Shown piece by piece: positions 1 to 64,000 of a DNA stretch of 64,000 nucleotides. The notes beneath the pieces are model-generated. The model searched no databases, had not been told where the DNA came from, and worked only from the letters and a program-made list of their open reading frames with translations. Source of the stretch: an uncultured Spirochaetota bacterium (GTDB lineage: Bacteria > Spirochaetota > Spirochaetia > SZUA-6 > CAVTHK01); contig CAVTHK010000001.1 of assembly GCA_963734495.1 (NCBI GenBank), forward strand, positions 736,001-800,000. Reading direction: 5' to 3'. The translations under genes were made by a program, and so were the position numbers. Within the stretch, counting starts at the first letter, position 1. Each line of letters opens with the position of its first letter.

Positions 1-1
1 G

Positions 2-442
2 GTTACGCGCCTGCTTCCCCCGATCGTCGAGATCCTCTCGGAGTTCGAGATGGAGAAACAGTCCCTCGACGTCCTGCAGACCCTGAGCGTGACAACGATT
101 GCAAACGTGCGCGAGAAGGTGGCATCCCTTTCGGGCGGTCAGCGGCAGTCGGTCGCGATTGCCAGGGCTGCCATGTGGGATTCGAAGCTCGTGATTCTCG
201 ATGAGCCGACGGCCGCGCTGGGCGTCGCTCAGACCGAGCAGGTCCTTGCCCTGATCCGGCGGCTGCGCGAGCACGGGCTGGGTGTCGTCGTCATCTCGCA
301 CAACCTTCACGAAGTGTTCTCGATCGCCGATCGCATCATCGTACTCCGTCTGGGCCGCCGGGTGGCGACGTTCGAGCACGGGACCACAACTCCGGATGAG
401 GTCGTCGCTGCCATCACCGGCGCTCGTGAGGCGGTGATGTGA
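2..442 (+). CDS. Sugar ABC transporter ATP-binding protein (5'-truncated by window edge)
   Basis: Frame open from nt 2; signature LSGGQRQ, Walker B VILDEPT, H-loop ISHN. Confidence 0.9.
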   Translation, partial: VTRLLPPIVEILSEFEMEKQSLDVLQTLSVTTIANVREKVASLSGGQRQSVAIARAAMWDSKLVILDEPTAALGVAQTEQVLALIRRLREHGLGVVVISHNLHEVFSIADRIIVLRLGRRVATFEHGTTTPDEVVAAITGAREAVM

Positions 443-1684
443 CCGACCCCGAAAGCCCCGATCCCAAGCGGAGCACCACCGAAACGCCGCCGCGGCTGGC
501 GCCGCAGAGCCTGCGCGGGCTGCTTTCGCGGTACAGCATCCAGCGCTGGCGGCATGGAGAGCTTGGTTCACTGCCGGTGGTCGTTGGCTTGATCTTGATC
601 GCGGCATTCTTCGCGAGCCAGGAGCGCACATTCCTTTCGGCACGGAACATCTCGAATCTCATCGTCCAGATCGCCGCGATCGGCTCGGTGGCGGTCGGAA
701 TCGTAATGGTACTGCTCCTGGGCGAGATCGATCTCTCTGTCGGCTCGTTGACCGGCCTGTGCTCGGCCCTGCTCGGGGTGCTGATCGTGAATCACGGGTG
801 GCCGTGGTGGCTCGCCATCCTGGCCGCGATGGTGACCGGCATCCTCATCGGCGCCTTCCAGGGCGCCTGGTTCGCATACATCGGTGTGCCGTCCTTCGTC
901 GTGACGCTGGCGGGGTTCCTGGCGTGGCAGGGGGTGCAGCTCCGCGTCCTTGGGTCGACCGGCACCGTCAACGTCTTCGAGCCGCACATCGGGAAGATTG
1001 CGCAATCGTTCCTGCCGGAGCCTTGGGGCTGGATCGTCGGACTCGGCGCGGCGGTCGCTCTCTGCGATCACGTTCTGGGGAACATGGCTCGGCAGACGCC
1101 GCACCGGTCTCGCGGCCGTTCCGCTGCTCGTCGTGCTCGCCCGCACCCTGTTGGTGATCGCGATTGCCGCGGCTTCCGTTTGGATCCTGAGCCGCTTCAA
1201 CGGCGTGCCGACCGCAGGGGTGATACTGCTCGCGCTCGTCGCGCTCTTTGCCTTTCTGACAACGCGGACCCGATTCGGCCGGTATGTCTTTGCGGTCGGG
1301 GGCAGTGCCGATGCCGCGCGCCGGGCGGGCATCCCCGTCGCCCGTGTCCGGATCGCCGTCTTCGCGCTCGCCGGGTTGATGGCTTCGATCGGAGGGATCG
1401 TCTTTGTCTCCCGGCTGACCGCCGCGAGCACGCAGACGGGCACCGGCACCTTCCTCCTGGAGGCAATCGCTGCAGCCGTCGTAGGTGGAACAAGCCTTTT
1501 CGGAGGACGAGGAAGCGTCTGGTCGGCGCTGCTGGGCGCGCTCGTGATCGGGAGCGTCTCCAACGGGCTCGACCTGATGGCGCAACCGCCTGAGATCAAG
1601 TACATGGTGGAAGGCGCCATACTCCTGGCCGCCGTCACCGTGGACGCCGTTGCCCGCCGGGGCCGCGCAGCCGCCGGGCGCTGA
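439..1684 (+). CDS. Monosaccharide ABC permease (XylH-like), one frameshift near 1060
   Basis: N-half in ORF 439 (GEIDLSVGS, PSFVVTLAG) and C-half in ORF 950..1684 (TRFGRYVFAVGG, AAAVVGGTSLFGGRG); GTGA overlap with upstream stop. Confidence 0.85.
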
Positions 1685-1915
1685 TCTGTCCCCCGGGCCC
1701 TCGGTGGGCACGCAGGTCCGGAGCTTCACGCTCTCCTCGAAAATGTCTGGACCGAAACCTCTCTCGGGTGCTGCCTTGGGTTCGAAACCGCAGGTCGCAG
1801 GTTCAGTCCCACGCGGCAAGTGGGACGTGCGGTCGAGGTCACGACCCGGCAGGAGTTCCCCGCGCCGGCATTCTGAGCGTTCAAGGCGCTCGGTCCAAGT
1901 CCAATCGCGTCAAAG

Positions 1916-1979
1916 ATGGCCGCCTGTGATCTGTTAGGCGTGTAGCACAAATGTGGCACACTGTACGCTCCAGACCGCC
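1916..1979 (+). repeat. Imperfect direct repeat, copy 1 (~64 bp)
   Basis: Aligns without gaps to 10604..10667, with a 21-nt identical core gatctgttaggcgtgtagcac and ~80% identity overall. Confidence 0.85.
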
Positions 1980-2053
1980 ATGCAACGCCACAGTCTCCTT
2001 TGACAGCGTGCAATCGCGGTGAGACACTCGGCGTATTCCGAAGGAGGTTAACC

Positions 2054-3700
2054 ATGTCTCGAAGCGCACTGCCATTGGTGGCTGTCTTGCTGGCCGCATG
2101 TGTGCTCGCCTGGGCCGGGCCCACGCCGGAGAAAGGATCGAGCACCAGTGGATCGGCCCCTGCCGCCTCCACGGCTGGTTCCGCGGGAGCGCCGGAGCCC
2201 ATCACGCTGCCGATCGTGAAAGAGAAGATCGTGCTCAAGACCTTCTGCAACTTCGAGCCCATCAAGGGCGGAGCGGCGATCAACAGCTATGCGGACATCC
2301 CCGCTTACAAAAGGATGCTCGAGCTCACCAACATCGAGATGCAATTCGTGCATCCTCCGGTCGGGCAGCAGAGGGAGCAGTTCAACCTCATGGTGGCCTC
2401 GGGGCAATACCCGGACATCATCGAGTGGGACTGGCTGTTCTACCCGGGTGGACCCGAGAAGGCGATCCAGGACAAGATCATCATCCCGCTGAACAAGGAG
2501 ATCGCTCAGTGGGCGCCGAACATCACCAAGATCCTCGCGGAGACTCCGGAGGTGCGGCGCCAGCTCATCACGGACACGGGCCTGCTGTACTGCTTCCCCT
2601 TCCTCCGCCTGGCTGAGGCCTGGCACGTTACCCGCGGCTTCCAGGCGAATGCCGCGTGGCTCAAGAAGCTCAACATCACGCCCCCGACGACGCTGGACGA
2701 TTTCTACAAGATGCTGGTGGCGTTCCGCACCAAGGATCCCAATGGCAACGGCAACCCGAACGACGAGCTCCCGCTGATCGCGCAGGGATTGCCCGCACTC
2801 ATGCAGCTCGCGGGCTCGTGGGGCATGACCGACCGCTTCTACAAGGTCGGCAACACGGTCAAGTTCGCTCCTGCCGACAAGGAGTACCTCGACTTTCTCA
2901 CCACGATGAACAAGTGGTACAACGAGAAGCTGATCGACCCGGACTTCGTCTCGACCACCGGCAATCAGTTCGACGCCAAGGTGTCCGGCAACATCGGCGG
3001 CGCGTGGCACGGGGCTCTCTCCGGCGGAATGGGACGGCTCATCCAGCTCATCCGCCAGAAGGATCCGAGCTTCTCGATCACGGGACTGCCCTTCCCCGCC
3101 GGGCCCGGCGGCAAGGGCTACAACATCTGGCCCGAGCGGCCGTTGTTCTACCCGGGGACGGGCGCGGGAATCAGCACGTCCTGCAAATACGTCAAGGAAG
3201 CGGTCAAGTACCTGGACTACGGCTATAGCCCCGAAGGCCATCGGCTGATGGTTTTCGGGATCGAAGGCCAGAGCTACAAGCTGGTCAACGGCGAGCCGGT
3301 CTTTACCGACATCGTCTCGAAGAACCCCACGCTGTCCGTCGACCAGGCTATCGGCCAATGGGCGCGGGGGACAAGCTCTCCGCCGCTCGTCTTCGACGAT
3401 GCCCTTTTCCGCGGCCGCATTTTCCTCCCCGAGCAGCAGGCTGCCTACAAGCTGTGGGTCCAAGCACCGTACGATCTGACCCTGCCACCCGTGACGCCGA
3501 CACCCGAAGAGGGCCGCAGGTTTGCCACGCTGATGAGCGGGTTGAACACGTTCATCGACGAGATGACGGCCAAATTCATCACAGGCAAGGAGCCGCTCGC
3601 CAACTGGGACAAGTACATGGCCACACTGAAGCAGCTCAATGTCGACGAGGCGCTTGCGCTGCGGCAGAAGGCGCTCGACCGGTACAACGCGCGGCAGTAG
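2054..3700 (+). CDS. Extracellular solute-binding protein, family 1 (LplA/aldouronate-type), orphan
   Basis: SD AAGGAGG at 2041; signal peptide; EQFNLMVASGQYPD, PTTLDDFY..L.AF..DPNGNG, KFITG motifs. Confidence 0.88.
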   Translation: MSRSALPLVAVLLAACVLAWAGPTPEKGSSTSGSAPAASTAGSAGAPEPITLPIVKEKIVLKTFCNFEPIKGGAAINSYADIPAYKRMLELTNIEMQFVHPPVGQQREQFNLMVASGQYPDIIEWDWLFYPGGPEKAIQDKIIIPLNKEIAQWAPNITKILAETPEVRRQLITDTGLLYCFPFLRLAEAWHVTRGFQANAAWLKKLNITPPTTLDDFYKMLVAFRTKDPNGNGNPNDELPLIAQGLPALMQLAGSWGMTDRFYKVGNTVKFAPADKEYLDFLTTMNKWYNEKLIDPDFVSTTGNQFDAKVSGNIGGAWHGALSGGMGRLIQLIRQKDPSFSITGLPFPAGPGGKGYNIWPERPLFYPGTGAGISTSCKYVKEAVKYLDYGYSPEGHRLMVFGIEGQSYKLVNGEPVFTDIVSKNPTLSVDQAIGQWARGTSSPPLVFDDALFRGRIFLPEQQAAYKLWVQAPYDLTLPPVTPTPEEGRRFATLMSGLNTFIDEMTAKFITGKEPLANWDKYMATLKQLNVDEALALRQKALDRYNARQ

Positions 3701-3812
3701 CGTCAGGCTCGATGCGTGCGGGTGAGCAAGCCGCTCACCCGCACGCGCCGTGAGCTGGCTGAGGTTTCGGGCTCGAAGGGTTCGTACGGGCTTCGTTTCA
3801 TGGGAGGGCGCT

Positions 3813-4361
3813 ATGGACGTGTGGGAAGCGATCGAGAAGAGGCGGTCAATCCGCAGGTTCGCAGGTCCGGCCACCGAGGAGCAGCTGCGGAAGATCATCC
3901 TCGCGGGCACCAAGGCGCCCTCGGGCGGCAATCGCCAGGGCTGGGAGTTCGTCATCGTCGACGATCCGCAGTTGATCGAGCAGATCGCAGAAAGCAAGTA
4001 CCAGCAGAACCGCAAGGTCCCCCCCGGAGCGGGACAGACGAGCGAGGACGTCGAGAAAGGCGCGCGCCGCCAGAGGGAGTCCTTTGCCAACGCCAGCATC
4101 GTGGTCGTGTGCAACAAGGCGGGAGAGGCGGCGAGCGCCTGGCTCGCAGTGCAGAACATGTGCTTGGCCGCGGTTGCGGAGCGTCTGGGCACCGTCATCA
4201 CGGGCTTCGGGGGCGAGCACAAGCGCAGCGTCGAGCAAATCGTGGGCGTTCCCGAGGGCTACGAGATGGCCACCGTGGTGAAGATCGGCGTACCGGCTGA
4301 AAGCCCGTCACCGCCGCAGAGGCGGCCCGAGTTCAGCTGGCTGCACAAGAACCGGTTCTGA
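3813..4361 (+). CDS. Nitroreductase family protein
   Basis: SD GGAGG; RRSIRRF, APSGGNRQGWEFVIV, QNMCLAA motifs. Confidence 0.88.
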   Translation: MDVWEAIEKRRSIRRFAGPATEEQLRKIILAGTKAPSGGNRQGWEFVIVDDPQLIEQIAESKYQQNRKVPPGAGQTSEDVEKGARRQRESFANASIVVVCNKAGEAASAWLAVQNMCLAAVAERLGTVITGFGGEHKRSVEQIVGVPEGYEMATVVKIGVPAESPSPPQRRPEFSWLHKNRF

Positions 4362-4500
4362 AGTCTGTCCTCCCGAAAAGGAAGGGGCAGGCCGCATTCC
4401 CCGAGCGGACACCATAGGCGCGTGGAGCCACCGGCCTCCAAGCCGCCGGACCGGTGCCGCAAGGCAACTGTCAGGAATACGTGCAGCAGGCGCCACGTCG

Positions 4501-4662
4501 ACCATCCGACACAACTTCGCGACGTCGCTGATAGCGAAAACGGGTAAGCTCGAGGGAGTGCCGCAATACCTGGACCGCGCAGACGCAGCCACAACACTGC
4601 GCTTTTGCGTCCACGAAACGTTAAGTGACTCGGAGCTCGGGATCGAGAAGGCGAAGGAGTGA
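4501..4662 (+). pseudogene. Degenerate C-terminal remnant of a tyrosine recombinase/integrase
   Basis: Manual translation TIRHNFATSLIAKTGKLEGVPQYLDRADAATTLRFCVHE matches box II (H.LRHSFAT..LGH....TT..Y.H), with LGH->LDR and catalytic Y->C. Confidence 0.7.
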
Positions 4663-4921
4663 AGGCCAAGAGGAACCTCGTCGTCGAAACGCCAGGCGGG
4701 CTCTCAGTGTCAGGCAAAGTGGGCATACCTGCTCTGCACTAGGCAAGAAGGATGTCGAAAACCCTCCCTCGAGGACCTTGTGCCGTGGGAAGCTTCCTAT
4801 TCATGAGAGCGTGACGGTTACCTGTACGTGGCGGTCTCCATCCGCAAGGACAAGATCATCATGCTGCGGGTGCCCTGCGACACGCCGTGGCCGAGGCAGG
4901 ACGCCGGTCGTCGGTTCAACG

Positions 4922-4950
4922 TTGACAGATGATAGGGCGGGGTTTAGCAT
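4922..4950 (+). promoter_or_regulatory. Sigma70-type promoter for the family-5 ABC operon
   Basis: TTGACA-17 nt-TAGCAT; palindrome TCAACGTTGA (4916-4925) overlaps the -35. Confidence 0.7.
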
Positions 4951-5016
4951 GTTTTTCACATACGTAGCGAGGAGCACACGACAGTCAGGGCAGCGATCGA
5001 TCGAGGAGGTCCACTC

Positions 5017-7041
5017 GTGAGCAGACGGATGCTTCTTTCCGCTTTCGTGGCGATCGTGGTGGGATTCCAGGTTTTCGCAAGCGGCAAGCCGGAGGGGAAA
5101 GAGGCCCCGCAGGCCGCCGCGTCTCCCAGCGCAGGAGTGGCGGCCATCAAGGGGCTGGTCCCCGACATGGTCAACTTCTTTGCGACCGTTGCTGACTACG
5201 AAAAGGCCAGCGGCAAAAAGCTCGGCGCACTGAAAGAAGCCCCGCAGCTCGCCGAGCAGTCCAAAGCGGGCAAGCTGCCGCCGCTGGCGCAGCGGGTCTC
5301 CGAAGAGCCCATGGTAATGGTCCCGCTGGAGAGTATCGGCAAGTACGGCGGGCGGATCCGATGCGCCGCGTTGAGCCCGGTGACCGGAGGTGCGGAGGCG
5401 TGGACGGCTAGGACGCAGCCGCTCCTGATGGTGGCCCCCAACCTGCAGGGCATCTCGCCAAACGTCGCCAAGGGCTGGGATTGGAACGACGATTTTTCGC
5501 AGCTCACGATCCACCTGCGGAAAGGCATGAAGTGGAGTGACGGCGCACCATTCACGGCCGACGATTTCCTTTTCTGGTACGAAGACATCCTGGCGAACAA
5601 GGACGTGACGACCACCCGGCCCGCCTCGTGGAGGCCGTTGCAGGCGGTCGACAAGGTCGACGAGACGACGGTACGCTTCCGTTTTTCGCAGCCCTACCCG
5701 AGTATCCTGAACGTGCTGGCTACGGAGGCGAGGTTGTACCTCGAAGTGCCGTTTGCACCCAAGCACTACCTGTCGCAGTTCCACCTCAAGTACAACCCCA
5801 AGGCAAACGAGCTGGCAAAGCAAAGGGGCGTGGACACCTGGGTGCAGCTGTTGCTCAGGCAGTACCCGAACGAAGTGCAGGAGCGCATGGATCCGGCGGT
5901 GCCGACGATCGACCCGTGGACCATGGTCAAGGTCGACCAGTTCGGCAACAAGTACTTTGACCGCAACCCGTACTACTGGAAGGTTGATCCCGAGGGCAAC
6001 CAGCTCCCGTACCTGGACGGCCAGGACCGTCTCCTCTTTGCGAACCTGGAGGCGGTGAGCTCCAAGGCCATCGCGGGAGAGCTGGACTACGTTCTGCAGT
6101 TCACGACCGCGGGCAACTATCCCCTGTACAAGGACAACGAGAGCCGCGGCAAGTACAAGACCAACATGTGGTTCGACGGCCGTGGCAACGTGCTCCTCTG
6201 CATGAGGCCGAACCTGAACCACAAGGACCCAGTGATGCGGCAGTTGTTCAACGACCTGCGTTTCCGCAAAGCCCTGTCCTACGCTGTGAACCGCGACGAG
6301 ATCAACGAGGTCATCTGGCGGGGACTCGCGACGCCGCGCGGCGCCATGGTGGACCCCGACGTCAGCTTCTACGAGCCCTGGATGGGCAAGAACTTTATCG
6401 AGTTCAAGCCCGACGAGTCGCGAAAGCTGCTCGACGAAATCGGGCTCAAGTGGGATGCCGACAAGAAGTACCGCCTCAGGCCCGACGGCAAGCCGCTGCA
6501 GGTCAACATCGAGTACTTCATCCTCGAGGACAAGATGGACGTCGGCGTCGAGATGATCAAGCAGAACTGGGAGGCCGTGGGCATCAAGGTGGCCACCAAG
6601 TCCATCGATGGGCCGCTGAGCAGCCAGCGCTTCGCGGCAGGCGAGCTGGACATCTACATCTGGAACATGGACCAGACGACGGAGATCGGCTTTCACGCCC
6701 GGCCGACCTATCACATGCCGCCGGGAAACGCCGTGCTCTGGACACAGTGGATCAACACCAACGGAGCGCAGGGAGAAAAGCCGCCCGAAGACGTTCTCAA
6801 GTACTACTCGCTCGCCACGGAGTTCCAGAAGTACCCGATCGGCCACCCCAAGTACAAGGAGATCGGCAAGCAGCTGCTGACCATCGCCGCCAACGACCTG
6901 TGGAACATCGGCGTGGCAGGCATCACGCCCAAGCCGAGCCTCGTCAAGAGCAGCCTGAAGAACGTGAAGAGGGCCGGCTCGTTCATCTACGACTATCGCT
7001 TCTGGATGATCTACCATCCCGAGCAGTGGTACTACGAGTGA
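5017..7041 (+). CDS. ABC substrate-binding protein family 5 (DppA/OppA fold, oligosaccharide-binding type)
   Basis: SD GAGGAGG, GTG start, signal peptide; LRKGMKWSDGAPFTADD, RNPYYWKVDPEGNQLPYLD, FRKALSYAVNR. Confidence 0.9.
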   Translation: MSRRMLLSAFVAIVVGFQVFASGKPEGKEAPQAAASPSAGVAAIKGLVPDMVNFFATVADYEKASGKKLGALKEAPQLAEQSKAGKLPPLAQRVSEEPMVMVPLESIGKYGGRIRCAALSPVTGGAEAWTARTQPLLMVAPNLQGISPNVAKGWDWNDDFSQLTIHLRKGMKWSDGAPFTADDFLFWYEDILANKDVTTTRPASWRPLQAVDKVDETTVRFRFSQPYPSILNVLATEARLYLEVPFAPKHYLSQFHLKYNPKANELAKQRGVDTWVQLLLRQYPNEVQERMDPAVPTIDPWTMVKVDQFGNKYFDRNPYYWKVDPEGNQLPYLDGQDRLLFANLEAVSSKAIAGELDYVLQFTTAGNYPLYKDNESRGKYKTNMWFDGRGNVLLCMRPNLNHKDPVMRQLFNDLRFRKALSYAVNRDEINEVIWRGLATPRGAMVDPDVSFYEPWMGKNFIEFKPDESRKLLDEIGLKWDADKKYRLRPDGKPLQVNIEYFILEDKMDVGVEMIKQNWEAVGIKVATKSIDGPLSSQRFAAGELDIYIWNMDQTTEIGFHARPTYHMPPGNAVLWTQWINTNGAQGEKPPEDVLKYYSLATEFQKYPIGHPKYKEIGKQLLTIAANDLWNIGVAGITPKPSLVKSSLKNVKRAGSFIYDYRFWMIYHPEQWYYE

Positions 7042-7056
7042 CGCGTTCCGCGCGTG

Positions 7057-7082
7057 GGGGAGAGGCGCTTTCGCCTCTCCCC
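7057..7082 (+). other. Intercistronic stem-loop after the binding-protein gene
   Basis: GGGGAGAGGCG-CTTT-CGCCTCTCCCC perfect hairpin with no U-tract. Confidence 0.65.
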
Positions 7083-7110
7083 GCGTGACCCGCGCTCCCG
7101 GCGGCACCGC

Positions 7111-7776
7111 GTGATCAGGTTCATCCTCCGTCGCTTTGCCTACATGATTCTCCTGCTCGTCGCGGTCTCCATCCTGGGATTCGTGGTGATCCAGCTGCCG
7201 CCCGGAGACTGGCTCAGCACCTACATCGTGCAGGTTCAGATGACGGGAGGCATCGTCGAGCAGCAGCAGGTGGATTCCCTCAGGCGCATGTACGGGCTGG
7301 ACCAGCCCCTCTACGCCCAATACGTCAAGTGGGTCGTGGGGATGCTCCGAGGCGACTTTGGGTACTCCTTCTTTTGGAAGCGTCCCGTGGCCGAGCTGAT
7401 CGGCGAGCGGATGGGCTACACGATTCTCATCAGCGGCCTCACGCTCCTGTTCAGCTACGGCGCGGCCATCTACATCGGTGTGTACTCCGCCACGCACCAG
7501 TATCGCGCGGGAGACTATGCGGCGACGGTGTTCGGCTTTATTGGGCTATCGACCCCTCCCTTTCTGCTGGCGCTCGTGCTCGTGTACTTCATCTTCAGGG
7601 CGTTCGGGATGAACGTCGTGGGCCTCTTTTCGCCGCAGTTCGTGGAGGCTCCCTGGAGCCTGGCCCGGGTCTGGGACATGCTGCTGCACCTGCCGGTGCC
7701 AGTCATCGTGGTGGGCGCGGCGGGGATTGCCGGCCTCCAGAGGATCATGCGGGCGACGCTTCTCGATGAGCTGAAA
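7111..7776 (+). pseudogene. DppB/OppB-type ABC permease, 3'-truncated
   Basis: FILRR, LPPGD, YGLDQPLY.QY, GDFGYS present; homology stops at RIMRATLLDELK, just before the EAA loop. Confidence 0.8.
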
Positions 7777-8763
7777 TTCTGGAGCTGGGCTCCACGAAGG
7801 GCCTGTTTCGGAGTGACTGGCGCGACCGTTTGCTTTTGAAGCCGAAGGCCGCGTGTTCATGATCGTGGGGGCCAGAGTCGAGGGCGATGAGACTGATGCC
7901 GTGCTTCCGATCTTCGAGGCCGAGGACGGGAGCATGCTCCGTTGGCGCTATCGCGGGATCATGTTTCGCAAGCCCTGGTGGAGCTGCCGTTCTTCGAATG
8001 CCAAAGCTCTTCCGCCTGCGTGACCGATGGGTGCTGGTCACTTCGCCGTTTGGTCCGGTCCGGTACTTCGCCGGCAGCTTCGACCCGAACGGGCGCGATT
8101 TGTCGAGGAGCACGAAGGCACGGTCGACTATAGCGAGCAGCACTATGCGAGTGAGAACGTTGTCGATGGCGAGGGCCACGCCTGGCTCATGGGTGGCTTA
8201 CGGGCTGGGCACCGCCGGCCACGACGGAGTCGGCTGGAATGGCTGCATGTCGCTCCCGCGACTGCTCGACCTGGACGCCGACAGACGCTTGATCCAGGTG
8301 CCGGCACCGCAGTTGGCCGAGCTGAGGGGCGAGCGGCTTCGGGTCTGGAGCTTCGAGTCGTCGACGGGGTGCGTTCGATCGAGCGCATCAGCGGTGACAC
8401 GATGGAGATTGCCTGCACCTCCGGCTGGTCAGAGGGGCACGAGGGGGGCTGAGGGTACGCTCCTCGTCCGAGGGGCGCGCCGGCGTAGACATCGGCATCG
8501 AGCAGCGACAGAGAGACACGTTCGGCGTAGCGGTCGACCGTTTCGGTGTTCCGTCGCACGTGGTGCCGGCGGACGGGCTCGTCGACTTCCGCATCTTTCT
8601 CGACCGGGACTTCGTCGAAGTCTTCGTAGCGGGAGGGAGAGCGTGCGTGAGCCTCAAGCTTTCGCGAAACCGGGCGGCCGACCTGCAGGTATCCGCATTC
8701 GCCGAAAGGGGCGAGGTACAGGTGGGGCCGCTCGACGCCTGGCCGATGAGCCCGATCTGGTGA
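7777..8763 (+). pseudogene. GH32 (beta-fructofuranosidase-like) fragment lacking the N-terminus, multiple frameshifts
   Basis: Across frames: SDWRD(P)F, FFEC(P)KLF, W....GWNGCMSLPR, FRIFLDRDFVEVF; no WMNDPNG-type nucleophile motif. Confidence 0.75.
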
Positions 8764-8857
8764 ATCGCAGCGGGGGAGAGTGGTGGGCACCTTGGCCCGG
8801 CGCGTGTGCGCGGGCCCCGGACGGACACGTCCGCAACCGTGTCGATGAGGAGGTTTT

Positions 8858-10252
8858 GTGAGACCCAACGTGCTTTTCCTGTTTGCGGACCAGCTACGGG
8901 CTTCGTCGTTGCCCTTGTTCGGGGAACACCAGGTGGCGACCCCGAATATCGATCGACTGGCGAGGCAGGGAACCAGCTTTACCAACGTCTTTTCCACGTG
9001 CCCCGTGTGCACTCCGTACCGGTCGATGCTCTTGACCGGCCGCCATCCCCAGACTACGGGACACCTCTGCAACTTTGTCCGTACGCGGCACGACGAGATC
9101 GGCATCGGCGATGCGTTTGCCCGTGCGGGATACGCTACCGCCTGGGTCGGCAAGTGGCACCTGCATACCGGGTCATTCCCGGAGATCGGCGGCGAGGATT
9201 TCGTCCCCGAAGGACGCGACAGGCTCGGTTTTGGGTTCTGGCGGGGCTACAACTTCCACATGCAGTACTTTGGCGGATGGGTCAACCGGGGCGACTGGCG
9301 CTGCGAAAAGTGGGAGGGCTACGAGACCACCGCCCTCAATCGCCACGCGTTCGAGTTTCTTGACAGCGTAGGCGACAGGCCGTTCTGCCTGTTCATCTCG
9401 CCGCATCAGCCGCACTTTACGCCCTTCAAATCGGCCCCCGACGAAGTCTACAAGCGACTCCCGGAGCGGCTCGAATTGCCGGCAAATGTGCCCGACGATG
9501 CAAGAGCTCAGGCCCTCAAAGCGTATCGCGACTACCTCGCGATGGTTCTGACCGTGGACGACATGCTTGGCGAGATCCTCGACCGCCTGGAACGGACCGG
9601 AAAGGCGGACAACACGCTCGTCATATTCACTTCGGATCACGGGACGGAGATGGGCGCCCATGGTGTTCCGCCCTGGAACAAGATGACGCCTCACATGGAG
9701 TCAATGCATGTTCCGTTCGTTGCGCGTCTTCCCGGTGTGCTGCCGGCGGGTGGAACGCGGGACACGCTGGTGGCTCCGGTGGACCTCTTTCCAACCATTT
9801 GTGGTCTGTGCGATGTCCCGGTTCCCCGCACGGTGGAGGGGTACGATCTGAGCCGCGCCTTTGTCGGCGCCGCTGGCGCCTTCGAGCAACAGGCTCTGTT
9901 CACGATGAACTTTACCGCCGCCTACAATCACCTCGAAACCGGCCGGGAGTGGCGCGGCGTGGTCACGAAGGACGGGTGCTACACGCGCTGGCTGGATGGC
10001 CAGGTCGAGCTCTACGACCTGGAGAAAGATCGGCTGCAGACCAGGAACCTGGCGGCCGATCCCGCGTACGGCCGACAGGTTCGGGAGCTCGAACAGCAGC
10101 TCAAGCGATTCATGCTGGCGCGCGGCGACCGGCTGTCTCCGTGCACTGACCTCGCGGGCTGGTTCGACGCGCAGCGACGGATCGTGCGCAACGGCTACGG
10201 GCCGCTGCGTGATCCCGAGGCTGCCCCGGACTGGTCGTTGCTTTACCGGTAG
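8858..10252 (+). CDS. Sulfatase (formylglycine-dependent S1, Cys-type)
   Basis: PNVLFLFADQ, CTPYRSMLLTG (CxPxR), GKWHL, SDHG; SD GAGGAGG. Confidence 0.92.
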   Translation: MRPNVLFLFADQLRASSLPLFGEHQVATPNIDRLARQGTSFTNVFSTCPVCTPYRSMLLTGRHPQTTGHLCNFVRTRHDEIGIGDAFARAGYATAWVGKWHLHTGSFPEIGGEDFVPEGRDRLGFGFWRGYNFHMQYFGGWVNRGDWRCEKWEGYETTALNRHAFEFLDSVGDRPFCLFISPHQPHFTPFKSAPDEVYKRLPERLELPANVPDDARAQALKAYRDYLAMVLTVDDMLGEILDRLERTGKADNTLVIFTSDHGTEMGAHGVPPWNKMTPHMESMHVPFVARLPGVLPAGGTRDTLVAPVDLFPTICGLCDVPVPRTVEGYDLSRAFVGAAGAFEQQALFTMNFTAAYNHLETGREWRGVVTKDGCYTRWLDGQVELYDLEKDRLQTRNLAADPAYGRQVRELEQQLKRFMLARGDRLSPCTDLAGWFDAQRRIVRNGYGPLRDPEAAPDWSLLYR

Positions 10253-10640
10253 CGACCCGCTCGGCAGCGTCCGTCCGCGCAAGCTCCGAGTGCCGTCGCA
10301 TCCACGCCTGGCTTGCGCCTTCGACGACGTGGTAGATATGCGAGAGGCTCACCCCGTACTGCCGGGCCAGGTCCGTGCGCGGCACGCCTGCTTTGTAGTT
10401 GGCCTGGATGCGCGCGACGTCCCTTTCTGTGGGCCTCTTCGTGAACCTGCGTCGCTGGCGCACCGCCCGCAGCTGCCAGGAACAGGCCCTGAGCGTGAAG
10501 CTCGCGTCGGAATGCCGGCGGACCAGCGAGTAACCCTTGGGCCTTGGCCCGAGGTCCGCGAGGGAGGCCTCGAAGCTGTCCGATCGCCTGGCGATGGTGC
10601 TGCATGACCGCCTGCGATCTGTTAGGCGTGTAGCACGAAT
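10253..10640 (-). pseudogene. Remnant of a phage-type HNH-family protein with C-terminal helix-turn-helix
   Basis: CYTPN in one frame, DSFEASLADLGPRPKGYSL and DVARIQANYKAGVPRTDLARQYGVSLSHIYHVV in another; the nuclease core (DRIDNDGNY..NCRW) is degenerate. Confidence 0.6.
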
Positions 10641-10667
10641 GCAGCGAACCGTTCGCTCTAGGCGGCC
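10604..10667 (+). repeat. Imperfect direct repeat, copy 2 (~64 bp)
   Basis: Matches 1916..1979 in the same orientation. Confidence 0.85.
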
Positions 10668-10695
10668 GCGCAACGACACTGTGCGCGGGCCGCCT

Positions 10696-11541
10696 TCACT
10701 TTTCCGTCTCGGTCATTCCTGCCACGAACTGCTTTTGCATGAGCACGACCACGATGACGGGAGGTAGCATGGCGATCAGAGTCGTCGCCATGATGATCTG
10801 CCACTCCGCCTGCGCGTCGCCGACTGCGAGCATCCGGTTGATGCCTATCAGCAGCGTGTAGTACTGCTCCTTGGTCGTGATGAGCAGAGGCCAGAGGTAC
10901 TGATTCCAGCCATAGATGAACTGGATGACGAACATGGCCGCGATCGGCGTGCGCGTCATGGGCACGAGGACCCGCGAAAAGAACTGCATGGGACCCGCGC
11001 CGTCGATCTGCGAGGCCTCGGCCATTTCTCGCGGCACCGACATGAAGAACTGCCGGAACAGAAACACCGCCGTGGCCGACACGATCATGGGGAGGATGAG
11101 ACCCCAGTAGGTGTTGAGCATGCCGAGGTCAGATATGACCTTGTAGGTCGGCATGATGCGCACCTCCACGGGCAGCATCAGGGTCACAAAGATCGACCAG
11201 AAACAGAAGCTGCGCAGCCTGAAGTTGAAAAACACGATGGCATACGCGGCGAGCAGGGAGACAGCGATCTTGCCCACGGAGATGCCTATGGCCATGATCA
11301 GCGAGTTCTTCATCATGGTCAGAGCGGACGCACCGAGGTTCTTGGAGCCCTCCCGCAGGGCGCGAGCGTAGTTCTCCGCAACATGCGAACCGGGCAGCAT
11401 CGACATGGGTGCGTGCAGGATCTCGGGCAGGGTTCGCGTCGAAGCCACCACGACCAGCCAGATCGGAAAGACGATGACGAACAGGGCGACTGCAAGAAAG
11501 AGGTGGGGCAGGGCCCGCTTGACGATCGTGCGCTCCGCCAC
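10696..11541 (-). CDS. ugpE: sn-glycerol-3-phosphate ABC permease
   Basis: TLMLPVEVRI.PTY, EAA loop EASQIDGAG, FIYGWNQYLWPLL, C-terminal ETEK. Confidence 0.9.
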   Translation of the reverse strand: MAERTIVKRALPHLFLAVALFVIVFPIWLVVVASTRTLPEILHAPMSMLPGSHVAENYARALREGSKNLGASALTMMKNSLIMAIGISVGKIAVSLLAAYAIVFFNFRLRSFCFWSIFVTLMLPVEVRIMPTYKVISDLGMLNTYWGLILPMIVSATAVFLFRQFFMSVPREMAEASQIDGAGPMQFFSRVLVPMTRTPIAAMFVIQFIYGWNQYLWPLLITTKEQYYTLLIGINRMLAVGDAQAEWQIIMATTLIAMLPPVIVVVLMQKQFVAGMTETEK

Positions 11542-11554
11542 TTTCAGCCGCTCC

Positions 11555-12439
11555 TCAGTAGGTGACCTTCCGCTCGATAAAGCGGAACTGCAGGACGGTA
11601 AGCCCGACCACGAGCACCATCAGCACCACGGACTGGGCCGCCGAGGAGCCGAGGTCCAGATTGATCACGCCGTCTTTGTAGACCTTGTAGACGAGGATAC
11701 TCGTGGCCTGGCCCGGCCCGCCCCAGGTAACCTGGTGAATGATGGGGAAGGTCTCGAAAAAGGCGTACACGAGGTTCATCACTACGAGGTAGAACGTTGT
11801 CGGCGACAGCAGCGGGAAGACGATCGACCAGAACCGCCTCGTCGGCCCCGCCCCGTCGATCGACGAAGCTTCTACGAGTGACGCCGGCACGTTCTGCAGC
11901 CCCGCGAGGAAGAAGACAAAGTTGTAGGAGATCTGCTTCCACGATGCGGCGAGCGTCACGAGGAGGAACGCCTGGCTGCTCTTGAGCAGGTGGTTCCACT
12001 CGACGCCGAAATCGTGCTCGAGAAAGTAGGCAACCACCCCCACGTTCGGGTTGAACATGAAGAGCCAGAGGATCCCCGCCACAAAGGTGGCCACGGCGTA
12101 CGGCCAGATGAGCATGGTCTGGTAGAAGATCGTTCCCCGGATCTTCTTGTGCGTCTGCACGGCCAGGAAGAGCGCGATCGTGAGGGCCGTGAACGCTACG
12201 AGGCCCGCGAAAACGAATGACCTGACGAGCGAGTCCAGGTAGGCGGGATCCTTGAGCAGTTTGCCGTAGTTCTCGACGCCGACAAAGATCATCGACAGCC
12301 CGAAAGGGTCCTGGATGAAGAGGGATTGCCAGACCGCCTGGGCGGCGGGCCAGAAGAAGAAGACGAAGACGACGACCATCTGCGGCAGCACGAGCAGGTA
12401 GGGCAGCCTTCTGCTGGGGAACTCGTACTGTTTCGACAT
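11555..12439 (-). CDS. ugpA: sn-glycerol-3-phosphate ABC permease
   Basis: WKQISYNFVFFLAGLQ, LLSPTTFYLVV, DLGSSAAQSV. Confidence 0.9.
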   Translation of the reverse strand: MSKQYEFPSRRLPYLLVLPQMVVVFVFFFWPAAQAVWQSLFIQDPFGLSMIFVGVENYGKLLKDPAYLDSLVRSFVFAGLVAFTALTIALFLAVQTHKKIRGTIFYQTMLIWPYAVATFVAGILWLFMFNPNVGVVAYFLEHDFGVEWNHLLKSSQAFLLVTLAASWKQISYNFVFFLAGLQNVPASLVEASSIDGAGPTRRFWSIVFPLLSPTTFYLVVMNLVYAFFETFPIIHQVTWGGPGQATSILVYKVYKDGVINLDLGSSAAQSVVLMVLVVGLTVLQFRFIERKVTY

Positions 12440-12462
12440 CGGTGTTTCTGCCGGCGCAAAGA

Positions 12463-12490
12463 GGGCTGCCCGGACCGCTCCGGACAGCCC
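12463..12490 (-). other. Stem-loop between ugpB and ugpA (mRNA stabiliser or partial terminator)
   Basis: GGGCTGTCCGGA-GCGG-TCCGGGCAGCCC followed by TCTTT on the minus strand. Confidence 0.6.
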
Positions 12491-12515
12491 CCGCTGACGA
12501 CCGATTGACGCGATG

Positions 12516-13823
12516 TTACCTGTTGGCGCGCTCGAACTCGCGGAGCTTCTCGTTGCCGAGGCGCACCATATTGTCGAGGCCTTCTTTCACAGTGACTTTT
12601 CCGTCAAGGATCGCCTCCCACTGCTCGTCTTCGATGGTGCGGATCTGCGGCATGAAGCCGAAGCGCAGGCCCAGAGTGTTTTCTGTCGGCGGCTTCTTGA
12701 GGAGTTGCTGTATCGCCACTTCGGGGCCCGGGTTGGCTTTGTAGTATCCCTGCGATTTCGTGAGCTCATAGGCCGCCTTGGTAATGGGAAGGTAGCCCGT
12801 CTCCTGATGCCAGAAGGCCTGGGTGTCGGCCCGCGACAGGAAGGTGAAGAACCTGGCGACTGCCTTGTAGTCGGCCGCGGACTTTCTGCCCATGACCCAC
12901 AGGCTCGCGCCGCCGATGATGGAGTTCTGAGGCGCGCCGGGGACATCCGCGTAGTACGGCAACTCGGCGACGCCGAAATCGAACTTGCAGGTCGCCTTCA
13001 TCGAGCCGTAACCGCCGATCGACTCGAAGTGTATGGGGACCTGGCCGGAGGTGAAGAGCGAGTTGGCTTTGTTCTCGCGGCCGCCGTACACGAACACCTT
13101 CTCCTTGCTCAGGTTGTAGAGGTTCGTGAGGTGCCTGAGCTGCAGAGGACCGTTGAAGACCAGGGTCGTGTCGAGACCGTCGAATCCGTTCGCCTTGGTC
13201 CCGAAGGGCACATTGTGCCACGCGGAGAAGTTCTCGAGCTGGATCCAGGAGATCCAGTTGGTGGTCATGCCGCCCTCGAAGCCGGCGGCTTTCAGCTTTC
13301 TCGCGGCGTCGAACAGCTCCGGCCATGTCGCGAGCGGCTTCTCGGGGTCGAGGCCCGCCTTTCGGAAGGCGTCCTTGTTGTAGTAGTAGACCGCGGTCGA
13401 GGAGTTAAAGGGCATGGAGAGCATGTCGCCCTTGGCAGTGGAGTAATAGCCGGTGATCGTCGGGATATAGGCCTTGGGGTCGAACGGCTCCTTGTTCTCC
13501 GCCATCAACTGGTAGACGGGCTTGATCGCCCCCTTGGCGGCCATCATGGTCGCGGTCCCCACCTCGTATACCTGCAGGATCGCCGGGGGCGAGCCCGCGC
13601 GGAACGCGGCGATGCCGGCGTTCATCGTGTCGGGGTAGGAACCCTTGTATACCGAGACGACCTTGTAGTCGCTCTGGCTTGCGTTGAAGTTCTCGCAGAT
13701 CTTGGCTGTGATCTCACCGTTCTTTCCGCCCATTGCGTGCCAGAACTCGATTGTGACCGGTTCTGCCAGAGCGGAGACGGCGATGACCGCTGCCGCGATG
13801 AGAGCCGCGACAATCCGTTTCAC
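12516..13823 (-). CDS. ugpB: sn-glycerol-3-phosphate ABC substrate-binding protein
   Basis: FWHAMGG, ILQVYEVGTATMM, APQNSIIGGASLWV, WHQETGYLP; SD AAGGAGG. Confidence 0.92.
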   Translation of the reverse strand: MKRIVAALIAAAVIAVSALAEPVTIEFWHAMGGKNGEITAKICENFNASQSDYKVVSVYKGSYPDTMNAGIAAFRAGSPPAILQVYEVGTATMMAAKGAIKPVYQLMAENKEPFDPKAYIPTITGYYSTAKGDMLSMPFNSSTAVYYYNKDAFRKAGLDPEKPLATWPELFDAARKLKAAGFEGGMTTNWISWIQLENFSAWHNVPFGTKANGFDGLDTTLVFNGPLQLRHLTNLYNLSKEKVFVYGGRENKANSLFTSGQVPIHFESIGGYGSMKATCKFDFGVAELPYYADVPGAPQNSIIGGASLWVMGRKSAADYKAVARFFTFLSRADTQAFWHQETGYLPITKAAYELTKSQGYYKANPGPEVAIQQLLKKPPTENTLGLRFGFMPQIRTIEDEQWEAILDGKVTVKEGLDNMVRLGNEKLREFERANR

Positions 13824-14100
13824 GTTACTTACCTCCTTGAATGACCGGGAGAGCCTCGCCCGCGAGCGGGTCGTCCCTGGGGCAGGATTGTAGACCCGTT
13901 TGCGGAGGTGCGCAACGTGAGGTTCCGCGGCCTCCGCGGCCCGGGGATCGCTACACGGAGGCCGGCACGTCTCGCCTGCCGAGGCGCCTGCTCACCGGAC
14001 GGTCCTCGCCCCCGGCGTCTTGCTGTTCCATCCGTTGTTGGCAGGGGCCTTTTTCCGGGGTATCCTGCGCTCATCCTGCGCGGGGGAGCGTGAGAGCGCG

Positions 14101-15105
14101 ATGATAGATCGGTGCGCGGCCTGCGGTTCGGCAACGTGGTCGATCACGGAGCGGTGGGAGGGTTACGAGCTGGCCACCTGCGAGGCCTGCGGGCTGACCT
14201 TCACGCGCAATCCCGACTACAGCTCGCAGCGCTATCTGGCCGCCTATGGGCAGGCTCGTGGCGAGGCGCCGGTGCCTGAAGAGCAGGCGTACAAGTACAG
14301 CATGCCGGCGAGACGCCTGGAGCTGGAGAGTCTGGCTTATCTCGCTCCCGCTCCCCGGCTGACTCCCGCCCAGCGGCAGGCTCTGATCTGGCTGAAAGCG
14401 AACCTCCCCGTCGGCGCGACCGTGCTGGACTACGGCTGCGGGTCCGGCATCTTTCTCTCGGCCCTGTATCGGGCGCATTTCCAGGCCGTCGGGCTGGAGG
14501 TAGCCGATCGGCTGGTGCAACTGCTCCGCTGCCGCGGGTTCCAGGCGATCGCGGCCTCGACGCCCGACTTCGCCTGGAGCGGCGGCGCGCCGGCGGCGAT
14601 CACCTTCTTTGAAGTCCTGGAACATTTCCCCGATCCTCAGACGGTGATCGGCGCATTGAAGCGCCGCTTTCCCGACGCAAAGATCCTGGCCAGCGTGCCT
14701 TCGCCGTTTCGCTCCTATCTCTTCCTCGACGGCGAGCGCAGCGGCTCGGACCTGCCGCCGAACCACTTCCTGCGCTGGACTCCGAAGGCCCTGGAGCTCT
14801 TCTTCCGGCGCGCCGGCTACGGCTCGGCGACCGTGGTGCTGCCGGCGCCCGTGGGCTCGGAGCTGATGCCTGGCGCGGGCCAGCTGCTGGCCGGGCTCGC
14901 AGGCAGGAAACGGCCGGCATCTTCCGGCGGCGCGAATCGTGTCGGCGGCGACACTACGCCCCGCTTCGGCAGGCTCAGCGCAACGGCCGTGCTCTGGCTG
15001 CAGAAGTCGTACCAGACGGCCATGGACCTGGTCGGTGCGCCCCGAGCCCGCCAAGCCGCTCGCAAAGGGGCATCGGCCGGTTCCATGCTTGTGATCGCGG
15101 AATGA
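14101..15105 (+). CDS. Class I SAM-dependent methyltransferase with N-terminal Zn ribbon
   Basis: CAAC..CEAC; VLDYGCGSG; FEVLEHFPDP; PPNH. Confidence 0.8.
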   Translation: MIDRCAACGSATWSITERWEGYELATCEACGLTFTRNPDYSSQRYLAAYGQARGEAPVPEEQAYKYSMPARRLELESLAYLAPAPRLTPAQRQALIWLKANLPVGATVLDYGCGSGIFLSALYRAHFQAVGLEVADRLVQLLRCRGFQAIAASTPDFAWSGGAPAAITFFEVLEHFPDPQTVIGALKRRFPDAKILASVPSPFRSYLFLDGERSGSDLPPNHFLRWTPKALELFFRRAGYGSATVVLPAPVGSELMPGAGQLLAGLAGRKRPASSGGANRVGGDTTPRFGRLSATAVLWLQKSYQTAMDLVGAPRARQAARKGASAGSMLVIAE

Positions 15106-15120
15106 CCCCGCTTGCCGTCC

Positions 15121-15906
15121 CTAGGCGGCGGCCCTGAGGAAGGTTTCGAACATCCCGAGGAACGCGTCCATGCTCGCGATGTGCAGTGCGTGGCCGCCCG
15201 GGAGCTCGCGCACGGACGCGTTCGGCATCTCCTCGCCCAGGGCATCGATGATGCGGTTCAGCCATGGCGAGCTTCCGCTTCCCTTGAAGAGCAGAGTCGG
15301 TTTCCGGAAAGAGCGCACCTTGGCGATGTCTTCCTCATGGCGGAAGGGGGCGTCCCCGTGTCTCAGGGATTGCCGGTGCTGCACCCACGAGGGCCAGGAA
15401 GGCAGCGCGCGCGGGTCCACGCCGTTAGGGACAAAGCCGGCAAAATGGGAGAACCATGCGAGCTGGTCCTCGGTGACGTCCAGCGGCCCCAGCGTGCGCA
15501 GCTTCTCCTGGTGCTCGACGAGAGCGCTCGTAAAGGCCCCACGCGCCCGCAGGACCCACGCAGCCGGCGGCTCGATCAGGGTGAGCGTTCGCACGCGACC
15601 CGGGTTTCGCGCGGCGAAGCTCAGCGTCACCTCCGCGCCGAACGACCAGGCCGCAAAGTGAGCAAGGCGGATCCCGGCGGAGTCCAGCGCCGAAGCGAGG
15701 GCGTCCACCTCCATGTCCACCGAGTAGTCGCTTGGGACGGGCGTACCGCTGAGTCCGAGGTCGACGTTGAGGAGCTGCACCCGGACCACCGTGTAGCTGG
15801 CGGACAGCCTGGCGGCATGCGGCTTCCAGCTGAGCCAGCCCGTGAGGCCGCCTGGCACCAGGACCATGGGGTCCCCGCGTCCAGAAGTCTCCATCTTCAT
15901 CTGCAT
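15121..15906 (-). CDS. Alpha/beta hydrolase
   Basis: VLVPGG, nucleophile elbow AWSFG, TLIEP, catalytic GGHALH. Confidence 0.82.
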   Translation of the reverse strand: MQMKMETSGRGDPMVLVPGGLTGWLSWKPHAARLSASYTVVRVQLLNVDLGLSGTPVPSDYSVDMEVDALASALDSAGIRLAHFAAWSFGAEVTLSFAARNPGRVRTLTLIEPPAAWVLRARGAFTSALVEHQEKLRTLGPLDVTEDQLAWFSHFAGFVPNGVDPRALPSWPSWVQHRQSLRHGDAPFRHEEDIAKVRSFRKPTLLFKGSGSSPWLNRIIDALGEEMPNASVRELPGGHALHIASMDAFLGMFETFLRAAA

Positions 15907-16021
15907 CGGACGAAAGTACTGATGATCCCGCCCGCCCGCACAGCGGGCGCGGGCATGAGGCGCGTGAGGGACGTGAGGGCCGCGGGCGTAAGGCCCCGCA
16001 GCCCCGTGCCGCGCACGCGGG

Positions 16022-16050
16022 CAAACAAAAACCGCCCCTCGCGGGGCGGT
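16022..16050 (-). terminator. Rho-independent terminator
   Basis: ACCGCCCC-GCGA-GGGGCGGT followed by TTTTGTTT on the minus strand, ~30 nt after the 16081 stop. Confidence 0.8.
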
Positions 16051-16080
16051 CGTTGGGCGAGCCCGCGTGGGGCCCGCGAG

Positions 16081-16713
16081 TCACGGCATCACTGTTCCGA
16101 GCTTTACCGAATTGGACACCTCTTCGATGGAAAGCACGTCGCAGGTCAACGTGTACTGGCTCTTCTTGCCGTCCTTCCCCGAATAGTACGAATTGAACCT
16201 TCCGGCGTTGTAGGCTTCGTCGGAATACTTCAGGACGTCGACGTTCGCTACTTTGAAATGAACGAAGTACCTTCCGCTCTTCCCGTTCACGGTGACGCCG
16301 GGCACGTACAGCGTTCCCCTGCGGCCGACTTCGGCCAGGTTCAGGGCGTTCTGGCCATAGGTGAGCTGGACTGTGACTGCGTCCGTGCCGCCCTTGACAG
16401 CGTACGCCCACTGCGTGATCGTCGAGATGCCGACACTTCCATCCGGATTCGTGGACATGACGTTCCCGACAAAGCTCTTCGGCGCGGCGTACCCGGGGGC
16501 CTTCGCCTTGGCCGTGCTGGCCAGGTCCGACGATCCGCCCTGCAGAGCCTTTGCCACCGCCTCGAACGCGTCACCCGTCAAGGTCGCCTTGGTCTCCGAC
16601 GCGGAGCTGTACGCATCGACGTACGCGCCGGGCCTCGCCTGAGCCCAGACGTTCAGGCCCGCGACGAGAGCAAAGGCTCCCACGACGCCGGCGATTCTCG
16701 CGAAGGTTCTCAT
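16081..16713 (-). CDS. Secreted protein, possible FMN-binding split-barrel (PNPOx-like) domain
   Basis: SD AAAGGAGG, signal peptide (VWA-Q), VDAYSSAS segment, VMSTNPDGS resembling PNPOx strand 1. Confidence 0.55.
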   Translation of the reverse strand: MRTFARIAGVVGAFALVAGLNVWAQARPGAYVDAYSSASETKATLTGDAFEAVAKALQGGSSDLASTAKAKAPGYAAPKSFVGNVMSTNPDGSVGISTITQWAYAVKGGTDAVTVQLTYGQNALNLAEVGRRGTLYVPGVTVNGKSGRYFVHFKVANVDVLKYSDEAYNAGRFNSYYSGKDGKKSQYTLTCDVLSIEEVSNSVKLGTVMP

Positions 16714-16804
16714 TCGCTACATCCTCCTTTGCGCGTGGTTCTAGCCTTTGGCGTGAGAGTGTCAAACGAACCGATACCGGGGCGCGGACAGTCCCGCCCG
16801 TTCC

Positions 16805-17200
16805 CTATGCGATGGCGAGCTTCGCCGAGCTGGACCACAACCCGTGGATGTTGCAGTAGGACGAAGCGAGGATCGTTCCGGGCTTCTCCGTTTTGAACGC
16901 GCAGCTCAGGCTGGGGCTGGTGTAGACCGTGCTGGTGTCGGGTCCTTCCGGCGACTCGCCGTGCGCCGCGAAATCCATGCGGGCGACCTGGAACGGAAAC
17001 TTCGCGCCGTCCGGCTGGAAATATACCTCGATCCACCTGATGTGGTGGGGCGTCGTGTTCGGGTGAGCGATTTCCTTCCCGACGCTCACCTTGACCTGGA
17101 CGGGTTCCCCTTTTTTCGCAGCAGCGGCGGTCTCGATGACCGGCACGTGCTTTTCCTTTTTCCAATCCGCGGACTGATAGAGATCCTTCATTTCTGACAT
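16805..17200 (-). CDS. Superoxide reductase, 1Fe (neelaredoxin, class II SORL)
   Basis: EKHVP, HPNTTPHHIRWI, CNIHGLW iron ligands. Confidence 0.92.
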   Translation of the reverse strand: MSEMKDLYQSADWKKEKHVPVIETAAAAKKGEPVQVKVSVGKEIAHPNTTPHHIRWIEVYFQPDGAKFPFQVARMDFAAHGESPEGPDTSTVYTSPSLSCAFKTEKPGTILASSYCNIHGLWSSSAKLAIA

Positions 17201-17383
17201 AGCGACTCCTTCCTTGATTGGTTTTTTTCGGGCGGCCCCGTTGCGCTCAGTGTACAGAAATCTCCCCCTGCGGCAAAGCGAAATGCCCGGAATTTGAGGT
17301 CCGGTGATGCCGACGAGAAGACCGCCCGGGTCGCGGGCTCCGGCGACCGGCAGGGGGCCGGTGCCCGCCGCAAGGCCGCGGAG

Positions 17384-18637
17384 TCAGAACAGCCCGGTCT
17401 TCTGCTGGAGGCTCAGAAGCAGGGACACGTCGTTGCGCGCGCGGCTGTTCGTCGTGCTCGTGGGGCCGGGGTTGTTCACGTACTCTGCGCCGGCGCCAAG
17501 AACGAGGCCGGTGAGCAGCCCGAACCGGGCCTCGCCCCGCACGATATTGGCATACTTGCTGGTGTACGGAGCGCCTGCGTCTACCGAGTAATGATCGAAC
17601 ACCCATTGGAAGTCGAAAGACAGGCTGTCGATCGGCTGGAGGTTGATCGAAGAAATCACCGACCACTCGTAGCTCGAGTCGAGATCGCGGTTGGTGATGA
17701 ACCGCGACCCGACGCCCCACAGGGGAGCGTCGTACGATACCACCGCCCCCCAGAGAGCGTCGACCCGGTAGCTCACCGACGTCGGGGCGGCCGTCGTGTT
17801 GCTCGGGGAGTGCGCGACAACCGTCTTTGAGGCATTGGGGTGAGACAGGGCGGCAGCCGTGCCTCCGAAGCGCAGGCCGGCCCACCGCGTCTCGAGCTCC
17901 AGCGCGCCCTTGTGCGTCGTGATCCACGTCCCCGGGTCATACTCGAAGTCGGGGAGGGCGAGCTGGTAATCGAGGTCCGCATGCAGGTATCGGGAGAACC
18001 AGTGGGAAACCTCCAGCTCCGCCCGCGGCTCGAAGCGGTACGCGCTGGAATCGGGCATCGGCTTACTGGCCCCTGTGTAGTCGTACCTGCGGAGGGCGCC
18101 GCTCGCCTTGACGTATGATTCCGGGCGATAGAACCACGACACTCCCGCGAAACCCTTGTATCGCGTGTAGAAGATGTCGTCCGTCCAGCCGCCCCCGGCT
18201 TCGAGCTCCAGCCGGTCCAGGCCCCCGTACCACAGCGATCCGTCCACGGCCGTCCGCGACGTTCCGGGCTCGGTTCCGCCGTACCATGCCCGCACGATCA
18301 GCCCGCGGGATAGTCTGAGGGCCTTCAAGTCATCCTGGGCTTCGCGGTCGCCGGGGTCGATGGCGACGGCATTCTCAAACGCGCGCGCGGCGGCCCTGAA
18401 GTTGCGGAGCCCTCGCTGTGCCCAGGCGACCCTCTTCCACGCGGCGGCGCTCTCGCCGCCCGCCGCGATGGCCGAGGTGTAGGCCGACAGCGCGCCGGCG
18501 TAGTCGCCCTGCTCGCGCAGCAGATCCCCGCGCGCCAGGGCGTCCTGACCGGCGTTGCCGGGAGCGGGGTTGGCCTGTCCGTTGACCAGGGCGGGGACCA
18601 CGAGGAGGCAAAGCAGAGCAGAAAGGAAGCCGCGCAT
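17384..18637 (-). CDS. Signal peptide + TPR repeats + putative outer-membrane beta-barrel (YaiO/PgaA-like architecture)
   Basis: N-terminal TPR (GDYAGALSAYTSAI, AARAFENAVAIDP), alternating aromatic beta-strands, C-terminal Phe. Confidence 0.65.
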   Translation of the reverse strand: MRGFLSALLCLLVVPALVNGQANPAPGNAGQDALARGDLLREQGDYAGALSAYTSAIAAGGESAAAWKRVAWAQRGLRNFRAAARAFENAVAIDPGDREAQDDLKALRLSRGLIVRAWYGGTEPGTSRTAVDGSLWYGGLDRLELEAGGGWTDDIFYTRYKGFAGVSWFYRPESYVKASGALRRYDYTGASKPMPDSSAYRFEPRAELEVSHWFSRYLHADLDYQLALPDFEYDPGTWITTHKGALELETRWAGLRFGGTAAALSHPNASKTVVAHSPSNTTAAPTSVSYRVDALWGAVVSYDAPLWGVGSRFITNRDLDSSYEWSVISSINLQPIDSLSFDFQWVFDHYSVDAGAPYTSKYANIVRGEARFGLLTGLVLGAGAEYVNNPGPTSTTNSRARNDVSLLLSLQQKTGLF

Positions 18638-18814
18638 TTGTTACATCTCCCGGACTCACGATAGTGCACCCTGCCCCGGTTTGCAACGCAAGGCCCGGCG
18701 GCCGATGGGCTTCCGCGGCCCACAGCGCCGACGCGGCAGGTCGCTGCGTGGTATATTATGGCACGTTCCAGGGACCCACGGCTGTCTGTGCCGAGGCCGC
18801 CCGCAGGGGATGTA

Positions 18815-19762
18815 ATGAACGCATCGTTTCTCTCATTCGAAATCGTCGGGCACGCGATCGCCACCGCGACCTTCATCATCTTCCTCGTCTATGTGCTCGG
18901 GAGTCGTCGGGTGCTGCGGAGGACTACGCGCCGCGCGGCTGCCGTCTACTGGGCGCTGCTCGTGGTCGGCGCCATTGCCACCGCCACCAACCTTACGCGG
19001 CTGGTGACCGTGGTCAGGGGCGGGAGCGGGATGCCCATTTCGCTCCTGGACGTGGCTTCCGAGTACGGGACCATGATCGCCCTGAGCCTGGTCATCGTGC
19101 TCCTGATCGGGCTGAGGGTGATTGCAGAGCGCCGCGAGCTGAGGCCCTGGCGCATCCTCGTCATCGGCGCCCACCCGGACGACATCGAGATCGCCTGCGG
19201 CGCTTCGATGGCGCGCCTGCACGACAGCGGTCACATCATCTGGGGTGTCATCATGACCCAGGGGGAGCGCGGCGGCAACGTCGCGATCCGGCCGGCGGAG
19301 GCGCACAGGGGCGCGAGCTTCCTCGGCCTCGACCAGGTGAAGGTGCAGGGCTTTCCCGACACCCGCCTGTCCGAGGCGTCGACCGGCATGATCGCCGTGA
19401 TCGAGGAGCAGATCGCGTCCCTCAAGCCCGACATGATCTTCACGCACTCGTTTCACGACCTGCACCAGGACCATCGGGCCGTCCACGAGGCGACGCTCAG
19501 GGCGGCGCGCAACCACACCACGATCTTCTGCTACGAGAGCCCGTCGGTCACACCCGATTTCGCGCCGACGGTATTTGTCGACGTGAGCGAATACGTCGAC
19601 GTGAAGGTCGAGAGCATCAAGGAACACTGGGACCAGCGCGGCAAACCGTACGTGCAGGGCGAACGGGTGGAGGGCATCGCGATCTTCCGCGGCGCACAGG
19701 CCAAGCTCCGCCACGCCGAGGCCTTCGAGGTCGTCCGCGCCAACTTCGCGAGCCTCGGGTAG
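18815..19762 (+). CDS. PIG-L/LmbE family de-N-acetylase with ~3 N-terminal TM helices
   Basis: IGAHPDDIE, TQGERGG, HQDH, CYES motifs; hydrophobic N-terminal ~105 aa. Confidence 0.88.
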   Translation: MNASFLSFEIVGHAIATATFIIFLVYVLGSRRVLRRTTRRAAAVYWALLVVGAIATATNLTRLVTVVRGGSGMPISLLDVASEYGTMIALSLVIVLLIGLRVIAERRELRPWRILVIGAHPDDIEIACGASMARLHDSGHIIWGVIMTQGERGGNVAIRPAEAHRGASFLGLDQVKVQGFPDTRLSEASTGMIAVIEEQIASLKPDMIFTHSFHDLHQDHRAVHEATLRAARNHTTIFCYESPSVTPDFAPTVFVDVSEYVDVKVESIKEHWDQRGKPYVQGERVEGIAIFRGAQAKLRHAEAFEVVRANFASLG

Positions 19763-19766
19763 CGCC

Positions 19767-20633
19767 GTGGCGAGGATCCTGGTTACAGGGATCGGTGGGC
19801 CTGCCGGAAGGAACGTCGCCGCTCTGCTCGGTGCGCGAGGCCATGAAGTCGTGGGCGCGGACGCGCGAGAGGTCTCGGTGGACGGAGCTCGCTCGGTGCG
19901 CGTCCCGCTCGCGGGCGACCCGCTCTTTGTGAAAGATCTGGCGCGGGTGGCGGCGTGTGAGAGTGTGGACCTGCTCATCCCTACGGTCACGGAAGAGCTG
20001 CCGATCATCGCCGAGCGATGGAGTCTCTTCTCCCGGATTCCGGCCATGATCGGCCCCGCGGCAGCAGTTCGCACGGCCCACGACAAGTATCTGACCGCCC
20101 GCAGCCTCGCGGAGCGCGGGGTGAGCGTTCCCCGCACCTGCCTGCCGTCCGAAGTGCGCTCGCCCCGCGCGGTGGCCGATCGGCTGGGGTGGCCCTGCCT
20201 GAGCAAGCCCCGCGTCGGCCGGGGCGGCAGGGGGGTGGCGGTCTGGAAGGAGACGGACTGGACCTCGGTTGCCGCCCTGGACGACAGGTCCATCCTGCAG
20301 GAGTTCCTGCCCGGCACCGACTACTGCCCCAACCTGTTCGTCGGCAGAGCGCCCGGGTCCCGGGCGGTCGTCGTTGTGATGGAGAAGACTGAGCTCAAAG
20401 AAGGGATCGTCGGAAACGCGGTTTCCGTGCGGCGAGCGGCGGCGCCCGATGTGGCGGCCCTCGCCTCCGCGGCCGCCGCAGCGCTTGGATTCGTCGGGCC
20501 TCTCGATGTGGACGTCCGGCGGAACGCCGAAGGGAGACCGGCGGTCCTGGAGATCAACGCGCGCTTCGGGGCGAATATAGCCTTCGCCCCGGAGATCCTG
20601 GACGCGGCGCTCGCCGACTGGGGTGTCGAGTGA
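19767..20633 (+). CDS. ATP-grasp domain ligase
   Basis: ILVTGIGGPAG, IPTVTEEL, DKY, KPRVGRGGRGV, QEFLPG, LEINARFG. Confidence 0.88.
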   Translation: MARILVTGIGGPAGRNVAALLGARGHEVVGADAREVSVDGARSVRVPLAGDPLFVKDLARVAACESVDLLIPTVTEELPIIAERWSLFSRIPAMIGPAAAVRTAHDKYLTARSLAERGVSVPRTCLPSEVRSPRAVADRLGWPCLSKPRVGRGGRGVAVWKETDWTSVAALDDRSILQEFLPGTDYCPNLFVGRAPGSRAVVVVMEKTELKEGIVGNAVSVRRAAAPDVAALASAAAAALGFVGPLDVDVRRNAEGRPAVLEINARFGANIAFAPEILDAALADWGVE

Positions 20634-21856
20634 CGAATGTCCTGTTCGCGGTCTTCGCCGTCGTCTCCTTGACGTGTTTCTCCGTGGGCGTCCTCACGCT
20701 GATCTACTATCCCCTGGCCATCGCCTTCGTGCTGCGTCGCCGGCGACCGCCCGTGTTCGAGACCGGAACGCCGCTCGTCTCCATAGTCGTTCCGGCCTAC
20801 AACGAGGCAAAGGTGATCCGCGCGTGCGTGGACTCGATCCTCGCGTCTTCCTACGCGAACCGGGAGCTGATCCTTGTCGACGATGGGTCCAGGGACGGCA
20901 CACTCGCAGAGATGCGCAGATACGCCGGCACGCTCGGAGTCACGGTGATCAGCAAGGAGAACGGGGGCAAAGCCGCGGCGCTGAACTCGGGGCTCGCTCT
21001 CGCGAAGGGCGAGATCGTCGTGTTCGTCGACGCCGACGGCATCTTTGCCCCGGACACGATCACGGAGATCCTCAAAGGCTTCGAAGACGAAAAGATCGGA
21101 GCGGTGTGCGGGAGCGATTCGCCTGCGAACCTCGATACGCTTCTCTCCCGGCTGGCAAGCCTTCAGACTCACGTAGGTACGGGGTTTGCCCGACGGGCGC
21201 TCGCCCAGATTGACTGCCTGCCCATCGTGTCGGGAAACATCGGTGCATTTCGACGCAGCGTCCTCGCGCGTACCGGACCCTTCCTCGAGGGCTTCATCGG
21301 GGAGGACCTCGAGCTCACCTGGCGGGTGCACAAGGCAGGCTACGGGGTCGCGTTCCAGCCGTGGGCCAGGGTGCGCGCCGAGACTCCATCCACGCTTCGC
21401 GGGCTGTGGAAGCAGCGCGTGCGCTGGGCGCGGGGCCTGGTGCAGACCGTGCGCATCCACCGTCGGATGCTGTTCAACCCGCGGTACGGCGTCTTCGGCA
21501 TCTACCTCGGCATCAATGCGGTGAGCATGCTCCTCGTCCCCGTCCTCCAGCTCGTCTCCATCGTCATTCTCCCCATCCTCGCCGTGCAGCAGAACAGCCC
21601 GGTCCCGGTCAACACCCTCGGGATCGTCGGGTGGCTCGGTCTCGGCTTCGCTCTCGTGGCGACGCTGTTTTCGCTCGCCCTGGACAGGGCCTGGCGGGAT
21701 CTCCGCCTCGTCTACGTCACGCCCCTCTGGATCCTGTACTCGTGGTTCATGGACGCCGTCGCGCTGTGGGCCATCGTGCTCGAGCTGCGCGGCAGGAAGG
21801 CCACGTGGGATAAGCTCGAGCGGACGGGCGTGATCAGCAAGGGAACGGGCCCGTGA
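20630..21856 (+). CDS. Processive GT2 polysaccharide synthase (PgaC/IcaA-like)
   Basis: PAYNE, DDGS, GGKAAALN, DAD, GED, QRVRW; N- and C-terminal TM helices; GTGA overlap. Confidence 0.9.
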   Translation: MTNVLFAVFAVVSLTCFSVGVLTLIYYPLAIAFVLRRRRPPVFETGTPLVSIVVPAYNEAKVIRACVDSILASSYANRELILVDDGSRDGTLAEMRRYAGTLGVTVISKENGGKAAALNSGLALAKGEIVVFVDADGIFAPDTITEILKGFEDEKIGAVCGSDSPANLDTLLSRLASLQTHVGTGFARRALAQIDCLPIVSGNIGAFRRSVLARTGPFLEGFIGEDLELTWRVHKAGYGVAFQPWARVRAETPSTLRGLWKQRVRWARGLVQTVRIHRRMLFNPRYGVFGIYLGINAVSMLLVPVLQLVSIVILPILAVQQNSPVPVNTLGIVGWLGLGFALVATLFSLALDRAWRDLRLVYVTPLWILYSWFMDAVALWAIVLELRGRKATWDKLERTGVISKGTGP

Positions 21857-22938
21857 GGCACGCCGCGATAGCGCTCGCCGGCCTTCTCGTCGTGGCGTTT
21901 CGACCGCCTCTCGCCGGCTGCGACCCTGCCGGGCCCCCGATCAGGGCCGTGAGACTGGACTACAGGAACATGGCCCGCAGCCTGTCCGAGGTCGATAACC
22001 TGGAAAAGAGGATGCTCGCCGCAGGCGTGAACACTGTCGCTCTCGGCGCCGGCAGGGTGGACTGGACGTACTTCAAGTGGCGCGGGCAGCGGGGCTGGTG
22101 GTCGAGCGACGTGCGCGATACGGCAGTGGACTTCCTGGCCCGCGACGTCAAGCGCTTCGGGAAGTGGGCGGCGGTCGACGCCGTGGTCGACGTGCTGGCG
22201 CCGCGCTACATCGCCGCGCACCCAGAGGCGGCGGCAGTCTCCTGGCAGGGCGAGCGCAGCACCAGCCTCGTCAGCACCGCGCAGCTCGTTGACGGTGAGT
22301 TCGGGAACCTGCTGGTGGCCATGGTCGAGTACATAGCAGCCAACTACGCCGTCACCTCGATCTCGCTCACCGAGCTTGACTACCACCGGGAGGGCTACGG
22401 CGACGATGACAAGCTCTCGTACGCCCGGTTTACGGGCCGGACGGACTGGCCGCGCAGCGCCGACGGGACCATCAACGTCGACGACCTTTCCATCGGCGCG
22501 TGGCGTTCCTATGAGATCGGGCGTTTCGTGTCGCGGGCGGCAGCTGCGGCGCGTGCCCACGGGAGAAAGCTCTACGTCGATGTCCTGGTGCCTTGGGACC
22601 AGCTCGATCGCGGCGTAGCCTCGCACGGCCAGGACTACTCAGTGCTCCTGCAGTCGGCGGATCGGCTCATCGTGTGGGACTACTTCGGCCTGTCGGGCCA
22701 CCCGCCCGAGTACACGGTCGAGATTGCGCGCTCCCTGCGTCCGCTCGGCCCGGATCGGATCATCCTGTCCGTGGGGCTCTGGCCCCAGCAGGGCGACCCG
22801 GTCTCCCCCAGCGCGATGGGCACGGCCCTGCTGTCGGCGCGTGCCGAAGGCATTACGAACCAGTGGGTCACCCCCAGCAGGCTCTTCAGCGAAGCGCACT
22901 GGCGGGCCCTGGCCGACGTCTGGGCAAAGGCGCGCTGA
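21853..22938 (+). CDS. Putative lipoprotein, TIM-barrel glycoside-hydrolase-like (GHL10/DUF4015-like)
   Basis: Lipobox-like LAGC; GVNTVAL, ISLTELDY, GQDY, IVWDY pattern; GTGA overlap with the GT2. Confidence 0.6.
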   Translation: MRHAAIALAGLLVVAFRPPLAGCDPAGPPIRAVRLDYRNMARSLSEVDNLEKRMLAAGVNTVALGAGRVDWTYFKWRGQRGWWSSDVRDTAVDFLARDVKRFGKWAAVDAVVDVLAPRYIAAHPEAAAVSWQGERSTSLVSTAQLVDGEFGNLLVAMVEYIAANYAVTSISLTELDYHREGYGDDDKLSYARFTGRTDWPRSADGTINVDDLSIGAWRSYEIGRFVSRAAAAARAHGRKLYVDVLVPWDQLDRGVASHGQDYSVLLQSADRLIVWDYFGLSGHPPEYTVEIARSLRPLGPDRIILSVGLWPQQGDPVSPSAMGTALLSARAEGITNQWVTPSRLFSEAHWRALADVWAKAR

Positions 22939-22954
22939 GGCGGCGCGGCGCCCG

Positions 22955-23347
22955 CTATTCGATCAGGCAGTCCGCTTCGACCTCAACGAGCCACTCTTTC
23001 TGAACGAGGCCTGAGACTTCGACGAACGTCGATGCGGGGCGGATCCCTGCAAAGAACTCCCCGTGCGCCCGCGCGGCTTCCTCCCAGCGCGAGATGTCGC
23101 GCAGCATCACCCGCGTCCTCACGACGTCCGACAGCGACGCCCCGGCCTTCTCGATCGAGGCCTGAATGATCTGCAGGCACCGTCGGGTCTGCCCGTAGAC
23201 ATCCCCGGGGCACGCGACGGTACCGTCGTCGGCTATCGGGGCGGTGCCCGCGACCGCAACCCAGTTCCCGACTCGAACGGCACGGGAGAACCCGATGGGC
23301 TTCTCGTACGGTGAACCCGAAGAGATCAACCGCCTCGACATCGTCAT
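22955..23347 (-). CDS. RidA/YjgF/UK114 family protein
   Basis: SSGSPYEKPIGFSRAVRVG, VVRTR, RPAST, LVEVEADC. Confidence 0.9.
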   Translation of the reverse strand: MTMSRRLISSGSPYEKPIGFSRAVRVGNWVAVAGTAPIADDGTVACPGDVYGQTRRCLQIIQASIEKAGASLSDVVRTRVMLRDISRWEEAARAHGEFFAGIRPASTFVEVSGLVQKEWLVEVEADCLIE

Positions 23348-23528
23348 CCCTCTCCTTCCCGAGCCAATGTACGGTTTCACCAACCCGCCGGGAATCGCCG
23401 GATTCGCGGCCCTCCGGCACGCGCCGAGACCCGCGGCACCCGGCCGGAGCACCCGCGGCGGGAGATTGCGTTGCCTCGCGTCCTGGTTTACGCTCTCACG
23501 CGTGACGAGGGGAAGAAGCGCCCCTGCT

Positions 23529-25145
23529 ATGGCAATCCTCGTGCTCTTCGCTTCGGCCGCGGCCGCGGAACAGAGCTGGGACAATCACCAGAAGATCAGG
23601 TCCCTCGACGACCCGATCTACGAGTTGATCGAGACGCTGAGCCTCGAAGCGGGGCACCCTCTGCTCTCCCAGACCCCTCCGCTCACGGATGCGCGACTTC
23701 GCTCCATCCTCGATTCGATCGACCCCGACACGCTCTCGACGGCCGGGAAAGAGGCCTGGTCGATCGTTTCGAGCGAGCTGGGCGAACGGCCCATGCTGCA
23801 GGCCCCATACTTCGGTTTCTCGACGGGAGTGCGCGCAACGCCTCAGGTGGCCTGGCGAAGTGACACGGACATCCCCTGGATCAACCGCTACGCCATCCGC
23901 CCGCCCGCCCTCGTCGCCGCGGCCGAAATCTGGTTCGGCCCGTCGGTCTATGGGTACTCCGAGCTCGATCTCGCCCACGACCCCAACGCGGTGGCAGCGG
24001 CCCCCCAGGGCGGCATCGGGCTCAATCTCATCGACATCGCGGCGCGGCCAAAGGGGATCGACGTCACGTTCCCCTTCCGTGCCTTTCTGAGCGCCGGCGG
24101 CGAGTGGTGGAACCTGTCCCTGGGAAGAGACCGGATCACGCTGGGCAGCGCCGGGGAGCGCAATCTCACGATCTCGTCGAGCCCGGAGTTCTACGATTTC
24201 GGGCGCCTGAGCCTCTTTTCTCCCGATGTCGCCTACACGTTGCTCATGATCCAGCTCGAGCCTCAGCGAAACCTCTACCTGCACCGCGTAGACTTCCGCC
24301 TCGGGGGATGGATCTCGATCGGCGTCACCGGCGCCACGCTCGTGGGCGATGCGCCGCCGGAGCTGCGCTACCTCAACCCCTTCATGATGTACCACGGCTA
24401 CATCGCGTGGGACGATTACGCCGCAGGGCACGACAACGGGGTCGGAAGCGAGTCGGGCATCGAGCTCAACATCTCGCCCGCGAAGGGTCTCGACCTGTAC
24501 GGCCAGTTCCAGTTGAACGCCATGGACGACCCGGTCAAGCGGTTCTTCTGGCCGAGCCAGGTGAGCAAGATCCCCAATTCCTTCGGAGCCCTCGCGGGCT
24601 TCAAGCTCCGCCTGCCCTTTCGCGGGGATTGGCTCCTCGCCCAGGGCACCGTGGGCTACACGACACCCTTCAACTACATCCTCACCACTCCCAGGATAAG
24701 CTACGTGTACATGAGGCCGTCTCACTCCAACTACGAAGGCGGCTCCTACAGCTCCTCCTGGATTGGAATGATCGACGGCCCGGATACGATTCTCGGAACG
24801 GTTTCCGCGGGCTACGAGAGGCCGGGCCGTTTCAGCGTCAGCCTGGACGTAACGTGGCGCGCCCGGGGCGAGAATGCCGACACCTCGATCTTCGATTGGG
24901 CGTCGACGAGCACGATCAACAACTGGAACGCTCCGGATGCGCCTCCCGGGCTTTCCAAGGAAAGAACCCCCACCGGCACGCCGGAGTACTCCTTGACCGT
25001 CGGCACGCGCGCCGGCAGCAACGTGACCGAATGGATGGAGCTCGGCGGCGCGCTCTACTGGACGGGCCGGTGGAACGCCGCTCACGAATCCGGCGCCTTC
25101 GACAACTCCGTCGAGCTGGACCTCTCGGTGACGCTGCACATCTGA
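23529..25145 (+). CDS. Outer-membrane beta-barrel protein, capsule-assembly Wzi-like (start may be TTG 23466)
   Basis: Signal peptide; GRDRITLG, LYLHRVDF, ELRYLNPFMMYH, LYGQF, GPD pattern. Confidence 0.55.
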   Translation: MAILVLFASAAAAEQSWDNHQKIRSLDDPIYELIETLSLEAGHPLLSQTPPLTDARLRSILDSIDPDTLSTAGKEAWSIVSSELGERPMLQAPYFGFSTGVRATPQVAWRSDTDIPWINRYAIRPPALVAAAEIWFGPSVYGYSELDLAHDPNAVAAAPQGGIGLNLIDIAARPKGIDVTFPFRAFLSAGGEWWNLSLGRDRITLGSAGERNLTISSSPEFYDFGRLSLFSPDVAYTLLMIQLEPQRNLYLHRVDFRLGGWISIGVTGATLVGDAPPELRYLNPFMMYHGYIAWDDYAAGHDNGVGSESGIELNISPAKGLDLYGQFQLNAMDDPVKRFFWPSQVSKIPNSFGALAGFKLRLPFRGDWLLAQGTVGYTTPFNYILTTPRISYVYMRPSHSNYEGGSYSSSWIGMIDGPDTILGTVSAGYERPGRFSVSLDVTWRARGENADTSIFDWASTSTINNWNAPDAPPGLSKERTPTGTPEYSLTVGTRAGSNVTEWMELGGALYWTGRWNAAHESGAFDNSVELDLSVTLHI

Positions 25146-25161
25146 CGCTGCACATCTGACG
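25129..25161 (+). repeat. 14-bp perfect tandem duplication spanning the stop codon
   Basis: TGACGCTGCACATC x2 followed by TGACG. Confidence 0.9.
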
Positions 25162-25286
25162 GTGATGCTCTCCGGGACGCCGCGCCGACACGGCGCCGCG
25201 GAGAGCACCCTATTCCTTGCCAAACGCAGTCCACTCCTCAATAATGCAGGCGTCTGGCCGACAGTCGGACCGTGCAGGGAGAGATC

Positions 25287-26678
25287 ATGGTCTGGAACTC
25301 CATCCCCGTTCTCATGATGGCCGCGATCACCGCGTATATCCTCCTGTACCATCTGACCAAGTTCCTGCTCCAGAAGGGGCTCGAAGACCTGTACTTCGCG
25401 CTCCTCTGCCTCTCGGTAATCCTCTACGACGTCTTCAGCATCGGGTTGTACGGTTCCACCGACGTCAGCGTCAGCATCGGGTGGCAGCGGGGCCAGCTCT
25501 TTTCCGTCTCGATGATCGCGACCTTCACGGTCTTCTTCATCTACCGGATCACCGAGACCAGGGTCAACGTCGTCTTTCCTCTGCTCGCCGGCGCATACGG
25601 CCTGCTGGGCCTGATGGCGTTCCTGCCCTTCGATTGGGTCCTCTCGGCGGGCGCCCCGATGATCCGGTCGTTCAGCCTGTTCTCGCTCCCTGTCCGCTAC
25701 TACGAGGCCAGGCCCGGCATGCTGATGAACGTGCTGTTCGTCGCGGTCTGCGTCGGCATGGCCTACGGCTACCGGCTCCTGTTCAGGTCCTATTCCGCGG
25801 GCAACCAGAAAGCGATGCTCCCGCTGATCATAGCGTTCACGCTGTTCTTCCTGACCAACATCTCCGACATGCTCAACGCTGTCGGGATCATACAGACCGT
25901 CTACCTGATCGAGTACTCGTTTCTGGCGCTTGCCCTGGTGATGGAGTATTCGCTCCTCAAGCAGTTCGTCGAGATGAACGACCAGGTGGAGTCGATGAAC
26001 GTCGTCCTCGAGCAGGAGGTGCAGAACAGGACCGGTCAGATCGAGACTCTGATCGGCCGGCTCAGCGAGAGGAACCGGGAGCTGGAGCAGACCAACCTCA
26101 GGCTCCAGGAGATCGCCGAGCGGGACAGCCTGACGGAGCTCCTCAACCACGCCGCCTTCCTCAGGCGTCTGCGCGAGATTCTCAACGAAGCCCGCAGGAA
26201 CCACTTCTCGTTCGCCGTGCTGATGTTCGACGTGGATTCCTTTAAGAGCCTGAACGATGCCTACGGGCACCTCGCGGGCGACGCGGTGCTCAAGCGGATA
26301 TCGGACGTGCTGCGGGGGCAGGCCAGAAGCTACGACGTCAAGTCGCGGCTTTCCGAGATCCAGGAGAACCTGCCCTTGCGCAACTACGACGTCGCGGGCA
26401 GGTACGGCGGAGACGAGTTTGCCCTGATACTCCCCTATTGCGGCGACGCGGAAGCCGAGATCGTGTGCGGGCGCGTCATCGCGAACATACACGCGGTCCG
26501 GCTGGAAGAGCACCCGGAGCTGCGAATCACGGTCAGCCTCGGCGGAACGGTGCTGCGAAAAGACACGGAATGCGAGAACGAACAGGCTCTGCTCAAGATA
26601 GCGGACCGCGAGCTCTATCGCTCGAAAACGGGGGGAAGGGACCGGTATCACATCGCGCCCTACCGGAAGGCGGAGTGA
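25287..26678 (+). CDS. Membrane-bound diguanylate cyclase (7TM sensor, coiled coil, GGDEF)
   Basis: ~7 TM helices, DSLTELLN, DVDSFKSLNDAYGHLAGD, RYGGDEF with RxxD I-site; TTGCCA-17-AATAAT upstream. Confidence 0.9.
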   Translation: MVWNSIPVLMMAAITAYILLYHLTKFLLQKGLEDLYFALLCLSVILYDVFSIGLYGSTDVSVSIGWQRGQLFSVSMIATFTVFFIYRITETRVNVVFPLLAGAYGLLGLMAFLPFDWVLSAGAPMIRSFSLFSLPVRYYEARPGMLMNVLFVAVCVGMAYGYRLLFRSYSAGNQKAMLPLIIAFTLFFLTNISDMLNAVGIIQTVYLIEYSFLALALVMEYSLLKQFVEMNDQVESMNVVLEQEVQNRTGQIETLIGRLSERNRELEQTNLRLQEIAERDSLTELLNHAAFLRRLREILNEARRNHFSFAVLMFDVDSFKSLNDAYGHLAGDAVLKRISDVLRGQARSYDVKSRLSEIQENLPLRNYDVAGRYGGDEFALILPYCGDAEAEIVCGRVIANIHAVRLEEHPELRITVSLGGTVLRKDTECENEQALLKIADRELYRSKTGGRDRYHIAPYRKAE

Positions 26679-26727
26679 CCCCCGCGCGGGACCTGGTGCG
26701 ACGGCCTGACGCGCGCGCCCGGCCCTC

Positions 26728-27393
26728 CTAGGACCTGACCACGAGGTTCCCCAGCTCGTTCGTGTCGTCGGGCTTGATCGGGAAGTGCGCGCGCAGGTGC
26801 TCGGCGCAGCGTGTCACGGCCCGGCAGATCGCTTCGGCGTGCTCCCTGCGGCCAAAACCCTGCGCGACGATGTCGACCACCTCCTGCCACGTTTGGGGAG
26901 GCACCTTCTCGTTGATCCCGCGGTCGGCGAGGACGCAGGCCCTGCGTTCGAAGGTCGAGATGAAGATGAGAATCCCGGTGCGATCGCGCGTGTTGGCGAC
27001 CCCTTCGCGATAGAAGCCTGTGAGAGCCGCCTCCTCGACCTCCTCCTGCATCTCCGCGTGCGTGACGAACAGGCGCCTGACCGCCGGGACGCGCTTCGCC
27101 AGCTCGTAGGCGACCAGGAACGCGAAGGCGAACACGACGGGGAAGAGCCACAGGTCGAACACGGTGAAGGCGCCCCACGGCTTGCGCAGGCTCTCGACCG
27201 TCAGCGCGGCCACCGCGATGACGAGACCTGCGATCAGGGCGCCGAGCAGGCTGGCGGCCGGGTAGTGGGAGCTCGCCGGGACGACCATCGGCACGATCTC
27301 GCCCGAAGTGGTTTTTTCCGCCTCGCCTACGCAGCGGCGGACCCGCTCCTGCTCGTCCGCGGACAGAAACGCCTTGCCTTTCTTCATGCTCAC
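26728..27393 (-). CDS. TPM domain membrane protein
   Basis: AEKTTSGEI, TRDRTGILIF, LADRGI, HFP...DDTNEL. Confidence 0.85.
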   Translation of the reverse strand: MSMKKGKAFLSADEQERVRRCVGEAEKTTSGEIVPMVVPASSHYPAASLLGALIAGLVIAVAALTVESLRKPWGAFTVFDLWLFPVVFAFAFLVAYELAKRVPAVRRLFVTHAEMQEEVEEAALTGFYREGVANTRDRTGILIFISTFERRACVLADRGINEKVPPQTWQEVVDIVAQGFGRREHAEAICRAVTRCAEHLRAHFPIKPDDTNELGNLVVRS

Positions 27394-27399
27394 CTCGGG

Positions 27400-28292
27400 C
27401 TACCAGCGACCGGAAGCCCCGCCTCCGCCGAAACCGCCGCCTCCCCCCGAGAAGCCGCCCCCGGAGGACCCGCCGGATGAGCCGCCGCCCGACGACCAGC
27501 CGCCGCCCGACCAGCCGCCGGTCGGGAACCCGCCGCCGCCGCGGTAGCGGCTGCCGCTGAAGTTGAGCAGGCTCGGCAGGAACAGCCCGGCGCCGAACCC
27601 GAGCGGCACCATTCCGAGCAGCGCGAGCCCGCCCAGCGACCAGGAGATCCGGCCGAGCAGCGGGAGGAGCGCCGCGCCCATGATGCCGCCGCCGATGCGC
27701 TTGCGGGACCCCGCCACCGCCGTCATGAACGCGAAGAGAACCGCCAGCGGCAGGAGCAGCCCGGAAGGGGCCGCGTCCTCCGACGGCAGCTTTCCCGTGC
27801 CCTGGTACTCTCCCTTGACCGCCGAGATGATGTCATCGACCCCCAGCGTGAAGCCTTCATCGAAATTCCCTTCCTTGAAGCGGGGGACGATGACCCGGTC
27901 GATGATGCGGCCGGCCAGCAGGTCGGTGAGCTTTCCTTCGAGGCCGAAGCCGACCTCGATGCGCAAGGCATGGTCGTCGCGCGAGACGAGGAGGATCGCG
28001 CCGTTGTCGTGTTCCTTGGTGCCGATCTTCCACGCTTCCGCGACCCTGATGGAGAAGCCCTCGAGATCCTCGCCCTCGAGCGAAGGGATGGTGAGCACCG
28101 CCACCTGCGTCGAGTCCGAGGCTTCGAGGGCCTCGAGCTTCGAGGAGATCGCCTGCTCGGCGGCCGCGGACATCATCTCGCCGTAGTCGTTCACGCGGCC
28201 GCGGAGGGCCGGCACGTCCAGGGCGGAGGCGACGGCCCCCGCGAGACCGAGGAGAAGAACGGCAGCGAGTCCGCGGGCCGCTTTGTTTTCAA
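27400..28292 (-). CDS. TPM domain (YgcG-like) protein with Gly-rich tail; probable 1-nt indel just after the TTG start
   Basis: [39 protein letters not shown]; the signal peptide is in frame upstream of 28215, but the TTG overlapping the lemA stop is out of frame. Confidence 0.82.
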
Positions 28293-28873
28293 AACGCGAC
28301 CTTGGGGGCTTCCTTGGCCTTTTCGTCGGCCTTGAAGTACTCCTTGCGCTCGAGGTGCAGGAGGATGCTGTTCGTCAGGGAGTTGGGGAAGCTCCTGATC
28401 GAGTAGTTGAAGGTCTCCACCGCGGCGTTGTATCGCTGGCGCGCCACGCTGATGCGGTTCTCGGTGCCCTCGAGCTGGTTCTGAAGGTCCTGGAAGTTCT
28501 GGTTGGCCTTGAGGTCGGGATAGGCCTCCGCGACGGCGAGAAGGCGTCCGAGCGACGAGGACAGGGCGTTCTGTGCGGCCTGGAACCGCTCGACCGCCTG
28601 CGGGTTGTTCAGGTCCTCGGCCTTGAGCGTGATCGAGGTGGCTTTGGCGCGCGCGTCGACGACCGCCTGCAGGGTGTCTTTTTCATGAGTGGCGTAACCC
28701 TTGACTGTGGCGACGAGGTTCGGGATGAGGTCCGACCGGCGCTGGAGCTGCGACTCCAGATCGCCCCAGGCCTTGGAGACCGCCTCGTCGTTTCCCTGCA
28801 TCGTGTTGTAGCCGCAGGCCGAGAGCGCGACGACGACCGCGACCAGAATTGTCCCGCGAATCCAGTTTTTCAT
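28289..28873 (-). CDS. lemA: LemA family lipoprotein
   Basis: [38 protein letters not shown]. Confidence 0.93.
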
Positions 28874-28969
28874 GGGCCCCCCGTTTCGCGCACAGTTTAG
28901 GGGAATCTCGCCGCGGCATCAACCGTGTCGCTCGACGCGACTCGACCCGGGGCGCCGCGTGGCGGGGGG

Positions 28970-29113
28970 TCAGGGCCGGCGGGCGCGGATCGCGCGAGGC
29001 GAGATGCCGAGGATGGTGCGCGCCAGGGAGACGCCGAGCAGCCTGCTCGCGATCCTGAAGAGCACGCCGGCTGCGCCGAGACCGGCGATCGCCGCGATCA
29101 TGACAGGGGCCAT
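28970..29113 (-). CDS. Possible 47-aa small membrane protein
   Basis: MAPVMIAAIAGLGAAGVLFRIASRLLGVSLARTILGISPRAIRARRP*; high GC3; below the ORF-track size cutoff. Confidence 0.4.
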   Translation of the reverse strand: MAPVMIAAIAGLGAAGVLFRIASRLLGVSLARTILGISPRAIRARRP

Positions 29114-29254
29114 GCCTATAGGATCGGCTGGTTCGGCTCGACCCCTGAACGGAGCCTCGACCTGCCGGAAACATGTAACTTGTAGTGACGCGGGGGCGAG
29201 GCCCTTTCCTCACAGTAAGATCGCGCTCATACTTGTCGGAAAAAGGAGGCCACC

Positions 29255-31632
29255 GTGGACAAGCCGCTTTCCCCGGATCTGCTCGCAAAGATGGACGCCT
29301 GGTGGCGCGCAGCGAACTACCTCTCGGTCGGGCAGATCTACCTCTACGACAACCCGCTGCTCAGGCAGCCGCTCACGCTCCAGCACGTGAAGCCGCGGCT
29401 CCTCGGCCACTGGGGGACCACGCCGGGGTTGAACTTCATCTACGTCCACATGAACCGGCTGATAAAGCAGCTCGACCTCGACGTGATCTTCGTCACCGGT
29501 CCCGGCCACGGCGGCCCCGGGCTCGTGGCCAACACGTACCTCGAAGGGACCTACAGCGAGGTCTACTCCGACGTGTCGCAGGACGCCGAGGGCATGAAGC
29601 GCCTGTTCGCGCAGTTCTCATTCCCGGGCGGCATCCCGAGCCACGTGGCGCCCGAGACGCCGGGCTCGATCCACGAAGGCGGCGAGCTCGGCTACGCGCT
29701 CTCTCACGCCTACGGCGCCGCGTTCGACAACCCCGACCTGCTGGTCTGCTGCGTGGTCGGCGACGGCGAGGCGGAGACCGGGCCGCTCGCCACCGGCTGG
29801 CACTCCAACAAGTTCCTCAACCCGGCGCGCGACGGCGCGGTGCTGCCGATCCTCCACCTCAACGGCTACAAGATCGCCAACCCGACGATCCTCGCGCGGA
29901 TCCCCCGCGAGGAGCTGGAGGCGCTGCTCCGGGGCTACGGCCACACCCCTTACTTCGTGGAAGATGAAAATGAAGGCAGCCGCCCGGAGGTCCTTCACCA
30001 GCTCATGGCTGCCACGCTCGACCGGGCGGTCGAGGAGATCCGGCGGATCCAGGCCGAGGCGAGGGCCGGCGGGTTCACGGGCCGGCCGGCGTGGCCGATG
30101 ATCGTGCTGCGCACGCCCAAGGGCTGGACCGGGCCGAAGGAGGTGGACGGCCTGCAGACGGAAGGGTCGTGGCGATCGCACCAGGTGCCCTTTTCCGAGA
30201 TGGCCGAGAAACCGGCGCACGTCGCGCTGCTGGAGAAGTGGATGAAGAGCTACCGGCCCGAGGAGCTCTTCGACGCCGACGGGAGGCTGCGTGCCGGAGA
30301 TCGCGGAGCTCGCGCCGGCGGGCCGCAGGCGCATGGGCGCCAACCCCCACGCCAACGGCGGGCGAGCTGCTGCGCGACCTGCGGATGCCCGACTTCCGCG
30401 GCTACGCGGTGGCGGTGCCAAGGCCGGGCGGCGTCGCAGCCGAGGCGACGAGGGTGTTAGGCGGCTTCGTGCGCGACGTGCTCAAGCTGAACCAGGGGAG
30501 CCGCAACTTCCGCGTCTTCGGCCCCGACGAGACAGCCTCCAACCGCCTCGGCGCGCGTGTTCGAGGCCACGGACCGGGCGTGGGCGGCGGAGCGCCTCCC
30601 CGGCGACGACCACCTCTCGCCCGACGGCCGCGTGATGGAGGTCCTGAGCGAGCACCAGTGCCAGGGCTGGCTCGAGGGCTACCTGCTCACCGGCCGCCAC
30701 GGCCTCTTCTCGTGCTACGAGGCCTTCATCCACATCGTGGACTCGATGTTCAACCAGCACGCCAAGTGGCTCAAGGTGACGCGGCACATCCCGTGGCGGA
30801 GGCCCATCGCGTCGCTCAACTACCTGCTCACCTCGCACGTGTGGCGCCAGGACCACAACGGCTTCAGCCACCAGGACCCGGGCTTCATCGACCACGTGGT
30901 CAACAAGAAGGCCGACATCATCCGCGTCTATCTGCCCGCCGGACGCCAACACGCTGCTCTCCGTGGCCGACCACTGCCTGCGCAGCCGCAACTACGTGAA
31001 CGTCATCGTCGCGGGCAAGCAGCCCGCGCCGCAGTGGCTCGACATGGACGCCGCGGTCAAGCACTGCACCGCGGGGCTCGGCATCTGGGAGTGGGCGTCC
31101 AGCGACGGCGGCGGCGAGCCCGACGTGGTCATGGCCTGCGCCGGCGACGTGCCGACGCTCGAGACGCTCGCGGCGGTCGACCTGCTGCGCAAGCACCTGC
31201 CCGCGCTCAAGGTCCGCGTGATCAACGTCGTCGACCTGATGACGATCCAGTCGCGCTCCGAGCATCCCCACGGGCTCGACGACCGCGACTTCGACCAGCT
31301 CTTCACCAAGGACAAGCCGATCATCTTCGCCTACCACGGCTATCCGTGGCTGATCCACCGGCTCACCTACCGCCGGACCAACCACGACAACCTGCACGTG
31401 CGCGGCTACAAGGAAGAGGGGACCACGACGACGCCCTTCGACATGGTGGTGCTCAACGACCTCGACCGCTTCCACCTGTTCGCCGACGTCATCGACCGCG
31501 TGCCCGGCCTCGCGCCGCGAGGCGGCGCACCTCAAGCAGATGATCCGCGACCGGCTCATCGAGCACAAGCAGTACATCCGCCGCTACGGGCAGGACATGC
31601 CGGAGATCCGCGACTGGAAGTGGTCCTGGTAG
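29255..31632 (+). CDS. xfp: Xylulose-5-P/fructose-6-P phosphoketolase, ~5 frameshifts
   Basis: [58 protein letters not shown]; frame changes near 30290, 30360, 30555, 30940, 31520. Confidence 0.92.
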
Positions 31633-31711
31633 GGGTCGGGTCGGGCGCCGGGAGCCGGGGGTGTTCGGGCGCGTGCTGGCGCGGCGGGCGGGCCGGGTCT
31701 ATGATTCCCCC

Positions 31712-33056
31712 GTGAGCGCGTCGCCGGGCCGCGACTGTACCATTCGTTTCCCCGCGGGCTTCCTCTGGGGGGCGGCGACCGCGGCGCACCAGGTCGAGGG
31801 CGGAAACCGCTGGAACGACTGGTGGCGCTGGGAGCATCGCGCGCCCGACGTCCCGCCGACGCTGCAGAGCGGTGACGCCTGCCGCCACTGGGACCGGTAC
31901 GACGCGGACTTCGCGCCTCGCCGCCGCGGACGCGCACAACGCCCACCGCCTGTCGATCGAGTGGAGCCGCATCGAGCCCGAGCGGGGGCGCATCGAGGCG
32001 GCCGCCGTGTCGCACTACCACGACGTGTTCGCGTCGCTGCGGCGGCGCGGGCTCGCCCCGATCGTCACGCTGCTGCACTTTACGCTGCCGGCCTGGGTCG
32101 CCGACCTCGGGGGCTGGGAGGCCGCGGAGACGATCGAGCGGTACTGCGGGTTCGTGCGCTTCTGCGCCCGCGAGTACGGCGGCGAGGTCGACTGGTGGTG
32201 CACGATCAACGAGCCGGAGGTGCTGGCGTTCGAGGCCTACGTCGATGGGATCTGGCCGCCCTGCCGCCGCGACATGGACGCCGCGCTGCAGGTGATCGCG
32301 AACCAGCTCGACGCCCACCACCGCGCCTGCCGCATCCTGCACGACGAGGACCGCATCGACGCGGACGGCGACGGGCAGGCCGCGCGCGTGGGCTTCGCGA
32401 AGCACGTGGTGCAGCTCATCCCCCGGCGGCCCTGGTCGCCGCTCGACCGCCTGCGGACGAGGGTGGAGGACCGCATCTTCAACGACGCGGTGATCGAGGC
32501 GGCCGTGACCGGCAGGATCCGGCTGCGGGTCCCCGGATTCAAGGCGGTCAGGCGGGACGTGGGCGGGCGCGAGCGGAGCCTCGACTGGTTCGGGCTGAAC
32601 TACTACACACGCAGGACCGTCGACGCCACCGGCGGGAGCGGACACGCGGCGCGCGCAGGCGCGGAGGTCAACGACCTCGGCTGGGAGATCTTTCCCGCCG
32701 GCCTGGCCGCCGCCGCCGAGCGCGCCGCGTCGGCGGGCGCGCCCGTGCTCGTGACCGAGCACGGCTTCGCGGACGCCGCGGACGCGTTCCGTCCGCGGGC
32801 GCTGGTCGAGTCGCTGGCCGCGCTCGGACGCGCCATCGAGCGAGGCGCGCCGGTGCTCGGCTATCTCCACTGGACGCTGATGGACAACTTCGAGTGGGCC
32901 GAAGGCTGGCGCGCCCATTTCGGGCTCTACCGCGTCGACGCCCTCGTCGACCCGTGCGGCCGCGCCCGCACGCGCAGCGCGGACCTGCTTGCGCGCATCG
33001 CGGGATCCAACGAGATCAGCGCGGAGACCGCGGCCGAGGCAGGGACGCGGCTGTAG
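31712..33056 (+). CDS. Glycoside hydrolase family 1 (beta-glucosidase-like), frameshift near 31915
   Basis: [50 protein letters not shown]. Confidence 0.9.
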
Positions 33057-33111
33057 GCATTGCGTGTTCGCGGGGCCGCCGCAGGGGCGGTCCCGCTCAA
33101 AGGAGGACACG

Positions 33112-34812
33112 ATGAAGGTCACCCGCATGGGGCTTGCGCTTCTGGCGCTGGCGCTCGCGTTGGTCGGCTGCGCAAGCACGCCGAACCGGCTGCTCGATGG
33201 CTCCGAGCAGTACGCAAAGGAGGCGGCACGGCTCTACACCGAGGGGTCGTACGAGGAGTCGGCGGCCGGATACACCAGCAGCCTGGCCGAGCTCGACAAG
33301 TCAATCGACGAATGCCTCGCCGATCCGCACTGCGTGTTTCCCGGGAGTCAAGGTCAGCTGAAAGCGTCACTCTACGCGAACAGGGCGCTGTCGCGCATCG
33401 GTGCCGGAGACTATAAGGGGGCGGCCGACGATGCCCGCAAGTCGATCTCCACCTTCGAGAGCCCGCGGGGACGCTTCGCCCTGATCCTGGCCACGGCCGC
33501 CGCGGGCCAGACGGACGCGGCCCGGGCGGAGGTGCCGAAGCTGCGCGCCCAGGACCCGGCAAAAGCCAGCGAGGCCGAGTCGGTGCTGCGGAGCCCGGAT
33601 CCCGCCGCTGCCGTCAAGCAGGCGTTTTACGCGAGGACGCCTTTCGCCAGAGGCATCGATGCGTACAATTCCAAGAACTACAAGCTCTCCCTCCAGCTCT
33701 GGCTTACCGTGGCCGAAAAGGGAGACTCGGCCGCGCAATACTACGTGGCGCTGCAGTATCTGGAAGGCCTCGGAGTGGAGCAGAGCGATGCCAAGGCGTT
33801 CGCGTGGTTCCTCAAGGCAGCGCAGCAGGGGCACCTCCAGTCGATGTCGGAGGCCGGCTTTTCCTATCGGTACGGCCGGGGAGTCAAGCAGGACAACGGC
33901 GAGGCGTTCAAGTGGCTGCAGCCGGCCGCGGAAAAGGGCGACATCCGGGCCTGCTACGAGCTGGGGATGGTCTACTACCACGGCGAAGGCGCGCCGAAGG
34001 ACCACCAGGCGGCGTTCAAGTGGTTCCGGCGAGCCGCCGACGGGAAGAATCCCGACGGACAGGTGATGCTGGGCTACATGTACGAAAACGGCCAGGGCGT
34101 GAAAGCCGACCCGGCGAAAGCCGTGGAGCTCTACGGGCTCGCCGCGGACCAGGGGAGCCCGCTCGGGCAGTACAACCTGGCCGTCATGTACCAGTACGGC
34201 ACCGGAGTCGCCAAGGACGAAGAAGAGGCCGTGCGCCTGTACAGGTCCGCGGCCGACAACGGCTACGAGGATGCGGTCGAGGCCTTGAGAACGATGGGCA
34301 ACGAGGGATCAGCCGCGGCCCAGTACGAGCTCGCTTCCGTGCTCCTCGAGGGCAAAACAGTTGCCCGCAACGACGGCGAGGCCGTCGCGCTCCTCTCCCG
34401 GTCCGCGGACCAGGGCCATGCGGAAGCGCTGGAAACCCTCGGGGATCTCTACGTCGAAGGCAAGCACGGGGTGGCGCCCGACCCGGCTCGCGGCGAGCGG
34501 CTGCTCCTCGCCGCCGCCGAGCAGGGCAGAGTGGGAGCGATGCTGAGCCTGGGCCGCCTCTACGCCACGGGCAAGGCGACGGTGGGCAAGGACCTGGTTC
34601 GGGCCTGCATGTGGTACAAGGTCGTCCAGGCACGGGAAGCGCTTCTGGACGACCTGTCCCCGCTGGGTTTTCTCAAAGGCCTGTTCGGCGAGCCTCCGTC
34701 GGAAACCGCGGCAAAAGCCCTGAAAGAGCTGGAAAAAGGCATGACCGCGGCACAGACGGGCGAGGCGAGCGGCAGGGCCACGGACTGGATGATGAAGCAT
34801 CTGACGCTGTGA
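33112..34812 (+). CDS. Lipoprotein with TPR and multiple Sel1-like repeats
   Basis: SD AAAGGAGG, lipobox LVGC, repeated LG.MY..G.GV..D...A..W...AA.QG. Confidence 0.88.
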   Translation: MKVTRMGLALLALALALVGCASTPNRLLDGSEQYAKEAARLYTEGSYEESAAGYTSSLAELDKSIDECLADPHCVFPGSQGQLKASLYANRALSRIGAGDYKGAADDARKSISTFESPRGRFALILATAAAGQTDAARAEVPKLRAQDPAKASEAESVLRSPDPAAAVKQAFYARTPFARGIDAYNSKNYKLSLQLWLTVAEKGDSAAQYYVALQYLEGLGVEQSDAKAFAWFLKAAQQGHLQSMSEAGFSYRYGRGVKQDNGEAFKWLQPAAEKGDIRACYELGMVYYHGEGAPKDHQAAFKWFRRAADGKNPDGQVMLGYMYENGQGVKADPAKAVELYGLAADQGSPLGQYNLAVMYQYGTGVAKDEEEAVRLYRSAADNGYEDAVEALRTMGNEGSAAAQYELASVLLEGKTVARNDGEAVALLSRSADQGHAEALETLGDLYVEGKHGVAPDPARGERLLLAAAEQGRVGAMLSLGRLYATGKATVGKDLVRACMWYKVVQAREALLDDLSPLGFLKGLFGEPPSETAAKALKELEKGMTAAQTGEASGRATDWMMKHLTL

Positions 34813-34821
34813 ACGCGGCCG

Positions 34822-35886
34822 TCACGAGGGGTCGCGGAGACGCCGGCGCAGAGGGAGTCGAACGGAGGCGAGAAGGACCACCGCGATGCTTGCGGCCTTG
34901 AGCACCTGCACGAGCGGAAATCCGGCAACGGAGACGCCCGCGATCGCGTCCGTCGCGTGGAAGGACAGGAGGTCCACGGCCGTGACGACGCCGTACAGCA
35001 GCGCGCCGATGAGCGCGGTCGCGAGCGGGCCTCCGAGCGATCGCCCCGCCCGGCCGACCAGCACCGCCGCGCCGGCACCGCCGGCCGTGAGAGCCGCGAT
35101 CACCGCCGCCTGAAACGGCTTGCGCAGGTAGTACCAGTCGTGGGTCCCCGCGATCGTCCTGACGACCTCGGTCAGGGCCCGGCCGGCGCCGGAGAGCTCC
35201 CAGGCCGCGGCCACGGCAAGGCCGGCCGCCATCGCCGCCCACGCCGGCCGTCGCCTGCCTCCCGCGGCGCGCGCCGACCACGCGGCCGCGGCCGCCGCCG
35301 CCAGCAGCAGGCCGGCCACGGCCGTCTTTCCCGCGGAACGGTCCGATTCGTTCCAGGCGGGCGCCCCGCGGTCCCGCGGCGCGGCGCTCGGGGCGACCCG
35401 CGTGTCGCCCCTGTACGCCGGGAGCGCGCCCAGGCGCGCGCCCGCAGCCGAGGGCGCTCCCGACCGGACCCTGACGAGGTCGGTCGTGGCGCTTCGATCG
35501 CGCGTTTCCCAGTCGCCCGTCGGGCTCAGGTAAACGACGGCGACGACGAAGGCGAGGTCCTCCCGCGGCTTCACCTGCGGCTCGAACAGGTAGGAGCCCG
35601 GCGCGACGACCAGGCGGCGGCCGCCGCTGGAGAGGAAGCCCGCGGACCGGCGGCTCCTGTCGGTCCCATGCAGGTCTACGACGAGCCAGGTCGGCACGTC
35701 CGCCTTCTTCACCGTTATCTTCAGGGGCAGGGGCTGCCCGACCGCCGCGTAGGCAGGCGCCTGGACCGTGACCCAGTCGGCTCGCTGATTGAGGCGGTCC
35801 AGAGCAAGCCACACGGCGACGGCCAACGCGGCGACCGCAGCCGCGGCCGCGGCAGCTCCGAGCGAGCGCCTGTCTGTCGGCTTCAT
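34822..35886 (-). CDS. Hypothetical membrane protein
   Basis: N-terminal TM, soluble beta-rich domain, ~5 C-terminal TM helices with WY..RKPFQ. Confidence 0.6.
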   Translation of the reverse strand: MKPTDRRSLGAAAAAAAVAALAVAVWLALDRLNQRADWVTVQAPAYAAVGQPLPLKITVKKADVPTWLVVDLHGTDRSRRSAGFLSSGGRRLVVAPGSYLFEPQVKPREDLAFVVAVVYLSPTGDWETRDRSATTDLVRVRSGAPSAAGARLGALPAYRGDTRVAPSAAPRDRGAPAWNESDRSAGKTAVAGLLLAAAAAAAWSARAAGGRRRPAWAAMAAGLAVAAAWELSGAGRALTEVVRTIAGTHDWYYLRKPFQAAVIAALTAGGAGAAVLVGRAGRSLGGPLATALIGALLYGVVTAVDLLSFHATDAIAGVSVAGFPLVQVLKAASIAVVLLASVRLPLRRRLRDPS

Positions 35887-36117
35887 CGCTCAAGAAAGAT
35901 ACCGTTCCAGCGCCCGGAAAAAAACGCGGCCGCCCGACGCGTGCCGCGTGGGTCGGTCGTCACGAGCTGAGGGTGCGCCGGTGTCAATCTCCCGAAGCCG
36001 CGGTGTTTCAATCGCTCCAGTGGCACGGCGCGGGCAGCGCGCCCCGCGTGTCGGGAATTGTTGATCGCGCCCCGGTTTGACGCGATATTTGACGAATACC
36101 GGGGAAGGGGGGGTCTC

Positions 36118-37404
36118 TTGCCGCTCTCGAAGATCAAAGTAACCATGCTCGCGGCCTGCCTGATGGCGGCCGCCTCCGCGGCCGCGCCCGCTCTCGAGTT
36201 GGACTTCGGGGCCTTCGTCGACAAGGTAGCCGCTTCGAGCCGGGCGCTGCGCCTTGCGCGGCTCGACGTCTCCTCGGCCGAGGCGGACAAGACCTCGGCG
36301 GTCGCGGCCGCGCTGCCCCGCGTCGGCGCTTCGGCCGGCTACGGGAGGGAGCTCCTCGCCCTCACGAGCCCTTACCAGGTCCCGTTCCACAACCAGCTCC
36401 AGGCCGGCGCCACCGTGAGCCAGAACATCCTCAACCTGAGCGTCCTGTACGCCGTTCGCGCCTCGGGCTACCTCGACGACATGGGCCGCGAGCAGCTCGA
36501 AGCGGTCCGGCAGGCGGTGATCAACGGCGCCCGCAAGGCGTTCTACGGGGCACTGCTTGCCCGCGAAGTGCGCGACGTGAGCGTGGAGTCGGAGGCGGCG
36601 GCGCAGGACAACTACGACAACGTCCGTCTCCGCTTCGAGAACGGCGCGGCGAGCGAGTTCGACCTGCTGCAGGCGGAAGCGGCCCACCTGGCGACGATCC
36701 CCGCGCGCATCCGCGCGCAGCGCGACTACGAGGTGGCTCTCAACTCGCTCAAGACCCTCGCCGGGATCGGAATCGACGAGGCCCTGGAGGTGAAGGGTTC
36801 CCTCGAAGCGCCCTCCGCGCAGCCGCAGCCGTCGCCGGGGTCGGCGAATGAGGCCCTGCAGCGGCGCCCGGACCTCAAGGCGCAGGAGCTGCAGAAAGAG
36901 CTTCTCGACATCAACGTGCGCGCCGCCCAGTCGCAGCACTACCCGACGCTGGCGGCGAGCCTCTCCTACTCGGCCTACGTGCTCTCGGACGGGTCCGCGC
37001 CGGACAACAACTACGACTCTCTGACGCTGGGCCTCCAGCTCTCGGTCCCCATCTTTTCCGGCGGGGCCGTCGACGCCGCGGTGCGCAAAGCGCGGATCGA
37101 CCGTGACAAGTCCGAAACGCGCGTCGAGGACCTCGCTGACCAGATCCGCGCCGACGTCCGCAACGCCGAGCTCAGGCTGCAGGAGGCCGCGCGCGCGGTC
37201 GACGCTTCGGCGCGCAGCGTGCAGTCGGCCGAGCGTGCCTACGACATCACCCAGACGCGGGTCGCCAACGGCGCCGCGACGCAGCTCGAGCTCACCTCCA
37301 GCCGGATCGCCCGTGACCAGGCGAAGGTCGGCTACTACTCGGCGGTCTACGACCTGCTGTCCGCCCGCTTCGACTGGGAGCAGGCGACCGGCTCAGTCCC
37401 CTGA
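36118..37404 (+). CDS. TolC family outer-membrane efflux protein (start TTG 36118 or ATG 36145)
   Basis: RFENGAASEFDLLQAE, RPDL, LSVPIFSGG; first gene of a tripartite operon. Confidence 0.88.
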   Translation: MPLSKIKVTMLAACLMAAASAAAPALELDFGAFVDKVAASSRALRLARLDVSSAEADKTSAVAAALPRVGASAGYGRELLALTSPYQVPFHNQLQAGATVSQNILNLSVLYAVRASGYLDDMGREQLEAVRQAVINGARKAFYGALLAREVRDVSVESEAAAQDNYDNVRLRFENGAASEFDLLQAEAAHLATIPARIRAQRDYEVALNSLKTLAGIGIDEALEVKGSLEAPSAQPQPSPGSANEALQRRPDLKAQELQKELLDINVRAAQSQHYPTLAASLSYSAYVLSDGSAPDNNYDSLTLGLQLSVPIFSGGAVDAAVRKARIDRDKSETRVEDLADQIRADVRNAELRLQEAARAVDASARSVQSAERAYDITQTRVANGAATQLELTSSRIARDQAKVGYYSAVYDLLSARFDWEQATGSVP

Positions 37405-37418
37405 AAGGAGCTTTTCCC

Positions 37419-38465
37419 ATGATGAAAGCGAGAATCCGGGCCGCCGCCCTGGCGGCAGCGGCGTTTATTGCCCTCGGCGGATGCGCCCAGCGCGGCCCCG
37501 CCGCAACCAAGGACCAGGCGGCCGACCCCGGGAAGGCCGTGCCCGTGCGCGTGCAGCGCCTGGAGCCGCGGGATTTCGTGGACTACCTGCGCGTCACCGG
37601 GACCGTGCTCGCGCGCAGCAAGATCAACGTCGTCGCGGAAGAAGGCGGCATCCTCAAGCGGGTGCTCGTGGACAAGGGCAACAAGGCCGATGCCGGCGCC
37701 GGCCTCGCCCTGCTCGACAACCCGGTGCTCGTAGCCGGCCGCGACCAGGCGGCAGCGGCCCTCAAGCAGGCCGAGCTGGACCAGGCGACCAAGAAGGCGC
37801 TCTTCGACAAGAAGGCGATCGCGGAGAACGAGTACCTGTACTCCACCTACTCGCTCGAGGCCGCCCGCGCGGCGTACGCGCTGGTCCAGGCCAGGGTCGA
37901 CAAGCTCACGCTCCGGACCCCGATCCCCGGGATCGTCAACCGCCGCTACTATGACCTCGGCGCGTACGTGACGCCCATGACCCCCGCCTTCGAAGTCATC
38001 GACATGGACCAGCTGCGCGTGCGGGCGGGCGTGGCCGAACGGTTCATAGGCGACGTCGGCCTCGGCACGCCGGTGGACGTCACTTTCGACGCCTTTCCGG
38101 ACGTCACGATCACGGCTCCCATCACCTACGTATCGCGGGACATCGATTCGCAGAGCCGCACGTTCGACGTCGAGGTCCAGTTCGACAATCCCGGCCGCCG
38201 GATCGCGCCGGCCATGGTGGCCAACCTGCGCGTCCGCTACCAGTCGCTGCACAACCGGATCGTCATCCCACTCGACTCCCTCATCGAGGGCCCGAACGGG
38301 TGGTACGTGTTCGTGAACCAGGGCGGCAAGGCGAAGCGCGTGGACGTCCAGCAGCTTTCCGTGAGCGGCTCGGAGGTCCTCGTCGAAGGGCTCGCGCCGG
38401 GCCAGGACCTCGTCGTGTCCGGACAGCGCTCCTTGAGCGAAGGCGACCTCCTGGAGCTCAAATGA
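37419..38465 (+). CDS. RND periplasmic adaptor (membrane fusion) lipoprotein
   Basis: Lipobox LGGC, lipoyl-like motifs, TPIPGIV, SRTF.VEV, GL.PGQ.LVVSG. Confidence 0.9.
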   Translation: MMKARIRAAALAAAAFIALGGCAQRGPAATKDQAADPGKAVPVRVQRLEPRDFVDYLRVTGTVLARSKINVVAEEGGILKRVLVDKGNKADAGAGLALLDNPVLVAGRDQAAAALKQAELDQATKKALFDKKAIAENEYLYSTYSLEAARAAYALVQARVDKLTLRTPIPGIVNRRYYDLGAYVTPMTPAFEVIDMDQLRVRAGVAERFIGDVGLGTPVDVTFDAFPDVTITAPITYVSRDIDSQSRTFDVEVQFDNPGRRIAPAMVANLRVRYQSLHNRIVIPLDSLIEGPNGWYVFVNQGGKAKRVDVQQLSVSGSEVLVEGLAPGQDLVVSGQRSLSEGDLLELK

Positions 38466-41400
38466 AACTCACGGACTTCTCTCTCAAGAAGCGCACCGCG
38501 ATCTTCGTCTTCGTGGCGGTGATCACCTTCGCGGGGATCGGGGCCTACATCAACCTCCCGATCGAGTCATTCCCCGAGATCAAGCAGCCGACCGTCTTTG
38601 TCACGATCCCTTATCCGGGCGTGTCGCCCAAGGACATGGAGACCCTCGTGGCCGATCCGCTCGAGACCAGGCTCATGGAGATCTCCAAGCTCAAGACGCT
38701 CTCCTCCTCGAGCCGCGAAGGCCTCACGTCGGTCGTGGCGGAGTTCCAGCCCGACATCGCGGTCGACGAGGCGGTGCGGCAGACGCGGGAAAAGGTGGAC
38801 CAGGCGCGGTCCGACCTGCCGAACGACATCCTGGAGCCGATCGTTCAGGAGATCAACTTCGAGAACATCCCGGTCATCGTCGTGGCGGTCACCGGCGATC
38901 AGTCGCTCGTCCGTCTCAAGGAGATCGCGCAGGACCTGAAGAAGAAGCTCGAAAACATCCCCGGCGTCCTCACCGTGAACCTGACCGGCGGGCTCGAGCG
39001 CGAGATCAAGGTCAACGTGAACCCCACGGAGCTCGTCCACTACAACCTCGGCGTGGACGACGTCATCTCCGCCATCTCGCGCGAGAACATGACCATCCCG
39101 GGCGGGGCGACGGAGAGCTCGTCGCTGCGCTGGACCATCCGGGTCCCGGGTGAGCTCACGTCGCTCGACGACCTGCGGGGGCTCGTCATCGACACGCGCC
39201 ACGGCACCCCCATCTACCTGAGGGACGTCGCCATGGTTTCCTCGGGGTTCAAGGAGCCCGAGAGCGCCTCCCGCCTCAACGGGCAGCCTAGCGTGAGCCT
39301 CGCGGTGGAGAAGCGCACCGGGGAGAACATCCTCGCCCTCACCGACGCCGTCAAGGCGCTGCTCGCAAAGGAGCAGCCGGGCTTCCCCGAGGGGGCCAAG
39401 GCTGTGGTCGTCGCGGACTTTTCCCGCGAAATCCGCACCACCGTGAGCGACCTGAACAACCACCTCCTGATGGCGCTGCTGCTCGTCGTGTTCGTGCTCT
39501 ATTTCTTCATGGGCGCCCGCAACAGCCTGCTCGTCGGCCTGGCGGTTCCGCTCTCAATGTTCCTCTCGTTCCTGACCCTCAGCCTGCTGGGCCTCACGCT
39601 GAACATGATCACGCTCTTCAGCCTGATCCTGTCCCTGGGGATGCTGGTCGACGACGCGATCGTCGTCGTCGAGAACATCTACCGCCAGCACCACGAGGGC
39701 AAGAAGCTGATGGAGGCGGCTCGCGACGCCACGCGCGAGGTCGGCATCGCGGTGATCTCCTCGACGGCGACGACCGTGTTCGCCTTCGCTCCGCTGCTGT
39801 TCTGGCCGGGGATCATCGGCAATTTCATGCGCGTGCTGCCGGTGACGCTCATCATCACGCTTTCCTCGTCGCTGCTCGTGGCCCTGATGATCAGCCCCGT
39901 CTTCGCGTCCGCGTTCATCCGCCTCAAGGCATCAGGCAGGCCGCACCTGGGCGATCGGCTCCTCAACCGCTTCGGCGCGCGCTACGAGCGGATGCTCGGC
40001 TGGCTGCTCGCGAGCCGCAAGCGCCGCGGCCGCTTCCTCGCCCTGTCGGGGGCGGCCTTCGTCCTGATGCTCGTGGTGTTCGCCGTGCTCAACCACGGCG
40101 TCGAGTTCTTTCCCGACCAGGACCCCGCGCAGATCTACGTCAACGTCGAAGCGCCGCTGGGCACGCGCCTGGAGGTGTCGGACGCCGCCGTGCGCGAGAT
40201 CGAGAGGCGGCTCGCCGGGACCCCCGACGTGCGCAACGTGCTGAGCGACATCGGGACGTCGGGCAACTTCTTCGACTTCGGGGCGGGGGGCGGCACTCCG
40301 CACAAGTCGCGCGTCACCATCGATATGCTCGACAAGCCGGACCGCAAGCAGAGCTCCGTGCTCACGCTCGAGCAGGTGCGCGCGAAGGTCGCGGGCATCC
40401 CGGGCGTGCGCGTCGACGTGACCAAACCGGAAAACGGCCCGCCCACGGGACGCGCCGTGGAGGTGCGCCTCAAGGGCAAGGACCTCGCCGTCCTCGATGC
40501 GATGTCGGTGGACATCCAGAAGCGGATCGCGGGCGTGCCCGGGCTGGCGCGGCTCGACGACGACTACGAGCCCGGCAGGCCCGAGCTTCGGGTCGATATC
40601 GACCGGGTCAAGGCCGCCCTGCAGGGGCTCTCGACCGCCAAGATCGCGGGAACGATCCGCACGGCCATCAACGGAACCGTCGCCTCCAAGTACCGCGTCG
40701 GCTCCGACCAGTACGACATCACGGTGCGCTTCGACCGCGACTACCGCACGCACTACAACGACCTGCTCGACCTCACGGTGCTCCAGGACGGCGTGCACCG
40801 GCCGCTGGCCAACTTTGCCACCGTCCATCTCGCCACCGGCCTGAGCAGCATCAACCACGTCGGCGGCGAGCGGGTGATCACGGTCAGCGCCGACGCCATC
40901 GGCCGCAGCTCCGCCGAGGTGCTTGCGGAAGCGCGCAATCGCCTCGCCTCCTACGTCCCGCCGCAGGGGTACGCCCTCTCCTTCACCGGGCAGAACGAGG
41001 AGCAGGCCAAGGCGGCCAGCTTCCTCGCCAGCGCGTTCCTGATCGCCATGTCCCTGATCTTCCTCATGCTCGTCGTGCAGTTCGACTCGGTGACCGTGCC
41101 GTTCGTGATCATGGCCACGGTCCCGCTTTCCCTGTTCGGGGCCTTCTTCGGGCTGCTGGTGACGTTCAAGCCGTTCGGCATCATCATGACCGGAGTCGGC
41201 ATCATCTCGCTCGCCGGCGTGGTCGTGAAGAACGCGATCGTGCTCATCGAGTACACCCGCCAGCTTCGCGAGCGCGGGCTTCCCAAGGCCGAGGCGATCG
41301 TGCGCGCCGGCCGCACCAGGCTGCGGCCCGTTCTGCTCACCGCCATCACGGCCATCCTCGGCCTGATCCCCCTCACGACGGGGATCGCCATCGAGTTCAC

Positions 41401-41659
41401 CAAAGTGTTCCAGGGGAACTTCCACCGGCTGATCACGTTCGGCGCCGAGAGCGCCGACTTCTGGAGCGGGATGGGCGTGGTCGTCATCTTCGGGCTCATG
41501 TTCGCCACGGTGCTCACCCTCGTGGTCGTGCCGGTGATGTACTACGCGCTCGCCGACCTGCCGCAGGCGATCGGCGATCGGCTCGCCCGCCGGCGCGCAC
41601 GCCGCGAGGCGGCGCAGGCGGAGCGCACGGAAAAGGAGAACGGGGAGATGTCGGCGTAA
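38462..41659 (+). CDS. RND efflux permease (AcrB/AcrD/AcrF family)
   Basis: GMLVDDAIVVVENI, GVVVKNAIVL, RLRPVLLT; ATGA overlap. Confidence 0.93.
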   Translation: MKLTDFSLKKRTAIFVFVAVITFAGIGAYINLPIESFPEIKQPTVFVTIPYPGVSPKDMETLVADPLETRLMEISKLKTLSSSSREGLTSVVAEFQPDIAVDEAVRQTREKVDQARSDLPNDILEPIVQEINFENIPVIVVAVTGDQSLVRLKEIAQDLKKKLENIPGVLTVNLTGGLEREIKVNVNPTELVHYNLGVDDVISAISRENMTIPGGATESSSLRWTIRVPGELTSLDDLRGLVIDTRHGTPIYLRDVAMVSSGFKEPESASRLNGQPSVSLAVEKRTGENILALTDAVKALLAKEQPGFPEGAKAVVVADFSREIRTTVSDLNNHLLMALLLVVFVLYFFMGARNSLLVGLAVPLSMFLSFLTLSLLGLTLNMITLFSLILSLGMLVDDAIVVVENIYRQHHEGKKLMEAARDATREVGIAVISSTATTVFAFAPLLFWPGIIGNFMRVLPVTLIITLSSSLLVALMISPVFASAFIRLKASGRPHLGDRLLNRFGARYERMLGWLLASRKRRGRFLALSGAAFVLMLVVFAVLNHGVEFFPDQDPAQIYVNVEAPLGTRLEVSDAAVREIERRLAGTPDVRNVLSDIGTSGNFFDFGAGGGTPHKSRVTIDMLDKPDRKQSSVLTLEQVRAKVAGIPGVRVDVTKPENGPPTGRAVEVRLKGKDLAVLDAMSVDIQKRIAGVPGLARLDDDYEPGRPELRVDIDRVKAALQGLSTAKIAGTIRTAINGTVASKYRVGSDQYDITVRFDRDYRTHYNDLLDLTVLQDGVHRPLANFATVHLATGLSSINHVGGERVITVSADAIGRSSAEVLAEARNRLASYVPPQGYALSFTGQNEEQAKAASFLASAFLIAMSLIFLMLVVQFDSVTVPFVIMATVPLSLFGAFFGLLVTFKPFGIIMTGVGIISLAGVVVKNAIVLIEYTRQLRERGLPKAEAIVRAGRTRLRPVLLTAITAILGLIPLTTGIAIEFTKVFQGNFHRLITFGAESADFWSGMGVVVIFGLMFATVLTLVVVPVMYYALADLPQAIGDRLARRRARREAAQAERTEKENGEMSA

Positions 41660-41668
41660 CGACTATTT

Positions 41669-41680
41669 GTGCACGTGCAC
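41669..41680. promoter_or_regulatory. Palindromic operator candidate upstream of the solute-binding protein
   Basis: Perfect 12-bp palindrome GTGCACGTGCAC with central CG, LacI-like. Confidence 0.5.
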
Positions 41681-41776
41681 CCGCGCTGTCAATCGTGTAC
41701 TCTGGCGCAGGTAGTTGGCGGGAGAGACCGCCCGCGCAGGCGGCCGAGCTGAACTACCCGAAAGAGAAGGACAGCG

Positions 41777-43427
41777 ATGAGAAGGTTGGGTGCGCTGAGC
41801 ACGATCATGATGCTCGCGGCGGCTCTGCTGTGGGCCGGCGGCGCGCAGGACAAGCCCGCGCCGCAGGCTTCCGGCGAGCAGAAGCCCGCGGGAAAGGGCG
41901 CGCACTGGATCGCCGACAACGTGGCGATCACCTATTGGACCGAAATCGCTGCCCGCACGGCGGCGACTCGCGCCAGCCACAACGAGATTCCCGTCTACCA
42001 GGAAGCCGAGAAGATCACGGGCATCAAGGTCAAGTTTCTCCATCCGCCCGCGGCCCAGGTGACCGAGCAGTTCAACCTGATGATCGCCTCCGGCGATTAC
42101 CCTGACGTCATCTACTGGGGCTGGATGGACTTTCCCGGAGGGCCGGAGAAGGCCATCGCCGACAAGGTCATCATCAAGCTCAATGACCTGGTCGCCAGGA
42201 ACGCACGTGATTTCGCGGGGTTCGTCAACGGCCGGCCCGACATAGGCCGCAAGATCATCACCGATCAGGGCAGCCTGTACCTGTTTCCGAACCTGACGCC
42301 CTGGATCAAGGACCCGGCCGAAAGCTGGCAGCGGTTCTCCACCGGGCCGATGTTCCGCGGCGACTGGCTGACCGAGATGGGACTGCAGCCGCCCAAGACG
42401 CTCGACGAGTGGGAGACGGTTCTCACGGCGTTCAAGAAGCGGGGCGACAACATCATCCCGCTGGCCGCGCTGCCCAACGGCGGGCTCAAGGCGATCAGCG
42501 GGCTGCGCTGGATGATGTGCGCGTGGGGCTCCAACTACGAGCCTTACGTCGTCGACGGCAAGGTCCACTACGGTTTCGCGGAGCCGGAATACAAGGACTA
42601 CCTCACGGTGATGAACCGCTGGTACAAGGCCGGGCTGATCGACAAGGACTTCGTCAGCCGCGAGTACAATCAGGTCAGGGGCATGATCGCCGAAGGCCGC
42701 GTCGGCGCCTTCTGGGGAAGGCTCAACTCCGAGATGGGAGGGTTCACGCCCCTCGGCCGCAAGGGCAACCCGAACTTCAAGCTGGTCCTGGCGCCGTGGC
42801 CCTACGCGAAAGACGGCAAGAGCTACCACATGCACGGCTCGGGCGGCAACGACTTCGACGGGTCGGGCGCCGCGATCACCACGAAGAACAAGCACCCGGT
42901 GGAAACGGTCAAGTGGCTGAACTTCTGGTGGACCGAAGACGGCCACAACCTCGGGAACTTCGGCATCGAAGGCCTCACCTACAACTGGGTCAACGGCTTC
43001 CCCAAGTACACTGACCTCGTGATGAAGAACCCGGACGGCCTGTCGGTCGTCAACGCCCTCAGCAAGTACGCCCCGGACGGTGGGATGGGCCGCTTCTGGA
43101 AGCAGGACGCCCGCTACTGGGAGCAGATGATGTCCTTCCCTGAGCAGTACGAGGGAGGGAAGCTCATGGCCAGCACCGGAGACATCAGCCGCGCCATGCC
43201 TGCGGCCACTCCCGACTGCCGAGGAGTCCAAGGAGCTGGCGGCGATCCTGTCCGAGGTGACGACCTACCGCGACGAGATGTTCGTCAAGTTCGTGGTGGG
43301 CCTCGAGCCGCTCGCCGGGTTCGACGAATACCTGAAAAGGATCAACGCCATGGGAGTGCCGAAGGCGCTGGCGATCCAGCAGGCCTCCCTCGATCGTTTC
43401 GCCAAGAGACCGGTCCCGAAGTTCTGA
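41777..43427 (+). CDS. Extracellular solute-binding protein family 1 (paralog of 2054..3700), frameshift near 43211
   Basis: Signal peptide ..LWAGGAQD; EQFNLMIASGDYPD, FPGGPEKAI; C-terminus (TAEESKEL..EMFVKFVVG) continues in another frame. Confidence 0.88.
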
Positions 43428-43501
43428 TCTGACGCGCCCCGCGGCCGCAGCGTGCCTCCCGCTTGATGAGCGACCGGCCGCGGGGTACCTTCACCGTTGC
43501 C

Positions 43502-44294
43502 GTGAGATCGAACATCCTCGCCGCGTGCGCGCTCGCGTGCCTCGTTCCGGCGCGCGTGGTGCGCGCCCATAGACGCGCTGTTTTCCCGGGAGACGGTCGC
43601 CGAGCTCGAGGCTTCGGGCGGCGCGAAGCGCGCGTTCCGCGGGGCCGAGGGGCTCGCCCTGTTCCCGCGCCTGGCGGTGCGCGACGAAGTGAGCCGGCGG
43701 GTCGCCGCCCTCGACCCGACGGTCGGAGTCGAGATGGTCCTCTCCTACCGCCCTCCCGAGGGCCCGGCCGGCGGCGACCCGAGGACGATCTACAACGCGC
43801 TCCACGCCGTGAGCAGCCTCAAGGGCATCGAGTACTTCTCGGTCTCGCGGGGCCGGGTCGACACGCTCTTCCACGACGCCGCGTTCGTCGACTCGTCCGC
43901 GGGCGGGGAGAGGCTTCCGGACCCCAGGCTGGACTCAGCGCCCGTGGACGGGTTGCGGGAGAGCCGGTTCGCCTCGTTCGACGACGCCTCGTTCGGCCGC
44001 TACGTCGTCGAGGTGGGCTACGAGGTCCGCGAGGGATCATTTGTCCTGAGCATGGAGAACGTCGGCGCCATCCGGAAGGTCCTGATCCCGTTCGTTCAGC
44101 CGCGCGAGCTTCTGAGCACGATCGTCGTGATGCCCCTCGACGACCGCATCGTCGTGTACGGATTCTCCTGCGTGCACGCGCTGAACATCTTCGGCCTCGC
44201 CGAGCGGATCGGCGCCGAGTCCTTCTCCAACAGGCTCGCCGCGCTGATGCGCTGGTTTCAGGCCACCTATGAGGCGACCTACAAATCGCAGTAG
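43502..44294 (+). CDS. Secreted conserved hypothetical protein (DUF6675-like), frameshift near 43555
   Basis: Signal-like start; IYNALHAVSSLKGIEYFSVSRG..TLFHDA, SFSNRLAALMRWF. Confidence 0.6.
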
Positions 44295-44383
44295 AGCCGC
44301 CGCCGGCAGAGTGAGCGGCGGACGCGGCCGGGGCGGGCAGGTCCCTCTCGACGCTCCCGCTGCCGTGGTAGTAGCTTCACGGA

Positions 44384-45226
44384 ATGCAATACAGTGACAT
44401 GCTCGGGCGTGCCGATCTGCAGCCGACCGCAGCCTCGCGCTTGCGGGGGGCCGCCGTGAGGATCGCGCTCCTTGTCGTCGGGCTCCTGTCCCTCGTCGAC
44501 CGCCCGGCACCGGCCCAGGGGCTCAGGCTCGACCCGCTGACGGACGGCATCCTGCTGGGCGTCGGGCTTCCGTACGCCGGCGTGACGGAGTACCTGGTGC
44601 GCACGAGCACCCGCGACGTGCTCGGCACGCCCGACCGTTCCGACGTCAACGCCTTCGATCGCCTCGCGATCTTCGATTACTCGTCGGGGCTCAACACGAC
44701 GGCGGACGTCGTGATGTTCACCACAATGCTCGCGCCGGGCGCGTTCGGCTTTCTGCTGCCCTTCGACGACACGGTCACCGCCGGCGTGATCTACATCGAG
44801 ACTCTCGCGTTCGCGGATGCCGCCAAGAACACCTTCAAGCTGCTGTTCGCCCGCTACCGGCCGTACATGTACACCGGCGGCGCGTCCAACGTCGAATCGC
44901 GCGAGAACGACCAGAGCTTCCTCTCCGGCGACTCCACGATGGCGTTCGCGGCGGCCACGGCCACCGTGTACCTGTTCTCGGTCTACTTCCCCGGCTCGCC
45001 CTGGATGGTTCCGCTGGCGGCGGGAGCCTACGGGCTCGCCACGCTCACGGCGACGCTGCGCGTCGTGGCGGGCATGCACTTCATGACCGACGTGGCCGCG
45101 GGCGCCGTGCTGGGGACCGCGATCGGATACGGGATCCCGTACCTCCACCGGACCGTCAGGGCCGCGAACGACCGGCTCGCCCTGAACGTGCTCCCCGGCG
45201 GGCTCCTGATGACCTACCGGTACTAG
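44384..45226 (+). CDS. PAP2 family phosphatase-like membrane protein (start uncertain)
   Basis: K......RP, SFLSGDS, RVVAGMHFMTDV. Confidence 0.8.
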   Translation: MQYSDMLGRADLQPTAASRLRGAAVRIALLVVGLLSLVDRPAPAQGLRLDPLTDGILLGVGLPYAGVTEYLVRTSTRDVLGTPDRSDVNAFDRLAIFDYSSGLNTTADVVMFTTMLAPGAFGFLLPFDDTVTAGVIYIETLAFADAAKNTFKLLFARYRPYMYTGGASNVESRENDQSFLSGDSTMAFAAATATVYLFSVYFPGSPWMVPLAAGAYGLATLTATLRVVAGMHFMTDVAAGAVLGTAIGYGIPYLHRTVRAANDRLALNVLPGGLLMTYRY

Positions 45227-45312
45227 GCCGGCCGCGGTCCGCCGCGGCCAGACAACCGGCACCGGCGCGAGCGACGGCCCGCCGAAGCGCGACGCTCGAG
45301 GCGGCGCGAAAA

Positions 45313-45341
45313 TTGACACTGCCGCGGCCGTCGTCTACATT
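45313..45341 (+). promoter_or_regulatory. Sigma70-type promoter, near-leaderless
   Basis: TTGACA-17 nt-TACATT, 10 nt before ATG 45352. Confidence 0.75.
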
Positions 45342-45351
45342 GGCGTCGGTT

Positions 45352-47001
45352 ATGCCGGTGGGCAGAGTTCTGGACCTCGTACGGCGCAAGGCGGTCGCCA
45401 TCGGATCCGGAAAGGGAGGGGTCGGCAAGTCCACCACGGCCGTCAACCTTGCGCTCTACTATGCGCGCAAGGGCAAACGGGTCGCGCTCATCGATCTGGA
45501 CCCCCTTTCCGATATCGCCACCATCCTCGATCTCAACCCGGCCGAAGCGGTGCTCACCGGCGGCAACGGCTCGGCCGGCCGGGGCGGGCTCGAGGCGCAG
45601 GTCAACCGCGTCTTCAACAACCTGGACCTCATCTTCCCGAGACCCAAGCTCGAAGGGAAGGATCGCGAGCGCGCGCTCCAGAGGCTCTTCGGCGAGTTCC
45701 TGCAGAAGGCCGGCAGGAGCTACGACGTGCTGCTCATGGACCTGCCGGCGGGCAACCGCTACGAGGACAACCTGGTCTACCTCCCGTTCACCGCGAACCT
45801 GGTCGTCGTGACGAATGCCGAGCCGACGGCGCACGTATCCACGGGCGGCTACCTCCGCAGCGTGCTCGAGCTCGAGCGGCCGCCGGCGATCGGGCTGTGG
45901 CACAACCGGTACGCGGCGCTCGCGGACGCGGACTTCGACCCCCGCGACGTGATCGGCAACTACAACCGCAACGTGCCCGACGAGCTGCGGATCCCCGACG
46001 GCGCGGCCGGCCGGGTCGATGACCTGGGCTTCGTGCCGAGGGACCCGGCCCTCGACCTGCTGCAGGCCAATCCGTCGATCCTCATCAACGTCTACAGGCG
46101 GATGCTCGACATGGTGGAGGTGATCCAGCAGCAGCGCCTCACGAACCTGCTCTCCGAGCTGCAGCTCGCCGGCCGCAGCCTGGAGCTGGTGCGCTACTAC
46201 CTGCGCGCGAACCCCGAGATCGGCGACCTCGACGCCTGTCTCGACTCCCTGCTCGGCTACATGGACCGCATCACCGCCGACGACCAGCGCCCGCAGCGCA
46301 CGCCGGCCGGCTCGGGCCTCATGCGGCGCGCGTTCCGCGGGGTGCTCGACGTCGTGCGGCGCGACAGGCTGCGGGAGTTCCTGATCGGGCTTGCGAAGCT
46401 GCTCCAGGAGGAGATCGGGCGCCAGGAGGAGGCGCGCCGCCCGTTCGCGGCGGGCACGCCCGTTCCCGCGAGCCGGGCGATCGACCGCCGCATGAGCCGG
46501 CTGCTGATGTACCTGAACCTGAGCGCCGCCGAGCTCGGCGACGTTCTGCACGGCAGCGCCGGCGTCCTCCTGGTCTACTTCGCGCTCTACAAGCTGCTGC
46601 AGTCGCGCAGCATCCTCCGCGTGATCTCGGAGTTCATCCCGAAGAAGGCGAGCACGCGGGGCTCGCGCGTGCGCAACCGGCGCGAGCAGATCCGCGCCCT
46701 CGTGGAGAACAGCCAGGACTATCGCAGGAGATTCTTCACCCTGGTCAAGGCGCTGTACCCCGTCTACAACCGTCAGGTCGCCGCGATCGTGCAGACCTTC
46801 GACCTGCAGAAGCTGGTGCTGCGCAACGAAAAGGGCGGAGTCAAGCGCGACGCCTACCTCAAGCTGCTCGTGAGCTTCCTCCACGACTCGCTGAACTGCG
46901 GTCTGAGCGTGATCGTCGGTTTCAGCCACAGACCCGCGTCGCGGGCGTTCGCCCAGGGCGCGGACAGGCTGCTTGCGCGCATCGAGCGCGGCGGCGCGTA
47001 G
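45352..47001 (+). CDS. MinD/FlhG/ParA-type ATPase with long C-terminal helical extension
   Basis: Deviant Walker A GKGGVGKST, IDLDP, MDLPAG, EPTA. Confidence 0.8.
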   Translation: MPVGRVLDLVRRKAVAIGSGKGGVGKSTTAVNLALYYARKGKRVALIDLDPLSDIATILDLNPAEAVLTGGNGSAGRGGLEAQVNRVFNNLDLIFPRPKLEGKDRERALQRLFGEFLQKAGRSYDVLLMDLPAGNRYEDNLVYLPFTANLVVVTNAEPTAHVSTGGYLRSVLELERPPAIGLWHNRYAALADADFDPRDVIGNYNRNVPDELRIPDGAAGRVDDLGFVPRDPALDLLQANPSILINVYRRMLDMVEVIQQQRLTNLLSELQLAGRSLELVRYYLRANPEIGDLDACLDSLLGYMDRITADDQRPQRTPAGSGLMRRAFRGVLDVVRRDRLREFLIGLAKLLQEEIGRQEEARRPFAAGTPVPASRAIDRRMSRLLMYLNLSAAELGDVLHGSAGVLLVYFALYKLLQSRSILRVISEFIPKKASTRGSRVRNRREQIRALVENSQDYRRRFFTLVKALYPVYNRQVAAIVQTFDLQKLVLRNEKGGVKRDAYLKLLVSFLHDSLNCGLSVIVGFSHRPASRAFAQGADRLLARIERGGA

Positions 47002-47032
47002 GGGACCGGCGAGCTTGCGGCAGGCCGCCGGT

Positions 47033-47881
47033 CTACGGCGTGTCCCGCCAGCTGTGGCGCGGCTTCCAGCCGAAGAACTGGTTCATCTTCGAACAGTCGA
47101 AGGCCGACTGGAAGTCGCCGTGGCCGGCGGCGAATCTGCCTTCCTTCCCATACCTCGTCTTGACCGCCTGGCGGATCGGCACTTCGATGCACGTGTCGGC
47201 TGCCGCGATGAGGAAGACCTCGTGCCCGGTGCTCGTGCCCTCGAGCGCCGCGCGGAAGGCCCAGCCGACGTCGCGGGCGTCGATGTAGCTCCAGAAGTTG
47301 GCGCTGCCCGGGCCGGGGAACTCGCGCCGGCGGGGACCGAGCATCGCCACGGAGAGCTCGGGCGGGATCACGTTGTTGATGCGCAGGCTGCAGATCGCCA
47401 TGCCTGGATAGCGCAGAACCATCGAGTCAGCGATGATCTCGCCGAGGTACTTGCTGAGGGCGTAGGCGTTGGGCGAGTCGACCCTGTCTTCCTCTTTGAA
47501 GGGGAAACGGGGCGGCAGCTCCTCGGTGGTGAGCCACCCGGTGGCCATCTCGCTGCTGGCATAGATGAGGCGCGAGACTCCGAAATCCCCGGCCGCCTGC
47601 ATGACGTGATAGGTCTGCGTCACGTTCCCGACGAATGTGCCCTGCCGCGACCAGCCGCTCGGCGACGGGTTGGCCGCGAGGTGGCAGACCCCTTCGGGCC
47701 GCACCTGGGCGAAGGCGTCGTAGACCTCCCCGGCGTCGGTCAGGTCGATGCGGATGAGCTTTCCCGGAAGCCCTTCGAGCGCGGCGCGGTCGAGGTTGGT
47801 TACGTCGTGGCCCGCTTCCGCGAGCTCACGCACGACATGGCGGCCGGCCTTGCCGCTTCCGCCCGTCACGATCACTTTCAT
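47033..47881 (-). CDS. NAD-dependent epimerase/dehydratase (extended SDR)
   Basis: VTGGSGKAG, HLAA, YASS, YALSK, YIDARD. Confidence 0.88.
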   Translation of the reverse strand: MKVIVTGGSGKAGRHVVRELAEAGHDVTNLDRAALEGLPGKLIRIDLTDAGEVYDAFAQVRPEGVCHLAANPSPSGWSRQGTFVGNVTQTYHVMQAAGDFGVSRLIYASSEMATGWLTTEELPPRFPFKEEDRVDSPNAYALSKYLGEIIADSMVLRYPGMAICSLRINNVIPPELSVAMLGPRRREFPGPGSANFWSYIDARDVGWAFRAALEGTSTGHEVFLIAAADTCIEVPIRQAVKTRYGKEGRFAAGHGDFQSAFDCSKMNQFFGWKPRHSWRDTP

Positions 47882-48043
47882 TGGCATCCTCCGCAGCCCG
47901 CGCGCGCGGGCTCCGCCCCGCTCCGCCGGGCTATGGCCGAAGGTACGACCCGGCCCGAGGCCCGGTCAAGAAGCTTCAGGGAACGGGGGCGGCGCCCCTA
48001 TCGCTGCAGGTTGGCCGGGGCGCCGGCAGTGCCGGCCGCTGCG

Positions 48044-50035
48044 TCAACCGCAGCAGCTCCCGCGGCCGGAGCGCCGCCCGCGCCCCCGCTCGGAGCGGCC
48101 GCCCGCGCCGCCCGCGGGCGGCGGCAGGAACTCGGCGAGCGGGAACGACGCCATGTAGTAGTCGTTCGATGCGTTCCAGAGCGTGAAGCCCGAAGCGCGC
48201 GCCGCGGCCGCCCCTTCGAGCTGCACCCGCAGGTAGCGGGTGTACTCCTCGGGGGTCATCTTGAGCTCGCCGTACAGGCGGAAGGCCTGCACGTACGGTC
48301 GAATGACGCTGCGGCCCGCCACCATCGAGCTCGACCGCGTCGTGCCTTCCTGGTAGATGCGCCTGGCCCGATCGATATAGGGCAGCGCGCGCAGGAAATC
48401 CGCGGGGAAGTGCGACGGATAATACATGGGGCAGATCGCGTCGGCGTAACGGCTGACCAGGTCGATGCTCTGGCCGTTCCAGTTGCCCATGTGGTACCAC
48501 GAGTTGAAGCCGTAGAGGTCCGTGCTGATCGGCACGCTGAGGGACTCCCGCGCCTTGGCGAGGAAGCTTTCGAGCGCGTCGGAGTGGATCTGTCCCGGCT
48601 TGCGGCTGCGATAGACGATGGTCGAGAGGTCGCCGTCGGTGGGGAAGCGGATGTAGTCGAACTGGATCTCGTCGACGCCGAGCTGCTCGGCTTCCTTCGC
48701 GACGGCGATGTTGTAGTCCCAGACGGCCTCGGAATACGGGTCGACCCAGAACTCCACCTGCTGCCAGGTGACGTTCTTGTTCTCGTCCTCGCGCTTGACG
48801 AGGTTGCGCCACGGCGCGTTGCGCTCGCGGTCCCAGACCGCGTAGGCGCCGTCGCGGTAGCCGTACATCGCGCGGTCCTTGAACACGAGAATCCGCGCGA
48901 TCACGTAGACGCCGGCCTGGTGGGCCCTGTCGATGACCTGCCTCGCGTCGAACCGCCTGCGCACGACCCCCAACGCCTTCGGCATCTCGAGGGCCGAGTC
49001 GTAGGCCAGGATCCCGTCGTCGTCCTTGAAGTCGATCACGACGCTGTTCAGGCCCTGCATCTTGACCCAGGCGAGCAGCTCGTCGAAGCGGGCTCTGCCG
49101 GCCGTGAACGACGAGACGTAGATCCCGGTGCGGTTCGCGGCGCGGGCGATCCTCGCCTCGCGGGCGGGGTCGCGCCGGGGCGCCTGCCGCGCCGCCGCCG
49201 CGAGCCGCTGCCACCCCGCTGCCCCGTACTGCCACACCGCGCTGTCGGTCACGACGTGCAGCTCGCCGCTCGCGTCGTACCGCAACACCCGGATGTTCTC
49301 CCCCGCGGCGGCGCCGGGGAACGCCAGGTCGGTGTAGGTTTCCCGGTTCGCGGAGGAGCGGTAGATCCCGTAGCCGAAGTCGAGCCCGATGGTGATGACG
49401 CCGGGCTGGGACGGGTCGTAGCTGATGCCGGCGACCTCCTCGAAGAAGTGGGCGCCCCTGTCGAGAAAGCGCGCCTTGGACGAGGGATCGGTCCAGGTGC
49501 GGCCCCGGTCGGTGGTCTCGTAGAAGCCGTCGAACGAGGTGCCGATCAGGAAGCCATCATGGTTCGACGGCGAGAGGGCGACCGCGGTCAGGTAGCTCAC
49601 CCAGCCCGGCGTCCCCGGCTTGCGCTCGCCTTCGGCGACCGTGGAGACGCGCGACCAGGTGCGGCCCGCGTCCTCCGAGACGTAGAGGTCGCCGGGCGTG
49701 GTGACGGCCACGCGGGCGGGATCGACGGGGTCGACCCCGACCGAGGTCAGCGGCCGCAGCGACTGCTCGGCGGCGAACGGAAAGATCACCTTGCGGGGCA
49801 GCCCGGCGTCGCGAAGCTCCCAGCTTGCCCCGCCGTCGGTGGAAACCGTGAACCCGCGTTCCTCCGAGATGCCGTAGATCGTGCCATCGGCTGCGACGAC
49901 GGCCTTTTCGGGCGCGAACACCGGGGGCGGCGCCGAATCGCGCTGGTCGCGGACCTCGGGGTTCGCCGTGCTCTGCGAGGCGACCGCGATGCTGATGCAG
50001 AAGGCTATGAGACCTGCGAGGCGGATGCTGAACAT
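48044..50035 (-). CDS. Secreted BNR/beta-propeller + DUF4015-type putative glycoside hydrolase
   Basis: S.D.G.TW Asp-boxes; NSVVIDFKDDDG, IARILVFKD, WVDPY, DEIQFDYIRFP, PMYYPSHF, RPYVQAF. Confidence 0.85.
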   Translation of the reverse strand: MFSIRLAGLIAFCISIAVASQSTANPEVRDQRDSAPPPVFAPEKAVVAADGTIYGISEERGFTVSTDGGASWELRDAGLPRKVIFPFAAEQSLRPLTSVGVDPVDPARVAVTTPGDLYVSEDAGRTWSRVSTVAEGERKPGTPGWVSYLTAVALSPSNHDGFLIGTSFDGFYETTDRGRTWTDPSSKARFLDRGAHFFEEVAGISYDPSQPGVITIGLDFGYGIYRSSANRETYTDLAFPGAAAGENIRVLRYDASGELHVVTDSAVWQYGAAGWQRLAAAARQAPRRDPAREARIARAANRTGIYVSSFTAGRARFDELLAWVKMQGLNSVVIDFKDDDGILAYDSALEMPKALGVVRRRFDARQVIDRAHQAGVYVIARILVFKDRAMYGYRDGAYAVWDRERNAPWRNLVKREDENKNVTWQQVEFWVDPYSEAVWDYNIAVAKEAEQLGVDEIQFDYIRFPTDGDLSTIVYRSRKPGQIHSDALESFLAKARESLSVPISTDLYGFNSWYHMGNWNGQSIDLVSRYADAICPMYYPSHFPADFLRALPYIDRARRIYQEGTTRSSSMVAGRSVIRPYVQAFRLYGELKMTPEEYTRYLRVQLEGAAAARASGFTLWNASNDYYMASFPLAEFLPPPAGGAGGRSERGRGRRSGRGSCCG

Positions 50036-50073
50036 GCTGCGGACTCCCGGGGGAGCGGGCGAGTGTGAGCGTC

Positions 50074-50103
50074 CTTATAGGTAGAAAACGAGCCGGGTGT
50101 CAA
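50074..50103 (-). promoter_or_regulatory. Sigma70-type promoter for the DUF4015 gene
   Basis: TTGACA-18 nt-TATAAG on the minus strand. Confidence 0.55.
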
Positions 50104-50170
50104 GGAAATTCACCCTGGGGCGCCGCGCGCTCCGCTCGGACGCGGCGCTCCTACTTCCGATGATCGGTAT

Positions 50171-50668
50171 ATGGACCTTGCACGATTTAAGGGTCTGGAC
50201 ATCGTGCTCGTCTGCGGCCTCCCCGCCTGCGGGAAGAGCACCTTTGCCAGGGAGAACTTCACCGATTCGGCCCACCGTCGGGTCAACCGCAAGGAGATCC
50301 GGAGGTTCCTCCACGAGATGACGCGCTACGGCGAACGCTGGAGCGAGAGCCATTTCGCGGAGCACGACGAAGGCCTGGTCCAGCACGTGGAGCGCAAGAT
50401 CCTCGAGCACCTGCTCCACGCGGGCGAAAAGGTGCTCGTCGACAACACGAGCGTCTCGATCGAGTCGCGCGCGAGCTACGTGCACCTCGCCCGCGAGACG
50501 CGCAAGCGCGCCGGTGCCATCTTTCTCAACCGGCCGGTCCTCACCTGCATCGAGCGCAACCGCAAGCGCGAGGACCCGGTGCCCGAAAACGTGATCTCCA
50601 ACCTCTTCGCCTCGATCCAGCTCCCCACCCGGGCCGAAGGCTTCGTCGAGACCCTCGTCGTCAACTGA
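50171..50668 (+). CDS. P-loop kinase (AAA_33/polynucleotide-kinase-like)
   Basis: GLPACGKST, VLVDNT, CIERNRKR, P...EGF. Confidence 0.82.
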   Translation: MDLARFKGLDIVLVCGLPACGKSTFARENFTDSAHRRVNRKEIRRFLHEMTRYGERWSESHFAEHDEGLVQHVERKILEHLLHAGEKVLVDNTSVSIESRASYVHLARETRKRAGAIFLNRPVLTCIERNRKREDPVPENVISNLFASIQLPTRAEGFVETLVVN

Positions 50669-50831
50669 CCCTGGCCGCGCGGTGCGCGTTCCGCGCTGCG
50701 CGTCTCCCTCGTCCCCGCGCCCTCCGGGCCGCACCCTGCCCCTCGCGCCCGGTTGACGCGGTGCGGCCTCAGGCCGCTAGATAAGGGTGCGGTTTCGCGA
50801 GCCTGCAAAGTCACCTGGTCGGGAGGCATGG

Positions 50832-51659
50832 ATGAAGCTCTCTGTCGCTGTCGCCGGCGCCGACGCCCCTCAGTCGGCCTTTGTCGTGTGGCGCGGGTTC
50901 GAGGAGTCGATCCGCAAGGCGGCCGACTTCGGCTACCACGGCATCGAGCTGGCGCTCAAGGAGGCGGGCGACGTCGAGCCGGCAAAGCTCGACCGCATGC
51001 TCGCCGCGCGCGGCCTCGAGGCGAGCTGCATCAGCACGGGACAGGTGTTCGCCGTTCTCGGGCTCTACTTCACGCACCCCGACCCTTCGGCGCGGGAGCG
51101 GGTGCTCCAGGTGTTCCGCGGGCTCGTCGACCTCGCCCAGGACCACGGCAGGCTCATCAACGTCGGGCGCGCGAGGGGCTTCTACCAGGATGGGCAGACG
51201 CCCGCGCAGACCGAGCAGCTCTTTATCGACATGGCGCGACGCATCTGCGACGTGGGCGCCCCCAAAGGGGTCACGCTGATGATCGAGCCGGTCAACCGCT
51301 ACGAGCTCAACTTCGTGAACTCCGTCGACGACGCCGCGAAGCTGCTGGCGAGGGTCGAGCGGAAGAACGTCGGCATCATGCCCGACGTCTTTCACATGAA
51401 CATCGAGGACGCGCACGTCGGCGACGCGCTGTACCGCAACTCGAAGTGGGTGAGCTACATCCACTTTGCCGACTCCAACCGCCTGGCGCCGGGGCAGGGC
51501 CACCTCGACTTCGACGACGTGCTCGGCGGCCTCAAGCGCGCAAAATGGGACGGCTGGGTGTCGATCGAGATCCTGCCCAAGCCCGACCCCGACACGGCGG
51601 CGCGCCAGGCGGCCGAGCACGTGCTGCCGCTGATCGCTCGGTACAACAAGGGCCGGTAG
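50832..51659 (+). CDS. Sugar phosphate isomerase/epimerase (IolO/D-tagatose 3-epimerase-like)
   Basis: EPVNRYE, DVFHMNIE, HFADSNRLAPGQGH, SIEILP. Confidence 0.88.
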   Translation: MKLSVAVAGADAPQSAFVVWRGFEESIRKAADFGYHGIELALKEAGDVEPAKLDRMLAARGLEASCISTGQVFAVLGLYFTHPDPSARERVLQVFRGLVDLAQDHGRLINVGRARGFYQDGQTPAQTEQLFIDMARRICDVGAPKGVTLMIEPVNRYELNFVNSVDDAAKLLARVERKNVGIMPDVFHMNIEDAHVGDALYRNSKWVSYIHFADSNRLAPGQGHLDFDDVLGGLKRAKWDGWVSIEILPKPDPDTAARQAAEHVLPLIARYNKGR

Positions 51660-51729
51660 CGGCCTGCGCGGCCCCGGCTGCCGTCAGGTGGCGGCCGGTG
51701 GCGGGAGGCTCCGGGATGGGACGGCCGCG

Positions 51730-52086
51730 ATGATCGCGCTCATGCTGCTGGCGTCCGCGGCTCTTCTGGCCGGCGCCTTCTTCCTGATCTACCACCTCGT
51801 GGTCAACGTGTTCGGGTCGCTGCTGGAGCGCAGGCAGCGGGACGCCGACTTCATCCTCTACACAGGCCGGGTTCCGCCCACGTGGCTCAAGAGACGGCCG
51901 CAGGCGCCGTTCGCGGTCGCGGTCGCCCGGCTGCGCGTCCGGCGGAAGCTCGCGCGCGTGATCGACTATTTCGCGCACACCCCGCTGGTCGCGAGCGAGC
52001 AGGAGCGTCAGTCGGTGCTCGGTCAGCTCCGCGACGTGAGGAGCCGCTGGAAGGCCGCTGCCTGGGAGGAGATGCTTCTGCCGTGA
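51730..52086 (+). CDS. Small membrane-anchored hypothetical protein
   Basis: N-terminal TM helix; high GC3 frame. Confidence 0.5.
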   Translation: MIALMLLASAALLAGAFFLIYHLVVNVFGSLLERRQRDADFILYTGRVPPTWLKRRPQAPFAVAVARLRVRRKLARVIDYFAHTPLVASEQERQSVLGQLRDVRSRWKAAAWEEMLLP

Positions 52087-52095
52087 TGCCCGCGC

Positions 52096-52761
52096 TCACG
52101 GCAGCTTCATCGCGAGCAGGACGCCGTCGCCGACCTGCAGCAGGCTCGACGCGACCCGCGGGTCGCGGCTCGCAAACGCGTTCAGCTCGCGGATCGCCTG
52201 CGTGTCCCTGTCGCGCGCCCGCGAATCCGCGACCTTCCCTTCCCAGAGCATGTTGTCGAAGATCGCGAGGCCTCCCGGCCGCAGGAGCTCGAGGCAGCGC
52301 TCGTAGTACCCGCGGTAACCGGTCTTGTCCGCGTCGACGAACGCGAAGTCGTAGCTCCCCTTCTCCCCGTCGCCGCTCATGCGCTCGAGCGTCTTGGCCG
52401 CCGGGCCGAGCCGCAGCTCGACCTTGCGCGCGACTCCCGCCTTTTCCCAGTAGCGCCGCGCGACCGACGTCCACTCCTCGCTCATGTCGCAGCAGACCAG
52501 CTTGCCGTCGGGCGGCAGCGCGAGCGCGACGGTCAGCGAGCTGTAGCCCGTGAAGGTTCCGATCTCCAGTGCCCGCCGCGCGTCCATCAGCCTCACGAGC
52601 AGCCCCATGAGCTGCCCCTGCTCCGGCGAGATCTGGCATTCGGCGTCGGGCAGGCGCGCGGTCTCTTCGCGCAGCTCCGCGAGCAGCGGGTGCTCTCGCA
52701 GCGAGACCTCGCAGAGATAGCTCCACAGGCGGTCGTCGATGGGCGTGGGTCGCGTGGACAT
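52096..52761 (-). CDS. Class I O-methyltransferase (caffeoyl-CoA OMT-like)
   Basis: QISPEQGQ, LEIGTFTGYS, FVDADK, DNMLWEG, GDG. Confidence 0.92.
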   Translation of the reverse strand: MSTRPTPIDDRLWSYLCEVSLREHPLLAELREETARLPDAECQISPEQGQLMGLLVRLMDARRALEIGTFTGYSSLTVALALPPDGKLVCCDMSEEWTSVARRYWEKAGVARKVELRLGPAAKTLERMSGDGEKGSYDFAFVDADKTGYRGYYERCLELLRPGGLAIFDNMLWEGKVADSRARDRDTQAIRELNAFASRDPRVASSLLQVGDGVLLAMKLP

Positions 52762-52806
52762 GGATCGGGCCTCCCGCTCAAAGATAAGGAGCGGGCCGGT
52801 GCCCGA

Positions 52807-53430
52807 CTACAGGATCGGACCTTTGAAAATGAAGAAGGCCGCCGCCGTCAATCCGGCCGTGGCAGCCGCCAGCGCGGCCCCGGCGGGCGACACGCGCCAG
52901 GGCGAGCCGCCGGCCGGCGCGGCCGCCGCTTCGGGCTCGTTCCGCTCGGAGGACGCGCTTTCGAGGATCGCGTCGATGTCTTCCCAGACGTGGGCGCGGC
53001 GGATGCGCCGCCGCTCCGCCGAGAGACGCTCGAAGTAGTAGAAGCTGCGGGCGAGGAAGACCCCGAAGCGGCCGGGGAGCGCGAGGTCGCGCGAGACCGT
53101 GAACAGCGAGATGAGCACCAGCCCCGTCACGGTGATTCCCTTGGACAGTCCGGTCACGAGCGCGCCCTCGGTGATCCGCAGGGGCCCGAACGCCGCGAGG
53201 ACCCGGCCCCAGGGCGAGAGCAGGTTGAACGCCGCGATCGAGAGCGTCAGAAAGGCGAAGTAGGCCCAGCTGATGCGCTTGCCCGCCGCGGTGCCGAGGA
53301 TGCCGAAGAGCACGAGCTCCGCGGCCTTGGGCACGAGTGCGCGCTGGGGGAGGAACAGCAGCAGCAGGAGCGTGCCCCACGCAAAGCGCGCGGTGGGGCC
53401 GAAGAGGCCCGCCAGCCGGTCAGGCCGCAA
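52807..53430 (-). CDS. Membrane protein, ECF T-component-like
   Basis: Several TMs, FNLLSPWGRVL...GPLRITEGAL..G; overlaps the Gx gene stop. Confidence 0.55.
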   Translation of the reverse strand: MRPDRLAGLFGPTARFAWGTLLLLLFLPQRALVPKAAELVLFGILGTAAGKRISWAYFAFLTLSIAAFNLLSPWGRVLAAFGPLRITEGALVTGLSKGITVTGLVLISLFTVSRDLALPGRFGVFLARSFYYFERLSAERRRIRRAHVWEDIDAILESASSERNEPEAAAAPAGGSPWRVSPAGAALAAATAGLTAAAFFIFKGPIL

Positions 53431-53941
53431 GGCGCGCGCACACACCCTGATACCACTGGGAGCGTTCGGCGAACACCGCGGCAAAGAGCCCCATCGCCAG
53501 GCCGCTGAGCGCGCCCAGTCCGAGGAAGAGCGGCGCGATGACGGTCGCATTGCGGCCGAAGATCAGCAGGATCGACAGCGTCACCTGGACTCCGTTGCTC
53601 GCGAGCGATCCGAGGAGGCTCACGCCGACCAGCGAGATCCGCCGGCCGCCCCACCGGCGGGCGAGCACCATGACGGCGGTGCTGGCCACCGAGCCGGCCA
53701 GCGAAAAGAGAAAGACGTAGGAGGCGAAGGTCCCGTTCAACAGGCCCTGGCCGAAGACCTTGACCGCGGTGATGAGGGCCACGGAGCGCACGGGCAGGAG
53801 GTCGAGAGCGAGCAGGATGGGCAGGTTGGCCAGCCCGAGCCGCAGGAACGGCACGGGCCGGGGGAAGAGGTACTCGATCGTCGCGAAGAACAGGCACAGG
53901 GCGCCGAAGAAGGCGGCCGTCTCCTGCTGCTCAGTACGCAA
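53420..53941 (-). CDS. Gx transporter family (heptaprenyl diphosphate synthase component I-like)
   Basis: IEYLFPRPVPFLRLGLAN, FLFSLAG, SLVGVSLLGS..SN..Q. Confidence 0.85.
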   Translation of the reverse strand: MRTEQQETAAFFGALCLFFATIEYLFPRPVPFLRLGLANLPILLALDLLPVRSVALITAVKVFGQGLLNGTFASYVFLFSLAGSVASTAVMVLARRWGGRRISLVGVSLLGSLASNGVQVTLSILLIFGRNATVIAPLFLGLGALSGLAMGLFAAVFAERSQWYQGVCARLAA

Positions 53942-54305
53942 CCTTGTCCACCTCTCCGCCTTCTCTTCCTTCGACTCTGACGAAGACCCGGTTGGGCAGG
54001 CAGGCGACCCACGTGCCGGGACGGCCGATGTGCCCCATCGAGATGCAGATCTTGTTCGTGCACGGCGAATCGCTGACCCAGGCGCTGCCGCCGTGGACCT
54101 GCACGTGCGTCGCCCCGAGCGGTCCCGGCACGTCGACCTCGACGTCGGCGTCGAGCGGATAGGCCCAGGACGCGCCCTGGCCTTCGATCACCACCACCGG
54201 TTCCCGGCCGCTGCCTGCCGCGGTGAGGACGAGCGCGAGCACGAAGACTGCGAGGGAGAGGGCGGCGGCGGCCCAGTCAAGGGGCCTGAGCCCTGCGAGA
54301 CGCAC
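53931..54305 (-). CDS. NusG domain II-containing protein
   Basis: N-terminal TM, GPLG.T, SPCTNKIC..MG.I, ACLPNRV. Confidence 0.88.
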   Translation of the reverse strand: MRLAGLRPLDWAAAALSLAVFVLALVLTAAGSGREPVVVIEGQGASWAYPLDADVEVDVPGPLGATHVQVHGGSAWVSDSPCTNKICISMGHIGRPGTWVACLPNRVFVRVEGREGGEVDKVAY

Positions 54306-54407
54306 GACGGCAATCTGTTCCGTCGCCGCCGGTGATGTCAAGCGCTGCCCCGGCGCCGTTTCCAATCATTATACTAGCAGCGAAACCGGAGCAGAGGAGG
54401 TTGAGCC

Positions 54408-54809
54408 ATGGCGGTGACTGCAGCCAAAGCGGTCCAGTTCGAGTTCACGTTTCCCGACCGGGCGGGCCTGCTCGCCGAGGTGAGCGCGGCGCTCTCGGCG
54501 GCCAAGGTCAACATCCTTTCGATCTGCGCGTACTCGATGCAGGGCACCGCGCAGTTCATGCTGACCGCCGACTCGCCGGCAAAGGCGCGCAAGGCGCTCG
54601 CCGGCATGGGGGCCGCCGCAAAGGAGACGCCGGTGCTCGCGGTCACCCTGTCCAACAAGCCCGGCGAGCTGGGCAAGGCGGCACGGAAGCTGGCGGACGC
54701 GGGCGTGAGCATCCAGGAGATGTACGGCTCGACGTCCAGCGGGACAAAGGCCTGCTGCATCTTCAAGCTGGCCGACCTGGCAAAGGCGGCCCGCCTGCTC
54801 GCGAAGTGA
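54408..54809 (+). CDS. Tandem ACT-domain protein
   Basis: DRAGLLAEV...L....VNI and NKPGELG.....L...GVSI; SD GAGGAGG. Confidence 0.85.
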   Translation: MAVTAAKAVQFEFTFPDRAGLLAEVSAALSAAKVNILSICAYSMQGTAQFMLTADSPAKARKALAGMGAAAKETPVLAVTLSNKPGELGKAARKLADAGVSIQEMYGSTSSGTKACCIFKLADLAKAARLLAK

Positions 54810-54834
54810 CGCCGCGGCTCCCGCGGGCGGCGGC

Positions 54835-55416
54835 GTGATCACCTGCGTGACCCTCTGCGTGCACCACCGCTATCGCGTGCGCCACGACGCCAGGGTCTGC
54901 TTCGAGCCCGCGGTCAACGCGATCGTCGGCCCCAACGGGACCGGCAAGAGCACGATCCTGCGCGCCCTGCGCCACTGCCCGCACTGCGCGATCGAGACCG
55001 ACCGCGAGACCCGCCGGGTGCTCGTGGATTCGCGCTCCGATCCCCAGTCGTCGCGGTTCCGGAGGCGCGGGTACGCCGACGTGGTGCTCGACACGAGGGG
55101 GATGTTCTCCTCGCACGGCGAGATCATCAGGGACGTGCTGTCCACCACCCCGTTCGACCGGGGCGACACTCTTCTGCTCGATGAGCCGGACTCGGGCCAG
55201 GATTTCGTGTGGATCGAGCGGATGGCGGACTGGCTTTCGGAGATCTCCCAACGGCTGGCCCTTCAGGTCATCATGGCGACCCACCACCCCGTGCTGTGGC
55301 GCGGCGCGCACTTGATCGAGCTCGTCCCGCAGTACGGCGAGCAGGTGCGCAGCCGCTTCCGCGACGCGCTGTCCGGGCCGCCCGGCCCGGGCGAGGGCAG
55401 CGGTCCCCGCGCCTAA
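54835..55416 (+). CDS. Small stand-alone ABC/AAA-type ATPase
   Basis: GPNGTGKS, SHGE, LLLDEPDSG, ATHHP. Confidence 0.75.
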   Translation: MITCVTLCVHHRYRVRHDARVCFEPAVNAIVGPNGTGKSTILRALRHCPHCAIETDRETRRVLVDSRSDPQSSRFRRRGYADVVLDTRGMFSSHGEIIRDVLSTTPFDRGDTLLLDEPDSGQDFVWIERMADWLSEISQRLALQVIMATHHPVLWRGAHLIELVPQYGEQVRSRFRDALSGPPGPGEGSGPRA

Positions 55417-56159
55417 CGAGAAGACAGCGTCGACGCCCCTGAGAGCTCGACGCGGCCCATCGAAGGCCTGCCGAGGTAGAAGACCCGGGAAGCGCCGCTC
55501 GCACTGACGTCGAGCATCCCGTCCGGCCGCACGATCGCCGTGCTTGCTCCGCTCAGGGCCGCGACCGTGTGCTTCGTCGCGAAGTCCGTGAAATCGACCT
55601 TGCTCGCACCCGAGGCCTCGATGCGGGCATCGGCGCCCGCGCCCCTCAGCGTCACACGGCTGGCGCCTGAGAGCCTCGCCTGCAGTTCCGCGGCGTCGAT
55701 GTCGCCCGTGACCGAGCTCGCGCCCGAAAGCTCGGCGCGAAAGGCGCCGCCGGAGCGGAACCCCGAGACGGTCGCCGCGACTGCGCCGCTCAGCTCGAGG
55801 GCCGCGAGCGCGGGCATCGTGACCGCGACGCGGGGGCGCCGGGTGCTGACATCGTACAGGCGGCCGGCCTGGAGACCGATGCGGAGCGTCGATCCGCTCT
55901 TGCGGGCCACCAGGCCCGGGACGAAGGCTTCGTCGATCTCCACCGTCACGCGGTAGCCGTCGCCGCGGCGGATCTCCGCCTGGAAGCCGTGACTGATCTC
56001 CAACTCATCGAAGCCCGAGATGTCGATCTCACGCGTAACGGTCTTCCCGCTCCCGAACACGCTCTCCCGCCAGCCGCTCGCCGCGGCCGGAGCCGGCGCG
56101 CAGAGCCAGGCGACCGCTGCCGCCGACAATGCTCCCGCGAGACGATACCCGCCTTTCAT
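55413..56159 (-). CDS. Head GIN domain (DUF2807) protein
   Basis: Signal peptide, GSGKTVT, repeated LSGAS/ASGAS beta-helix units. Confidence 0.88.
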   Translation of the reverse strand: MKGGYRLAGALSAAAVAWLCAPAPAAASGWRESVFGSGKTVTREIDISGFDELEISHGFQAEIRRGDGYRVTVEIDEAFVPGLVARKSGSTLRIGLQAGRLYDVSTRRPRVAVTMPALAALELSGAVAATVSGFRSGGAFRAELSGASSVTGDIDAAELQARLSGASRVTLRGAGADARIEASGASKVDFTDFATKHTVAALSGASTAIVRPDGMLDVSASGASRVFYLGRPSMGRVELSGASTLSSR

Positions 56160-56228
56160 GCCCCTCTCCTCTTCCATCGCATCACTGCAACACCGTCGGC
56201 TGGCAGGAGAGTCACCGTGGGGCTGGGA

Positions 56229-56465
56229 TCACGCCCCGGTCTGCGGCCCTTTCGACTGCGGCTTTCCGCCCTGGTACCGGTACTGCAGCTCCTCGCTCCT
56301 GCCGTGCTGGCTCAGGGCATTGCGCTTTTCCAGGTACCCGATCACCAGGGCGGTGATGGCGATGGCCGTGAACGCAAAGACGAGGATCCCGAAGATGATC
56401 ACCGCGGCCAGAGGGGGTCCGATCACGCGATGTTCCTCGCCCCAATTGTCGGGACGCAGGCCCAT
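56229..56465 (-). CDS. Small single-TM hypothetical protein (start uncertain)
   Basis: One strong hydrophobic helix; co-oriented with neighbours. Confidence 0.45.
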   Translation of the reverse strand: MGLRPDNWGEEHRVIGPPLAAVIIFGILVFAFTAIAITALVIGYLEKRNALSQHGRSEELQYRYQGGKPQSKGPQTGA

Positions 56466-56512
56466 AACTTTGAACCCCGCCGCCGCGGCCGCGGCGGCCG
56501 TCGCTTCCGCCC

Positions 56513-57610
56513 TCAGTCCGGCGGAAGGAGCCGGATCCGGCTCGGCTCGAAGCCGATGGCGACCGGGCTGCCTTCGGGGAACACGCGCTTGGAGGCGGGG
56601 TCGTCGATCTGGACGAGGACCTCCCCGTAGGGGGTGTCCACGAAGGCTTCGATGCTGCTGCCGAGGTAGACGTTCATCCGAAGCGTCCCATCGATCATGC
56701 CCGAGCCGCGCTCGACGAGCCTGAGCGACTCGGGCCGCGCCATGATCACCGCGGGCGACCCCGCCCTGATGCCCTCGGCCGCCCGCTCGACGCGGAGCGG
56801 CCTGGTGTTCAGCCTGCAGTCCCAGGCGCCGGCGCCGCCGCCCGCGACCTCCACGGGAAAGAAGGCCACCTTGCCGACGAAGCCCGCGACGAACCGGGAC
56901 ACGGGGTTTTCGTAGACTTCCGAAGGGGTGCCGATCTGCCTGATCTCGCCTTCCTTCATCACGATCACCCTGTCCGAGAGGCTCATGGCTTCGACGCGGT
57001 CGTGGGTGACGTAGATGGCAGTGATTCCCAGCGATTTCTGGATTCTCCTGATCTCGACCCGCATCTGCTCGCGCAGGAGCGCGTCGAGGTTCGAAAGCGG
57101 CTCGTCCAGGAGGAGCACGGACGGCTCGACGATGAGGCTGCGGGCGAGGGCCACGCGCTGCTGCTGCCCTCCGGAGAGCCTCCCGGGCGACCGGTCGGCC
57201 AGGTCGGAGAGCCCGACGAGCGCCAGGGTTTCCTTGACCCTGCGGTCGATTTCGTTCCTGGCGATCTTCCGCACCTTGAGGCCGTACGCCACGTTGTCGG
57301 CCACGTTCATGTGCGGAAACAGGCCGTAGCTTTGAAAAACCGTGGCCGTGTCGCGCTTGTTGGGCGGCAGCATGGTCACGTCCTCGCTTCCGATCAGAAT
57401 GCGCCCCTCGGTGGGCAGGTCGAAGCCGGCGACCATCCGCAGCGTCGTCGTCTTCCCGCAGCCGGAGGGGCCGAGCAGCGTGACAAGCTCGCCGGGGGAG
57501 ACGGAGAAATCCGAGTCCCGCACGGCCACCACGTCGGCCTTCCCTTTTGTGTTCTTGAAACGCTTGGTCACGCCCTCGACGCTGACCGATACGCTGCGAT
57601 CCGCCATCAC
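56513..57610 (-). CDS. Fe(III)/AfuC-type ABC ATP-binding protein
   Basis: GPSGCGKT, LSGGQQQR, LLLDEPLSNLD, YVTHD, TOBE-like tail. Confidence 0.92.
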   Translation of the reverse strand: MMADRSVSVSVEGVTKRFKNTKGKADVVAVRDSDFSVSPGELVTLLGPSGCGKTTTLRMVAGFDLPTEGRILIGSEDVTMLPPNKRDTATVFQSYGLFPHMNVADNVAYGLKVRKIARNEIDRRVKETLALVGLSDLADRSPGRLSGGQQQRVALARSLIVEPSVLLLDEPLSNLDALLREQMRVEIRRIQKSLGITAIYVTHDRVEAMSLSDRVIVMKEGEIRQIGTPSEVYENPVSRFVAGFVGKVAFFPVEVAGGGAGAWDCRLNTRPLRVERAAEGIRAGSPAVIMARPESLRLVERGSGMIDGTLRMNVYLGSSIEAFVDTPYGEVLVQIDDPASKRVFPEGSPVAIGFEPSRIRLLPPD

Positions 57611-57617
57611 TCGAACC

Positions 57618-59837
57618 TCACTGGCCGACCGTCTTCTCGGTCAGCCCTTCGTCGCGAACCACGAGCCGCATGAGACCGAACGCCGCCAGCACGATCAGGA
57701 TGAGAGCCGTTGCGAGAACGCTGGCGAGGCCGAATCGCAGGAGCTCGGAGAAGTTGTAGATCTGGACCGTCAGGTGGTACCAGCGCGCGGAGATCAGGAA
57801 GATGATGGCGCTCACGGCGGTCATCGAGCGGACGAACGTGTAGGACATGCTGGAGATGAAGGCCGGCCTGATCAGCGGGAGGACGATGGTGCGGAAGACC
57901 GTAGGCGAGTCCGCGCCGAGGTCCTGGGCGGCCTCCTCGATCGACGGGTCGATCTGCCGCAGCGAAACCGCTCCAGTCTCGAGGCCGACCGGAAGCTCCC
58001 TGATCACGTAGTTGATCACGATGATCGCCGCGGTCCCGACGAGCAGGAGCGGAGGCCTGTTGAACGCCAGGATGTAGCTGATGCCGATCAGGGTCCCCGG
58101 CACGGCGAAGGGCGTGATCATCAGCGCTTCGAGCAGACGCTTTCCGAAAAAGGTCCTGCGGACCACGACCAGCGCCGCGATCATCGCGAGGATCCCGGCG
58201 ATCGGCGTGGCGACGGCCGCGAGCGTCACCGTGTCCGCGATGGCCTTGGCGCCCCGGCTCAGGGCTTCGCCGATGTTTTCGAGGGTGAAGCTGTAATCGA
58301 TCCCCCAGTTCTTCACGAAGCAGCCGGCGGCAATCGTCCCGTAGAGCGCAACGATGAAGAGGATGCAGAGCCCGACAAACACGGCAAGGGCGGCTCGAAC
58401 CGGGCCGGAGGCGAGCTCCGTGAGCCTGGTCGACGGCTTGCCCGTGACCGTGACGAAGCTCTTCCTGCTGACCCAGTAACGCTGGGCGAAGAACGCGGTG
58501 AGCGTCGGCAGAAGCAGGAGGAGGGAGAGGGCGGCCCCCCCGCCGAGGTTGTTGCGCCCCGTGACCTCCATGTAGGCCTCTGTGGACAGGACACGGTACG
58601 AGCCGGAGAGGAGCAGCGGGTTGGCGAAATCCGCGAGCGAGTTGGTGAACACCAGCAGCCACGCCGAGAGGATGCCGGGCATGGCCAGCGGAAGCGTGAT
58701 GGTCATGAAGGTGCGCAGCCGCGAGGCGCACAGGTCGAGGGCCGCGTCCTCCACCGTCGAATCGATCGCCTTGAGCACGCTGGAAAGCGTGAGGTAGGCG
58801 ATGGGGAACATGCCGATGGTCTGCACGATCACGAGGCCGTTGAGGCCGTAGATCGAAAAATGCTCGAGGCCCAGGAGCCTTCTCGTGATGAGACCGTTGT
58901 TTCCGAAGAGGAGGATGATGCTCAGGGTCAGGGAAAAGGGCGGCGAGATGACCGGAAGCGTCGCCATGGTGCCGATGACCTTCTTGCCGCCCACCGATGT
59001 GCGCTCGGTCAGGAAGGCGAACAGGAACCCCACGATGGTGGAGAAGGTCGCGGTGAGCAGGCCCAGGCGCACCGAGCCCCAGAGGGCGGCGAGGTAGTTT
59101 GCCGACAGGACCGTCTTCCAGACGTCGAGCGAGAGCGCTCCGTTCGCGATGAACGTGAGGCGCACCGATTCGAGCATGGGGTAGGCCACGAAGACGATGA
59201 CGACCACGAAGAGGCCAAGGATGGCGAACCCCATGAAGGGGTCGCGGGCGAAAGCGAGGACGGCATAGATCGCCAGGAAGAGCACCGCGGCGACGACAGC
59301 GAGGCCCGCGACAAGACGCTCCATGTCGGCTCCGGCCGAGCCCGAGGAAAGGATGACGAGGGCGCCCCTGGACGACGAGCCGCTCTCGTCCGGAACCGGA
59401 GCGAAATAGACCCTGCCGCTCGTCGCGGGGCGCTTCCCCGCGGCCGGGAGCGAGTAACTGCCCCTGGAAATGAAGGGCTCGAAATACTGGACGCTCTCGA
59501 GCCCTTTCTTGAAGTCCGCGGTCTCGGCGTTCTTCTCGGCAAGCGCCGCGAGGGCCGGCTCGCCGCTCGCGGCGAGATAGGCCCCGCTCGCGGGGTCGAT
59601 GGGGAGATACAGCGCGAGGGAGCCGGGCAGGAACTGGTCCGTCGTCCTGAGCCAGTCGGCGATCAGGGGGGGATCGACGGGCGCGGTCCTGGCGAAGAGA
59701 CCGATCTCCCTGAAGCGGGTCTCCGCCATGATGGACCGGAACTTGTCGCGGATGGACGAGAATATCCAGAAGTCCGCGATCAGAAAGGCGGCCGCCACGA
59801 TCAGCAGCCGCCTGATCTTTCGCCGCTGCAGGACCAG
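57618..59837 (-). CDS. Fe(III)/AfuB-type ABC permease with N-terminal extracytoplasmic extension (start uncertain)
   Basis: Two EAA loops (VEDAALDLCAS, IEEAAQDLGAD), LADFANP; frame open upstream of GTG 59798. Confidence 0.88.
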   Translation of the reverse strand: MVLQRRKIRRLLIVAAAFLIADFWIFSSIRDKFRSIMAETRFREIGLFARTAPVDPPLIADWLRTTDQFLPGSLALYLPIDPASGAYLAASGEPALAALAEKNAETADFKKGLESVQYFEPFISRGSYSLPAAGKRPATSGRVYFAPVPDESGSSSRGALVILSSGSAGADMERLVAGLAVVAAVLFLAIYAVLAFARDPFMGFAILGLFVVVIVFVAYPMLESVRLTFIANGALSLDVWKTVLSANYLAALWGSVRLGLLTATFSTIVGFLFAFLTERTSVGGKKVIGTMATLPVISPPFSLTLSIILLFGNNGLITRRLLGLEHFSIYGLNGLVIVQTIGMFPIAYLTLSSVLKAIDSTVEDAALDLCASRLRTFMTITLPLAMPGILSAWLLVFTNSLADFANPLLLSGSYRVLSTEAYMEVTGRNNLGGGAALSLLLLLPTLTAFFAQRYWVSRKSFVTVTGKPSTRLTELASGPVRAALAVFVGLCILFIVALYGTIAAGCFVKNWGIDYSFTLENIGEALSRGAKAIADTVTLAAVATPIAGILAMIAALVVVRRTFFGKRLLEALMITPFAVPGTLIGISYILAFNRPPLLLVGTAAIIVINYVIRELPVGLETGAVSLRQIDPSIEEAAQDLGADSPTVFRTIVLPLIRPAFISSMSYTFVRSMTAVSAIIFLISARWYHLTVQIYNFSELLRFGLASVLATALILIVLAAFGLMRLVVRDEGLTEKTVGQ

Positions 59838-59850
59838 GGGCTCCTCCGGG

Positions 59851-60846
59851 CTACCTGCGGGAGCCTATTTCATCCGTCCAGCGCTTGACGAGCCGGTCCT
59901 TGTTGGCGCCGTCCCACTGCAGGTCCTGCTCCAGCGCGTTGACTGCGGACAGGGGCAGCGCCTTGGGGTGGCGGGGAGCACCCGGCGCGACCAGGAGCAC
60001 GAAGTACCGCGCGAAGATCTCCTGGCTCGACTTCCCGAGGATCCAGTCGTAGAGCTTCTTCGCGTTGACCGACTCCTTGCCTCCCTTGATCAACGACATG
60101 GAGGCCAGCTCGAAACCGGACCCCTCGGAGGGCGCCGTGATCGTCGCGTCAACTCCCTGGCTGAGCATCTTGACCTGGTCGTGCGCGTAGCCGATGCCGA
60201 TGGGGATCTCGCCGATGGCGACGCTCGCGGCGTATGCCGCGCCCGAGCGCGTGTACTGGTCCACGTTCACATCGAGCTTCTTGAGGTAGTCGAAGACCTT
60301 GTTCTCGTCGCCCTTGAAGACGTAGCGAAGGGTCGTGATGATGTTGTACGCGGTGCCCGACGTGCTGGGATTGGAGACGCGGATGTACCCCTTGTACTCG
60401 GGCTTGAGCAGGTCGGCCCAGCTCGTGGGCGGCTTCAGGCCGAGCTCCTTGGCCCTCTTGTTATTGGTGAAGAAGGTAAGCGGGCCGATGTAGAGGCCGA
60501 TCCAGTAGTTCTCCGGATCGCGGTACATCGCGGGAATGGTGTCCGCCACGCGCGACTTGTACGGCGTCGTGAGACCCTTGATCTTGCCGGTGATGTGATC
60601 GAGGCCGACTCCTCCCACCCAGATGGACGCGCGAGCATTCTCCTTTTCTGCCTCCATGCGCGCGATCGCTTCGCCGCCCGACAGGCGCACGAAGTTGACC
60701 TTGATGCCGGTCTCTTCCTGGAACTTCGCGAAGAGCTCCTTTGCCAGGGCCTCGTCGCACGAGGCATAGACGCTCACCGCCTCCTGGGCCCACAGGGCGG
60801 TCGCCGCCACGAGGCACAACGCCGCAACGAAAACGACGCGTTTCAT
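59851..60846 (-). CDS. Fe(III)/AfuA-type ABC substrate-binding protein
   Basis: SD AAGGAGG, signal peptide, PTSWADLL, NPSTSGTAY, IGIGYAHD, PSEGSGFE. Confidence 0.9.
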   Translation of the reverse strand: MKRVVFVAALCLVAATALWAQEAVSVYASCDEALAKELFAKFQEETGIKVNFVRLSGGEAIARMEAEKENARASIWVGGVGLDHITGKIKGLTTPYKSRVADTIPAMYRDPENYWIGLYIGPLTFFTNNKRAKELGLKPPTSWADLLKPEYKGYIRVSNPSTSGTAYNIITTLRYVFKGDENKVFDYLKKLDVNVDQYTRSGAAYAASVAIGEIPIGIGYAHDQVKMLSQGVDATITAPSEGSGFELASMSLIKGGKESVNAKKLYDWILGKSSQEIFARYFVLLVAPGAPRHPKALPLSAVNALEQDLQWDGANKDRLVKRWTDEIGSRR

Positions 60847-60956
60847 CGTGATCCTCCTTTTCAGGCTGCTATTCTCCCGCTTTTTCGAGGCACTTTCAAC
60901 CTGCGGCGGGGTGCACATGCGCGGGGCGCGTGCGCAAGGGGACCGTGGACCCCTCG

Positions 60957-61640
60957 TCAGCCCTGCGCCGCGAACGCCTCAGACAGACAGGACGCCACCG
61001 CGCGCAGGTTCGGGAACACGCGGTCCGCCAGGGCGACCGTCTCCGGGGAAGGCGCCTTGATGTCGGGGATCAGGAACGCCCGCATCTGGGCGTTCGTGGC
61101 GGCGAGAATTCCCATGTCGGAATCCTCGAGCACGAGGCATCGGGACGGGCTCACGCGCAGGCGTTCGGCGGCCAGCAGGAAGATGTCGGGAGCGGGCTTC
61201 CCGTGCTTCACTTCGTCGCCGCACACGACGACGTCGAACTGCTGTGAAAGCTGAGCCCCTGACAGAAGCGCTTCCGCCCGGGATCGTTCGGTGGAGGTCG
61301 CAACCGCTCTGAGCACCCCGCGGCCGGCGAGCACGTCGAGGAGCTCCGCCAGGCCATCCTTGACGGGCACCCCGTGCCGTTCGATCGCCTCCGCGGCATA
61401 GCGGAGGCGCAGCGGCCGCACTCGATCGTAGTCGAAGGACGGGCCGAGGACCTGCTCGAAGTACGCGCGGGCGCTCCTCACATCCCGCCCGACCGTCTCG
61501 ACGACTACCGACAGCGGGATCTCGCACCCGCAATCCGCCCCGGCGCGCATCCAGGCGTCGACGGCGATGCGCTCGGTGTCGAGCATGAGGCCGTCCATGT
61601 CGAAGATCACGGCCGAGAGGCCGCGCCCCGGTTGTCCCAT
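60957..61640 (-). CDS. HAD-superfamily phosphatase (beta-PGM-like)
   Basis: FDMDGLMLDTE, ATST, KPAPDIF, LEDS..G. Confidence 0.92.
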   Translation of the reverse strand: MGQPGRGLSAVIFDMDGLMLDTERIAVDAWMRAGADCGCEIPLSVVVETVGRDVRSARAYFEQVLGPSFDYDRVRPLRLRYAAEAIERHGVPVKDGLAELLDVLAGRGVLRAVATSTERSRAEALLSGAQLSQQFDVVVCGDEVKHGKPAPDIFLLAAERLRVSPSRCLVLEDSDMGILAATNAQMRAFLIPDIKAPSPETVALADRVFPNLRAVASCLSEAFAAQG

Positions 61641-61647
61641 GGCGGGC

Positions 61648-61676
61648 AACCTAACGGGGGATGCGGCGGCAGTCAA
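61648..61676 (-). promoter_or_regulatory. Leaderless sigma70-type promoter for the HAD gene
   Basis: TTGACT-17 nt-TAGGTT-7 nt-ATG. Confidence 0.6.
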
Positions 61677-61692
61677 CCGCCGCGCAAAGTCC

Positions 61693-62676
61693 TCAGGGCA
61701 TGTCGACGACGACCTTGAGCGCGCCGTCCTCGCGGCTGTGAGCGAGCTCGTACGCCTCCGCGACGCGCGTGAGGGGGAAGTGGTGCGTGACCATGCCGCT
61801 CGCGTCGACCTCGCGCGAGGCGAGCAGCTCCAGGGCCAGGCGGAAATGCCACTTGTCCGGCTCGTAGGAGGAGCGGCCGGTGCTGTGGGTGGTGCAGTAC
61901 TTGCGGAACAGCGTCCAGTAGTCGAGCGGGAAACCCGCGGCATGGGGGACGCCGAAGAACTGGATCCTCCCGCCGACGCGCACGAGAGCGATGGCGAGGT
62001 TGATCCCGGAGGGCTCGCCGCAGGCCTCCACCACGAGGTCCGGCAGCTCGCCGCCGGTGATCGCCTTGACGGCGGTCACGGCTTCGGTGGCACCCAGCCG
62101 GGAGTTGTCGATCGAGTGAGTGGCACCGAAGCGAAGGGCGGCCCGCACGCGCGCCTCCGCGAGGTCGAGCGCGATCACCCGGGCAGCGCCGAGCCTGCGG
62201 AGCACGCTGTCCCAGAACAGGCCCGCCGACCCCTGGCCGATGACGGCCGCGGTGCGCCCGACCATCGGCGGGAGGAATCTGGCCGCGTACAGCACGGTCC
62301 CCAGCTGCTGCGCCATCAGCAGCTCGTCGTCGGGCGCGCCCGGCGGGAGCGGGAGCACGCACGCCGCGGGGGCGGCGACCTTCTCCATCATCGAGTTCTC
62401 TTCAGGGGAGAGGACGAGCGCGCGCTGGCCGACGCGGATCGAGTCCGCGCCGTTGACAGCCTCCACCGTGCCGATCAGCTCATGCCCAGGGGCCCCTACG
62501 GGCAGCGGAAGGTCCTGGGGCTGCGGGTAGTAGAGGCGGCGCAGGTCGCTTCCGCAGAGCGCGACGCGCTCGATGCGCACGAGCGCCTGGCCGGCCTGCG
62601 GGACCGGGCTCGGGACGTCGACCAGCTCGACCCGGCCGATTCCGGGGCTCCTGAGGGCCTTGATCACAGCCACCAC
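61693..62676 (-). CDS. Zn-dependent medium-chain dehydrogenase
   Basis: CGSD, GHE..G, GQGSAG, VVEACG; lacks the 4-Cys structural Zn loop. Confidence 0.88.
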   Translation of the reverse strand: MVAVIKALRSPGIGRVELVDVPSPVPQAGQALVRIERVALCGSDLRRLYYPQPQDLPLPVGAPGHELIGTVEAVNGADSIRVGQRALVLSPEENSMMEKVAAPAACVLPLPPGAPDDELLMAQQLGTVLYAARFLPPMVGRTAAVIGQGSAGLFWDSVLRRLGAARVIALDLAEARVRAALRFGATHSIDNSRLGATEAVTAVKAITGGELPDLVVEACGEPSGINLAIALVRVGGRIQFFGVPHAAGFPLDYWTLFRKYCTTHSTGRSSYEPDKWHFRLALELLASREVDASGMVTHHFPLTRVAEAYELAHSREDGALKVVVDMP

Positions 62677-62691
62677 CTCACAGCCGCCCCT

Positions 62692-64000
62692 TCACAGCCA
62701 CCACCGGGTCCAGGCGCCCAGCCTCCTGTGCGCCTTGACGATCACGAGCGGCCTGCGGCAGCGGCGCGCGATCGCTTCGGGCATCGAAAGCGAGCCGAAG
62801 CGGGGCACCAGCAGCTCCCTGACGCCGAGGACGACGAGGTCGTAGCGCGGCGCCCGGCGGATCACGGCGCGGGACATGTCGGAGACCGTGGCGGTCTGCG
62901 TGCGCAGCTCCACCGTGTGCAGGTCCGTGCGGGCCAGGAGCTGGTCGAACTTCTTGCGGATCTGCTTGCGGCCGCCCCAGCTGCGCGGCAGCAGCGCCTT
63001 GATGCGGCCGCCTTCGGTCTCGGCCATCAGAACCGCCGTGCGAAGTGCCAGCACGTCGCTCGGGCTGCCGAAGATCGGCACGAGGATGTTCCTGAAGACC
63101 CTGTCGCCGCAGTCCTTGAAGACGACGACGTCGCAGGGCGCGCGGGCGAGCACGGGGTCGAGGGTGCTGCCGATGCGGGACTTCTGCCCGCGGTTCTGGC
63201 CGTGCCAGCCGAGGACGAGCGTGCGTACCTTGCGCTCGCGCACCGCGCTCACGATCCCGCGGGCGATGTTGCGGCAGTAGCGCACCGTCGTCGTTACGGG
63301 GTAGCGCGAGTACAGGTAGAGCATCGCCTCGACCAGGCCTTCCTTGCCTTCCTTCATGTAGGCCTTGGCGTCCGAGAGCGAGACCGGCGCCGGGGCCGGC
63401 ACCATGTGCAGCAGCTGCATGCGCGTGTCGGTCTCCGCGCACAGCCGCACGGTGCTGCCGACCAGGGATAGGGCGTTCTGCGGGTTGGAGATCGCGATCA
63501 TCAGGTCGTTGCCCTTGCCCGGCTGCGGCGCGACCCCCGTCTCCTCCAGCACGAGGCCCTCGTCCGGGGCCGGCAGCGCGTGGTGCTGCGAGTACAGCCG
63601 GTACACGAGGAGGCCCGCGAGGATCCAGACCTGCGGCAGGAGCCACGCGAGCCTGCTCACGCGGGCCAGCGCCAGGCCGAGGAAGATGTGCACGACCAGC
63701 GCCACGATCTGCGGCACCGGGAAGGCCGGGCGTGATGAAGCCGTAGCGCAGCTCGTGGCCCGCGCTCGAAGCGGGCGCGGATCGCCGCCAGGTTCACCAC
63801 GGAAAAGACGAGCAGGAACATCAGGCTCGCGCCCGCGGCCAGGTCCGTCAGCGGCACCAGCAGCGTCGCGGGAATCACGATCGCCGCGGTGACGGCGAGC
63901 GCTCCCACCGGCGTGCCGCCGCTCGGGGAAAGCTGGGAGACCAGCGAAGGGAGCATCCGGTCGCGGCCCAGGGCGTAGGCGCTGCGCGCGGCCGAGGCGA
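62692..64000 (-). CDS. Amino-acid permease (APC) fused to C-terminal universal stress (USP) domains; 5' end outside window, frameshift near 63720-63770
   Basis: R.AYALGRDRMLP..TP..A, TM helices, then USP motifs (LVLGW, GSTLDPVLARAPCDVVVFK, YDLVVLG). Confidence 0.8.
   Translation of the reverse strand, partial: RLGRAQRLRPGPRPDAPFAGLPAFPERRHAGGSARRHRGDRDSRDAAGAADGPGRGREPDVPARLFRGEPGGDPRPLRARATSCATASSRPAFPVPQIVALVVHIFLGLALARVSRLAWLLPQVWILAGLLVYRLYSQHHALPAPDEGLVLEETGVAPQPGKGNDLMIAISNPQNALSLVGSTVRLCAETDTRMQLLHMVPAPAPVSLSDAKAYMKEGKEGLVEAMLYLYSRYPVTTTVRYCRNIARGIVSAVRERKVRTLVLGWHGQNRGQKSRIGSTLDPVLARAPCDVVVFKDCGDRVFRNILVPIFGSPSDVLALRTAVLMAETEGGRIKALLPRSWGGRKQIRKKFDQLLARTDLHTVELRTQTATVSDMSRAVIRRAPRYDLVVLGVRELLVPRFGSLSMPEAIARRCRRPLVIVKAHRRLGAWTRWWL

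What the first reader, a model, noticed from the sequence alone, without database searches (positions are those of the whole stretch)
17384..22938. Candidate synthase-dependent exopolysaccharide system with a deacetylase + ATP-grasp tailoring module
Seen: four tightly coupled genes (4-nt gap, then two GTGA overlaps) encode a TM-anchored PIG-L de-N-acetylase, an ATP-grasp ligase, a processive GT2 (D,D,D,QRVRW) and a lipoprotein TIM-barrel hydrolase-like protein. A TPR + beta-barrel gene is divergently transcribed. Known: synthase + periplasmic hydrolase + TPR/porin is the layout of the Pga (PNAG), Bcs and Pel systems, but Pga and Pel deacetylate with periplasmic CE4-type domains, and I know of no ATP-grasp partner in them. 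No PgaD/IcaD partner or PilZ domain is evident here. Inference: a HexNAc polymer or its nucleotide-sugar precursor is de-N-acetylated on the cytoplasmic side and the freed amine re-acylated with an amino acid or other carboxylate, giving a chemically new surface glycan.
Basis: partly seen in the sequence, partly recalled or inferred. Interest (0 to 1): 0.82.

Follow-up and report, generated by a model that had tools for sequence, protein, structure and literature searches.

The report
Undescribed sugar-polymer export gene cassette
These five genes look like a machine that builds and exports a sugar polymer, and it seems to strip the usual acetyl group off the amino sugar inside the cell and attach a different chemical group in its place, which would give a cell-surface material that we could not find described.

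Summary
The five genes form a conserved synthase-dependent exopolysaccharide cassette. The divergent gene models as TPR plus a 16-stranded barrel (best matches PelB, PgaA, BcsC). The last gene models as a TIM barrel closest to PgaB GH153 and Cwp19. The GT2 forms its own clade apart from PgaC/IcaA and lacks their QxxEY motif.

In the 80 best ATP-grasp-seeded metagenome loci, PIG-L lies directly upstream in 69 of 69 testable and the GT2 directly downstream in 56 of 56. The barrel occurs in 11 of 11 complete diderm loci and 0 of 13 Chloroflexota/archaeal ones. The cassette is broad but rare (0 of 300 further genomes in each of two phyla). Topology puts the PIG-L domain in the cytoplasm.

Best mechanism (inferred, about 0.55): a HexNAc precursor is de-N-acetylated, re-acylated using ATP, then polymerised. 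Acyl donor and linkage are unknown. E. coli yaiSPXO has parallel logic with an acyltransferase instead. I found no paper describing the system in an open-access library. The scan noted this system earlier on other DNA (e1-2790704). Cultured hosts exist, including Methanosarcina acetivorans and Arthrobacter.

The parts
17384..18637 (-). Outer-membrane exporter: signal-peptide-like N-terminus, about 2.5 TPR repeats, 16-stranded beta-barrel (PelB/PgaA/BcsC-like fold)
   Evidence: Pfam TPR; AlphaFold2 model pLDDT 90.7 with 16 long strands from residue 113 to 413; best fold matches PelB 9h80 Z 19.6 (rmsd 4.6, 314 aligned), PgaA 4y25 Z 16.1, BcsC 9b8h Z 15.0 (Foldseek top hit also PelB)
18638..18814 (.). 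177-bp divergent intergenic region (presumed promoters)
   Evidence: Sequence; no sigma-70 consensus site and no Rfam match in the window; function inferred
18815..19762 (+). PIG-L/LmbE-family metal-dependent de-N-acylase with three N-terminal TM helices; catalytic domain predicted cytoplasmic
   Evidence: PF02585; H120-P-D122-D123 and H217-x-D219-H220 invariant in 25 of 25 rows; TM 10-28, 42-60, 86-104 and positive-inside charge pattern
19767..20633 (+). ATP-grasp ligase of the PRK12767 / 2PN1 type with a PylC-like N-terminal domain; no signal peptide
   Evidence: PF02655, best NCBIfam NF009402 94.5 bits, under its cut-off of 218; D106-K107, K147, E262-x-N264-x-R266 invariant in 26 of 26; best PDB match 2pn1 E 1e-24; PF21360 in 14 of 26 members
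20630..21856 (+). Processive membrane GT2 synthase of its own clade; QxxEY motif replaced, invariant H181; no PilZ domain
   Evidence: TIGR03937 183.6 bits, cut-off 422.3; trees; motif counts; four hydrophobic segments
21853..22938 (+). Exported (beta/alpha)8 glycoside-hydrolase-like protein of a family without a Pfam model; fold closest to PgaB GH153 and Cwp19 (GHL10); probable catalytic E174
   Evidence: No Pfam or NCBIfam hit; model pLDDT 95.1; 6au1 Z 28.3 (rmsd 3.2, 315 aligned) tied with 5oq2 Z 27.8; Foldseek ranks 1-8 all PgaB; E174 in 108 of 108 near and 76 of 84 distant homologues

Best explanation
A synthase-dependent exopolysaccharide system with a cytoplasmic N-acyl-swapping module. 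Step 1 (inferred): the membrane-tethered, cytoplasm-facing PIG-L enzyme removes the acetyl group from a HexNAc precursor, most likely UDP-GlcNAc (UDP-GalNAc or HexNAc-1-phosphate are possible). Step 2 (inferred): the ATP-grasp enzyme activates a small carboxylate from central metabolism (an amino acid or organic acid; no donor-making gene is in the cassette) and joins it to the freed 2-amine. Step 3 (fold and motifs shown, substrate inferred): the GT2 polymerises the re-acylated sugar, alone or mixed with GlcNAc, and threads the chain through the inner membrane; the three TM helices of the deacetylase may serve as the co-polymerase partner that PgaD, BcsB or Alg44 provide elsewhere. Step 4 (fold shown, role by analogy): the exported TIM-barrel enzyme trims or clears polymer. 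Step 5 (fold and distribution shown): the TPR-barrel carries it across the outer membrane in diderms and is dropped in monoderms and archaea. Confidence that it is a synthase-dependent polysaccharide system is about 0.9; the figure given is for the full acyl-swap mechanism.
For: Linkage: hydrolase-seeded, 24 of 35 genome loci hold PIG-L, ATP-grasp, GT2 and hydrolase, 7 are cut by contig ends but consistent, 3 are lone hydrolase copies in genomes that hold a full cassette elsewhere, 1 lacks PIG-L. ATP-grasp-seeded (best 80 of 333): PIG-L upstream 69 of 69 testable, GT2 downstream 56 of 56, hydrolase 32 of 37. The pair survives gene-order change and two fusions (GT2-hydrolase; TPR-TM-PIG-L) in L021-L035. 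Exporter tracks the outer membrane: 11 of 11 complete diderm loci, one by a divergent homologue (hhalign 98%), and 0 of 13 Chloroflexota/archaeal loci; Omp85 found in G003-G005 and not in G001-G002. Both enzymes keep their catalytic residues. Cytoplasmic side: mean K+R vs D+E is 5.4 vs 0.3 in loop 1, 1.1 vs 3.2 in loop 2, 2.8 vs 0.8 after TM3 over 25 rows; 8 of 25 rows carry a signal-like start and TPRs before TM1; L095 and L106 encode the PIG-L with no TM or signal segment. The synthase's IF1 helix differs from GlcNAc polymerases: E and Y of QxxEY in 0 of 34, H181 in 34 of 34. E. coli yaiS-yaiP-yaiX-yaiO pairs a 40%-identical PIG-L and a GT2 with a GlmU-like acyltransferase and a barrel, an independent case of deacetylase plus acyl-adding enzyme beside a synthase. 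Precedents: PylC joins a carboxylate to a primary amine (PMC3941956 passages); Cj1438C is an ATP-grasp that amidates a capsule sugar (PMC11800379 passages).
Against: No activity, substrate or polymer has been measured. L019 has ATP-grasp, GT2 and two hydrolases but no PIG-L in 3.1 kb upstream, and its genome gave only a weak 28% PIG-L hit (a MAG of unknown completeness). No conserved gene for an acyl donor, carrier or nucleotide-sugar enzyme was found among recurring neighbours, so the donor is unconstrained. Loss of QxxEY could also mean a non-acetamido sugar or another linkage; BcsA and YaiP lack it too. In 4 of the 5 loci lacking the TIM hydrolase a GH16-like protein stands nearby, which does not point to a beta-1,6 PNAG-like backbone. 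The TM segment shows no similarity to PgaD and is absent in L095 and L106, so the co-polymerase idea is weak. The PRK12767-type ligases have no characterised member among the PDB hits.
Confidence: 0.55

Rival explanations
1. The two enzymes act on different groups. PIG-L yields free glucosamine residues (a chitosan-like or dPNAG-like polymer deacetylated at precursor level), while the ATP-grasp amidates a sugar carboxylate (uronic acid) with a small amine, as Cj1438C does, or closes an amide between the freed amine and a uronate.
For: Cj1438C precedent. L019 keeps the ligase without a close PIG-L. The hydrolase groove has invariant or near-invariant arginines R68 and R218, which would suit an acidic polymer. 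The GT2 lacks QxxEY.
Against: No UDP-sugar dehydrogenase or amine-making gene recurs beside the cassette. Cj1438C is a TupA-like fold, whereas this ligase is PRK12767/PylC-like. PIG-L and ligase are adjacent in 69 of 69 testable loci.
Confidence: 0.15
2. The module modifies only a primer, a lipid-linked first sugar or the chain end (as NodB/NodA do for NodC products, or PIG-L for GlcNAc-PI), giving an anchor or terminator; the bulk of the chain is an ordinary beta-glycan.
For: The deacetylase is membrane-tethered in most loci. nodABC is a GT2 plus deacetylase plus acyltransferase operon. A processive synthase shields its chain, so only the ends or precursors are reachable from the cytoplasm (established knowledge).
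Against: Soluble PIG-L in L095 and L106. No initiating transferase or flippase recurs. A hydrolase plus TPR-porin implies a long polymer. The synthase's IF1 helix is remodelled in all 34 members, which fits a changed repeating unit better than a changed end.
Confidence: 0.15
3. The ligase and the PIG-L enzyme are a forward and reverse pair: the ligase adds an acyl group to an amino sugar or small molecule and the PIG-L enzyme removes it (as Mca does for mycothiol conjugates; recalled), setting the degree of substitution or switching the synthase on and off in place of c-di-GMP.
For: PIG-L/LmbE enzymes include amidases: weak hits to Mca and MshB models. No PilZ, PgaD or conserved cyclase in the cassette.
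Against: The best family match is the GlcNAc deacetylase BshB1 (76.6 bits vs 22.3 for Mca), and PDB hits are GlcNAc de-N-acetylases. An unconditioned source of free amino sugar would be needed.
Confidence: 0.08
4. An ordinary, divergent PNAG (Pga/Ica) system with incidental neighbours.
For: Best NCBIfam model is PgaC/IcaA; hydrolase fold closest to PgaB; barrel similar to PgaA.
Against: Score is under half the cut-off; the GT2 is outside the PgaC/IcaA clade; no PgaD in the genome (83% complete); no CE4 domain in any of the five proteins; GH153 residues not kept; ligase and PIG-L are constant partners.
Confidence: 0.03

Closest known systems
PgaABCD / IcaADBC (PNAG)
   Same: Processive GT2 without PilZ, periplasmic TIM-barrel hydrolase of the PgaB fold, TPR plus 16-stranded porin.
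   Different: GT2 in a separate clade without QxxEY; no PgaD/IcaD; no periplasmic CE4 deacetylase; cytoplasm-facing PIG-L and an ATP-grasp instead; GH153 H-D pair reads T-E.
Pel, Bcs and alginate synthase-dependent systems
   Same: Synthase, TPR scaffold, hydrolase and porin, the common traits listed in PMC8892547 (passages); exporter fold closest to PelB; loss of the porin in monoderms.
   Different: Their listed tailoring (O-acetylation, phosphoethanolamine, CE4 deacetylation) happens after the inner membrane; no c-di-GMP module is conserved here; no ATP-grasp or PIG-L appears in the main text of the operon survey PMC7112194.
E. coli yaiS-yaiP-yaiX-yaiO (annotated as putative; no functional paper in the 6 listed)
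   Same: PIG-L deacetylase (40-41% identical to this one), GT2, an acyl-adding enzyme and an outer-membrane barrel in one operon.
   Different: YaiX is a GlmU-like acyltransferase, not an ATP-grasp; YaiP is a separate long branch (30% identity) and YaiO does not match this barrel family; no hydrolase gene in the two loci viewed. Parallel logic, not the same family.
GH18-CE4-GT2 and CE4-GT2 fusion synthases (Bacillus, Sphingomonas, Streptomyces and others)
   Same: Nearest GT2 group in the second tree (99.6/98); 31-35% identity over the full length.
   Different: They keep QxxEY and carry the deacetylase as a fused domain (annotated as polysaccharide deacetylase for L132; the GH18/CE4 labels for the others are recalled from length and type); no ligase beside them in the six loci viewed.
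NodABC; LpxC/LpxD; P. aeruginosa DnpA (proposed)
   Same: De-N-acetylate then re-N-acylate an amino sugar on the cytoplasmic side. For DnpA a PIG-L enzyme plus 'an unknown ligase or transferase' adding L-Ala is speculated (PMC10579960 passages).
   Different: They make a signal, lipid A or LPS core and use acyltransferases; none exports a long polymer through a synthase and porin.
PylC and C. jejuni Cj1438C (ATP-grasp amide ligases)
   Same: ATP-dependent amide formation; PylC-like N-terminal domain in 14 of 26 members; Cj1438C acts on a surface polysaccharide.
   Different: PylC joins two amino acids; Cj1438C is TupA-like and uses the sugar's carboxylate in an ABC-type capsule pathway (pathway type recalled).

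Membership tests
Synthase-dependent exopolysaccharide systems | Processive membrane GT with D,D,D,QxxRW and TM segments | tested here: met
   Motifs at 84, 134, 225 and 262; four hydrophobic segments
Synthase-dependent exopolysaccharide systems | TPR scaffold and outer-membrane barrel in diderms | tested here: met
   11 of 11 complete diderm loci and 0 of 13 Chloroflexota/archaeal loci
Synthase-dependent exopolysaccharide systems | Periplasmic or surface hydrolase/lyase | tested here: met
   Fold and conserved acid; activity not tested
Synthase-dependent exopolysaccharide systems | Inner-membrane co-polymerase subunit | tested here: inconclusive
   No PgaD; the 3-TM part of the PIG-L protein is a candidate but does not match PgaD and is missing in L095 and L106
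Synthase-dependent exopolysaccharide systems | c-di-GMP sensing module | tested here: inconclusive
   No PilZ or GGDEF in the five proteins; GGDEF genes lie near the cassette in the window, L001, L023 and L100 but are not conserved; composite sites cannot be seen by these tools
Synthase-dependent exopolysaccharide systems | A secreted polymer is actually made | not testable with these tools
   Needs expression and chemistry
Pga/Ica PNAG system | GT2 is a PgaC/IcaA orthologue | tested here: not met
   183.6 bits vs cut-off 422.3; separate clades
Pga/Ica PNAG system | PgaD/IcaD partner | tested here: not met
   None in the cassette; PF13994 not found in G000, 83% complete, while the control found it in E. 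coli
Pga/Ica PNAG system | Extracytoplasmic CE4 deacetylase (PgaB N-domain / IcaB) | tested here: not met
   No polysaccharide-deacetylase family in the five proteins or among the 27 recurring neighbours scanned
GH153 (PgaB C-terminal domain) | (beta/alpha)8 fold with PgaB-like architecture | tested here: met
   Z 28.3, rmsd 3.2, 315 aligned, tied with Cwp19
GH153 (PgaB C-terminal domain) | D326, D328, H473, D474 (B. bronchiseptica numbering; PMC5933820) | tested here: not met
   By strand register, inferred and not from a residue-level superposition: H-D reads T173-E174 (97 and 108 of 108); the first Asp of the D-x-D pair is R34 in 99 of 108 near homologues and G, S, N or A in distant ones. 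No significant sequence match to E. coli PgaB
PIG-L/LmbE de-N-acetylases | H-x-D-D and H-x-D-H metal/catalytic motifs | tested here: met
   Invariant in 25 of 25; aligned to 1uan, 2ixd and 8bgn
ATP-grasp ligases | ATP-binding lysines and C-terminal E-x-N-x-R | tested here: met
   K107, K147, E262, N264, R266 invariant in 26 of 26; PF02655 in 26 of 26
E. coli YaiSPXO-type locus | YaiP-type GT2, YaiX acyltransferase and YaiO barrel | tested here: not met
   YaiP outside the clade; YaiO no match to the barrel profile; no acyltransferase here

The most novel reading that the evidence does not exclude
The cassette makes a homopolymer or copolymer of N-aminoacyl (or other non-acetyl N-acyl) hexosamine. 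A PIG-L enzyme and an ATP-grasp ligase build a new nucleotide sugar in the cytoplasm, a remodelled GT2 accepts it, and the same four-gene core works in diderm bacteria, monoderm bacteria and methanogenic archaea, adding a porin only where an outer membrane exists. E. coli yaiSPXO would be a convergent version using an acyltransferase.
Probability: 0.4. Interest if true: 0.85.

Novelty: new variant of a known kind. Interest (0 to 1): 0.7.

Why it matters
Few synthase-dependent polysaccharide systems are characterised, and their described decorations are added after the chain leaves the synthase. This cassette would add a family that changes the amide on the sugar itself, inside the cell, with an ATP-dependent ligase. 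It would supply a chemically new biofilm or capsule polymer, a new glycoside hydrolase family, and a first substrate for the PRK12767-type ATP-grasp proteins whose distant relatives sit in other polysaccharide loci. It would also be an archaeal example of such a machine. It is directly testable: named records place it in Methanosarcina acetivorans and in Arthrobacter/Paenarthrobacter, and it suggests a function for the unexplained E. coli yai operon.

Tried and rejected
Sequence searches of the hydrolase against PDB found nothing significant, and profile comparison with E. coli PgaB was not significant; only the fold links them. An apparent Asp-to-Arg charge reversal at R34 held in near homologues (99 of 108) but not in the wider family, so I dropped it as a family-wide argument. 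The 3-TM segment does not match PgaD. The 'Eubacteriales' locus with a porin looked like an exception, but its genome has Omp85, once on the same contig. The Herminiimonas locus looked porin-less until a divergent homologue was found. No Rfam family, tRNA or sigma-70 promoter consensus. No complex prediction was obtained, so contact between ligase and deacetylase is untested. Neighbour clustering found no donor, carrier, transporter or regulator conserved across phyla (27 representatives of the larger clusters scanned). 'Widespread' was tested and must be qualified: 2 of 41 genomes among the host's relatives including its own, 4 of 59 in the Methanosarcina-genus sample, 0 of 300 further Chloroflexota genomes, 0 of 300 further genomes of the host phylum (only 6-8 candidates per genome were scored in the phylum searches). 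Paper searches found no description; searches were for precedents. HasA, CrdS and glycolipid synthases were not in the trees; L122 was dropped from the first tree, L121 was not recovered by the script, and only 12 cassette rows plus the query were used in the second.

Full report
Observation. Family scans give TPR, PIG-L, ATP-grasp and GT2, and nothing for the last gene. Each part is single-copy in the host genome G000 (83% complete). The nearest relatives come from Spirochaetia, so the host is probably a spirochaete (inference).

The two uncertain ends. The divergent gene, folded from a 52-sequence alignment, gives TPR helices and 16 long strands (pLDDT 90.7). Among 48,161 chains its best match is the Pel exporter PelB (Z 19.6, rmsd 4.6, 314 aligned), then PgaA (16.1), CymA (15.6) and BcsC (15.0); Foldseek also ranks PelB first. 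The last gene, folded from 108 sequences (pLDDT 95.1), is a TIM barrel closest to the PgaB GH153 domain (Z 28.3), tied with Cwp19 (27.8). It has no significant sequence match to PgaB. By strand register, the GH153 H-D pair, whose Asp is the proposed catalytic acid (PMC5933820, passages and section 13), reads T173-E174, with E174 in 108 of 108 near and 76 of 84 distant homologues; the amine-site aspartates are not kept. The mapping of B. bronchiseptica numbers onto E. coli PgaB is my inference. So it works like PgaB by fold but is not a GH153 member. The family has 104 clusters at 50% identity with E up to 1e-30.

Linkage. Seeding with the hydrolase gave 35 genome loci. Of these, 24 hold PIG-L, ATP-grasp, GT2 and hydrolase, 7 are cut by contig ends but consistent, 3 are lone hydrolase copies in genomes with a full cassette elsewhere, and 1 (L019) lacks the PIG-L. 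The reciprocal test, seeded with the ligase, returned 333 metagenome matches, of which the best 80 were kept. PIG-L lies directly upstream in 69 of 69 with enough sequence, the GT2 directly downstream in 56 of 56, and the hydrolase in 32 of 37. The lower 253 matches were not seen, and many loci are close kin, so the counts are not independent. Two layouts exist: PIG-L, ligase, GT2, hydrolase (Spirochaetia, Chloroflexota, methanogens, Arthrobacter L037), and ligase, porin, TPR-TM-PIG-L fusion, GT2-hydrolase fusion (Deltaproteobacteria, Aminicenantes, Nitrospirae). No other gene recurs across phyla.

A natural control. The porin is present in 11 of 11 complete diderm loci, one by a divergent homologue, and in 0 of 13 complete Chloroflexota and archaeal loci, five of which have a flank under 2 kb on one side. 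Whole-genome checks agree for the two monoderm genomes tested: no full-length barrel and no Omp85 in G001 and G002. This is what an exporter of the cassette's product should do.

Distribution. Broad but rare: 2 of 41 among the host's relatives (not found in a 99%-complete genome of the same genus), 4 of 59 in the genus of L007, 0 of 300 further Chloroflexota and 0 of 300 further genomes of the host phylum. This fits a horizontally moved accessory cassette (inference; I did not test donors). Named records put the hydrolase and ligase at AAM05847.1 and AAM05849.1 in Methanosarcina acetivorans (the records between and beyond were not checked) and the hydrolase in Paenarthrobacter isolates.

The synthase. 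Its best model is PgaC/IcaA at 184 bits against a cut-off of 422; glycolipid-type models score 33-50 and MftF 110. In a 45-row tree the 34 cassette GT2s form one group (99/95) apart from PgaC/IcaA (100/100) and the CE4-fused synthases; a 26-row tree gives SH-aLRT 89 and bootstrap 95 for the group and places the CE4-fused synthases plus a haloarchaeal GT2 next to it. Outgroup branches are long. The QxxEY motif, a chitin synthase signature on helix IF1 (PMC12653383, passages) and recognisable in PgaC, IcaA, NodC and the fused synthases, is replaced: E and Y in 0 of 34, H181 in 34 of 34. That suggests a different sugar or substituent, but does not name it. No PgaD was found.

The tailoring pair. 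The PIG-L protein keeps both metal motifs in 25 of 25 rows; its best models and structures are GlcNAc de-N-acetylases. Three TM helices with a strongly basic first loop, an acidic second loop and a basic segment after TM3 give N-out, catalytic domain in. The fused forms put a signal-like start and TPRs before TM1, and L095 and L106 encode the enzyme without TM or signal segment; all three lines point to the cytoplasm. The ligase keeps its ATP-grasp residues in 26 of 26, is closest to the uncharacterised 2PN1/PRK12767 group and often hits the PylC-like N-terminal domain (14 of 26). PylC condenses 3-methylornithine with a lysine amine (PMC3941956, passages). Distant relatives at about 28-35% lie beside glycosyltransferases and sugar-nucleotide enzymes in three plasmid loci viewed.

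Mechanism. A processive synthase hides its chain from the cytoplasm (established knowledge), so cytoplasmic enzymes most simply act on the precursor. One enzyme frees an amine and its constant neighbour forms amides, and the synthase's sugar-binding helix has changed. I therefore favour de-N-acetylation of UDP-HexNAc, ATP-dependent re-acylation and polymerisation of the new sugar (0.55). Shown: folds, motifs, linkage, topology by prediction, porin distribution. Inferred: every substrate and the order of steps. Against: L019 lacks a close PIG-L; no donor gene exists; and 4 of the 5 loci without the TIM hydrolase carry a GH16-like protein with an E-x-D-I-E motif (Pfam GH16 only marginally, in 1 of 4 scanned), so the linkage need not be beta-1,6.

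An independent parallel. After Arthrobacter, the closest plasmid hits of the PIG-L domain are E. coli proteins at about 40% lying in a four-gene unit of PIG-L, GT2, acetyltransferase and YaiO barrel, the yaiS-yaiP-yaiX-yaiO locus, whose yaiX is IS2-interrupted in K-12. YaiX resembles the amino-sugar N-acetyltransferase domain of archaeal GlmU. YaiP and YaiO are not members of this cassette's families. A related deacetylase thus sits twice beside a synthase with an acyl-adding enzyme of different fold, which supports the remove-and-replace logic without proving it. The six papers naming two or more yai genes are genome, promoter or screen papers (search listing only).

What is known. The common traits of synthase-dependent systems (PMC8892547, passages) are met except for a clear co-polymerase and a c-di-GMP sensor. 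Searches for the combination found no description. The operon survey PMC7112194 has no ATP-grasp, PIG-L, LmbE or ligase in its main text (word search only; supplements not read), and the held first 300,000 of 525,587 characters of a 2026 review have no ATP-grasp or PIG-L. Precedents for the separate halves are Cj1438C (PMC11800379, passages) and the speculated DnpA step (PMC10579960, passages). The library lacks most subscription journals, so absence from print is not established. The scan noted the fused layout earlier on another genome (e1-2790704); I recovered that layout independently in L021-L035 and qualify its word 'widespread'.

Verdict. A real, conserved and apparently undescribed variant of the synthase-dependent kind, with a tailoring module not found in the described members. 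Chemistry unproven. Interest 0.7.

Noticed in passing
L143:4070-8617 (E. coli K-12 yaiO-yaiX-yaiP-yaiS) and L142:6959-10165 (intact-looking plasmid copy beside an EAL gene): PIG-L, GT2, GlmU-like acyltransferase and outer-membrane barrel form a second, apparently uncharacterised synthase-like unit; yaiX is interrupted by IS2 in K-12.
   Followed up: partly
L048:11372-12181, L049, L051:5678-6364, L095:794-1522, L106:472-1200: A secreted GH16-like protein (E-x-D-I-E motif) stands beside cassettes that lack the TIM hydrolase; L095 and L106 also have a soluble PIG-L and a small secreted protein of about 105 aa between the two.
   Followed up: partly
L002, L004, L012, L014, L015, L018, L019, L055 and others: Chloroflexota-type loci often carry two or three copies of the hydrolase domain, in tandem genes or within one protein; L047 has two PIG-L genes and L057 two GT2 genes.
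   Followed up: no
window 25272-26678; L001:3211-5397; L100:3354-5540; L023:686-2830: Membrane-bound GGDEF genes lie near the cassette in several diderm loci, directly after the porin in L001 and L100; a c-di-GMP link is possible but not conserved.
   Followed up: partly
window 23244-25145: A 633-aa exported protein without Pfam or NCBIfam hit follows the cassette on the same strand after about 300 bp (start uncertain); it may be an outer-membrane protein. It was not among the recurring neighbours.
   Followed up: no
window 29255-31712: A phosphoketolase gene appears in pieces (XFP N-terminal and C-terminal domains in separate frames); a frameshift or an assembly error.
   Followed up: no
window 48047-50035: A DUF4015 putative glycoside hydrolase next to an NAD-dependent epimerase gene, 25 kb from the cassette; no evidence of a link.
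   Followed up: no
L029 (G004): A record titled Eubacteriales carries the porin and Omp85 genes, and its GT2 is sister to an Aminicenantes one (100/99); a diderm lineage or a mislabelled or mixed bin.
   Followed up: partly
L010, L015, L063, L064, L071, L112: Cassette genes are split by frameshifts, probably sequencing errors.
   Followed up: no
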